NCBI GenBank assembly: GCA_045837725.1 | Contig: JBEWZL010000145.1 | Span: forward strand, 124,001 to 188,000 | DNA: 64,000 nucleotides | Direction of reading: 5' to 3' | Source: Vermamoeba vermiformis | Lineage: Eukaryota | Shown: piece by piece, positions 1 through 64,000 of the stretch | How positions within the stretch are numbered: the stretch's first letter is position 1 | How the letters are laid out: each line of letters begins with the position of its first letter | Position numbers and translations under genes: made by a program | The notes under the pieces: generated by a model | Databases searched by the model: none | What the model was told of the DNA's origin: nothing | Seen by the model: only the letters and a program-made list of their open reading frames with translations

Positions 1-1169
1 ATGAGGAAAGTGCACGTGTTATTGTGGCTATATTGTGATTAAACAGTGAAGTATTACGTACCAACTTGATGACCTTGATCAACATCCAGTTGTTGCTGGA
101 CTTTGAAAGCAACTTGTACAAAGTTGGCGCCAAAACGAGGTAGCTCTTAGGATTGGACTTGGCAAGTTCGCAGAAGACGTTAACGGCAGCGCTGACGACG
201 GCTTTACGCAGGTGTTAGTAATATTCCCTTGACTTAACTAAAATTGAAATAAAGAAGCTTACCAGGATCGGGATCCTCGAGCTTGTCTTTCAATCTGTTG
301 AAGCTAGGTCGAAGAGCATCAGGGAACTTCAAGAAGATCTTGTACAAGACCAAGACAGCCTTCTTGCGGATATAAGGTCGCGAGCTGGTGAGCATAGAAA
401 CCACATCCGGTGCCAAGTCTCTAGCAAGATCTGGAGTGCAGATGTTGCCGAGACAGTTCAAGGCCATACCGGCCTCGTATAAGCTCTTGCCCATAAAGTC
501 CTACGAATATAATATTGAGTTCTCCGTCGTTATCAATTTCAGATCCTGAGAATTAGAGAGTAACGTTGCAATATTGCGAATTGTAGTCTTATATTATTGA
601 GTGCATTATTCATTTGTATTTCCACGAAGGAGAGCGATTAAATACCTTCTTAATCAAGTTGGTGGTCAACATTGTGACATCCGTGTTCTCGTCGAAGCTT
701 TGAGAGGCAGCACTATAAGCAATTCGCTTATTGGTGAACGATTGGAAGCTCATTACTTCTACGACATTGAAAGCAGCCCATTTCATGTCATAGCCCAGCA
801 TCTGGAGCTGTTTCATTGAAAAAAAATTAGAAAATATCCCCAAATTATTATTTATGGTCTGATATAGTTAAAAAATAGCGTATTATTATTATGCGCGAGG
901 GATACGCCGTAAGTTAATTTTTGTTAGTGAACTGATAGGAAAGAAATCTGATGGCAATAATCTTTTTGCCATTTATAATTATTCAATTATTATATTATAA
1001 TTAATATACTCACGTAAGTCAATTTTTGAACGGCAATAGACTTAACGCTCTTGCTATCGGATTTGAGCTCCTCTTTTATTTCTTGAATGCATTGGCTGAT
1101 ATACTGTCCTTCATTCGCTTTATGGCTGCGAATGCCAGTAATAAGATCAGTTAAATTCTTTTTGAACAT
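1..1169 (-). CDS. AP3D1: AP-3 complex subunit delta, 5' part (multi-exon, runs off window start)
   Basis: MFKKNLTDLITGIRSHK..AVQKLTY|LQMLGYDMKWAAFNVVEVMS..KRIAYSAASQSF..CTPDLARDLA..RKKAVLVLYKIFLKFPDALRP; GT-AG introns join the ORF pieces. Confidence 0.95.
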
Positions 1170-1304
1170 AGCTGGGCCTCTATTGAACAAAATACGATGA
1201 AATTAGATTTTTTCAGATCCGCTTTTTGGTCAATTCGGAAATGGCACGAAACATTTCCATTTCGCAACAAAAGTGCAAACCAAACGATAGAGGTCATATT
1301 CGTT

Positions 1305-2782
1305 TTATTTTACAGGTTCATCAGGAAATTCTTGATTCTCTTTCAGAACTTGCCTGACATTAATGTTGATCCGCGAGTCTTTCAAATATTCTATCACTGC
1401 GCGTTGTGAGGCAGTTGAAGCTGCATCTACAAGCTCAACTGGAAGTGTATCTTCGATTATACGAGGCACACCGTGCATAAATAGCCGAGAATCGCCTCCC
1501 ATAAGGACCACATCTCCACTCCGAACAAAAAGTGCGACTGGTTCAACGTCTTTGGTCTTGCCACCAATTAAAAATACAGCACTATGACCAAGACTACGAA
1601 AAATTGTCAGTTAAGATGCTGCTACACTTATTGTAAAGGAGATCTCGTACCTTATCGAAATAACTGGTGACTCGAAATCGAATTCTACGTCATCTAAATG
1701 CCCACAGAGGAATGAATCTAGAATTTGACCGTAATTAGAAAGACTTTTTCATTTAACTAAGAGTATTGCATAAAGTCTGAGAATTAAGTATCATGTACTG
1801 GCATTAGACTGTCTAATATGAAATTATTTTTAGACAAAAGTATACCTAAGTGATAGTAATTTACAATAGCAGCTTCAGGAATGATACGAGTGTCAGCCCA
1901 AGTTGCGATCTGCTTGTTGAGTTCAAAGAGGTCACTGGGGAATGGACTGTGATGCTCTTTTTGATAAATCCTCTTCGTCCAATTGTAATGATAGCCTAAT
2001 GTAATCCAGCGCAGTTGATGCAAGAACTCTTTCGTGTAGTGTTGCGGACTAGCTTTGTTTGTGTTTTGGATCTGCGGATCCTCTGACGATTTTTGACCGT
2101 CGAGTGGCACAGTATTATTATGATTAGTATTGGTGTTTCCGTTAGCCTGGTTATCGTGCGATATTTTTTGTTTTTTCATCGGTGGTTCTTGACCGTCGGA
2201 TCTGCTCGTGTCATTCTCGGTGTCATCGTCTTTGAGGTTATATACAGTATTAAATAATGATAGCACATCTACGTGGCCATGAAAGGGGTCTAAATTTGTC
2301 TGAGTCGGAATTGAGGAAGTGGATCTGGGATAAACTCGAAGTGCTTTTTCGGCCAGATCTAGCTGCTCTTGAGCTGAAAACGCATTTTCGATAAACACTA
2401 GTCCTATAATTTTATATTCAATATTTTAGTAACTGACATATTAAGGAATTAAGCTATAGTGTAGACTTACCGTTAACATTTTTAATTCTGAATATCCGTT
2501 TATTGTACGTATTTTCAACAGGAATAATTAACTCGCGATTTTTATCGGTATTTTTATCTAGGTTCCTAAATACATGTTTTCTAAATCAGTGCGTTACAGG
2601 AGATTATTTCATGAAAATCAATTTATTCTATTAATTTTCTCTGGATCGCGGATCTAGACTTACCTTAGGTCAATAATGTCTGAAAAATCAGTAGGTTTAT
2701 TCTTATATTTTTTGTATTTCTTTTCTATCCTTCTGAACGCACTTTGTTCGTTGTTGCTAGACTGTTTCGACGTGGCTTGCAT
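1305..2782 (-). CDS. ALKBH1: AlkB homolog 1-like Fe(II)/2OG dioxygenase
   Basis: LRWITLGYHYNWTKRIY, PEAAIVNYY, GHLDDVE (HxD), FMHGVPRI, RININVRQV across spliced exons. Confidence 0.9.
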
Positions 2783-3083
2783 TGCTATCGACTACTTTAC
2801 TTATATTAATTCATAAATATGCGTATTTACTGCCAGTAGTGTTGTCGTTTTTGGTTTGTTGTTGTTGTCTAATTCTCGGAGAGAACAAAAAATAGCTTGG
2901 CGATCCCGACAAAACCTCCTAATTATTTTCTAAGTCACAAGAAGAGTGTAGACGTAGACGTAGCATATTGTGAGCTGTAGCGTCCATTGAAGTGAAGATC
3001 GATGTTACGCTGCGGCCCGCAGCATGAACCCTCGTAAAATCAATTCTTCCATTTGACAATCTTGCACCGTGCTGAACACCACA

Positions 3084-4814
3084 ATGCGCCTTAATTTAAT
3101 AGCCGCTGTATTATTATCAGCGTGTATCTTCGGGTAAGTGGCTTTACCGTTGTACACAACGAACGCGAATAATCGGATCAGCAACAAGCAATTACTACAG
3201 AGAGGTACATTAATTAAATTAAAATTCAATAATATAGTGCAATAAATTGTGCCACTAAGGAGAGCTCGCCTGTCCCGTTCCGCGTCTCAGCGGACGAACA
3301 ATTGTTAAAAGATCTCAAAGAACGACTCAACAAAACTGTTTGGCCCCACGAGCTTGAAGATGTTGATGACTGGTCATATGGTGTTCCTTTAAGGTAACCG
3401 TTAAATCATGTTTTTCAAAAATTTACTCGGATTTGACACGATTATTCTTAGCTTCATGAAAGATCTTGTTCGCTATTGGCAATTTGAATATGATTGGCGC
3501 AAGCAAGAACAAATGTTGAACGAGAAGCTGCCTAGCTTCAAGGTTGACCTCGACGGAATTGACATCCATTTTGCGCACGTTAAAGTAAGCTCTTGCAATC
3601 ATTAGCGAGGCTCAATTCTAACACTTTTTCAGTCTAAAGAGCGCAGTGATGCAATTCCGCTGTTGATTTCACACGGTTGGCCCGGCTCTTACTACGAGTG
3701 CAGCAAAGTAGTCGATCTCTTGACAAGTACTGCATGATCTTGTTATTTGCCATTATAACCTCTATTATAGACCCATCTGCTCACGGCATCACTGGCGACA
3801 TTTCCTTCCACGTCGTGTGTCCCTCGCTGCCTGGCTATGGTTTCTCTGACAAGCCCCGTAACAAAGGTCACTACGCAGTAATTGGGTTGTTACCTGCCTC
3901 AAAACTGACTCTGACACAGGTTTCGATGCACTTCAAATGGCCCACACCTTTGACAAGCTTATGAAGAAGCTCGGGTACACCAAGTACATGGCACACGGTG
4001 GTGACTGGGGCTCGTTGATCACGCGCTACGTGGGTCAACATCACCCCGAGAGCTGCCTCTCCGTGCACATCAACAACCCTCTCGACGTCAACCCACCATT
4101 CTCTAAAGGTATGAACATGTTTGATCTTGATCGTAACTCATCATATGGCAGGTTTGTGGGCTAAATTCAAGGCTGTCATGTCGTACATTAAGCCCAATTG
4201 GATCTTGGACGAGAAAGACACGAAGCGACACAACGACAATTTGAGCTTCTTGTCGGGCATCGGTTATCTCTACCAACAAGCTACCTTCCCACAGACTCTC
4301 GGTTACGGTTTGAGTGATTCGCCTGCTGGCTTAGCTGCGTGGATCATCGACAAGTGGTACCATTGGAGCGACATTAAGGGCAACATCTTCTCGCGCTACA
4401 GTAAAGACGACTTGCTGAATAATGTCATGATCTATTACCTCAACAACACCATCACTTCCTCGACTCGACTTTACAAAGAGACTATTCCTAAACAAATTGC
4501 TACAGCTCCTGATAATTTTTATGTCTCAGTGCCTTCGGGCATTACTGTCTTCCAGGACATTGCTAAGCCTATTTCTGCATTTATTCCTTATTATTACAAC
4601 GTGGTGCGCGAGGTCGAATACCCATCCGGTGGTCACTTTGCTATTCTCGAAGGTACTTGAACACTTTAATAAGCTTGGATAGGCCTTATACTAAAGAATC
4701 TCTATAGAGCCTAAACTCGTCGCACAAAGCTTGGCTGAATTCGCTGCAGTTCCCGTCGTGCATCAACAGTACTATCCTGCCGCTAAGGCTGAGGAACTTA
4801 AGCAAGAACTTTAA
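3084..4814 (+). CDS. EPHX1: Microsomal-type epoxide hydrolase (alpha/beta hydrolase)
   Basis: HGWPGS oxyanion motif, PSLPGYGFS, HGGDWGS nucleophile elbow, DSPAGLAAWIIDK, GGHFA; hydrophobic N-terminus; ends KQEL. Confidence 0.92.
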
Positions 4815-4973
4815 TAAAGGAGATCCATAGTATTGCAATAATGGTTTTGCATCAATCTATAATTTTGTGCGGTAAATTCAGCCACGTGACTTGTTATTTT
4901 GAGCGGATTTGTCAAGATACCTTTATTTTTTGGATCTTGCAAACACAATAGTTCCAGTTTATGCATCACAAAG

Positions 4974-6663
4974 ATGGTACTAACAATTAGTGGCGAGTTG
5001 AAGCAAGACACATTATATCCTGGCGAGATTGTTCATTGTCGGATCGATTTCAAAAATGTGGCTGGAAAGGATGACAAAAAATCAGTTAAAGACGAAAATA
5101 TTGTGTGGGCTGTAGGTCAACGTAAGTGAGCGATATGATATGATTGTAGATAATTTTTGAATTATTTTGCAAATTTTTATATTAAGTTTTCAGATCTGTA
5201 GCTTTATTTATCGCTAATACTGATAACATTATAGTGTATGGAGTTCTTTCAGCGGATGCAGCGTGGATTAAATTAAATACACCGCCACAACAATTAAAAG
5301 TGGGAAATTATCTCCCAAAAATTGGTACGTAGCGATTATATTGCATTAATTATCATGAATAATAATTAAATATTAATAGAGGAGAACTCTCGATATGTAT
5401 TTTATTCGTCACCATCAATTTTACTCGCAGATCTGACACTATCAGCGAACCAATCAAAAACACGTACGTAAATTCAATTTGCAAGTGCTTCAGCATTAAT
5501 TAATATATTATCGTTAGTATTATTCAGTTGTACATTACCCACAGAGCTGCCACCAAGTTTTTCAGGCACATCCGTCAAATACACTTACTTCGTTGAAATT
5601 GTTATTCAAAACAAACTCAATCAGCCATTGCAAACATTAAGATTACCAATCAGAGTACTCAATCCAGCATGCAGTACGTTATATTACTATTATTAGACCT
5701 GTGCTAAGTGCTCTACAGGTCTCGAGGCGTGTTCATCAGTGCTTTCGAGTGTCAATCTTGACTTCGCGCTGTGGAACCCTCATTCACGCGAAATTTCACC
5801 AGGTTGGTTTGTATAGTTAGTAGGTGTGGGCTACTATATATTAATATATTTGCGCGATCAGATTTCGATTGGACAAAAGAGACGGGGTCGCGTGACATGA
5901 GCCTCAGAGATAAAAATGTTCGAAAGACAATTCACGCCTTGTTTGAAAAGCACGCTAATACAAGTACGTTATAATAATATACCATAAATAAATAGTACTA
6001 ATATAATTAATGCAGCGTCAATTAATATCAGCAAGGGCGAGCATCATATCGTTAAATTTTCAATTGAAAAAACTGCCTTTCAATTGGGCGATACAATTCG
6101 CGGTTTATTTGACTTCAGTGAAAGCAATACTACATGCCAGAAGGTAAAAATTATAATATCATTATTATAAAATTAATGTCTGACCAGATCTCGGTTACAA
6201 TGGTGATGGAAGAAAGTGTTCATCAAACGGCCCTCAAGCCAGGCAGGACACAACGTACCGTGCACAAAACCATCAATGAAATGCACGAGCACACAGCGCA
6301 TTGCGTGCAGACTTATTTGAATTTTTATATTCCTATTGACCTACCTCAAACTTTTTCAACTGATATTGGTACGTAAAAGAAACCTTACGGACTTAAATGT
6401 ATTAATTATATTGTTCCTAGTGAGCGTAACATATACTATAAACATTAAGCTTATGGTCAACTCATTAACGGCGAATGCTAAGCCGAATGTAAGCGATCCG
6501 AAAAATACTTGAAAAATAGATTAACAATGGTAAATTACAGGAGTTTGAAATATTAGAGTGGAGCTTGCCTATTAAACTACTGTTATCTGATATGTCGCAG
6601 CACTATCAAGCTGAGTCTTCTTGGAATATTAACAGCGATCTACGAGTCCTAACAATCGAATAA
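4974..6663 (+). CDS. RGP1: RAB6A-GEF complex partner Rgp1
   Basis: N-terminal LYPGEIVHCRIDF, ELPPSFSGTSVKYTY, F.IPIDLPQTFSTD, LEWSLPI resemble the Rgp1 family; many short exons. Confidence 0.78.
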
Positions 6664-6696
6664 AAAAGGAGCTTTAAACGAACTATGATACATTTA

Positions 6697-7841
6697 TTAT
6701 AGATGCTTTTGGAAGAATATTTTTGCTTTCTTATACGCATAAAAGCTCAGTCCATTCGCGAATAAAGATCTCAAAGTTCCAGGCCAAAAGCCGCGATAAA
6801 ATCCTACGAGGCCATGATGGCTATATATTTCTTTGGCGATGGATAGAGAGCTCTGGCCGATACCTCTTGACGCTTGTTTCCTACTTTTAATGACGTCTAA
6901 TGGAAATATAACCCACCAAGCTAATGTAGCGCAAATACTGATCGAGATCCGGTCAGAAAATTCGCTTTGAATGGAAGATTATTGACTTACCTTCCGTTTA
7001 AAAAGTCTCTAGATATATATGAAGGTAATGGAACGGGTTTGGCTGATTAAATAAGCGTGAGTAAAGGGTACACGGGTGGATGTGCTTTAAACGTACTTAT
7101 TTCTTGAAAGCCGAAAAAGCAGGTTAATAGCGGAACATTTCTAGCAATATTGATCCAAAAGCCTCGTCCTAGTTCTGTAAATTTCCATGAAGTTCCTGTT
7201 TGGCGCGTAATTTTTGCCACCTTTCGTAACGGAAAGTTAAGATCTTCATAAGGCATTATTAATATGCTCATAGTACTTACATCTAATGGACATTCGACTA
7301 CACCTCGCGCGAATCCACCAGCACAACCGCCATAGATAATTCTAGCGTCAATACCGAAGAGCTGCGGTATTTTGGCGTTTGGATCTTTCGGAGTCGTTAA
7401 GGAGTATACTTCGCATAGCATATGATTAATACAATAGTATAGAGCTATAATCAATTTTAAGTACCAAATTCATAGCCTCCGAACTGCACTGACCGCAAGA
7501 AAAATGTGCCAAGTAAAGGAGGGATGCATCCACGATATAAAGCTAATATTCCATCGTCTCTAACGGTGTGCATTAATGTAGCGAATGAAGAGCCCGTAGT
7601 GTAACCTTTTTGAGCTTGCATTTCTGCAATAAAATAACAGAAAAATTAGATCTAAATTTAATTAACCGGCAATATCTTTCTGATGCCAATTATATGTGGG
7701 AAATAATTAAATATAATTATTATAATCATTAATAATCATACTTGTTTTGAGCGTGTCGAACGGATGTCCAACGACCAAACTAACGAGGCCAAATACACCG
7801 CCACTTAAAAATCCAATTAATCCGTCTCGATGGCTACTCAT
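6697..7841 (-). CDS. Mitochondrial carrier (SLC25) protein
   Basis: Three Px[DE]xxK signatures: HPFDTLKT, CPLDVAKI, FPLDVIKS. Confidence 0.9.
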
Positions 7842-8000
7842 ATTGTATAATCTATAATTGTTTCAAAATAAATAACGACGCCTTTCGCTCGAGAAGTTTC
7901 TTCAACTTTATCAATTTTATCAATTTTTTTCCTTTTCTGTGCACATTCATCGGTGCTTATTAGACCTCTCTAGTTATCATATAATACACATATCGTAAAT

Positions 8001-9156
8001 ATGGCAAGAAACGAAGAGAAGGCTCAATCAATTTTGAACAGATGGCTTTCACAGCAAAGGCCAGATACTCAAAATCAACGCAGACCAGCTGTAACTTCAG
8101 AATGTAAAAGTTTAGGTGAAGCTGAGCGCTGGAGAATGCAATTATTAAAAGAGATTGGCAACAAAGTGATGTATATTCAGAACGGTAAGATCTCGACAAA
8201 AATAATAATTAATTTTTATTTCAACTACATAGCATTGATTATTAATTATATCGCTTATATACCATCGTATACGTTATTTATAACACGATGCTAATTTTTA
8301 AATATTTTTTAACAGCTGGTCTCGAAGAACACAAGATTCGTGACTTGAACGATCAAATTAACAGATTAATGCGAGAAAAACACGCATGGGAACGACGTAT
8401 TCGAGAATTAGGAGGTCCTGATTATACTGTACGTGACCAACTCACCTTCACAACCAAAATTTTTCAGTTGCTCATCAATTCTGTTTTAGCGAATGTCTTT
8501 GGCCCTCACCGACGATGCCATTAAAGGCCAAGGTGGATATATGTATTTTGGTGCAGCTAAAGACCTGCCTGGAGTCCGCGAATTAATGCGACCGCGAGGT
8601 ACGTAGATCTACCGCAAATACACCGGCGTTTCGATATTTATTTACCGAGGTATTTTTAGCCCCTGATGCGCCGAGAAAAACACGCGCAGAGTTGTATAAG
8701 AATGTAGATGCAGATTATTATGGTTATCGCGATGAAGACGATGGATTGTTATTGAAACTTGAAGCAGAACAAGAGAAGAAAGGTAAAGTACCAAGATAAG
8801 ATAATTTTAGAAACAAAGCTGCTGTCGTGATATGAAGCAACAATAGAGTATTAACGGAATTTTCTTCGATTTGTCGCAGTGATCGCTGAAGCTGTTGAAG
8901 AGTGGAATGATTTACAGAGACAAAAGTTGGGCAACAGCTTTGTGGAGCCTAATTATAAAAACATGAAGACTAATATTGAAGATTCATTTGTTTCGCACGT
9001 TAAGGTCCCGACTAGAGAAGAAGTCGAGAAGGTTTTGTTAGAAAAGCGACGACAGGTACGTAGCAGATCCCGCGCAAGATCGCATCCAACAAAGGTTTGA
9101 TTTTTCGCTGACAAACTGGTTTTTAGGAATTATTAGCAAAAGTTCAAAATTCATAG
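8001..9156 (+). CDS. ISY1: Pre-mRNA splicing factor ISY1
   Basis: [61 protein letters not shown]. Confidence 0.96.
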
Positions 9157-9390
9157 AGTTGTATTATATGGAACGAACAGGAGCCCAAAAATAAACAAAA
9201 ATGCGGTAATACGGTTTCGATGACTTTCCTTTTTCGGCGAAATTTCATCCAAATTGATCGAAAAACTGGTTTTTACGGGGATTTTAAACCTTTCATGCGC
9301 CTTTGTGCGTTATTTAGCAACCAAAAAACATATTTCAGGCTCATATATCTCGCTCTCAATAAGCGAAGACAATAGATCGATAGACTTACA

Positions 9391-10935
9391 ATGACTATGG
9401 CTAACAAACGAGTCACTTACCGGATCTTGTCAACCCTTGGTCAAGGTACAAATCTGGCGCTATCTTCTCGATTTCAGCATTCATTCTCATCTATATTTGT
9501 AGGAGTGTTCGGGACCGTATTTAAGGCGCAGAGTTCGGAAGGAGAGCTTGTCGCTATCAAGCGTGTAGCGGTAATTAATAATTGATTTTAATAATTTGAA
9601 ATTTGGTTTTAATTTAGAATTTTGTATTAAGAAGCACGGGGAGACTACTAATAGAGAAGTCGAAGTTCTAGAGATGTTAGATCATCCTAATTGCATCAAG
9701 AGTAAGCTAATAGAACACTTTTTTCGCCGCGGATCTTGGTCTGATCTCTTTTTTAGTGCGCAATTTTTTCTATACGTACGACGAGCAAAATAACTTGTGG
9801 CTGGTACGTTACTACAATCCTATTTTTAACTTTTTCTAATCGTTACGTCGTTTAGAACATTATATTCGAATACATGAACTCCATGACGTTGAAGAAGGTT
9901 ATTTCAAAGCTGGATCTCAACAAGAGACTCGTTAAGTACTTGTTCTATCAAGTACGTATACTATACTATCATTATAATATCTAACCGCTCCCTATTTAGC
10001 TTTGCCATGCGTTAGAACACGTTCATTCTTTGGGGATCGCGCACCGAGGTAACATTCGATCTGGATCAGCTCGAGTGCCCTAAATTTGTACTAACGAGCC
10101 TATAGATGTCAAACCGGATAATATCCTCGTCGCACAAAACTTTGCACTGAAGCTGATAGATTTTGGCAGCGCGAAAATGTTAGATGAAAATTGCTCGAAT
10201 TCCCCGTACATGGTGTCGAGATATTATAGGTGCGTCAGAGCATATATATGGCATCGTTAAGTATTATAGTAGGCTAATATCATATTATTATAGAGCACCT
10301 GAATTGTTATGCGGAAACAGCGCCTATTCGACAAAAATAGTACGTTGGTAAATTGAATTGCAAATTAGTCTAAAAAAGGAAATTTCAAGTGGATTGTACT
10401 AATATAACCCTTTATTAATTAATAGGACGTCTGGTCAGTTGGTTGCATACTCTGGGAATTAATCCACGGCTCAGTTTTGTTCGACGGTCAAAACACATCC
10501 GCGCAGTTCCTCAAGATCATTTCAGTGCTAGGCAGCCCTTCTGATGACGACGTGCACGACATGTACCCTCGTGCTCCTAATGACGTGCAACAAGTCCTCA
10601 ATGATTTTGTGGGACTAGAAGTGCCTGCTATGAGTTTTGACGAGCTCGTGCCTGGTGATAAAGTTGCAGCGGATCTGCTTTCGAGAGTACGTCTATCGGC
10701 TCATTAATGATACACATATGATACTAACGACACCTTTATTATAGATGTTATGCTTCAGCCCTTCTCGCCGAGCATCTATCAGCGGTACGTGTCATCAAAA
10801 GTGTCAAAGTGACACTCGTACAATTAATATTGCTAAAATTTAGATATTTTGTTGCACCCGTACTTTGACGACTGCGACTTTGATGTAAATATGCAGTTCT
10901 ATACTGAAGAAGTCGTCAACTTGTTGCTCCAATAA
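9391..10935 (+). CDS. GSK3-like CMGC Ser/Thr kinase, compact
   Basis: GQGVFGTV, VAIK, NREVE, HRDVKPDN, DFGSAK, SPYMVSRYYRAPEL, DVWSVGCI; about 10 short introns. Confidence 0.88.
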
Positions 10936-11062
10936 TGTGGATCCGGCTTCATCACGCCTCACTTGTAAATTAGCAAATAGATGTAAATAGTGTAAAATAC
11001 CTCCAAAAAGGTTTATTGTAGATACATGTAAATAGATGCTTCGATTTAAATATGCAAATGAA

Positions 11063-12826
11063 TTACTTAGTAGACGGCGAGAAATCGAGTTTTCCACGAG
11101 CAGTGCCTTGCTGCTTTTTGTTTTTCTTTTTTTTGTTCTTTTTATTTGAACTGTGTTGCTTAGCATCGAGATGTTCGTTAGTCTTTTGGATCTTCGTTGC
11201 TGGCTCTTCACTTTCAATATCATCCCCACGTTCTTCATCAGATCCGTCATAATCCATTGTATCGTGGTCGCTCTGATGTCCATTGTTATCAGAATCCAAT
11301 TTTACTGGTGTTTTCGGAGAATTTAATTTCGTTGGTGTAGCAAATGGTCCAATTGAATTTTGACGCACTAATTTCTTGGCTTTCGGACTCGGCATCAATT
11401 TCAATGCTTCGTAACGGTCCTCTAACGCCTTTACTTTCGGTATTATAGTCGGTAGGTCAGTGCCGGTATGGTCTTTGGAATAAACATAGACGTATTGTTC
11501 CAAGAACGCAGAAGGCAGCATTAAACTGATGTCTTCGGGGTGTTTCCTCGAAGCTCGGTCACTATCACTCGCATAAAACCACGTCTTCAGCAGCGGATGT
11601 TCGTTCTTCAGCGCGTAGTTGTACGAGACTGGCGAGACAAAAGCATTGGGCAGTTCATTCAAAGCACTGCTAATCACTTCTGTCATGCCTTGCGGGGACT
11701 TCTTCGCATCCAGTTTGATCTTGCACGCTAATTTGTATAATTTTCGTTCTCGTAGTTGTTTAATGAGGCCACGTGCTCGAACCATTTTCGGATCTGTTGA
11801 CCTCGATCGTTCAATCTCTTCAATAACGGTGTCTGTTAATGTATAATAACTGTCTAGTGTTGGATCCACTAAAATCTCATCGATTCGAAGATACTCGCTA
11901 GCTTCAGTTAGAATATCTCCGATCATATGCTCCACAGCTAATTATTGGAATTAAATTAGCAAATTCATTCGAGGAATTAAAATCAAACCATTTGTACCTT
12001 TGATTACGGGATGAGAATAGACCTCGCGATGAAATGAATAGCACTGAAAACAGTTGGTGAATGTTAAACTCTTCTTTTTCACCGAAACAGATGTGTCGCT
12101 CTTCTTCATCTGTTTTTCTAATTTCACTGAACTGCATCAATCGGGTAAAGACGTTGCCTAATAAAGTTAAAAATCAGATCTCAAATCAAAATAGATAATT
12201 AGCGTACTAGCATCTAATCCAAGGTTGGCAGCATAACAGTCTCGTGCTAAATAGTCAAATTTATCGACGTCGATGCTGTTGTACGGATTTGACACGACTT
12301 CAAACATGAAAAGCTTATTCTTTGGCCAGCTGGCCGGCACTTTGCCGAGAATAATATAGCAAATATTATCGATATCACTAGGGCTTAGTCCTAATGACTG
12401 GGGAATATTTGCTAATATATTACGCAATAAAACCCCAGATGCGTGTTCATGAAATTTGGGATATTTTCTTTTTAATTCTGCATTCTTGGCTAAAAATACG
12501 TCTTCAAATGTGTGGCTGAATGGTCCGTGGCCTAAATCATGACATAATGCTGCTATTTCAATATGAAAAATATCCTCGTCTGTAATAATTTTGCCTTCTG
12601 GACTTCTTTTCTTTAATTCGCGCATCCACTTGCCAGCTAAATAACAAGTGCCTATTGAATGTTCAAATCTATTATGCGATGCACCGGGGAACACAAAATA
12701 AGCCCCGCCAAGTTGTTTTAAACAGCGCAGTCGTTGGAAGATCGGCGTATCAATAATTTTGAATAGCCTCTTGTCCAATGAGATCAAGCCATGAATAGGG
12801 TCGTGTATTTGTCTTTGGTTCTCCAT
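11063..12826 (-). CDS. SAMHD1: SAMHD1-like HD-domain dNTP triphosphohydrolase (no SAM domain); frameshifted near 12041 as given
   Basis: DPIHG, FQRLRCLKQLG, HNRFEHS, LCHDLGHGPFSH, DVDKFDYLARD; reading frame changes inside exon 2. Confidence 0.9.
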
Positions 12827-12983
12827 TTGTGGTTCTTGATCTGTCAAAAATAACAAAATAAAAAATATTTTTTTGGGTCGGAAAAACTCCGCAATAAAAT
12901 ATCAGCTTATTAACGACTAATAGAACTCTTAATAGTAGGCTAATATTTAACTAGTGTTATATATTTATTATTTACAATTAGAG

Positions 12984-14483
12984 TTATTTTTGGCCTTCAG
13001 TAATCGCGACAACCTCTGTAAAAAAGAATTAACGGATCAGCACCTGAATACTCGATAATATGAATGATATTAATATGGACTTACTCTCAAATATCTCTTT
13101 ATAAGCCTTGCTAGCCATAGACTCGGGGCACTGTTCAATGTACGACTTGCCTTCGTCGCATGAACGAGCAATCATCGGATCCAACGGAATAGCGCCCAAA
13201 AAGGTCAAATTGAGCTCTTCGCACATCTTCTTAGCACCACCAGTAGAGGGTGCGAAGATCTTAGTCTCAGTCTGAACGGATCTAGTCAATAAAAATTTCG
13301 GGATTTTGGATGTGGCTTAGACTTACGTGGCATTTAGGACAAACGAATCCACTCATGTTCTCGATGACTCCTATAATAGGGATATTGACTTTCTTGCAGA
13401 AATTGATTTCTTTTCGCACATCCAACAGCGCAACTTCCTGATCGCGACAAAAAAGTTAGATCTCCGTTACACGAGCTTGCACCATGCAGCACTTACTTGT
13501 GGCGTGGTGACTATGACTGCACCATCGACATTCGCGGTTTTTAAGTACTGCACGATGGAAAGATGTTCGTCTGAAGTGCCCGGCGGTGTATCGACCACGA
13601 GGTAGTCCAATTCACTCCAATACACATCGCGCAAGAACTGCTTAATAAGACCTAATATGATATAGTGTCAGTATCATAACGACTGGTATATTTTAATTGA
13701 CTAAGCGATTTTTGGGCTTCGCGATCTAGCGTTCAGATTCGGGATCTTGCTTACCATTCTTTTTAGGACCACGCCAAATAACGGCCTCGTCAGGACTATT
13801 TAATAAGAAGCCTACTGACATGACGACTAAGTTTTCATCGACGGGCACAGGCTCCCAGCCCAAACTTGTTTTCGTCTTAACAGATTCGTTCTCTAAGCCG
13901 ACGATCTTTGGGATTGAAGGACCGCAGATATCAATATCGAGCAAGCCAACCTGTATAATAGTAACCGAAGTTAATATCTCAAATTGGAAAAGTAGATCTC
14001 GAATTTTCAATCGATCTTCGGTTGCATCCAGAATTATTGACGTTTATAAACTGGTGGCATAAATCTTACTTGTATATTGTATTGTTAATTACGTACTTGT
14101 CTGTCCTTAATGCTGGACAAAAAGAAAGAAAGTTGAGAGGACACGGTGCTCTTGCCAACACCGCCTTTGCCAGACAAGACCAATATTTTGTGTTTAATTG
14201 TCGACAATCGTTCTGCGATCAACGGAATATCTAGGGAAATAAATTGAATTAAATAAATATTTTATTTGAATATTTTTTGTAATTATTATTGAATTTTTGG
14301 TTACAGATTTACTGTATAATTACCTGGATCAGGACCCTTAGGTGTAGTAGAACATATTTTTTGATTAGGACAGCCTTCGCACGCTGAAGATTTGCCTGCT
14401 TGTTCAGATTGAGTGCCCGGGCAGTGTTCTGGCGGAGGTTGAACGAGTTCTTGTCCTCCTGCGGTTTCAGCTGTAGCGGACAT
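12984..14483 (-). CDS. NUBP1: Cytosolic Fe-S cluster assembly factor NUBP1/Nbp35
   Basis: [59 protein letters not shown]. Confidence 0.96.
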
Positions 14484-14666
14484 TATATGATATATATGTG
14501 GTCTTATATACAATACAATAGATAGACTGATTATCTAGTATTCGGATCTTCGAGAACAAAAACGCACGCGACGCGAGATCTCTTTACAAAGCACGTGTAT
14601 GACATGAATGGTCGTGCGCTGAGCTCTACTCGTACATCAATTGACCAGCATATTACCACAGAAGAT

Positions 14667-15629
14667 ATGTTGCCGAAACGTAAGTAAAGGAGACTGACTT
14701 GCAAACTGAAAATTAACTCCGACTCCGATCTGACCAATTATTATGCAAATTTATTAAAAATTATTTTTATTTTATCGAATGGGCATACTGGTGAAAGCTA
14801 CATACAAGGCCTTATTATCATAATTATTGAAATTATTTGAACTCACCAAATTAATTTTCTAGAGCTCGTGACGCATATTGTGCGCAATGCAAAATCACTA
14901 TTAAGGCCAATTAATGCCAAGAATTATTCAATATTTTCCAGCAAACAAACCAAAAATAAGACAAGCAAAGCAGATCACGATCCAAAGTCAATCTGGAACA
15001 AATCCAGCTCTGCTTCACCTTTACGAACCTCATCAAATACACGAACACAAAATACTATAGTAGCCCGTTTATTATCAACTGAAGCGAAGAAGAAAATAGA
15101 GCCACAACATTCCATCGATCGAGATCCAACCAAGTTCACGGAACACATCACCGAAGACGAAACACTAGAAATCACTTCAAATGCCCCTGAAGACGATACT
15201 ATCACTGGCGGTGATGGCACACAAGTCCTCGGACGGCTAGATCCGAACAGAAAGCTAACGATGGTTTTCACGTGCAATGTGTGCAACACGCGCAGTGCCA
15301 AACAGTTCAGTTGGCTCGCATATTACCACGGTGTCGTGCTCGTGACGTGTCCTGGCTGCGACAACAAGCACTTGATCGCGGATCGACTGCACTGGTTCGA
15401 CGGCATGAGCGTCGAAGATTATTTGGCCAACAAGGGCCAGACAGTGACCAAGGCGCAAGTGTTCGAAGAGAGCATGTTTGACGGCCTCAGCGAGGAGAAT
15501 AAGAAAGAGATTATGGACGCGTGGGCCGGCAAGGACAAGAAGGAGGGCGAGAAGAGTAGCACTAGCACTAGCGTTAATAATAATCATAATGAAGAGACTA
15601 CGACTGAGACTAAAGCTAAGTCAGAGTAA
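14667..15629 (+). CDS. DNLZ: DNL-type zinc finger mitochondrial Hsp70 escort (Zim17/Hep1)
   Basis: FTCNVCNTRS..Y..GVVLVTCPGCDNKHLIADRL; short first exon MLPKQ spliced onto a basic, presequence-like N-terminus. Confidence 0.9.
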
Positions 15630-15827
15630 TGTCTATGACCGAGTAGATAATTTTTGTAAATAAAAAGGCGTAATCAAGGATCCATTGAAGCCATTCGACC
15701 ACTTGCTCTTCGTTCGATCCGCTGGTAAATTAAACATCTACGGCATTAATTTTAAGCATATTTGTTATTGTTACATGTACACGTGCAATTACATTCAACG
15801 ACTCTTTAGAGCGCGTTTTGTTCGTTA

Positions 15828-16591
15828 TTATTCAGTCATCGGTTCAGGAGCTCCGTTCTGTGCTTCAGCTGCGGCCCCTTCGCCTTCTTTCTTGAAATAT
15901 TCATCTTCGTGCCACACTGTAGTCGTATAATATCATTAGTTTCCATTTAAGAAAGTAATAGAGCGGATCCATTTTTTTTTTTGATCGTTACATGACGTTA
16001 TAAAACGGTATAATTCAGTTATACGCTTATATATATGTATTGAGCAATAGTAATACTCAAATTAGAGTATGTATTGCTGAAGAATACGCAAAGAGTTTTC
16101 TAGCAACGGTCGAATGACTTACCTGCTTTCGGTGCAGAGTTGATAGATGGCCGTGAATAATTAATCTTCAAAACTTTTCCGTAAAATTCAGCATTATTCA
16201 TATTATCCAAAGCATGTGCTGCATCTTCAGCTGACTCAAATTCGATAAATGCAAAACTTCTGTGAACGTCTGGAAATAGAATAAAAAAATTAGTAAAAAT
16301 ACAGGACCTATTTATAATTAATTTATAGTGTGTAGATTTTGATTTAATTGGTTCGTTGAATAGAAATAATTTTTTTGAAATTTATTTTAATTTTAGATCG
16401 AGACGTACTGGTTCCTGGATCAATAGGCAACTGTATTTCTTTAATTTCACCAAATGTAATAAATGCTGCACTTAAGATTCGTTCATTGACATTCTCATCC
16501 AATCCACCTAACCATCGAATTAGTTACCGTGGACTCCTACAATCTTAATATGCAACCTACCAACATATAGCGTCCTCTTTTCGTCAGCCAT
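15828..16591 (-). CDS. Stand-alone RRM protein of the PPIE/Cyp33 RRM type (no cyclophilin domain)
   Basis: Spliced: [68 protein letters not shown]..VW; absent from the ORF track. Confidence 0.85.
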
Positions 16592-16698
16592 TGTTGTTGT
16601 GTTATGTTTGGAACAAAGGACGAATAAAATGGAGAAAAATACTGGTGACAAGTCAACGAGCATTTTTTCTTAGCGACGAGCAGAAGAACACGTCTAAT

Positions 16699-17169
16699 AT
16701 GCAAGTTATAATTTGTGACTTAAGCAGAACATATGCGATACGAGTAGAGTCCAATACAACCGTGGAAGAGCTCAAACTTAAAATTCAAAATGCATCTGGT
16801 TGTCCGGTTGAAAAACAATTCCTCGTAGACTGCACGCAAAAAATTCCCTTAAATGACAATAATAAGACACTATCAGAATATAATATTCACGACGGATCAC
16901 AGCTAAATTTATCTTTAAAATTACGAGGTGGCGGGATGCAGGTCTTTGTCAAACTAGCCACAGGTCAAACAGTTACACTAGATCTAGAATTAAACGACTC
17001 AGTGGAGAATATTAAACAACTTGTTATTGAACGAGGTTGGGTGCCTGACAACTGTGAAGCACAGATTCTGCACCACGATCGCGAGTTAGAAGACGGTCGA
17101 TTGCTATGTGATTATAATATTAAGCCTAATGACTCACTATGGATAAGAATTCGAGTTCGCGGAGGCTGA
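16699..17169 (+). CDS. Tandem di-ubiquitin-like protein, intronless
   Basis: Two ubiquitin-fold units, MQVII...LKLRGG and GMQVFVK...RIRVRGG-stop. Confidence 0.85.
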   Translation: MQVIICDLSRTYAIRVESNTTVEELKLKIQNASGCPVEKQFLVDCTQKIPLNDNNKTLSEYNIHDGSQLNLSLKLRGGGMQVFVKLATGQTVTLDLELNDSVENIKQLVIERGWVPDNCEAQILHHDRELEDGRLLCDYNIKPNDSLWIRIRVRGG

Positions 17170-18046
17170 ATTGAGGACTAGATCTGCTAGAAACTTGACA
17201 CTTAATTTACTTTTACAGCCAAAAGACTCCGAGAACGATTTCAAGTGATTAAGCCCATCTAAAAAGATACTCTTAGTTTAGAATATTAATCAATGCCTAT
17301 TCAACGTTGGATAATGATTGCAAACCGTACTTTTGCAAACCCGAAACGTGCATCTCAGTATGTAAATAAAATTGAACTTTAAAATTGACGTCAATTGTTG
17401 ACATTGATATTTAGAATATACCTTAGTGATGGTGGCGCTAATTAAGAGGAAGAAAAGCAGATCTGTTCTTATGTTGCTCGTAAATTCCGCGTCTGCAATA
17501 TTCCTTGCTTTGAACTTAGACATACAAAGAGATCATACCATACGTATCACAATGGTGCGTATCGTGACGCAACTAACGAGATTAATCGCGAGAGTCACTC
17601 ACAAAGTAAAGCCGATCTTCAACAGCAAACGCGAACCGAGGGATTTTTTCATTTCAAGCGTGAGATTCATTGCCTAAATTGGGTAAATATCTTTCTAAAT
17701 TTCCCCATTTTCGTATTTAATCAAATTGAACTGTGAACAAAATTCGTTGAAGAGCGATTGAATTGGATCGCGTGTTTGAAAAGTTTTCAATGACTATGTT
17801 CTCGAAGGTGTAGGACCGAATTCGCGCCTTAAAACGCTCTGTTTACCGAGAAGTGGCGAAAACGGCTCCAGTTTCATGGTAATTTAGTAATTCCAATGAA
17901 GTTTCTGCGATAATTACGATCCAAGACAAATTTAAGTCCAGTTTCCTTGGAACTCACAAACGTTCGAAGAACACGAGCCGGAATAAATAAAAGGTGCGAC
18001 TTTTGAATTCGTTCTTTTGATATTTTGATTCAACGAGCAACAACAG

Positions 18047-18400
18047 ATGGACGACTATAAACAAAAAAAGAAACGACCGGCCTTAGCAGCCGTGTTTAGA
18101 ACAGTTTATGAAAGCCAAAAGATTCACAATACGGAGCCAACGGACGATTTCATTAAAAAAATAAGAGAGGAAAAGCTGCGCATGAAACTGTGGTGTCCAA
18201 CGGATGTCGCTGGAGAAGGCAAAAAAACCAAGTCTAAATACCACACAGTCAAGTTTAATACGAGGAAATATGGAAGTGTTAGGACAAATACAACATCTCG
18301 ACTAGACGATTCTGTTGCTGGTAAAGTTTTTGACGAGTTCGGTTTCGATCCGAACGGACACATCCATTTTAACCAAGAGATAAGCGTGTCACGCTTTTAG
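18047..18400 (+). CDS. Hypothetical basic protein (117 aa)
   Basis: ATG-initiated ORF in an otherwise empty interval; no recognised motif. Confidence 0.3.
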   Translation: MDDYKQKKKRPALAAVFRTVYESQKIHNTEPTDDFIKKIREEKLRMKLWCPTDVAGEGKKTKSKYHTVKFNTRKYGSVRTNTTSRLDDSVAGKVFDEFGFDPNGHIHFNQEISVSRF

Positions 18401-18603
18401 TACTATAGTTGTATAAATTTTGAGATTGATCTTGTAAATAAACTCGTTTGTGTATAGAACACAGTGTGTGCTGCTCGAATGGGCACGTTTAGATCTCGTT
18501 ATCTCTCGAAGGAAAATTTTCCGGGCTTTTCCATAAAACTGTCAAATTACACTGTAATTCGCAGCCTATTTTAAAAGCTTTTTACATCTTATGAACAAAT
18601 AGC

Positions 18604-21311
18604 TTACACCGGCATGTAATTCGGATCTAAGTAAGGTAAGCCTTCAAAGTTGGACAAATCCCCTGCGCCTTGAGTTCCATCTGCGACATAGTACGGTGAT
18701 TTCTCTACCTCTTCTATCTTCCTCATTTTGTGTCCCTTCTTATGCCATTTTGTTTCGAATTTCTTGCCTATACATATTTTACATAGATCGACTGAGTTGT
18801 CGCCAGTACAATCTTCGCAAGACCAACGCGGTCCTACTATCGGTTCTAACCCGCATGAATCGCACTAAAAGTATAGATATTAATATCTTGTATACCTTTC
18901 AAGCGGAATTTGCGATCTAGATCGACGCGAACAATTTTGAAATTTCTGAAACAAATGCCGATCTGCTTACTTTGTATCCCAAATGCACAGCATCAGGTTG
19001 ATTGACTACTCGGATGATAACTTCACGTCCGCCGTTGATCGGCTCTTCTTTAATTTTTGGTTTTTTCGCGCGATCTTCATCTTCGCCGGTACCAGATTCA
19101 GCCTTCCTTTTTCTTGGGACAGTCTTTCCAGGCACCGTAATGACTGGTTGTACGGGCACCTCGTCGTCTTCGTCCATCTTAACCACAGGGGGCACATAAT
19201 ACTCGACATTGCGGGTGCTTTAAAAATAGATCCAGATCAGACTTCTCAAAACTTTCAAAATTTCAATCAAGACTTACTGAATAGTAATTATATGTGGATT
19301 AGTGATCTCAACGGGTGGGATAGGCTTGGTTGAAGGCTTCTTTTTGCTCTAAATCGATGACATTAGGTTCAAAAGGTCGTTACCGATAATAACAGAAATG
19401 AAAACTCATAAATATCTAGCCGGCACTAGATTAATTGATTGCAACAATTTCAAAGTTGTTTCATGAAACAATTGCAATGTTTGAATTCTAAAAGTACCTC
19501 TAAATTGGGGATTTTGCCCGGCACTGGCAGACCTGCTTTGGCTAACTTGATGAAATATTTTTGTACACGGCTTGCCACCTGTATCATAATTCAATCAATA
19601 TTTGCAACATTATAGCATATGAATATGGTATTGCGTGTCGCGTAAGCCAATATAATGCAATTTTCGAGTCGAATTAAAGGTGAAATTAAAGTGACATTTT
19701 GACGCGTGTCAATTGTCCAATTGAATGATCAACGAGACTTGCCTGTTTAGGACTGCGATTGCCCAAGGCACGCGCGATCTTTTCCCAGCGATGTGATTGG
19801 ATGATTTCTTCAGGGTACTCTTCCAACAATCGCTCGAGTTTGCGTTGTTCTTCAGGGGTCCACAGTCTGTTGAACACTTTTTTCTTCTCTTTCACTTCAC
19901 CTGCAGCATTGGTGCCAGGTGCAGCTGTGCCATTGGGCTGTGCTGCTGTTTGAGGTGCTGCTTGTGCCGTTGTTTGTGGTGCTGTGGAGGGCTGTGCGGG
20001 GGTCGTGCTCGTGGGTGCAGCATTGTTATTGGACGCAGTGACAGCAGGAGTTGTCGGGGCTGGATCTGTAGCCAATGTGCTCGAGGCAGCAGGAGTACTC
20101 GGCACACTGGAGGCCGAGGGCGTGTGAGGCATGGGATGAATGCTGCCTGACTCCAATGTGATGTCCTGTGCGCTCTCATTCAACAAATTCACCGCGTCAA
20201 GCAGTGCTTTGTCATTGATGCCTGGCAGCACGTGTGCGTCGTGTCCGTGCAATTCAGGTGTGCTGAGTGCGTGGTCAGTGCCATTGACGTGTAAATGTGT
20301 CTCGTCGTGATGTGCAAGGGACTCATGATCTTTGTGCACAGTCCCATCGTGGCCGTGCTGGTGTTCGCCGTGCTGCGTGTCAAGCACTGGTGCTTCGAGT
20401 GTTGGTGCTGTGCCATTCACTTGTGGCACACTCGCGGGGGCATTTGGATCTGCTGGCGCCGCTGTGCTGCCATTTGCAGGCTCCTCTTTAACCGTGCTAA
20501 TTATCCGTCATTAATTAAATATACTGTTATATTAACGATGCTATAATACGTACGGTATGGGCCTCAATCGGTTGTATTTGTTAATATCAATTTTTGGTAG
20601 TTTGGCGACGGCTTGTCGCTTAGGCAATCGATCTCCTTTCTGTATCGATTATAAATACGTGTATATTTAATATTATAGTATAAATACGCACCTTTTGCAT
20701 AAGATCTTCAACGAACGAGGCGGGATCGTCTAACGCTCGTTCTTTTTCAACCCTTAATACTTCTAAATCTTTCTCTGCTTGTTCTTTTTGTTTTATTAAT
20801 GCTCTCATCATCGAGGCAAGTGTTTCATAACTGCAAATCAATATTAACACCAAGATAACGGTGGATCGCATAAATCAATTATTTGATTCGATTTGTTGGT
20901 ATATAAAATATCCCAAAATATATGTAAATATTATATGGTAATTATTCGTGCAGAAATCAATGCTAATTATAGTAAAATAATTTCGCGTGTATTTTTGGGA
21001 TCGAATAATTATTTCTAGCGTTGTACTTACTCTTCGGTCAGTTTAAATCGTTCATCAAACGGGAATGATATAGGCAATATATCAGGTTCTTTTTCTTCTT
21101 CTTTCTCGACGACAGAATTGTTGGATTTGTCTGCAGTCTGATCGTTCCCGCTGCTACCTTCAGAGACCTCATCTGCACCGTCGTCTCCATCTTTTGTGTC
21201 TTCCTTACTCTCCTCTTCTTCTTCCTTCTTCTCACTCTCTTCGTCTTCAAAGAAGCAGCGGTAGTCTAGCAAGGCAAGATCGCTAATCTCGTCAATGTAA
21301 TCATCAGCCAT
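18604..21311 (-). CDS. ZZZ3: ZZ-type zinc finger protein ZZZ3 (ATAC complex subunit; SANT/Myb + ZZ)
   Basis: [73 protein letters not shown]-terminal YLDPNYMPV. Confidence 0.92.
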
Positions 21312-21782
21312 CACTGGATGCGACAAATGAATCACTATTTTGCAAAAACATACCCAACCGGCTCGGCTTCGGACATCCTCGTGCAAAATGTTCACCTTTC
21401 ACGAAGTTGCTGTGTGTTCGATCTGTGTTTGTGAACGGAAAGTGCTAGATGCGACTTAAAACCGGTCTTTTTGGCTTGGCAAACTTGTCAAAGGTGTCAA
21501 TATGACAATCACCTTCAAACGTCTTACAAATTACTCAAAAAACAACTCGTGGGAATGTTGTTACAAATCCAGATTTAGCATTTGCCAAAAGAGAACGGTT
21601 TATACCTTCGGATTCGTTAGAAATACGTTTAAATACTTGATTACAATACGTTCAAGATATTGGAAGGACATTCTTTTGGTCGGAGGACTTTTCTGCGCAG
21701 ATCCGATTTTGTTAATTTCTTGTTCACAAAGCACATGAAGCACACTCCGTAATCCATGTAACAGCACAAGCACATTATCAAT

Positions 21783-23268
21783 ATGAAGCATAGAATCATC
21801 CTTGACGCAGCCATTGCAGCAATAGTTGCGGTTCTGGGAGTGCTTGCATTCCTCTACAACGGATATGCTGAATTTTTTTCAACAAATTTCGAGCCTATTA
21901 TATTTGCCAGCTCTGTATTATCCCTAACACCAATAATATTTTTGTTAATATTCTGCGGAGTGTCAGATTTTTTCAAACTACTGTTCCAACCTTTCAGCAA
22001 ATCCCCTCTCAAGCATCAGTATATCACCATTGGCTGCATATCAACTGGTATAACATTTTGTTGGACAATTGCATCGGGTTTGAACCAAAGTTTCGATCCC
22101 TTTGCGTGCTTAGTAATCGGATTTCTTTGTGTTGGTGCACTTTGTTCAGCAGTCATTCAGATCGACGATTTGGCAATTGATACGAACCCCCACAATGCAT
22201 ATCAAAGCTTTATAACCACCTCACTCTTTAATTGGTTCGACGCTCTGATTTGGATCTTTCTCTTCGTGCCCCTTAATTACAATTGGTTTCAAGTTGGCTT
22301 CTGGCGAGGTAATTTACCTTCAATAATTATCTTAATTTTTGTCACGATAATTTACTCTTATAAGCCTTAAATTGCTTGATATCGTGTGACCTCAGCTAAA
22401 GTTAACTTTTCAAATCTGTTTCAGGCATCGATACGAAAGACAATTCGATTTCATATGGATGGTGGGCTATTACAGTGACACTACTAGCAGTAATTAGATA
22501 CGGATTCATCAAAAAGCTCAAAGGCTTCAATTTTACTTTGATCCCGCGACCAAAAGACGTCCTATTCATGTCTCTAGGCACCATGTTAATATTGCTCTTA
22601 TTCTCGCCTTGGATATTTGCATTTGGACTGTTTGAAATCAAGAAACACGTCAAACTTCAAGTACTTTCACCGCTGACTTATGCACTCGAAAATTTATTGA
22701 CTACGGCTATTACTGACGAAGGTAAAATTAATTGTAAATATTATACGAGTATTATATTAACGTAATATCGTTTAGTTTTCTTCCGAGGACTACTTCAGAA
22801 TGGCATTTATCAACGACTTACGTATTTTATTTCTGAAAAGCGAGACACGATGAAAAAGATTTCAGATTCGCTTCAATTCAATGAACCAGAAGAAGTACCT
22901 ATTGCTCCGTCAATTACAACTGCCTTATTAGGAAATACTGAATCACAAGCTGAATATTTATTGACGAAGAAGGAGATCTGGCGCAACAGAGTTATTAGCT
23001 TGGCAATAGCATCGTTTTTGTTCGGTCTGGTGCACTGGCCAAGGTAATTATAACTATAAAACTCATCATTGGCATATATTAGAATTAACAATTTTTTTGT
23101 AGGTACGAGAAACTGGATCAGCAATTCATTTTAGTGGCAGCAGAGACAGCTGTTGGAATTATATTAGGACTGTGTTATATATTATCAGAAAATCGATTGT
23201 TCAGTTGTATAGTCATCCATTGTATCACGGATACATTGCGAGCATTTTTGTTAAAACCGCTGCATTGA
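21783..23268 (+). CDS. Multi-pass CPBP (CAAX protease type II/Abi) family protein
   Basis: TDE|VFFRGLLQ, LFGLVHW, VIHCITD match CPBP motifs; many hydrophobic segments. Confidence 0.72.
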
Positions 23269-23481
23269 TGTAAGACTCGAATGCAGCACCGCACTTGTAA
23301 TTAAATATCGAATATCATTCGCACTAAGACATTCTATCGCAGCAATATCCTTATTTAATGATTTATGTACAGGTGCAGTTTGTTCCGATGGATCTGCTTT
23401 TTTTATTCTTCGATTAGTGGCGCAATTTCATCTTTATATAGCTGTAGTAGTATAGTGGTGACTTGTTTGGACAGCCAACCA

Positions 23482-24793
23482 TTATTTAGGCAGCATAATG
23501 TACACTGAAGTAGCAAGTAGTGGAACGTAGCCAAACACAAAGAGTGGATTGAAAACAGTGTGAACGAGTCTGTGACTGACCTCCTTAGTCTCTTTGATTA
23601 TGTAGATGATGCACAAGAACGCTGAGCCAAGGCACAAAATTGAATAAAAGTTCTCGAGGCTGAGTACTTCGTGGATCAGTTCTTCTTCGAATGGCAAGTA
23701 AAACACCCAATTGAACAGCGCTGCAACACCATAGGGCACGAGACCAAGTGTTATCAACTGGAATTTGTGGCGTTGAGATTTAGCATAGCTTGTCGCAGCC
23801 TTCACGCGAGTGAGGTACAAGTAGCCCATTAATGTCAGCACGACCGAGGACGTTGCAAGTGTGACCATTGATATCACACCCTTAGTCTCGTCGTATTGAA
23901 TGTAGTGCGCGAAGATTGTGAAGTAAAGTGACACGAGTGTCATGAGAGGTGTCAACAAGTGACGCAGATAGAACGCAAAGTCACGACTGAAATGAAGTCC
24001 TATTGACAGTTGAAATCCAAACTCGAGTATCCTCATAATGAAGGTGACGGCTAGAAACATCGGTGAGTTATTCCATCGAACAATTTTCATCTGTAATAAA
24101 GTTTCGTTAGTCTAAACTGCCCGGATCTAGATCCGGATTTAACTCACTTGTAATAAACTTGATACCAAAAATGATACGACAACTTGTATAACACCATTAT
24201 ATTGTTGACCAAGAAATCCACTGACTAAGAATCCAAAAGCCCAGATTGCTAATCCAGAATATCGTGTTTGAGTGTTGAGTGCTACGAGCTGATCCGTGAC
24301 TAGTGATGCTATAAGGATGGAGCCCCAGCTGATTATAGCTAATGTCCATGGCAATATTCGATTTAGATCTGACTGTACTTGGTACCTGAAATTTAATAAT
24401 TAATATTTGACTCGATCCGAAGCATTGGAGCCCAGCTCGCACATAATTAATAAGATCATAAATAATTATTGAAGGAATTATTCAACGCAGAACAAGCTGT
24501 AACTGCGAATAGAGTAAAATTCAAAAATGAAGCAAATAATTATTTCGTTGCTGCAACGGATTTTCGATATTATTTTAATATGATCGATGAGCTAATATTT
24601 ACCTTTTCGATAAATTTAACTTGAATAATTGTCCACGCAAGACAAACGAGATCAGCTTTACGTGATCAATAGGATTGAAAACGCTGAGTGATCTCAACCA
24701 TGCGTTAGCATCTTCTACTTTTCTACTGTTTATATTGTTCGTTGTTGTGCGTGAATTGTCAAGCGGATCTGCTGGGGGTTGATCCGCGCTCAT
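23482..24793 (-). CDS. Uncharacterised multi-pass membrane protein
   Basis: Three exons joined by GT-AG introns; repeated 20-aa hydrophobic helices; no family recognised. Confidence 0.6.
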
Positions 24794-24990
24794 CTGTATC
24801 AATTACTACTTGCAGCTATTAAACCGAAGCTTGCAAATATGAAGTCTGTACTACCTTGTGTATTGAAAAATAATAGAGTCCAAAAATATTCCCAAAAGTT
24901 GCTGAGCAAGAAAATCGAGAGGAAATTTTCACTGACTATCTTTTTGTTTGGACCTGCTGAATAGACCATATAAATAGCACAATATTGAAG

Positions 24991-27900
24991 ATGTTGAAGT
25001 TCTCAGCAGGTGGTTCGTCTCGATATTTCGAGGCTGCGTTCAACCCAGATGAAATCAAGAAAAAGCTCGACAGCGATGCTGATCGAGAAAAGATGGAGGG
25101 CATGAAGCGTATTATGGCTGTATGTATTAATGAAGATATTATAGGAGCTATAATTTGCGATAATAGACCTTAGTATAATGGTTAACAGAATATTTCTTTT
25201 TTTCAATTTTTTTACGTATTTAATTTGAAATAATATCTACGCTTCATTTAACGTCTATTTGCTCCTATGAGAATGAAATACTCGTCAAATATGATTACTA
25301 ACATTATATCATTAATAATAGCAAATGTCAAGAGGCCAAGATGTGACTGGTCTATTTCCTTACGTAGTCAAATGTGTTGCAAGTCAGAACTTGGACGTTA
25401 AAAAATTAGTGTATATATATTTGGTTCACTTCTCAGAAATTGAAGCTGATGCAGCCCTTTTGGCCTTCAATATCCTCAAAAAAGATTTGGATGGACCGAA
25501 TCCACTTATTAGAGCCCACGCTCTCAGAACACTCTCTAGTCTTAGAGTTCGAGTTATTATTCCACTAGTAGTTATTCAAATCAAAAAATCAGCAAAAGAC
25601 AGCTCACCTTATGTTCGTAAAACTGCCGCCAACTCCATCGCGAAAATTGTCAGGTAAATTTAAAATATAATTGCTTATTTATCATGCATATTATTTATTA
25701 AATTAATACTATCCTTTTTGTGGCATATTTCCATTACTGCCAATAACACTCCATTCAATTTTCCTGATCCACAATATCTTTTTATAAATTTCCGTATCGC
25801 CTCTGTACTGTTCCTTAATGCACATTTATTTATATTTATGATATTTCTAACCTATCAATAATTTCCTATGATTTTTTGCAGCTTTCTATTAACAATACGA
25901 CTTTCAGTATGGATCCCGACCAAAAAGAACCTCTGCTTGAAGTGCTCGAACAGTTATTAGGCGACAGCTCGACAGTCGTTATTGGTGCCGCAGTGGCAGT
26001 GTTCAATGAGATCTGCCCCGAGCGATTTGAATTGATCCACCCCAACTATCGTAAGCTATGCAACACCGTTGCGGATGTGGACGAGTGGGGTCAAGTCAGC
26101 ATCGTAGAGATGTTAACACGTTATGCACGCACTCAATTTGTTGATCCTGATAAGGAGATGGTAAGTGCTGCCCAGTACGCGACGTCAGATCCTTAAATCA
26201 ATTTTAAAAGAAATATTCAAAAGATAATTCCAGAACACATTTATTGCTATTATCCGCTACGCTATAGTATAATATCTACGTTCATATTCGCATTTTTATA
26301 TCAATTTCCGCAAGTTTATACGAACTTAAAAATATTTCAAAAAATAGCTTAGTGTTGTGTCTAATGTCTTATTCGAATTATAGGAAGAGCGCAAGAAACA
26401 AAAAGAAGCTAAAGTTGTGCAAGGAGAAGGTGAAGAAGATGACTACGAAGACAATTTTGAACCTGAACTCAAAGGAGATCTGGATCCTGATCACCGCCTG
26501 TTATTGAAGGCCACCTTCCCTCTCTTACACTCCCGCAATGCTGCCGTAAGTATTTTATATTTATCGATTCATTACATTCGGGCCATAACTGAAATGATCG
26601 GATCTCGTGAGGGGTATAATTGGATCCGCTTCCTCTTCAAACTATTCATTGTTAAAATACTAAACACGATAATATAATGCTTATGCTCTCGTCCTTAGGT
26701 CGTATTGGCAGTCGGTGCCCTATACTATTATGTAGCCCCAAAGTTTGAACGTCCTAAAGTTGGCAGAGCACTCGTGCGCATTTTGCACTGCAAATCAATC
26801 GAACAGAACTTCATTGTGCTCAAATCAATTGTTACAATGTCTGCCACTAGTCCTGTAAGTATATACGCCATTTTTAATATCGAGGGTGTTATACTGATCG
26901 GTCTTACTAAAATAGGAAATATTCCGACCATACTTGACAGATTTCTTCATTGACTCGACGGATCCAGTCCACGTGCGCAATTTGAAGCTGAAAGTGATCA
27001 CACATATTGCTAACGAAGGAAACATTGCACGAATTTTGAAAGAATTCAAAGCTTATTTGACACTCGAAGACAAAGTGTTTGTCACTGCCACCATTGACGC
27101 CATTGGTGAATGCGCTGCTAAGTACGTGCCACTTCCATTACCTAATATGGCAATAAGCTAATGACTCGAGCAGGATCCGCGAAGTGATGGACAGCTGCAT
27201 GCACGGCCTCGTTCAACTGCTCAACAGCCGCAGTGACGACGTTGTTGCGCAAGCAGTGCTCGTCTTGAAACAACTCTTGCAAATGCCTTATTACACGAGC
27301 AACGAGACTCCTGCCACCACCGACGCATTAGGGTACGAATCTAATGACCCCCTCATTTGCCTTATTTGGAAATAACTAATTGACGTGCCTGATTTAGATT
27401 GAGCTCAGATAATGTTGAAGAACGAAAAGAACAACACAATGACGTGGTGAAATTGTTAGCATCTCGCTTGGACCAAGTCAATCACCCGCACGCACGTGCC
27501 GCTATTGTGTGGATCATTGGCGAGTACCTCGGCAAAGTCGAGAGCCTCACTAATGTTGCCCCCGATGTCCTGCGCAAATTGGCCAAGACATTCCCCGAAG
27601 AAGACGACGTTGTCAAGCTTCAAACATTGAACTTGGCCGCGAAACTGTACATTTTTTACGCCGGTCTTGCCGAGCCCGAGACAGCTCCAGCCGAGACCAA
27701 GACAATTTTCAACACTATTGGCTTGTTGCTGCAGTACGTGTTCAACTTGGCCAGATACGACTTGAACTACGACATTCGCGACCGTTGTCGATTGATGCGC
27801 AAGATCCTCGTTGAAGACAAGTCGCCGTTCTTGAAACAACACGCCAAGGCCCTCTTTGTCACTGAGAAGCCTAGTCCCGTCACCAAGGCCCCGACTGACG

Positions 27901-28608
27901 CGACCTTGGAAGATAAATTCGCTCTGGGCACATTGGCACACGTGCTGAATCAAGCCACGAAGAATTACTTGCCCATTCCTGATTGGACCACTGAGAAGCC
28001 GCCTTCAAGTATTAGAAACTCGAAGGTAACCACGGTACAATTCTACTTACGTGCGTGCACTCTTGCTAATGCGTTCACAGAAAGCTGAATGGGAAGAGAT
28101 GGAACACTCGCGAACATCATCGGGCCCCGGCAGCTCTAACGCCAAGAAGTTCTGGGCTGAAGAAGAGGTCGATGAGGAAGATTTCTACGGCGATGAAAAC
28201 CATCACGAACAGGGCGTGGATGAGGCCTTCGATGACTTTTACGATGACGCGACACGAGCAGTTGAAGAGAGTGCGCAACAAGAGTACGCTGAAGACGATG
28301 ACTTCACTGACGACGCGACCAACAGCGCACGTGCTCACGACGCGATTGACGACGTGTTTGAAGGCGTGAGTGCTGAAGTGAAGAAATTGAGCCTCGAAGA
28401 CGAAGTCAAGTCCACTGAAGAGAACGTGGAGGATTTCTACGGCAACGAGGAAGTGACGCCAATCACCTCTTCTGGTATGTAGCTGTGCATTGCGTATTAG
28501 ACTTGCGTGCTAACGATGTTGTTATTAGACCCTGCTCCTACTACTGAGGACCAAGAAACAGCTGAAAATGGTGTTGAGATCCAAAAGGACGAAGACCCAA
28601 CCTTTTAA
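24991..28608 (+). CDS. AP3B: AP-3 complex subunit beta (trunk + acidic hinge)
   Basis: [68 protein letters not shown]. Confidence 0.95.
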
Positions 28609-28951
28609 GCAACCAAATCCTATTTAATCATCCAAGTAACCCTGTCTTTAATAAAAAGCAACTCTTATTTATATCACGCTTCGTTTCATCAATTACTCAT
28701 CACATCAAACTTTGGAATTAATTGGTAGTTGAAGAGAATTCGGTGGTAGTTTAAGGCCAGTATCGAGACCAAAGTCAATTTTGTTTATTATTTATAAGTC
28801 TAGTGCTCGGAAGAGGCCCAAGCATTCGACGCGAATTGTTCTACGTACACTATTGTTTGTTTGGTTTTAAAAAATTAAAAAAAGGGGTGGTTTGGCGGGG
28901 TATTGAGTTACAAAGATATTACAAAGCGATTTCGCGAGCAGATCCGAAGAC

Positions 28952-29796
28952 TTATTTTCTCGACTTCTTGGCGGCGTGACCCTTGGCGGAGCTGGTGGCC
29001 TTGCGCTTGGTACCTGTTGGAGCAACGGCTAGTTAGAAACGGATCATGACCAAGGTAATGAAACTCGAGGGAATACAAGAGTATTATGAGGTGATTCAGA
29101 AAAGTTGAAGAAAGATTTTGTCGTTGATCAACGCGATGTTGAATCCATTGATATTATTTTTGATGAATTAAGGCAAGTTAAGGTAAAAAGAACGTACCCT
29201 TCTTGGGCTTGTCGTCGTAGTCATCCTCGTCTTCTTCTTCGACTTCGAAATCCTCTTCTTCGTCATCTTCACCTCCGGCATAATCGTCGCCAGAGTCCTC
29301 CTCTTCGTAGTCGTCTTCTTCCTCTTCTTCGTAGTCCTCGTCTTCGTTGCCCTCGACTTCACCACGCTTGTGCTTCTCGACGAGCTTCTCTACGTCTTCC
29401 TCAGCATCAGCAGCCAACTGAGCGGCCTCGTCGTCGACTTTGCTCTTCTCTGTTAACAGTAGTCAAGGAGCAATAAGTGCATGGAATTTGATGAATAAGA
29501 AACTTGATTATAGAATTGTCCGCGCTTCGAGTCGCGGACCTTCCTTGATTTCAGATTTGACCAACCAAAGCAACAAAATAAAATTCTAATTGTGCCAATA
29601 CAAATACTTTAGCACCAGAATTAATATTTTATCGAATTGATTTTGGCCTAAAAATTTTCGCTTCTATCTTTCGCGTCTGCATCCGAATCTATATTTTCTG
29701 ATAATTTCTTTTAAAACAAATAGGTATGTTAAGGATACTGTCTTGGACGGGTTCAGTAGCAGCGACGGTAGTTTCTTGCTTGGTATCGTCAGACAT
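28952..29796 (-). CDS. Small very acidic nuclear protein (histone-chaperone-like composition)
   Basis: Three exons: MSDDTKQETT..QD|KKSKVDDE..D/E tract..KPKK|GTKRKA..AAKKSRK (bipartite NLS-like). Confidence 0.7.
29450..29738 (-). other. U12-type (minor spliceosome) GT-AG intron
   Basis: 5' site GTATCCTTA; branch TCCTTGAC ending 11 nt before the AG; no pyrimidine tract; splicing preserves the frame. Confidence 0.8.
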
Positions 29797-30503
29797 GACT
29801 GTTGTGTTATTGGTGACCGTTAGTAGTGGCTAGTTAAAACTCGTCGCTGTTTTTCGCTTTTGTATCACTCCGTACCCGCGCCACGTGGTCATAAATAAGT
29901 CTAAGGTGTATAGGACTATGACTTTCAGCCAGAAAGCAGTTTAAATTGGTCTTTGGCGCGCTCCCGTTAATCCGCATCGAGTTTCTTGGCTTGGGGTATA
30001 CAATTATTTGACCTGTAAAAAGCTTTAGAAAGGAAAAATGAACCAAACGAAGGAGTTTTTTCGAATGTCCAATCCATTGGAATTAGCGATACGTTGCAAT
30101 CTGGATTCCGAAGGATGAGAAACCACTTCGATTCTACTTAAATTGAATAGTTCTTAAAGTAGCTATTACATCATTATTTAAATCATTAGGTTCCTGAATT
30201 TAGCGAAAAGCTAATCACGGAACGCATCCCTAAACAAACTGTCGTGAATTTAGAGCTGAATCAACAAGGCATTGATTTATTCTCCGTTGCATTGTAGGTG
30301 TGTCAATTAATTGTCCTATCGCTTGAAAGAGGACCCAGGAATCATTAGCAGGTTGTACGGCTGAGTTTCAGATCAGTCGTGTCGCGTTGCTGCTTTGGGC
30401 AATTGAGCAGAGTTTTGCCAACCATTTTGGGTAGTGTAGTGCGTGTCCATGGCAAGTATACTAAAATCATTATAGGAGTGTTCGCTAGAGTCCTGGTCCG
30501 GGT

Positions 30504-32110
30504 CTAGTCATCGTGTGTCTGGATGCGTCTTCTCTTTGTCGGACGTGCAGTTGGCTCGGCGAATACTGGTTCTGTAGGCTTCTCAATAGTACGCCAGCAG
30601 CACCAATACGCATCCCAGAACCGCTGCTCTTGAGTTGCGGCATTAGAGTGCTCAGCAGTGCTAGTAACTTCTTCGTGGTCACTCGCCTCATCACCGCGCT
30701 GACCAGTCTCGCTGTTGCTCGCTTCATCTAACTCCTCGGGCTCTTCATCCATGGGCTCATCACCGACGTACTCGCAGTAATACTGATCAGTGTCAAAGTC
30801 CCAGAAGTAGATCCGACCGCGTTCTTCGTAACAGTACGGTCGGCCGCTGAGCATGCGTGCGTTTAACGTCTCAACCTCTTGGAAGGCTTGATCAAGCATC
30901 TCTTCAAACGTGTCTGACATTTGCTTTGCTTGCACGCCAATCTCCGAGTCAGGACCGTTGTACAACTGTGCGTTCTTCCACACCAAGCGAACATCACGCG
31001 CAAACTCTTCGTGCGACTTGTACTTTCCTGTTGCAATTCTCTAAACGGTCGCGATTAGTATGTACATATGATGCATCGATAAGTCGATCAAAGCAGTACC
31101 TCTTTAACACTGTTGAGATCCATTGGTTGCTTGACTATACGAAGGTAGTCCTTCAGTCCTAAACGCACGTGATCGACTGGCATTCTAAAAGGTTCAGCTT
31201 TGGGCTCATCGTAAAGCGTGTCAATGATCTCGGCACATTTCTTGAGCGATAGAAATAGGCCCGGGTACCGTTCTTTCATATTGGACTCGAGCTTGTCGTA
31301 TTGACTCTCCAACTATTAGTAGCGCAGTGTTAATAACGACAATGGTGCTACAAAAAGGGTTGATGTTATGTTTACCTCAACAGCGGACATTTTGCTTTCA
31401 AATAAGCGCGAGAGTTCTGCAGCAACTTCGTAGATCTGGATGGGCATTAATATCGATTTTATGGCTTAGGAATAATCAGAAAAAATAAATATATGGATGT
31501 AATCAGCCGAACTATGATATTGTCAAGACATCATAGCTGGATAGTAGCATCCAATTTTTTAAACGATTTTTTGTCCGTTTAACCTTGCTGGTTGTCTTAC
31601 CTCTGAGTCCGCTGCGTTATAAGTCATAGCATTCTTCCACACAAGTCGCATATCATCTGCAAACTCTTCATTGGACTGGTATTCGCTATTGTCAAGCTTG
31701 GTCTCTATCGTGCCCAAATCCATCGGCTTTTTAATTACATCCAAATAATCCTTAAGCCCAAAACCTTCATAATCTACTGGCTCTGCAAATATAGATGCAC
31801 TTTTGAGCTTTTTTATGCTTTCTAATATTTCTCTGCATTTAAATAATGGAAATTGACTTCTGTATTTCTCGATGCGGCTTTTGAAGCGGGAGTTGACCAC
31901 GTCTGGGTGGTCCTTGTATCGTTCATATTGTTTTCTAACAAATTTATCGTCTAGTTTCTCTCCTTTTCGCTCGTGTTGCTCGATGTGACGCGAGAAGTTG
32001 GCGCGGTAAGATTGACCGCAGCCTTTGAAGAAACAAGTGTATTTGCCTTCTTCGTCCTTCACGAACAAATGCGCGCCATAGCGGTCGCGCTGAATGTCCA
32101 TGCGCCACAT
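30504..32110 (-). CDS. Tandem bromodomain protein with N-terminal C2H2-like finger
   Basis: FAEPVD..DYLDVIKKPMDLGTI..NAMTYN and PFRMPVD..DYLRIVKQPMDLNSV..NAQLYN; CFFKGC..HIEQH. Confidence 0.88.
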
Positions 32111-32420
32111 GATGCAGGTGTGTTGTGTCGATCACAAAGTTGAGCTAAAACGAACCGATCTCGCACACAAAGTTCATTGTTTTCGGAAATCAACGGATAG
32201 ATTTGGGTATTTAACGAAAGGATTAGGTACATATTGGGGTATCATTCACGAGTTAGACATGTCAACTGGCTTCCCCTTCTCGCGCGACTAAATTCGGAGT
32301 TTATATCCTTATTTGTAAGGCACGTGACGCCGAGTTAACAAATTGGACGCGATTTTGTTACATGTTACCACTTCTTTTGTACAATCCACCACAGGACATA
32401 TTTATTCCGACCATTCTACA

Positions 32421-33808
32421 ATGCAACTCGCCTACTCTTTGCTGGATCGAGGCTTAGTCCCCGACTTTTTGACCCGAAAGGCCATTCGCAAGCTGCTGAA
32501 GCAACGTCTCTCGCAAGAGGATAAGGGCAATGCTGTCGCGCAACACCAAGCTAAAATGGACTTCATAAAACAACTCAAGACGATGCCGATCGCGTTGTCC
32601 ACTCAAGAGGCTAACGAGCAACACTACGAGGTACCGACAGAATTCTACTTGAAGGTTCTCGGAAAGCGATTGAAATACTCCTGCTGCTGGTACGGCTACG
32701 AAGATCCGAAGAAATCAAATCCTACCATTGACAATTTGAATGATGCTGAAAATGCTATGCTCAAGATTTATGCCGAAAGAGCTCAATTAAAGGACGGAAT
32801 GGAGGTTCTCGACCTTGTAAGTTCGGATCTTATCAAAAACCTTTATTTTGATTTTTAAAAATAGAAAAAATATCACAAAAAATCTCAATTAATTTGAAAT
32901 TTGAGAATCGCATGTGCAAACCATAACATATGCTAATCGTGACACAGGGCTGTGGTTGGGGCTCTTTTACTCTTTGGTGCGCCGAGCATTTTCCAAATTG
33001 CAAAATCACATCCCTCTCCAACAGTGCTACTCAGCGTCAATTCATCGAAGGACGATGTGCTGAGCGTGGATTTAAAAATGTGCGCGTTATTACATGCGAC
33101 ATCAATAATGCAGAAGCTTTGCCAGATATGGAAAGCAAATTCGACCGTGCGATCAGCATTGAAATGTTTGAGCACATGAAGGTACGCTCAATCAAATAGT
33201 AAATTATATATACTAATCACCTATACTAATTAGAATTACGAACGATTGACTCGTCTCGTATCAAAGTGGCTCAAGCCGGAAGGTTACATTTTCATTCACA
33301 TCTTTACGCATCACAAATACGCTTATCACTACCTCGTTGAGTCCGAAACTGATTGGATGGCCAAATATTTCTTTACTGGCGGTACTATGCCTTCAGGTAC
33401 GCCTTTTTTTAGAACGAAATGATTTTCTGGTTTCTAAGTTACTTTGCTTTCTAGATGATTTGTTATTATACTTCCAAAATGACTTGAAAATTGTCGATCA
33501 TTGGCGCGTCGATGGACGAAACTACGGATTAACTTCGGGTATGTTAATTATGCAACCATTGCAAAGAAAAATTCGTTACACATCTGATCCTAACTCGATT
33601 TTCCTTTTCAGAACACTGGCTTCAAAACATGGACAAAGAACTTCCTGCAATTAAAGAGCTCTTCGCCAAGACTTACGGCCCTGAGAACGTGACGCTGTGG
33701 GTGATGCGCTGGCGTGTGTTTTTCATGTCGTGCGCTGAATTGTGGAAGTACGACAACGGCCAAGAGTGGATTGTATCGCACTACTTGTTCCAGAACAACA
33801 AGAAATAA
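32421..33808 (+). CDS. CMAS/coclaurine N-methyltransferase-like SAM-dependent methyltransferase
   Basis: ANEQHYEVP, LKYSCC, VLDL|GCGWGS, SIEMFEHMKNY, WMAKYFFTGGTMPS, RWRVFFMSCAEL. Confidence 0.92.
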
Positions 33809-33897
33809 GCACTGCAATCGTGTCATTATATAATATTAGAATAAACGGATTTATAAAAAAACTCGTTGCAAACACCAAGCTCTGAGTGGCTGTGGCT

Positions 33898-35413
<1,516 letters not shown>

Positions 35414-35634
35414 TGTGGTGTATTATAGAGTTAGTGTTTATTGATTACGTCGAGCAGCAGCGTCAAGGTTGGTCAAACACGTAGGTCTGAAATTTCATCG
35501 AACTAACTTTGACGAGCAAATTTTATTTGAAGGCCAAAACGCAAAAAACGAAAGGCTGGCATCCAGTTAAGACAGTCTTGAACGAACCCACGGGTCGTGT
35601 ATTTATTTATTATTGTAAATATTAAGTTATTATA

Positions 35635-38152
35635 ATGGCCAACAGGTTACACGATTTATATGGAACTCAGCCGCCATCCAGGAAAAAGCGAGCTCGAGAA
35701 GACGATGAAATTGACAACTTTGAAGCCAGCGGTACTGGACAAACTACAGTTGCTTCGCAGCATAAGCCAATTTTCGGCACACAGCCGTTATTCTTTGGAT
35801 TTGGAAGCAGCTTTCAAAACGACAAACCCCAAAATAATTTAAATCCAACTGACGATATCGAGGCATTATTAAATGCAGACCCAATGATGGGTACTAGTGG
35901 TGATATATTCCCAAATGCAAATAATTTTGGCTATTTAACTGCAAGCGGCAATTTCGTCGTAGATGGAGATCTGAATGGAGACGTCAGTGTGGACTATCAA
36001 GACCAAATGATGTTTATTGGTGAGGACGGCAACGTGCAGGGCCGTCCCTTGAACATGAGCATTGATAACAACTTCAATAGCAATGTCATCCATAATGTTT
36101 CTGAAGTACAAAGTCCGCCTTATGCAGCCTCAAATCCGATGACTCCTAATTTTGCTGCTTATTCTTCAACTGTTGGAGCTCAAATTCAAACTATCCCTTT
36201 GCAAGAACCCGCTACTGCCTCGATCGCAGCGAAAATTCTTACTGAAGAAAGAGTGAAGTTAAATAGTATTAAGGTACGTGCTATTGATATTTGCCGTGGT
36301 ATATGAATTTTTAGCAAAATTTTAAAAATGATTCTGACTTAAATTTCCAGATCGACCTTGAAAAATTAAAATGGGAGCAAAAAGAGGCATTGAGCGCAGC
36401 TGTAGATAATGACAAACAAAAACAAATGGCACTGTGGGGCGGAATTGAGAAGAAGCAACAAGAACTGAGAAAGAGAATCGAGGAGACTAAGCACATGTTC
36501 AATAGACTGTTATGTGAATATATTTTGGAGCCTATTGATATTTGCAGAGTCGTAAGTGCGGCACTTGAATTCCACTTATTGAATTATACTGAATATTTGT
36601 GCGTGCTATTTTTAGGCTTCGTTTAGCGGCGAAATCGAGCTTGAATCTCGACAACTTGAAGCCTATGAAACAGAGTTATTGTGGACTATGAAGCCTCAAG
36701 CTAATTCAGAAAGGTACACGAGGGCACACGCGTTCAGTATTAGGCTTTTATTAATACCACTTGCGACACAACAGATTACCAGCGCTGTTGGTCATCACAA
36801 AACAGCCGTTCCCTCGCTCAGTCAAACAAGGCAAACCGATGGAAGACGGTGTCACTGTGCGCCTATTGACAGGCACATATTATCAAGTGAGTTGTAGTGT
36901 TGACAAGTACTCGTGAGATGTTACTAATGTGTTCGAAAAGGTGTGGCCGACAGGTCCGGTTCGTGCGGATATTGTTACGGACTATACATCGCGATCAAAG
37001 AAGAATCCAGTCACTGTACAGAATAACACAAAGGCCATGCAGAACAACATTGCTGATTTCAATGTACGTTTGATAACGTTATATTCGCCTTGGGCCGTGC
37101 TAATATACTTCTAGGACTTGATTTTACCTCACGGCACACGTAAGAAGACCATTCATTTGAAGTTCGCGGTTGAAGTACAAATTACTCGACGTGATGGCAG
37201 CAGTATCAAGCGCGTGATCGAGTCTGATGGCTCAAAACCGTTCATTGTCAAAACAAATGAGAATCAGTGGGAAGAGTCTGAAGGTATTCTATTGAAGACT
37301 GACGCGTTTGGCACGCACAACGAGGTGCCATGGTACAAATTCGTCAACGCGCTGCAGAAGAGATATTTATTGGCCACGAAACAAGATTTACAAAAGCCCG
37401 CGCGACCGTTGTCAGTGCAAGATATCAACTACATTTTCCACATCAAGTTCACGGGCCCTTCGCACAGTAAGTCGTGCAACGATGCAGTTGTAATCAATTA
37501 TATTGTATTAATGTGCTCGTTAGTGCACCTACCGTCAAAGGATTCAGTCATCACCGTGAAGCAATACGAGCAGTTCTGGGACTGGTTTGGCCCTGGTCTG
37601 CACAAGATCAGATACCAACGCCACATGTGCCCGTTGTGGGTCCGAGGGTGAGTTAAAGCCACACGTTTATAACCATGTTTGTACTGACCTCAGTGCAGTT
37701 TAATTTGCGGTTTCATCAACCGAGCAGAGGCTGATCAAGTGCTTGCCAAGGCACCTGCAGGCACCTTCTTGATTCGATTCAGCGAGCGACACCCTGGTGG
37801 TTTTGCTATCGCTTACGTGGCCAATGAAGAGCCACTCATAAGACACTACTTGATTCAACCTGACGACGTGTTTGGTGCCAAAAAGACACTGCCGGACTTC
37901 TTGGGCAGCGCGAAGAACTTTGAGTATGTCGTGCAAATCAATACCGACGACGAGGGCAACAGAATTTACAGACAGTTGGGCAAAGATGCCTCGCTGGCTG
38001 AATTCTACGCGAAGAGAAATGCTGAGGACACAGACGGCTACGACAATCAGCTCGACACAACGAGCCACAGACTGGGCACGATGTCACTCAATCAAGCGCA
38101 GGTTAATGGTGTGCCACCTCCTGGCGCAGTTAAGATCAAAACACCAAAATAA
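35635..38152 (+). CDS. STAT: STAT transcription factor (Dictyostelium-type)
   Basis: LVITKQPFP, FIVKTNENQWEESEG, FWDWFG, SH2 motif GTFLIRFSER, C-terminal DGY tyrosine. Confidence 0.93.
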
Positions 38153-38263
38153 TGTTTATTTGTTAATGTTGTACACAATACGTAAATCGAGATAGAACCA
38201 GATCGCACCACGTCAAAATTGCGCCATTTTTTAGGCCTCATTTTATTTAAACAACCTAACATC

Positions 38264-38916
38264 ATGCAACAAGAGAGCAGCTATAATGCTGCAATTTTAA
38301 ATTTTATTACAGAAAAGAATAGGCCTGTTACCAATGTCGAGCTTGAATCTTTGGAATTGAATGATTTGGATTCGGAGCTGCAGAAGTTATTGGCGAGGAA
38401 TTTAATGTAAGAAAATAATTATAATATGTCTATATAAAATCTAATGCATTATCAAGCATACAATTGGACTTGGAAAATGAAGATCCGAATCTGAGAATTT
38501 TTTGGGTTGGAGAAGGAGAGCAACCTCAGATAAAGGTCTGTTATCATGAAGATAAATTCATATTCATTGATTTAAAAATATCTAGAGCGTCGCAGATGAC
38601 TTACGAGAACAGATCGAGCAAGTCAATCAAGAAATAATGAAATTAACCGAAGAAGAGTAAGTTAACGATTATTAATATCGTATACATCTTTAACATGATA
38701 CATTAGATCACAAATTGAAGATATTGGCAATTACGTCGACATTCTACACGAGTATAACGACCTGAAAGACACCGGGCAAGCATTATTAGGCCAGCTAGGT
38801 AAGTCAGACCGTTAAATACTATTTGAACATTCATTAAGATACTTTTAATAGCTACCATCGAGGGAGTTACGACGAAGGAAATGTATAAACGGTACAAATT
38901 GAAGCTCGAAGACTGA
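38264..38916 (+). CDS. SWI5: SWI5/Sae3 recombination mediator with an N-terminal extension
   Basis: Five exons; C-terminus ILHEYNDLKDTGQALLGQL|ATIEGVTTKEMYKRY matches the Swi5 consensus. Confidence 0.85.
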
Positions 38917-38962
38917 GACCGTAGTGTAAATATGTACATATAATCTGTTAAATAGCGAACAT

Positions 38963-40316
38963 TTATGGACGATACAATAAAGGGAAGAATTGGCCCTATG
39001 AAAGATACTGCGATTAGGACAAGTCTGCATTGCAATGTTCGGTACGTACCTCAATCTTTTGCCCTTTAGGCACGACAGGCACACCAGACAACAAGGCCTC
39101 GTCGCTGTCTGACTTGGTGCCGTCTTGGAACACATTGACGACGACTGCTCGGCGAGGCACTTTTGAATTGTTGCCGTACGAGCCGTGGACCATGAGTGCG
39201 TGGTGAATGCACGCGTGTCCTTTCTATTGTGACGGTGACACGTGTCAGACAAAGCAAAGTATTTACATGCAAAGTACGTACCTTTAACAGCATGGGCTTG
39301 CGGTTCTCAAACTGAACGAGCTGTGCAGGTGTGAGCACTTCTTTGATCGAGTCCATGTTGTTGAAGTGGCGACTAGTGATCGGCAACAGGTCCCATTTGT
39401 GCGAGCCTGGGATGTAGTGCAAACAGCCATTCTCCACTGGTGAGTCACGTGTTAGAAAGTGAGATCTAAACTAATGGAATGGACTTACGGGTCTGGTCGT
39501 CGAGTGCAATGTGAATGGTCAAGTGGCACATGGGCGTAGATCTGGTCCAATAGCTGTAGTCTTGGTGCCAACTGGTCATTCATATCGATTAGTAACGTAC
39601 GTAATACGCGAAATGAAATGAACTTACGCCACAGGACCTCCGTGCTCCGCTGGCTTGCAAAACAATTGATCATGCCAGAAACGTACTGGCAACTGTTCTT
39701 CGGTGGCATTGATGCTCGCTGCGAGAAGTTGTGATGCTGGTGCTAGTATTGCTGGGTGCCATAGTATGTCTAGAGAACATTAGCATAATGAGGATCTAAG
39801 AAAGGAGTCGTACCGTGGTATGGAACTGAAATTCTCCATGCACCTGAACCAAAGAAAGAAAAGTGTTATATTCGCGGGTATAGGACTTATAGTAGTATTC
39901 TTATTACCTAATGAATGGAATAAAACTTGATTGGGGTCACCAGACTCATTGGAATGAAATTCGTACCAGAGTCCAAACTGAATTTACGATCAGCGATGGT
40001 GCAAATAATTTTAAAAAATTGTTGATAATAATGTGGGATGGGAATTGAATTGAAGCAAATAGGTGGATCTGATTTCTTAAAGTTTCAGTGAAATTACCTT
40101 AGGATGCTTCTCGCTCATTAAAAGCGCTAGTTCCTTAATAAAATAATCGACTTGTTCTTCGGTCAATACAGGAATGTCGGTAACATAGCCGGTTGCATTG
40201 AAATGCTCGATCTGTTCCTTGCTCAATTTGAATTTTGCCCACTCTTCTTTAGTAGCAGGTTGCTGAACTAAATTCTTATCGATAGGGTGGTGAATAGTGC
40301 TAAGATCTCCTTCCAT
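38963..40316 (-). CDS. Phytanoyl-CoA dioxygenase (PhyH) family protein
   Basis: [49 protein letters not shown]. Confidence 0.9.
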
Positions 40317-40367
40317 AGTGATTTAAGTGTTGTGCTGCGGATGTGCTTTATTTCAGATCAAAACACA

Positions 40368-41635
40368 ATGGCAGACAACAACGAGAAGCCGATGGAAGTT
40401 GAAGAAGACTCCTTTGAAGAGGAGAATGAGAATGAAAGCGATCAAAACAATGCCGGTGAGGCAGGCAAAGACGGTGAACAGAAAAAGAAGGGCAGAAAAC
40501 GAAAGCGCATCATCCCGTTCCATAAGATCAAGGCTCACAAGAATCCTTTATCTGACAGCAATATTAAATAGTAAGTGCTTGATATTATTTTTAATTATAT
40601 ATTACGAATTTGTGTCGTTCAGTGCCTTCGGGTTCTGCGATAAATCCAAAAATAATCAAAAAATATCTAAAATTAAATTATCTGCACTACCGTTCGTGCA
40701 TATAAAAATACTAGATATTTTATTGCATATTTTAATTAATTTATTATTTTGAAGCCCCATCTCGCCCGACGCCGTTGACTGGACCAAATTCTATCCCAAG
40801 ATTGACAGTGCTACTCAACACGTTGAATTCGCTGATATTGGATGTGGTTTTGGTGGTCTATTAAGTACGTACTGTAGTACTAATCATCATTCGGCCGTTA
40901 CAAATTATTTTTTTTGCTCTGGATCTCGCGTGTTTGACGCAACGCCACGCCGTTCAAACGCATCTGTTACTAACAATACTTTTAATTATAGTCAGTCTGG
41001 CCAAGACGTACCCCGAAAACTTCTCCATGGGTCTAGAAATCAGACCTAAGGCCGTGGAATACGTGCAAGATCGCATTGACAAGCTGCGCAAGCGCGAAGA
41101 GGGCTTTAATATTGCAGTGGTGCAAACGAATGCCATGAAATACTTGCCGAATTACTTTAAGAAGGGTCAGGTACGCACTTACTATTGACATTAAATAACA
41201 AAACCAAATATTGATTTCTTTCGTAGTTGAAAAAAATGTTCTTTTTGTTCCAAGATCCGCACTTCAAGAAAAAGAACGAAAAGCGACGAATTATCAGCAC
41301 TTCATTATTGGCCGAATACGCTTATTTGATGGCTGTAGGTGGTCGAGTGTACATTATTACAGACGTGAAAGAATTGTTTGACTGGGAGTACTCGCACTTG
41401 AAGAAACATCCGCTCTTCCAAGAAGTGCTTGAGAAGGATTATGTAAGTCTAAATATACTATACTAGGGACCTATTAACTCATATGATGTCATAGGGTGAT
41501 GATAAGTGCGTGGACTTGATTCAAAATGCTACCGAAGAGGGCAGAAAAGTGACGCGTGAATCGGGCAGCAAATGGTTTGCCGTGTTCACACGCGTTGAAG
41601 ATCCTTATTCAGCTCAAAACAACGCCAATTCTTGA
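40368..41635 (+). CDS. METTL1: tRNA (guanine-N7)-methyltransferase catalytic subunit
   Basis: AHKNPLSD, FADIGCGFGGL, GLEIR, NAMKYLPNYF, DPHFKK, YIITDV, TEEGRKV. Confidence 0.96.
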
Positions 41636-41677
41636 AGTAAAACAGCTTTATTTAAATACAACGAGCACAAGTCCTAT

Positions 41678-44600
41678 TTACATTCGTCGCTGCGCTTGTC
41701 GCTTGCTTTCAATGTCGAGCTGGTCGTCTTTTTTCGACTTGAAGAACTGTGCAATACTTGCAAAGCTAGCGCCGAAGTTCGTATTGCTGTCGGGCTTGAT
41801 GAGCCGCGATGAGATCCATTTAGGCAGCTTATTTACTATACTACTGCGTGTGTATCGCTGGTCAATCATCACGATCGAGGCGTAGTCCCGGGCATGTCTG
41901 ATGGATCGGCCAATGGACTGATTGACTGCTTTCATACACAAGTTCTCGTAGTACTCGGAACCAGTGATCAGCTTGACCGAGTCTTTGGTGTTGATTTCTT
42001 GCGCCTTCTTGTTGATGTAGTTCATTTTCTCTTGCAGCACAGGGTCTTTGCTGTTCGGATACGGCAAGCCAACGACAACAACGCAGCGACCAAGTCCGTC
42101 TGAGAAGTTAATGCCTTCACTCATCTTGCCGCCCACGACACAGCTCAACAGGGCTCCTTTGGGCTTGTTGATCGGATTGTGGTTTTGGTCCTAGCAAGCA
42201 AGTCAATAACAATTCGCTCGTGCCCAATGAAGTACTCACAAATTCTGGGAAGTTATTTTCAATGCACTCTGCATAGGCACGCAATGTGTCCTCAACTTTG
42301 TTCGCTTGACGAGGCTCCCGGAATATCTAACCACGACCATTATTAGTCCGAGTCAGGGAGCATCTATATACACTGTGACAAGCCTACCTTCTTCTTGGCT
42401 TCGATGCGCTTGTCAATGCCGAGCTGACGCCAGATATTGTGCGTGTAATCTTCGTAGTAGTATGAAGGGAAGAACACGACAACACCGTCAGGGACCACGG
42501 TGCAGATGTTCACGAGTACTTGGCCCAGTTCTTCGAGCTAGCAAATTCTTGTTAGTGACATTACGTACAAATATCAGGTCACGCACCATCTTTTCGTTGG
42601 TTCTGCTGCTGAAAGTGAAGTCAAAGTCGATGTTGTTAGGCCCCTTGTTGACAATCAGCGCCACTAAATTCTCATCGGGGATGATGTGCGAGCACGAGAA
42701 GGTCGTTAGTCTCTCCTGTGGCACTTTGCCTCCGAACAGCTGTTGCGTGAAGTCCGTGATCTAAGTGGCGCGGTGTCAGGGTCATTGTGTTATTTCGGAG
42801 TTATCTTTTGTTGACTTACAGGCTGCATAGTACCGCCAGCTAGAATGACAGCGCGTGCTTGTTGCACAATGTCTTGGAAGTGTAGCTCGGGATTCAAGAG
42901 CAAAAACTTCATCGTCGACTTCTTCCAGTCTGGTACCGGTGACACGTGTCAGAAGCATAGCAGGTTGAAATTAATATTAATATTAAATATGTACCTGACT
43001 GCCGTGTGACGAGAATTCTTCCGTCTTGCACGCTGTTAGTGAGTGCCAAGAGAAATGACTCGATCATTCCGAGGGCGGGTCTGTGCACTGAAAAATCTTC
43101 GCTGGCCAGCTGTACTTTGACTAAACAAGGCAATCAGTCAACTAAAACTGTCCGATACACCACATTAATAATGTCTATTACGTACTGACAGTGTCCTGCG
43201 TGTGATTTTTGACCTCGACTTGGTAACTCTCGCAGAAGCCATTGACTTTCTTAACAATCTCACTGCGCTTAATGTACTTTTCAATTTTGAACATGTTCAT
43301 GTTGTCAATGCCCGTCTCGAACAGAAAATCATTCAAGTTGTGAATCGCACTCGATGGCTCTGATACGTTACTGGTCAAACACATGGATCCAGATCCAGAT
43401 CTGATTTCTTACCTTGCACTAGAGTCTTATTGTTATCACTATTATCTTCCTTATTCGGTCCATTAGTATTCTTCTTAGGCTCTAAATACTTCAAAAACGC
43501 TTTCAAAATGAACAACAGTTTCTCAATGTAAGAAATGTTCTTCGGTTTCAATCGCTTCAAATAGCGCTCTAAATATTGCGTCAATTGCGCGTGCGCTTGT
43601 GATATCTAAATAAGGAAATCAGTCACGTGGTCTTATCGTCGAGTAGTTTTTAAGGCGTGCCTTCAATACGTCAACCTCCACGCTGTAAATGTTGTTGATG
43701 GTCTCAATCAAGTTGTGAGCCTCGTCAAAGATGACAATGTTGTCGCTCAAATTAATATCCAGTGCTTCACGCGTCTCTTTGTGCAGGATCATTTGGTACG
43801 GCAGAATCACCAACTGTTGAGAAATGGAGTTTGTTAGGACGATATTTGCAGTTACCAAATAAGGCAAGTAGAGGGACGTACTTCAGCGGTTTTGATGGCA
43901 GATCGTGAGGCATAATAAGGGCACGTGTGGAGTTGTTTGCCCAGGGCTCCTAACTCTTCAATATCTTTGGCTTGGGCAAGGATCTTATCGCGGAAAATGA
44001 TCTGTTGATCGGGATTGTAGTAATCACAACGAGATTCACGCGCTGGTTGCTTTTCTAATAATTGCGCTTGTTTCTTATCGCGTCGGACGTCTTTCAGTGA
44101 ATTCGACTTCATCATGTCGAGACACGCGTCATTGATCTGATTGACAGTTGGCAAGAATTTGACCTGTGCATTAATGCAAAGATTCTTTCGTGAACCGAGA
44201 TTGACGAGTTTAATGTCTTCGAAGAATTTTGTGCGCTTGACTTCATTCACGAACTGCGTCAACTGCGAGTGCGTGCGACTGCAGTAGTAGATCTGAACGA
44301 AGTATAAATAAATAGGATAAATATAAACAGTTAATTAGGTACCTTTCTGACTTCAAAATTGTTTTTCTCTTCGTCGTTCTCTGGATTCAGTTTGAGATCT
44401 TTTTCGTCTTCGTCATCGCTGTCAATAATGCCGTAAAGTGCTTTCAATCCCTTTTTATCCAAGTCTTCTAATTTACTGCTCTCATCCTCCTCGCTCTCAT
44501 AATCATCGAGCAAGTGCTTGCTGTCGTCTTGATCTGCATTTTTGTTGTCTTTTTTCTTCGTACCGTCATTCTTGTCAACAGTTAGCTATTGTAATATCCC

Positions 44601-45198
44601 GAATAACTTCAATATCATACCATTTTGCGCATTTTTTGCACGGACCAGACGTACTCTGACTCACGCACTCGTTTGAGTCTGTTGCGCTGTTTTGAGATCT
44701 TCTCAGCCTGTTCTTGTTCGAGGGCTTGCTGTCGCTCAGCTTCTTTGCTCTTCTTGTACTCGATCATCCATTGCGGCACTATCATAATTTCATTTTAATA
44801 CGCGTTATTAAGCGAATAATAATCAACTTACGTTCTTTCTTTGGCGTGGATTCAGTCGCATTAGTTGTGCTGGTCGTAGAAGTGTTTGCAGTGTCTGTAG
44901 CGAGTGGCTTAGCCTCATTATCACGCAGCCATTGAAGAGCACTGCAAATAATACTCAAGGATTTGCCCTTATTTATTTGGAATAAATATTCAAATTATGT
45001 ATTTTTAAATTAATTCTAAGTATTTACCGTTCCAGTCGGTGACTCAAAAACGCCTACATTCTTCTTATCCAACGTTGAATATAAATTTGTCATAAAATCA
45101 GTCTGGATGCTGTAAGGATTGAACGGAAATGAAAATTCAGGCTTCTTCTTCGCTTCATTTGGAGTTGACTGCGCATTAGACGCATTTTGCTGTTCCAT
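41678..45198 (-). CDS. DDX11: DDX11/ChlR1 Fe-S DNA helicase
   Basis: [64 protein letters not shown]. Confidence 0.96.
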
Positions 45199-45432
45199 TT
45201 GTGCTATTTACTGGAACAACGAATTTAAAAATTTAAATGTCAAATGGCGGGAGCAGAACCTAGCATTAGCACCCTCTATCGAAAGATTCTAGAAGATTAA
45301 TTTTACCACTTGGAGGTTAGAAAAACAACGCTTTAATGGTATATTATACAATTATACAGTCTATTTACATTTAAAACAAACTTCGTGTTTCGATCGCGAC
45401 CCGATCTTATCGAGTTTCGTGACATACACGTA

Positions 45433-46636
45433 TTAGAAGAAATAGGGCGTAGCTATATCCACGCGCAGTTTGCTCGCCAATTGCTGCAGCTTATCGTGAC
45501 TAACAAAAGTCCCGATCAAGTTGACACGTCGTAGTTGAGGCAATTGAGCGAGTGACGAGATGCTTTTGTTGCTGATATTCGTCTGCATCATCTCCAGCGC
45601 TGTCAGATTGCTTAGCTTGGTAATGTGGGGCAGTGCTGCCTCGCTGAACAGGCAATTGTTTATGGTGAGGCTTTGTAGCAGACTGAGCGCGAATACTCTG
45701 TCGAGAAGCAGCGCATTACTTCTGAAATTATTCGATAAATTCAGCGAGGTCAGCGCAGTCAGGCTGGTGAGGACATTGGAGTCTTCTAAGCCACAAGATG
45801 CGACGTCTAAGTGACGCAGAGCGGAGAATTTCGATAAGATGTTGTCCGCTGCAAGATGTGTACATCCTTGTATGGTTAGACTCTCCAGCTGACGGAGTTT
45901 TGTCAGAAAAACAATGCTGGATCGAGCAATCTTTGTACAGAAGTTCAGGTTGAGTTCTTTGAGTCCAGTGAGGGTAGCCACCGGCGTAATATCAACCAAT
46001 CGATCAGAATACTGCAGAACCAGCCTCGTCAAGTTTGCCAAGCCCGCTAGTGCACCGAAATCCGTGATCAAGTTATGCGTGAGGTCCAAGCAGTGCAAAC
46101 GAGTTAAATGAGCTATGTACGTGAAGTTCTCGATATAAATATTGCCCAAATTAAGGTGCGTCAAATTTTGAAGCTGAAATAGAATTCGTAACTCGTCATC
46201 TATCGTGCACCCTCCAAGATCTAACCGTTGCAGCCTTGTTAATCGTCCAAATGAAAGAATTGCTGTACTATCGACTATATTGGGTGCATTTAGAACGTTG
46301 ATTTCTGTTAGCGCTTGCGGTACAAGTAAGTACCAGCTTTTGCTAACGGCACTTGATCTTAGTCTGTCGGAGATGGACAAATAAGTTAATATATGTGCCC
46401 ACAATTCTTCTGGAAGGTAAGGCGTTGCAAGGTCTAAATTATAATTAATTAGTTCTTTAATCACAATTTTTGACGTAAGATCTTTACCATTTGTGCGAAT
46501 GGAATTCCTTGCCTTCTTCGATACAGGGGCAATCGAGTCACTTTTCCGTTTCCTCCCTCTACCTATATATAGAATAGCAGAATATATAAGAAATTCCTTA
46601 TCGTCTTTGTCTGACACTTCTTTCGGCTGGCGCCAT
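45433..46636 (-). CDS. F-box/leucine-rich repeat protein (start uncertain)
   Basis: LPEELWAHILTYL..VSKSW F-box followed by LxxLxxLxL repeats. Confidence 0.82.
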
Positions 46637-46891
46637 CTGCTTACCTGACAGCGGCGCACTTCTAGTTCACGCCTCGGTGGCGTCGCAATATGCACAAAGG
46701 GATATAAAAACAAGTTATACTATTGAGGTATCCGATTCGTAACTTAATCTTCAAAGGGAAACTCTTGATCTTCCTTTTTTTTCCGCTTTTTTATCAATTT
46801 TAATTTGCGAACGCTTTTTTGATAGGCAATTTCTTGAGAATATTTATTTCATGTTCTTACAAGCACCTCTTTGGTCCATTCATATTGTAAA

Positions 46892-49800
46892 ATGAGTGAA
46901 ACTGGCCAAGATGCACAGACAGAAGATTTCTTTGGCGATTTCCATGCCGCTAATGTGAATACTGCACCTCAAAATCCCGAGTTGATTGACCAACATAATT
47001 CTAACGGCAATGAGGCAACGACCAAGGTAATCTGACGTAGCCAAAATTTTGACTGTTACAAGCCAACAAATAATTAAAAATTTCTTATTTCAACGCCAAA
47101 ACTACATTAATATATCCTAATATTATTTATAGTAATATATAATATATTTTTGCGTATTTTAGAAGTGAAAATCATATTTTGATCTAATGAAAATTATTAG
47201 GTTGAGGATACAGCTGCACCTGAGTCACAAAATAATAACGACCAACCTACTCAAGACACTAACGCCGTTGTTACCACCGACACGACATCTGGTGATTTTT
47301 TCAACCCTGACTTTTCATCGTCGAGCAACACGGGTTCAGGTCAAGCAGCTGACTTTTCTGAACTTAAATTTCCCAATGGTTCATTGCCTGCTACCAGCGA
47401 CTTGTTAGACATTAACTTTGGCAACCTTCCTGTCGAGCCCACACCCCCAACTCCCGGCACACCGAGCATTGAAGTGCACTTTGCAGGCCCGAGCGATCAG
47501 AATAGTGAAGTGTCCAACGAGACCAAGTCGGACACTGACAGCTCGGCCCCAACAGACTCGTGGAGTGTGAGCACTCAATACCCCGAGTCGCGTGCTGACG
47601 GTGAGAGTGTCAGAGATGATGCCAAGTCAGAACAGTCCCTCGAAGACAAGTCACAACTGGCTGAAGACGGTAGTGACGCTTTTGACTTCCCTACACCAAA
47701 GGAAGGTGTTGTGAATGACCAGAAAGACGACGCGCCTGTCAGCAACACGACTGATGCCTTGGACTTTGACTTCCCTGCCCCGGGCACACAGCCTGAGCAA
47801 CAAGCCCAAGAAGCTGTTGAAACACCCAAGAGCGAAGAGCCTGACGAAAGTGTGCTGTTGACACCTGTACAGGCCTCAGAGGACAAGCCATCAGAAGTGC
47901 AAGATGACATGATCAGCGTGACCAGCGACACTGTGCCCACGAGCACAAACAATGACTTTGCGTTTGACGACGAATTCAAATCTGCTCCAGTGGCTACTGA
48001 GGGCTCTGTTCCATCAAACAATGCTACGGAGATCAAGTCTGATAACTCATCTCTCGAGCACTCGACAAACGAGGAACACGAGAAGAGCAATGCAAAGATT
48101 ACTCAAGAAGAGAAGGTGCCTGAGACTACAAACACTCAACCCTCAGAGGACTTTTTTGGCAGTACACCTCTTGCGTCAGCTACTGAAACTCCTGCCAACG
48201 AGTCAACTTCATCCGACTTTGATTTCCCTGCACCAAGTGAACCACAACCGCAACAGCCAATAGAACAAAGCAAGCCAGAGGAGCCTGAATCTAAACCTGA
48301 TACTTCGAGTGGCAACAACGATTTCACTTTTGACACCGAATTCACTTCAGTTGCGACATCAGAGAACAAACAAGCTGAAGAGCCTGTTCAAGAGAAGCCC
48401 GCGGAAGAATCAAATCAGCCCAAGTCAAGCAACGATTTCGAGTTCGAGAGCGAATTTACTTCAGATCCTACTCCCACTAATGAAGACAAACAGCCGGAGA
48501 ATGTAGAAGAAAACAAACCGACGGAGACCCCAGCCAAGTCTGACAATGATTTTGAATTTGAGGGCGAATTTACCTCTGCTACCGGCGTGTCTGCAACCAC
48601 CGCTACTTCTGAAGAGAAGCAGCCCGAGAACAGTGAAGAGAGCAAACCAGTAGAGCCTAGCCCAGTCAAGTCTGACAATGACTTCGAATTTGAATCCGAG
48701 TTCGCTTCTGCTCCAACAACTGCCGTTGAAGAGAAGAAATCGGAGACTTCCGAAGAAAGCAAACCGGTGGAGACCACTCCAAGCAAGTCAGACAACGACT
48801 TTGAGTTTGAGGGCGAGTTCACATCGGCCCCGTCTCAACCCGCTGATGAGAAGAAGAGCGATAACGACTTCGAGTTTGAAGGTGAATTCACTTCAGCTCC
48901 GACTTCCAGCGTGCCAACTGCCACTAACAACACGGCGAACACCAATGATGACGATGATTTCTTTGACAGCGAGTTCCAAGCAGCACCTACAGCGCCACAA
49001 GTGCCACAAGAACAACCCCAAGCACCCAAGAGCGGTGGTACTTTCGAGGCTGATTTTGACGAAGACTTTGAAGGCTTTGCTCAAGCCCCGACCACACCAC
49101 AACCACCCGTCCAGCTTCCACAACCAGTCGCTCCTCAGACTCAATGGCTCTTTGACGGCAGTGAGACTGAAGTGCACGATCGCTTGCAAGCACTCGTGTC
49201 AACTTTGTTCGTGGCACCAGTGCCGAGCAAGGTGCTGCCCGACATTAACACCACAGTGGAAGAGAAGCTCGAAGAATTGCGTAGCTCAGCCCCTGTCGCT
49301 GACACCACACCTGTGGCTCTCCCTGCCCCGAGTGTATTTGCTGAACATTTGAAGGAACTGCTGGCCTCAGTCGTAAGTACCTTTATTACTGTTTGTATTA
49401 GAGCGAACAGGATCGTTGACCGGTCCTTTCACTGACAGCCACGCCCAAATAGGGCCCCACAACCCCCGTCCCCGGCCTCCAACCTGCGCGAACTCGTCCT
49501 AAACGATCCCCGTTTGACACCCATCTATCGAAAAAAGATATTCTAAGCCTCTTAAAGAAGGTGCGTAGACTGCATTAACGCACGTCAACTGAGTTCTGAC
49601 TCTTTTTCTGTCATTAGGAAACATCAGCGGTGTTGCACGTGTCCCCAAGACCCACACTGCCCTCAGCACGAGGCAAGAAGAGAAAGAACAGTGCAACTCC
49701 CTCACCCAATACGACCCCTGCAACCGCAAAACAGCCTCCCACACCACAGCCCAAGGCATCCACGACTCAACCCAAAGCCGGACTTTTACCACCAGCTCAA

Positions 49801-49992
49801 CTGCCGAAAGCATCACCGACACTCGCCAAGACAAATGTACAGGTCCCTACACAAGCAGCGGACAACCGACCTAAGCCCAACGAGACACCAGAAGAGAAGT
49901 CTAATCGGCTCGTCAACGAACTAGTGCAAAGTGTACCAGATCTGTCCTTCATGCTACTGGAGGAGTTCAGAACCGTGAATGTAGCCATGTAA
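46892..49992 (+). CDS. Aftiphilin-like acidic disordered adaptor-binding protein
   Basis: N-terminal EDFFGDF, many acidic-Phe motifs, C-terminal VPDLSFML resembling the aftiphilin C-terminus. Confidence 0.65.
48422..48900 (+). repeat. Coding repeat KSDNDFEFE[GS]EFTSA, five near-identical copies
   Basis: Units begin at about 48422, 48536, 48668, 48785 and 48854; codons differ synonymously between copies. Confidence 0.9.
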
Positions 49993-50297
49993 TATTAGAC
50001 CATCTCGATGGTGTATTTGTACGTACTTGTAAATAGACGGCGTAGGAAGAAATAATTGCGGGGCCCTCCGAACCGGTTTTTATATTCGATTGGCTGAGTT
50101 TACGGATCACAAAATTCAAAAATTGCGCTTTTGAAACAGTTCTCAATATGTTCCACTTTCGTGGAAGCTCTAACTTGGAGAAGACTTTAGTTTAAAAATT
50201 AATTTACTCCTTGCCAAATTTGGTTGAGATCTTAAAAAAATAGCCGGAGCGATAATTTACGCAATTATCGTTTTGAAATAGCGCCTATTTGTCAACA

Positions 50298-53200
50298 ATG
50301 AGTGACAACAAGAAAGAAAAAAGGAATGGAGGCGCGCACGAGCCTCCAACTGTGATCTATACAGCAGCCGGTTGCGTGAACAGCGCATGCGTTATTCAGC
50401 TCTTTCAAAGCCAGCATATTCCTTTTAAACAAATAGATACAACTAAAAATGAGGAGGCTATCAACGAACTATTGACCAAACACGGCAAGTCTTACGTTCC
50501 GTTAGTCTTTCATCTAGGCGAGTACGTTGGGGTAAGTAGAGCAACAATCAATATTCCTTTAGTATAATGTTATTTCCCTATTGGTGTGCAAATATACTAT
50601 GAAAATACGCTGTGATATATTCGAAAGCAAGCTGGGAGATAATTTAAAATTCAAAATAAACTAATATTATTATTTTGTCCAGGACACCGAAGCTATATTA
50701 TTATTACATAGACAAGGACAACTATTAAAAAAGTTGAAAATTGATGAGAACACAAAATCGAACGGTGAAAAATCTTCAGAGGTCGAAAATTTACCGATCG
50801 ACGCGGGCAAACAAAAATTCATGCAAGTAAGTAGCTTATAAATATATTACGAGTATATCATATGGAAGGAATAATCAAATTCAATCTCGAAACTACGCTG
50901 ATGTCAAACAAATCACCACATTTAAATTTAATTTTTCCTCCGCAGCTCGATCAGCTGTACAAAGCAATGAAAGACCCTGCAAATGGCGTGCCCATTAAAA
51001 ACAGATTTGTAAATTATAAGACATTTAAAGGTAAGCTCTAACGATCTGATCGGCTTTTTTGGCGCTTTTTTAAACTCCGCTTGAACTACAGGCCGAACGC
51101 TCGTCAAATGGCTCGCAGCATATTTAAAGACAAGTGATGACGAGGCGATGAAAAAAGCTTATGAATTCTTCGCTGGTGGTTATTTTCATTCAATTAAGAC
51201 TGGCACCAATTTCAAAAACGATAATTCGCTCTATAGATTCAAGGTAAAATTTGATTAAGATTATATTAGTACCCTCCGTACTAATTTGCATGTTACTACG
51301 ATAGGAAGATGATGATAAAAAAGTTTTGAACGCTTGGCGCGTGGACGTTAGCGAGGAACAAAAGCCCGTTGAATTAGCAACTAAACTGCGCCAAACAATG
51401 TACAAATTATTGAGCAAGAATATCACTGCTGACTTTAAGAACATTGATTATGCCGAGATTAACACGTCAAAAGAGTTTTGGTTTTATTTGCAATTAGCGC
51501 TGTCACTCCAATCGGTAAAAACAATCTCCGAATGAATTATTAATTAATTTTATTAATTTATTTGCATTTTAGCTCGACTTGACGTCTTTAAGAGAATCAG
51601 AAAGAGTAACGTTCTTCTTGGATATTTTATACTGTATTATAATGCACGTGAACATCGTCTATGGACTGCCCACCAACACGAACCTCGTTAGTTTCTGGGA
51701 CTATTATGGCGACTATTCATACAACATTGACGGCACTAGCTACTCGGTCAGTGACATCATCAATGTACAGCTGCGTGGTAAGCGACCACTGCGTGAAAAA
51801 GATAAGGACAAGAATAAGGACTACGAGATTGGTGAAATTTCAGAGAAGAGGTAAGCACCGTTATTCGTGAAAATAGAAGCAATGATTAACGAGCCATACT
51901 GCTTAGAATTCACTTTGCCATCATGTCGTATTTCCCAATGCGCACGTGGAGCCCTCCCATAATGTTCTACTCGCCCGAGACTCTCAGCTTGGGCTTGCAA
52001 TGCGCTGCTCGTGTCTTTTGCGAGCGACAAATTGGCATGGACGTCAAGGCCCAAACAGTAAGTGCAATACAATCGCATTGCCGAGTATAGAAATTAATGA
52101 TTATAGGTGGCTTTGCCGCGCATGTTTGAACGCTACAAAGACGATTTTGGTGCGTCAGATTTAGAGGTGTTAGAATACATTTCAGAATTCATCAGCGGCG
52201 AGCGACAACAACAGTTCAAATTTTTGTTGCAAGGACGCTCTTCACTGATTCGCATCAAATATCACGATGACCCCAACGTGTTCAATGTCGAGGACAATAT
52301 TTTAGAGGGCGAGAATGTTGATCAAGACGAGGTCGCCAAAGTCATGTCGCGACGCATTCAAAAGCACCAATCAGAAGCCGAGGGCTCGAGCTCACTCAGT
52401 CTCGATCGGCTACACAGCGAGAGACTGTCGAAGGAGCTGTTCGGCTTGGTGCATTTGACTGAGCTCGACTTGTCGCGCAACAAACTCGATCAATTGCCCG
52501 CTGAATTCGCACAGTTGAACAAGTTGCGCTTCTTGAACTTGAACTCCAACAGACTGCGCACCTTAGAGAACTTTCCAACATTGAATTTGGAAGTATTAGA
52601 ACTTGCAGATAATTTGCTGCAAACAATCCCCGCTGTGTTTTGTCAATCTATGACGACACTGCGGTCCCTCAGTTTGGAGTCAAATCAACTGCAAAAACTG
52701 CCAAAAGAATTCTCGCATTTTCAAAAGCTGGAAGAGCTCTACTTGCAGTCCAATCAATTCACCCGTATTCCTTCAACTCTAGGTAAGATAACACAGGAGT
52801 AGACAAGTCCAGCTAACTTCGCGTTTCAGGAAAATTGCCTAATTTGGCAGTCTTGGAATTGAGTTTGAACAAAGTGAAGGACTTGGATCGGTTAGAGTCC
52901 CTAACGAGGCTAGAGGAGTTGTATTTGCACGATCAAACGCAATTTGTTCTAGACGAGGCTGGCGCTGCCAAATTCATTAATTTGCCTTACTTGGAAGTCC
53001 TGGACTTGAGCAAGAACGGTCTCTACGAACTGCCGCGTGCAATGTTTGCAGGCCTGACGTCATTGGAAGAACTTTACTTGCAAAACAACAAACTCGCTGA
53101 AATTCCTCCTGAGATCTGTTTGTTGCAGAACCTCATTGAACTGGACCTCGTAAGTACTATCAATCATTGTTATTCAGACCGAGTATTAACCCACACTCAC

Positions 53201-55558
53201 TTAATAGAAAGCTAATCCGTTGCGCACACCTCCTTTGTTCATCTGCGAAATGGGCATTGACGAAATTATCTCGTTTTATGACCGAGGCAATGACAATGAT
53301 GGCGTCGGTTCAGGTAACAATGAATGAAATTATCATTGATTGGCATGTGCTAATATCAATACAGAGTCTGAAAGTATCTCGAAGAGGGCCAAAGAAGAGA
53401 AAAAGAAGCGCGGTGGCTCGTTCATGAAGAAGTTAGACTTTGCAGGCATTTTTACCAAAGACAAGGACAAGGAAGGTTCCGAAACCAAATCACCACGTGG
53501 CTCACGACGCAGTTTGAACATCAGTGGCGGCAACAACAACGACAAACTGCCCGAGCGAAATGAATCACCGTCCAAGAAGAAGATCACGGTCAGTCAGACC
53601 AAACCTCGCTCCAACACGCTCGATGGCTCGGGTCCTCCCCCAGCACTCTCGCTCAGCACAGGAGCGCTGTTCGGCAAGGGTCAGACCATTGACCACGTGA
53701 TTGGCGAGGACGATGAAGTGTCACCGCTCACTGAACGCGATGACGTGTCTCGTCGTGGTTCAATGACCGCGTCACCGAGCAGATCACCGCGCAAGTTGAG
53801 CGATCTGTTGCGCAAGAGCAAGAAGAAGACAGTGACTAGCGACTTCAAGAAGATTGAGGACGTCAAGTCACACACTCAACCTCTGCTCGCTGTCAGTGGC
53901 CTGGTGAGTTAAAACAAGTTTTGAAGTCATTTAATGTCGTGCTAATTGTTTGTGAGCAGAAAGAGAAGATGATGATCGTGCCCGTGCCTGGCTATTACAT
54001 TGAAGAGCCACGAGGACCAATGCCCAAAACACTCAAGCTACAAGAGTTCTTGCACTTGTATGATTATCAGCGATACTTCTACAACACTGGTGAGTCACCC
54101 TTCAGTTGTTTCTAATCATCTTACATATTCTAATCTGTCTTAATTAGAACACGTCAATTTCGTCGGTGTTGATCAGACTATTGGCCCGTTAGTCATTTGT
54201 ATCTCACGCGAGCCTGTTGAACCTTCCATCGACGATCCATTGCGCGGTGCTATCCCTCGTAAAGTGTGCAATTATAAGACTGTCCCGCGTCGTGAAGTGC
54301 GAAGAAACATTGCTGGCAACTTCTCAGCACGTGTTCGCAGCGGTACGTACTAGCTCGTTAATGCAGCCTTATCTCATTGGAATTGTAGTTGCTGCCATTG
54401 ACGCAGAGAAGAGCATTGAAGATCAAACAGACAAGGCCAAGCTGTTCCCGTCCAAGTTCATTTACCGCGCACTCGTCAGAACCAAGAAGGGCGATTTCAG
54501 AGTGTCAATTCCACTGACAATGCTCAAAGAGACTAAGCGCAGATATATTCGACCACAATCACTGTTAAAGGCCTTGCAAGAGTGCTTCAATCAAGACGAG
54601 TCGCTGTTCTCGTGGTCAGCTAACTTCAGAGAAGCTCCGCCCGAGAAATTGCCTCACGACAAGCTGCGCGACATGGAGCAGAAGTTGGTACGTACCATTC
54701 ATAGAAACATCACACATCATACTAACGTATTGTAAAGAAAATGAATGGCTACAAGTTCGGTGTGATCTATGCCAAAGAAGGTCAGTTCACGGACGATGAC
54801 ATGTTCCAGAATGGTAAGTTTAATGCACTAATACTACGTGATTATGTACTAACTAGCTCTGTCTAGCTGATGGCAGTGCTGTGTTTGACGACTTCTTGTC
54901 AATGATTGGCGAGACGATCGATCTGAAGGGCTGGCAGAATTACAACGCAGGTCTGGATGTCAAGGGCAACACCACCGGCAAGCACTCAGTGTACACCAAG
55001 TTCCGCGACTACGAGATCATGTTGCACGTGTCCACGCTGTTGCCTTTCAATGACGAAGACACGCAGCAACTTGAACGCAAACGACACATTGGTAATGACA
55101 TTGTGGTGATTATTTTCATTGACGGCAAGAGCACGTTCAACCCCGCGCTGATCAAGTCAGTCTTCAATCACGTCTTTGTGGTCGTGTCACCTGTCAACAA
55201 CAACAACTCGAACTCTAAAGAGCAGTTGTACAAAGTGGAAATTGTGACTAAGGAAGGTGTCTTAGCCTCAGAGCCAGTGTAAGTATCGCTATTTAATGAT
55301 GCTATTATAGAGCAGTGTTTGATAATCATATTACAGACTACCGAACCCGCCAATTTTTACTCGAGGTCCTCAATTCAGAGAGTACTTGTTAACAAAGCGT
55401 AAGTTATATGTGATAGTAGCCTATAAGATGTTTATATTAATGTGATATTTGCAGTGATTAATGCTGAACGAGCTGCGTACTTGGCAAAGAATTTCTTGGG
55501 TCCGATTGAGTGGACTCGCGGCAACTTGTTAACGGAATTATTGGACAAGAATAGTTAA
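50298..55558 (+). CDS. Multidomain Rap-GAP: glutaredoxin-like + DEP + DUF547-like + LRR + RapGAP
   Basis: IYTAAGCVNS..VPLVF; TFKGRTLVKWL..SLYRF; IHFA..LP.MF..Y..DFG; LRRs; YKFGVIY, EIMLHVSTLLP, ERKRHIGNDIV. Confidence 0.85.
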
Positions 55559-55650
55559 TCTATGATCTTCCTGTAGTAAAGTCTTCAACCATTATAAATA
55601 GGATTGTAATATAATTATAAATAATAAAACTCTGTTCATTCTACAACCTT

Positions 55651-57306
55651 TTATTCCTGTTTGTTGGCACCGTCGTCCTTCTCCAAAAAATTGGTTGTTT
55701 TGTGTTTGGAATAGATTTCAAACCTTGTGCTGCGCGCCTTGTATGCTGTGACTGCATTGGGATTGGGTTCGACGTAATAGGGACGCTTGAGCACAACGTG
55801 TGACGAGGCGTATTTGAGTGCCATGGCGACCAGGTCTTCAGCACTGGGATCTGGACCTAACAACTTGCGTGCAATGACCATTTCTTTCTTAGACATTGGC
55901 GCGTTGGTTTTGACTCGTAGAGGATACATCGGGTCTAAATAAATCACGTGCGGCTTCAGTTCTGTGGCTATTTTGGGCAACACTTCATTCGAGTCACCGT
56001 GAATAATAGTGATGCGGTCCATCATGTCTTTCAAGAGCTCGTTCTAGTGCGCGTCAGTTACAATTTCAATTAATTAATAGATTCGTACCTGTTTAGCGAC
56101 TTCATAACCCTCTCGGAGCAATGTATATACAATGGGATTGCGCTCAATGATGGTCATGTGCACGCCAAAATACGTGAGCACAAAGGCGTCAATGCCGAGA
56201 CCACCTGTGGCATCGACAACACGCATCTCGGTCAGAGGAACTGCCTTGCCGAGTGAGCGCACGAGTGGACTGCGCAAGTTGTATTGAAATCTGAGAAGTG
56301 TCGTCAGTACTGTGTTGAGAGCCTGTAATGGCACTTACTTGGCTTTAATGCCGAGTTCAGCTGAAGGGAAGGGGCTGTAAATTGGTCCTGGCAACTGTCT
56401 GTCATCACTGCCACCTGTGACACGTGTCAGCCAGTCACGTTAATTATAGTCAGGCTGATCCACTTACTGAGTTGTTGCAGTTTAATTCTGTTGTCCTTGT
56501 CAATCAACAATGTGAAGGGATACTTGGCACCTGCTTCCTTCAGATTGGGCATGACTTCAAGTCCCAACTGCTCAGCGATGTGTTTGGCACGTGTCATCAA
56601 TTGTTCCGCATTGGGTACTGTCATATTAGCTGTCACGCAAATCTGTGCAATGGAGGTTAGTTTCTGAGTGCTGGATCCAACAGACTTACATTCCGTTGCA
56701 ATTCCTCAGTGACTAGCTGCTTATTTAATCCATCAATATTCTCCAACGGAGTAATATTCTTCGTTTGTTTGTATTGTTTGCCCATGGAGGTCATTGTCTC
56801 AGTTTTACTTTGGCGTTGGTTTCTTTCGCTTCGGATCGCATTTTTGTTGATAGTTTTGGATATTAATAGATTTTCGCCTCTAATTATATCTTTGTTGACC
56901 GTTAACGATCGCTGCTTTTTCTTGTGTTGCTTTAATTGGGCTGATTTTTCAGTTGTTGATCCGGATTCAGTGTTTTGTGCTTCTTTACCAACTTCTACCA
57001 CTAATAATCTTGCACTAGTGTTATATTTATTGCTTCTCGTTATCGAGTTGAACAGTGACTGATGCTCCGTTTGGATCTACATAATTAAACTGTCAAAAAA
57101 TAACTCTGATTTATTTATCGGGAAATCAAATACTGCAATATATTTGCATGGACCACTGTCGTATAAAAAAACAGCATTTAAATTTTTTAAAATTCATGTT
57201 GCGAAAAAATTATGATCTGATCGGGGATCCACGAATTACTTACCCTACACGTTCGTCCTACTCTCGATGTGAGTGTTATTAATGTATTAACTCCTTGTTT
57301 GAGCAT
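55651..57306 (-). CDS. rsmJ: RsmJ/YhiQ-like SSU rRNA guanine-N2 methyltransferase with N-terminal extension
   Basis: VVDATGGLGIDAFVL, ERNPIVYTLL, VIYLDPMYP, VVLKRP, TRFEIY; multi-exon. Confidence 0.85.
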
Positions 57307-57461
57307 GATTGTGTGTTGTGTCTCGTTACTGGTAGAAGAAAAAATGTAAAATTGAGTGTTTCATTAATGAGCTCACGACGCGTGCTACGACCACAGACTA
57401 ATTATTGACTTGTTTATTTTGTATTCAACTATAGTCGATTATTGTGAATATCAAACATCAG

Positions 57462-58997
57462 ATGTTATTTAGAGCTGTCTTGGTTGGCACAAAGGCGGTC
57501 AACAAAAATAGATCTATTTCCAGAGGTAAATTGACTGATCAATTGATAAGATTAAATCAATATAAAATCAATTTAATTGCCAAAGATATTTCAAATTAAA
57601 TTAAATAATATTGTAGCGATGAATGCAAGACGAGAAAATAATTTTTGTTTTCATTAAAATTATCAAATTTCCCCATCGATCTTTTCAATACTAATACAAT
57701 AATATAACATAGCCCTATTTCAAAAAAGAAAGCACAGCAGCACCAAGCCAGACCCTTCAGATCCGCTGTCACGTGACACGTACAAAGGTCTCGCACTGCA
57801 CGGCTACAACGCCCTGTCCGAGCTGCGCTGGAGTGAAGTTGAAATGCCGCTAGAACTCAACGACGATCAACTGCTCGTCAAGGTGGAGGCTGCGAGTATT
57901 AATGCACTGGATGTGGACATGTTGAATGGCTACGGCAAGCAACTCTTTGAAAGTGTGCGGCCCTTGCCCGCTGTATTAGGCACGTGATATATCTCTTGAT
58001 TACTATACTAGGCAAGTCTAATAATAGTATCACAGGTCGAGATTTCTCCGGTGTAGTTGTGGCGAAGGGCTCCGGTGTGTGGAATTACAAGGCAAGTACT
58101 GACTGGTACTAGCGATCACGTGCCGCTAACACTCTAAATATAGCTCGGTGATCACGTGATTGGTGCACCATTGCCTTACGCGCAAGGAACGTTCGGCGAG
58201 TATTGTGTCGTGAGTGAATTCCAAGTGGCACCCAAGCCCAAGAACTTGTCGCACGTTGAAGCCGCAGCACTCCCTTACGCCTCACTGACAGCCATGAATG
58301 CGCTGCACGATGCCAATCTGTTGCAGGGTCCTGCTTCGGGGCCCATTGCAGTGCTCGGAGCTACAGGAGGCGTGGGCACAGCGGCACTACAACTACTGCT
58401 CGCACTCACACCGACGAGTCAGAGCATTCCCATCATTGCTGTCGCGCGTCCTGGCTCACCGCACACCGCACGACTCGAACAGCTGTTGCAAGGCCGTGTT
58501 CGCGTTGTGGCTGGCGGACCTGAACTCGCCCTCACCACTGCTGGTGGTCCATTCACAGCGATTGTAGACCTCGCTGGTGTGATTGAGAATCAGTGGCTGC
58601 CGCTGCTGAAAGAAGGTACCGTAGATATTTTGTCGTCGCTGCCGTGCTAACTATGACCCCAGGTGGCTCGTTCTCCACAGTACGCGGCAATCTAATCAAG
58701 ACAGCACAAGAGTTCTCGCACTTCACAGTGGGCCTCGGCTACGGCTTTGCTAACTACTTGTCGCACAAATACAAAGTGCAGCAAGATCACAACATCAATT
58801 ACGCGTGGAGTTATTTCTGGCCGAGCAGTGACAAACTAGAATCAATCGCAAAACTTGCTGAAGAATCAAAAATTAAGCCAGTCGTCGACAAAGTGTTCGA
58901 GGCTGTAGATTATTTGCAGGCCTTTGAATACTTAGAGAGCGGATCTCACTTCGGCAAAGTTGTTTTGTCCTTTGAGAACTTGCCGCGCAGTGAATAA
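57462..58997 (+). CDS. RTN4IP1: RTN4IP1-like NADPH:quinone oxidoreductase (MDR family), mitochondrial-type presequence
   Basis: VKVEAASINALD..GYG, LGRDFSG, EAAALPY..LTA, GATGGVG, IKPVVDKVF, GKVV. Confidence 0.8.
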
Positions 58998-59050
58998 TAA
59001 ATGGACATCCAATTGTATATAAATATGGCGTATTTAATTACATGGTAGCG

Positions 59051-60248
59051 TTAAGCCTTGCGCGTGATGAGCGGACTTGACGGCGACGGATGGGCGGACT
59101 CACCATCAGCGTAGTACTCGCCGTAGTGTCGCACGTCAAACTGCCAATCAATCTTGCTGAAGTCGTAGCAGTAGCTCGCAATCACGGCTAAAAAGAGCAG
59201 CACTGTAGTGATCTCGCTCAATGCACCTAAAATCAAAGCGTTAAACTTCTGCCGTACCGCCTTGCGCCCAGAAGAACTTACACAGAGTGAAGATCAAATC
59301 ATTGCTGTTGAAGCGAATTAAGACGACCACTGAGTACAACACGTTAGTACCAGTGACTGATATAAGAACTGATATGTAACGTACAAAGCACGGTGAACAC
59401 TGACGAGCCAACAGCGCCAGTGACACGCAGCACACGTAACTTGTGCGAGCTCAATTGCAGGGACAAATCAAAAAATGCTTGGAAATACATGTACACCTGC
59501 ATTGCGATGAGTATGTGAATGGCTTATCGATATAATGAGTACTTACAACAGCGGGCAAGAAGAACACAAGGGTCATAATCAGATGCACTGCAGGTGTGTC
59601 GTGGTAGCGAAAAACAGACAAGCTAGTCAGTCCGAACCCCGCTGCAATATCATGTTAGTACATGCACTCGCTAGTCATCATATGAACGTGCCTATCCAAG
59701 CCAGCACAACTGATGCTTTGTTCTCGCGTCGTTTGCCTGTGGGAATTAAAGTCTTAATTATCACCGCTTTAGGCGCATATTTATAAATCCCATACTAGTA
59801 TACATGACATTCTTGTTAAATCCTAGTGCCATTTCTGCGCTTTCAATTGCACCGTTGATAAAGTTATATCGAAAACTGTTTCCGATCCGTTAGTGACATG
59901 TGACCGCCATAATTAATTAATTACATACTGCGCGAATAAAATTAGTAAAAACGACGTGAAAGATAAGCCAATAGCACCAATGGAAGCTTCTGGAGCTAGT
60001 GGAAAACGGATCCATTAAAATTAGTTAATAATTAAAATTTACGCTTACGGTAATTTAGGGTCGCTGAAATGAACGTGATTATTTTGCCATCAGTGTGTCC
60101 GTTACTAAAATTAATATTCAATGTCAGATCCGATCAGGGCCAAGAATTTCTCCGGGAGAAAGCCTTACTAGTAAGCCATTGGATATGTAATTGACATGGT
60201 GATTACTGGCACCAATATTAAAGTGAGGGGGAGCCACGCTAGCCTCAT
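59051..60248 (-). CDS. Frag1/DRAM/Sfk1 (TMEM150-like) membrane protein
   Basis: MRLAWLP..Y..GH..FIS..PEASIG; several TM exons; C-terminal SE....F..SY.YDF pattern. Confidence 0.7.
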
Positions 60249-60454
60249 CTTGTCAGGTCTGGTGCAGTTCGAAAAGTCACGAAATAAATGTGAGATCTCA
60301 GCTATGCAAAATCATTTTATTGTTTAATGATTACGAACATGATTACAGTTTTATAGGCTGAATATTTAGTGTATATATTGATATAGCGGTATTATTCACA
60401 AGACTAGAATTCGACGGATCTGATCCAATACAAAAGGGTGCCTAAAAACAGAGT

Positions 60455-62410
60455 TTAAAGAGGCAATTCGAAGTGAACCTTCAATTGCGCATCTTCAGCA
60501 ATTCGGCTAATTTGAGCAATAGAAACAGCGTGAGCAGCAGCTTGATCCAAGTCATCAACGGGGATCAAACGCAAACCACTCTTCTCCATAATTTCTTTAG
60601 CCTTGCCGACGTTAGTACCTTAATATAGCACCTGTTAGACCACGTGCTCGACGACTACCACACAACATAATATCGTTCACGTACCTTGGAGACGAACAAT
60701 GACGGGCACACGCATGCTCAGTTCCTTAGCCGCGTTGATGATGCCGAGGGCAATGACGTCACAGCGCATGATACCACCGAAAATGTTGACGAGAATAGCT
60801 CGCACATTGGGATCTTGGTTCAAAATCTTGAAGGCCTCAGCGACTTGTCGTTCACTGGCACCTCCTCCGACGTCCAAAAAGTTGGCGGGGTTACCACCGT
60901 GCAATTTAATAATGTCCATCGTAGCCATGGCCAAACCAGCGCCGTTCACTGCACGACAAAACACTGTTAGAGTCACGATCAAAGCATAGTCATTAGACTG
61001 CACGCTACTCACCCAAGCAGGCAATGTTGCCGTCGAGACCAATGTAGTTCAAATCGAATTGTGAGGCTGCAACTTCGCGCGGGTCCTCTTGCGAAGGGTC
61101 GCGCATGTCGTGCACGTCCTTTTGTTTGAACAGAGCGTTGTCATCAAAGTTGATCTTGGCGTCCAAGCACAACACTTCACCAGTGCTCGTCTCGACGAAA
61201 GGATTGACCTCGACTAATGTGGCGTCTTTCTTAATGAACAAGTCGTACAGCTTCAAGATCTGATCGGCGACCTCAGCGTAGTTCTTTTTGAATCCAATGG
61301 CCTTGGCGACACGTTCAGCTTGTTCGCGTTGCAAACCCTTGAAAATATCAATGCCCTCTTTGACGATCAAATCAGGGGTCTCAGCAGCCACACCTTCAAT
61401 ATCCACACCACCAGCTGATGATGCAACCAACACAGGGCCGTAGAATGAGCGGTCCATGGTGATGGCCAAGTAGGTCTCTTTTCTGTTGTATTTTCGTTCG
61501 CATATGTACACGTGGCTGACAGGTCGTCCCTGTTCGCCAGTTTGCTTCGTAATCAATCGATAGCCGAGCATTTGTTTCGCAATTTCAGCGACTTCTTCCG
61601 GGCTGAGTGCAATAGTTAATAAATAGTCTAATATTCAGAGAGTATATGGTATTGCTTAAATAAGCCTAATTAGCGTGTTGATAACATAAAATATGCAAAA
61701 TGGAGGTGATCGAATTAATCTTGATAACGGAGAAACGTCCGAAAGCGGCATCCGTACCTGGTGCAAATATGAACTCCACCGCGAAGACCAGAAGTGAATT
61801 TACCCTTTCCTCGACCACCAGCAAGAACTTGAGCCTTAACGATCACATCACCGCCTGTTAATGGTGCAATTAGAATTCAATTAAGCCTTCACAACAAAAA
61901 TTAATAAAAAATTATCAATAATTGTGGAACGTTCTGGAAGGTATGATTGATGGTTATATATGAAAATCGGCCATAAAAATAATTAGATATACGAAAATCA
62001 AACAATATTCAAAATATTCGTTGCAACTGACCAATATCAGCGGCAATTTTAGCAGCCTCTTCGGGGGTTGCGGCCACAGCACCGCGAGGTACATTGATGC
62101 CAAAGCTGCGCATTAAATTTTGAGCTTGATATTCGTGGACGTTCAAGCGACGGATTTGTATCCTGTTGTCAAAGGGGCTTTTTGTCTAAAAATCAAAATA
62201 ATTAGCATTAAAATTAATTATTAACATGTAGCATGCCTTATTCATCAACAAGCTTGGACGAGCAGAGAAGATATTGTTAGAAACGCTGGTCAACTTTTGC
62301 GATGTGGTATTTTCAGATCGAGGTTTGCGAGCCACCAAAGAGGTAAAGCTTCTCTTAGGGACGGCATTGACCACTTTGCAAGCCTTGGATAAGAGTGTTC
62401 GAGCAAGCAT
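60455..62410 (-). CDS. SUCLA2: Succinyl-CoA ligase beta subunit, mitochondrial (ADP-forming type)
   Basis: [53 protein letters not shown]-terminal FELPL. Confidence 0.95.
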
Positions 62411-62767
62411 GGTGGAGTACTGTGAGATAGTTGAAAACAAAATAAAAAAATGTCCGTTCGAAAATCAATCAAGATTGAGCCTCAACGTGCGGTGAAGTCG
62501 CTTATGAATGCACTAATAACAACGAGCATGATATTAATTTACGTTGCTAAAATAATGCGACGCTAAGCAGCGAACAGAAAGCGGCACTTAGAAGCCAATT
62601 GCGTCTAGACGACCGTTTCCGAAAGAACCCCTTCTCTACAATAGTATAGATACCTCTGTTAACTATTTATTGTTTAGAAATGTCATAGGTATTTTCTGTT
62701 GTGTAATTCTGCGTGTGCAAAAAAAGAAAGTTGAGAGTTGTCCGGTGCATTTTTATGCGAACAGACG

Positions 62768-64000
62768 ATGGAAAAGCCAGAGAAGGGCACGAATAATAAT
62801 AATTCGTCCTCTTCACGAATTAAATTTAACGACGAGAATGATGCGGATCTGTCTTCCCCGTACAAAAAGGCGCAAATGAGTTTGAATACTCATCTGTCCT
62901 TTCATTTAGAGCCCAAGCCAAGTCCATTATTATTTACATCGTCGTATAAACAAGTATATTTGGACGAAGCTAACAAAGAGCTCGTGATTATCAAGGATGA
63001 TAATACCATACTTCGACAGCCAACAGATCAACCAGACAAAAAGCCAGAAAATTATGGGTAGGTTATTCACATCGTATAATATAATATTCGTCATTATTTG
63101 ATATTGGCTGTATTGCAATAATTTTTTAAAGTGAAGAAATTAAATTTGACTGTTTTTTCAATAATATTGTGTACATACGATTACTGATTTTATTATTAGC
63201 ATCAATACTATAGGAATCAGGTCTGCAAAATTCTCGCCAGACCACAAGTATTTATCAATCCAAAAGAATGACACCGAGATCGTATCCAAATAACTCTATT
63301 TTATCAATGTCTATGCTTTGTACATTTGCGATTTTGTTCCTTAACCTAACGATAATAGGAATTCATTAATTTGAAGCACATGTCAACGATAAAACAAAGC
63401 TGCAAGACCTCAACGCGATCACCAAACAAGATCTTAGATTTTTATTGGGCTAATGCTTCAAACTTCTTTTATGTGACTCAACAAGGCGTAGAATTATATA
63501 AGGTACGAGATCATATCACTATCATACCTTACTAATACTCTCGCAGTTTTACCCATTGAAATTGATTAAAGAGTTCAAACACGCAGTCAATTGGTTTGTC
63601 TATTCAGTAAGGCCATCAATCGCATATAATGAATCCATACTAATCTATTTATAGCCTCATTTGCGAATATTGCTCACGACCTCGGGACCAAAATCGAGTC
63701 TGTTGCAAGGGTATCATTTCACTTTGCGACCGAACAATGTCATCAAACTGCCGCAGTTTTTCATTGACCTCGCTCCCAATGATGGTGGTGCCGTTAAGCC
63801 ACACGAGATAGCTATAGCACAATTGTGAGTTCGACAGAAATGCTTCTTTGACGCGTGACACTGACATGCATTTACACAGGTACTCACGCGTGTACTGCAT
63901 TCACATCTACAACAAGAAGCAAGAGCTCGTGTTGTATCACTTGACCAAGGACAATGTCATCAAAAAGCTGGGCATTGATTTGCACACCAATGGCACTGTG
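62768..64000 (+). CDS. RMC1: Regulator of MON1-CCZ1 (RMC1/C18orf8/Mic1), 5' part
   Basis: VYLDEANKE, KFSPDHKYLSIQK..IEFIN, CK..ILDFYW..VTQQGVELYK resemble the RMC1 N-terminus. Confidence 0.8.

Follow-up and report, generated by a model that had tools for sequence, protein, structure and literature searches.

A Conserved Gene for Two Diverged, Ubiquitin-Derived Units Fused Head to Tail in a Microbial Eukaryote

Results and Discussion

A short reading frame in the 64 kb stretch of DNA analysed here (the window) is a real, conserved gene that encodes two different and strongly diverged ubiquitin-derived proteins (Ubls), joined head to tail. The same two-unit design (di-Ubl) is found in eight sequences from four lineages, and the grouping of the units in phylogenetic trees supports a lineage-restricted, conserved family in which each unit is orthologous across the four. 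The explanation favoured for its function, and held tentatively, is that the product is a polyubiquitin-like precursor that would be cut into two Ubl tags.

The Di-Ubl Gene and Its Product

The frame runs unbroken from an ATG at 16699 to a TGA at 17167–17169 (Table 1). It is open from 16549, and there is no in-frame ATG between the upstream stop and 16699. The predicted protein (P0001) matches the Pfam ubiquitin family PF00240 in two stretches, with an E-value of 1.6e-24 and a score of 85.9 bits (cut-off 25.4), so its place in the ubiquitin family is not a chance result; the same profile also recognises the relatives P0002, P0164 and P0166 that are described below. A preliminary description of this DNA had reported two divergent Ubl units, the first ending in LKLRGG followed by an extra Gly and the second in RVRGG directly at the stop, and both were reproduced at 16699–17169. 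The units abut without a linker, the joint in the window reading LKLRGG(G)-MQVFVK. The GC3 of the ORF (0.318) is below that of all 11 long window frames with which it was compared (0.347–0.599), which, taken alone, is weak evidence about its origin. No paralogue of the gene was found within the 64 kb window.

Table 1. Positions of the di-Ubl gene, its parts and its flanking stretches in the window.
Feature	Position	Strand	Remarks
Spacer separating the start codons of the di-Ubl and RRM genes	16592..16698		107 bp; presumably a shared promoter region
Complete di-Ubl CDS (P0001)	16699..17169	+	156 codons + TGA; Pfam PF00240 match; relatives at 58–75% identity
Unit 1, residues 1–79	16699..16935	+	Diverged ubiquitin fold; better conserved than unit 2; ends LKLRGG + extra Gly
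Internal R-G-G-G junction, codons 76–79	16924..16935	+	KLRGG invariant in the family; likely (putative) hydrolase cut site; pLDDT <50 at 76–78
Unit 2, residues 80–156	16936..17166	+	Diverged ubiquitin fold; MQVFVK start; Lys absent at 11, 29, 48 and 63
C-terminal R-G-G codons	17158..17166	+	Abut the stop; C-terminus of unit 2 is IRVRGG
Minimal 3′ untranslated stretch	17170..17220	+	Record 3 contig of run X4 spans 17009–17220; no depth past 17241

Relatives and Phylogeny

A search with the single sequence returned one relative from 26 candidates (P0002, 75% identity), and a profile made from P0001 and P0002 returned 48 proteins from 1294 candidates. Among these 48, identities of at least 58% were reached only by P0002, P0164 (61%) and P0166 (58%), and the remainder lay at or below 47%. 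P0164 belongs to a cluster of five near-identical variants, each of 156 aa, three of which are auto-named 'ubiquitin C' and whose contigs are up to 657 kb long. The family is taken here as eight sequences in four lineages, namely P0001, P0002, the P0164 cluster (five near-copies, including P0320–P0323) and P0166.

All eight members start with MQV, end unit 1 with KLRGG and carry a Gly-Gly at the end of unit 2. Their frames are intact and have a common start, and the differences in length consist of whole codons. The junction between the units is GGG-M in P0001 and P0002 (2/8) and GG-M in the other six. In seven of the eight, Gly-Gly is the last residue pair, while P0166 extends 13 residues beyond it; the view taken in the preliminary description, that the protein is ready for conjugation without processing, fits the seven and does not extend to P0166.

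A careful tree was computed from 38 ubiquitin-like units; in it, the first units of the family formed one clade (support 100/100) and the second units another (99/98), and the same two clades (99 and 98) were present in a FastTree reconstruction from 180 units. Because the units form separate clades, the two-unit design is older than the split between the lineages, and has been maintained since. The two clades fall into a polytomy with a ubiquitin-like unit in the careful tree. FastTree weakly joined unit 1 and unit 2 as sisters (74), a grouping that was not adopted, as the careful tree leaves the polytomy in place. Identity between lineages is 64–76% for unit 1 and 49–78% for unit 2; across the deep split, unit 1 (64–73%) is better conserved than unit 2 (49–56%). 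In the alignment of the eight sequences, 40 of the 79 columns of unit 1 and 31 of the 77 columns of unit 2 are invariant, both Gly-Gly ends among them. Profile search and tree together bear out the earlier proposal of a lineage-specific di-Ubl. Members have so far been found only in microbial-eukaryote assemblies, and the organism of the window is probably an amoebozoan.

Diverged multi-Ubl proteins abound in general, a library search giving 14,867 proteins at E ≤ 0.001, many of them at 29–36% identity. The best 150 of these 14,867 matches were considered as orthologues and rejected, all being multi-unit, polyubiquitin-like proteins (29–47% identity) whose summed score outranks that of two-unit relatives. 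A scan of metagenome contigs used patterns fitted to P0001 and P0002 only, by which loci of the P0164 type may have been missed. Its sole locus (L001) was a bacterial frame of 763 aa that shares only the word WVPDNCE with the query, and was discarded as a chance match.

Residue Pattern of the Two Units

The residues of unit 2 were read from two alignments, one by HMMER against solved ubiquitin chains and one by MAFFT against the ubiquitin-like unit of P0171, and both match the table given in the preliminary description. Compared to ubiquitin, unit 2 of the window retains K6, K27 and R72, carries the replacements K11Q, K29L, K33R, K48R, K63P, L8A, I44L and V70R, and has a single-residue insertion after position 40. 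Of the seven lysines of ubiquitin (6, 11, 27, 29, 33, 48 and 63), this leaves K6 and K27 in unit 2; in unit 1 of the window only K27 and K29 are present. In unit 2 the L8/I44/V70 patch reads A/L/R, compared to L/V/S for unit 1.

Across the family (Table 2), the absence of Lys 11, 29, 48 and 63 from unit 2 is general. The remaining lysine change of the window, K33R, is confined to its lineage. The L8/I44/V70 patch of unit 2, the change of which was also pointed out earlier, is not conserved across the family. The tail of unit 1, inside the protein, is more tightly constrained than that of unit 2 at the C-terminus. Gly-Gly ends occur in all 16 units of the family, and they are the one feature that would point to conjugation.

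Table 2. Residues at ubiquitin positions in the two units, counted over eight sequences in four lineages, five of the eight being near-copies.
Position	Unit 2	Unit 1
Lys 11/29/48/63	0/8 each	K29 8/8, K11 1/8, K48 0/8, K63 0/8
K6	8/8	0/8
K27	8/8	8/8
K33	5/8	0/8
Position 8	A, I, P, V	L 8/8
Position 44	L, R, Q	V 7/8, A 1/8
Position 70	R, I, A	S, A or T
Position 72	R 2/8, K 6/8	K invariant
Position 73	V, I, P or W	L invariant
Position 74	R 2/8, K 6/8	R invariant
Positions 75–76	G-G invariant	G-G invariant

Neither unit is an ordinary ubiquitin. The units of the family are 39–46% identical to the ubiquitin-like unit P0171_1 (unit 1, 39–43%; unit 2, 43–46%), the first and second units share 25% identity, and with lengths of 77–79 residues and indels they depart from the near-invariant, 76-residue ubiquitin sequence.

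Predicted Fold and Closest Matches

The AF2 model of P0001 (mean pLDDT 82.5, pTM 0.50) contains two beta-grasp units, each with a strand-strand-helix-strand pattern. Residues 1–70 of unit 1 were modelled with pLDDT values of 84–94, and the values fall below 50 at junction residues 76–78; the junction is predicted to be flexible and the arrangement of the domains unfixed. The top matches by Foldseek were linear di-, tri- and tetra-ubiquitin, with E-values from 2.6e-17 down to about 1e-14, identities of 37–41%, and a probability of 1.00 for di-ubiquitin chains. Chains of ISG15 appeared from rank 32 (E-values of 5.9e-13 and weaker, 20–25% identity), and no FAT10 chain was among the matches listed (ranks up to 50). 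Linear di- and poly-ubiquitin (di-, tri- and tetra-) were also the best sequence matches when solved structures were searched with HMMER. A protein-language-model look-up placed the protein closest to a 'polyubiquitin-like' cluster (0.94), followed by ISG15 and 'Ubiquitin D family' clusters (both 0.92).

The protein had been described at the outset as ISG15/FAT10-shaped. As judged by ranks in the searches of solved structures, this description suits the two-domain outline, and in sequence and fold the protein is nearer to linear di-ubiquitin. These matches suggest that the likeness to ISG15 and FAT10 is one of outline only, and that by descent the di-Ubl is an offshoot of polyubiquitin.

Transcription and Integrity of a Related Copy

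The close relative sampled in sequence run X4 carries a di-Ubl copy about 97% identical to that of the window. The kind of run was guessed; a spliced contig of the neighbouring RRM gene indicates the presence of RNA. Two contigs of the run lie over the di-Ubl (16715–16958 and 17009–17220), and the depth in the intergenic bins on either side is zero, so that coverage of this copy is transcript-like.

The contig over unit 1 has seven A where the window has six (16838–16843), which in the frame of the window would give a stop at codon 53. This may be an assembly error, the depth being 3.7, or it may mean that the copy is broken in that organism. One contig variant lacks codon 77, which encodes a junction Gly. 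Seven substitutions were listed for X4, four of which alter the residue (T20A, E23D, C45Y and P50H) and three of which are silent, a proportion that weakly speaks against strong constraint. The sequencing runs listed for this stretch included no RNA run. In the three RNA-seq runs X21–X23, which bear the species label of the best DNA match, at a likeness of at least 95%, the di-Ubl ORF received 0 reads compared to 14–28 on the RRM neighbour; this zero is uninformative because the reads on the neighbour are themselves just 95–99% alike, i.e., they derive from a diverged strain.

A Two-Tag Precursor and the Alternatives

Under the favoured explanation, the di-Ubl would be translated as a precursor in the fashion of polyubiquitin, and a ubiquitin-type C-terminal hydrolase would cleave it following the invariant LKLRGG of unit 1. 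The expected products would be Ubl-1 (78 aa) and Ubl-2 (77–78 aa, with Gly-Gly already at the stop), each of which could then be activated by an E1 via its Gly-Gly end and attached to target lysines. What points to a precursor is the combination of an invariant KLRGG, a direct and flexible RGG-M joint, a varying number of junction glycines and the better conservation of unit 1. Since KLRGG is the same in all eight members while the tail of unit 2 varies, the internal site is more likely to be used, giving monomers, than to lie within an intact chain cap. Differences in the number of junction glycines (GGG in two members, GG in six, and the X4 variant without codon 77) would be tolerable at a cut site. 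With K48 and K63 absent from both units and the I44 patch of unit 2 not conserved, the tags would presumably be neither built nor read like canonical K48/K63 chains. Cleavage, activation, conjugation and biological role are all putative, and are deduced from the sequences of the family. Counted against the precursor are the Gly-Gly end of unit 2 in 8/8, which would suit an intact di-Ubl equally well, and the possible frameshift and residue-changing substitutions (4/7) of X4, the low GC3 and the additional tail of P0166.

If the protein stayed uncut, it could act as an intact two-domain modifier of the ISG15/FAT10 type, a 17-kDa tag that is attached through the RGG of unit 2, forms a chain end or is recognised by dedicated readers, and is perhaps responsive to infection. 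Its two Ubl domains with Gly-Gly at the stop in 7/8, the complete absence of lysines 11, 29, 48 and 63 from unit 2, and the variation of unit 2 at positions 8 (A/I/P/V), 44 (L/R/Q) and 70 (R/I/A) are all compatible with such a role. So are the retrieval of ISG15 chains by fold and the language-model scores for the ISG15 and 'Ubiquitin D family' clusters, which are just under that for polyubiquitin, and a flexible linker is no obstacle, as FAT10 too is described with one between its domains (PMC6102260). Set against this are the weaker matches to ISG15 (20–25% identity, compared to 37–41% for linear di-ubiquitin), the lack of a FAT10 chain among the matches listed (ranks up to 50), and a model in which low pTM and a junction pLDDT below 50 leave the domain arrangement unfixed. 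Nor is the protein free of lysine: in 8/8 members unit 1 retains K27 and K29, and unit 2 retains K6 and K27. The invariant KLRGG of the N-terminal unit also speaks against this role, and neither ISG15 nor FAT10 is known to retain such a tail on its N-terminal domain. An uncut modifier is therefore considered rather unlikely, and the fuller proposal of an amoebozoan counterpart of ISG15/FAT10, which arose independently from polyubiquitin, is attached intact, cannot be extended through K48 or K63 and is used against giant viruses or intracellular bacteria, is doubtful.

A polyubiquitin offshoot that is slowly decaying or no longer conjugated, with weak or no expression, and that is either a free ubiquitin-fold binder or functionless, would account for the possible frameshift of X4 (with its stop at codon 53, if real), the four residue-altering changes among the seven listed there, the lowest GC3 of the frames compared, the variable tail and surface of unit 2, the 13 residues past the Gly-Gly of P0166, and the sheer number of diverged multi-Ubl proteins (14,867 at E ≤ 0.001). 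It sits poorly with frames that are intact in 8/8 members across four lineages and down to 58% identity, with the same end in seven of them, with a well-supported clade for each unit, and with the 40/79 and 31/77 invariant columns that include both Gly-Gly ends. AF2 also folds both units confidently, and the transcript-like contigs lie on the ORF and not on its flanks; decay is judged unlikely. Least probable by far is a recent origin in which the gene was taken up from a giant virus or formed when a spliced mRNA was retroposed, which had been raised in the preliminary description and is not upheld. A coding part without introns among many neighbours that have them, a GC3 under that of the neighbours, and the existence of Ubls encoded by giant viruses (present as entries in a viral structure library) could be cited for it. 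The coding regions of polyubiquitin are commonly intronless, so the absence of introns needs no special explanation. Scans of a viral contig collection with the motifs of the family found no relative among the candidate stretches (0/53 and 0/105), and the closest entries of the viral structure library were the ubiquitin inserts of pestivirus polyproteins (37–41%), while giant-virus Ubls reached 9–30%. There is no A-rich tail 3′ of the ORF, and the family is old, the same two-unit design being present in lineages down to 58% identity.

Comparison with Known Systems

Polyubiquitin, or linear Met1 di-ubiquitin, shares with the di-Ubl the RGG-M joints without linker, PF00240 matches in both units and an intronless coding region, and is its best match by sequence and fold among solved structures. 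The ubiquitin repeats of polyubiquitin are nearly identical, unlike the units of the family, which share 39–46% identity with a ubiquitin-like unit and 25% between the two. Further differences are that both family units are without Lys48 and Lys63, that the I44 patch of unit 2 is lost, and that in two members the joint holds one more Gly.

The nearest parallel to the favoured mechanism, processing of a precursor into two tags, is found in plant RUB1/RUB2, where two different modifiers are likewise encoded head to tail. The di-Ubl differs from these in that both of its units depart from true ubiquitin and that its second unit does not resemble NEDD8, having R or K at position 72 and the MQVFVK start of ubiquitin. 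Position 72 of NEDD8 is Ala. The make-up of a ubiquitin–NEDD8 fusion, a true ubiquitin followed by a NEDD8-like unit, is not seen: unit 1 is 39% identical to the ubiquitin-like unit, and in unit 2 position 72 carries R in 2/8 members and K in 6/8. According to PMC3968751, RUB1 and RUB2 are head-to-tail ubiquitin–NEDD8 fusions that are processed by C-terminal hydrolases into two modifiers, and the fusion is there called unique to plants.

Two-domain Ubl modifiers in general have been described mainly from vertebrates. ISG15 resembles the di-Ubl in its two ubiquitin folds, its size (about 155–165 aa) and its RGG C-terminus, and it was retrieved by both fold and language-model searches; two Ubl domains and an LRLRGG-type end are present, and kinship to ISG15 over ubiquitin is not. 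Its 20–25% identity ranks it beneath every di-ubiquitin entry, the N-terminal unit of the di-Ubl keeps the full KLRGG, and no fixed packing between the domains is predicted. The likeness to mammalian FAT10 lies in two flexibly joined Ubl domains and a free Gly-Gly end, with the 'Ubiquitin D family' cluster (0.92) as a lead to possible kinship, and the difference in the conserved internal KLRGG and in the failure of a FAT10 chain to appear among the listed fold matches (up to 50). FAT10 is made with a free Gly-Gly end and needs no processing (PMC7600729). ISG15 and FAT10 are both given as absent from the protozoa covered in the surveys of PMC10673212 and PMC7600729 (Table 1 of the latter).

The di-Ubl also recalls UbKEKS in that both are genes derived from polyubiquitin with variant units. 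Variants of the UbKEKS type carry a few substitutions relative to ubiquitin, unlike the di-Ubl units, which deviate at over half of their positions and make up an old family of their own. UbKEKS, from UBB pseudogene 4, is among the polyubiquitin-derived gene variants reported as functional ubiquitin variants in PMC7066184. No description of a two-unit Ubl of this kind from a protist or amoebozoan was found in the literature searched, the scope of which left out most subscription journals.

If the di-Ubl is a precursor, it would be a second natural case, beside plant ubiquitin–NEDD8, in which a single precursor yields two distinct tags; if it acts intact, it would be an independently evolved di-Ubl tag. 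Either outcome would enlarge the catalogue of Ubl signals in protists. At the level of annotation the finding is a modest one, given how common diverged multi-Ubl genes are and that automatic annotation already labels family members 'ubiquitin C'.

Gene Neighbourhood

An RRM gene is arranged divergently, head to head with the di-Ubl gene; it is encoded by the minus strand, with its ATG at 16591. The RRM gene has two introns, as the spliced contig of run X4 skips 16270–16408 and 16506–16558 and ends at 16592. The intron content of other neighbours was judged from protein domains spread over separate frames. By this measure, a single Pfam domain is split over two or three open frames in several neighbours, among them those with Adaptin_N, 2OG-FeII_Oxy_2 and succinyl-CoA ligase domains, and the domain of the zf-DNL neighbour (14841–15626) is contained within one frame. 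The earlier observation that the gene is intronless, unlike its neighbours, is thus confirmed for its coding part. The one gene of the ubiquitin system seen in the surroundings of the di-Ubl is an F-box/LRR frame at a distance of about 28 kb. The source of the DNA is a eukaryote whose introns are short. For an exon of the succinyl-CoA ligase gene, the first named match that spans almost the entire exon at more than 60% identity is Arcella (62%), with two named matches above it by score (a plant at 49% and a squirrel at 42%). Dictyostelids come next at 59–62%, and a sea urchin (63%) and fungi (about 56–62%) reach similar values, so that this exon offers a hint of Amoebozoa and no more. Further along the window, the frames at 37115–38149 show a STAT architecture (STATa_Ig, EF-hand_12 and SH2). 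This set of Pfam domains, which we take to be the Dictyostelium-type STATa architecture, may hint at Amoebozoa as the source of the DNA.

A unit-1-like domain in a U-box protein

A ubiquitin-like domain resembling unit 1 (residues 1–79 of P0001, the di-Ubl product) was found in P0197, a 161-aa protein from a public assembly. It carries a U-box domain at residues 8–78, followed on the C-terminal side by a single Ubl (residues 86–157) that ends in LKLVGGY. The P0197 Ubl and unit 1 have the motif LNDNNKTL.DYN in common and are 39% identical over 79 residues, and in a tree of 38 ubiquitin-like units the P0197 Ubl is a weak sister to the unit 1 clade (support 81/45). From this shared motif and tree position, unit-1-type Ubls may also occur built into an E3-like protein. 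The metagenome contig scan, with patterns fitting P0001 and P0002, returned a sole locus, L001, but its match (6001–6081) was rejected as due to chance, as it lies in a bacterial-looking frame of 763 aa that has only the word WVPDNCE in common with unit 2.

The di-Ubl ORF and its relatives

The copy of the ORF in sequencing run X4, from a close relative, is about 97% identical. Its A-run at window 16838–16843 is longer by one A, an insertion that, if real, would introduce a stop at codon 53, and its GGG junction is short of a Gly codon (window 16927–16929). As the depth is 3.7, an assembly error could also account for these differences.

The ORF has a GC3 of 0.318, below that of all 11 long open frames compared (0.347–0.599), and the surrounding 2 kb form the second most AT-rich bin in the window.

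RNA-seq runs X21–X23 are labelled as the same species as the best DNA holder. Their reads on the divergently oriented RRM gene are all only 95–99% alike, with fixed differences, and these runs therefore come from a strain or species other than that of the window.

Other genes in the window

Features of the window
Feature	Position	Strand	Pfam
HD-domain gene, two long open frames	11066–12901	−	HD
RRM gene region	16123–16592	−	
di-Ubl ORF	16699–17169	+	
Two adjoining open frames	37115–38149	+	STATa_Ig, EF-hand_12, SH2
744-aa open frame	47201–49432	+	no match

The STATa_Ig, EF-hand_12 and SH2 set is that of a Dictyostelium-type STAT gene, which hints at an amoebozoan organism. The HD-domain gene may be SAMHD1-like, judging by the look of its sequence. 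The 744-aa frame is acidic and of low complexity, and includes about eight copies of a repeat of the type SDNDFEFE(G/S)EFTSAP.
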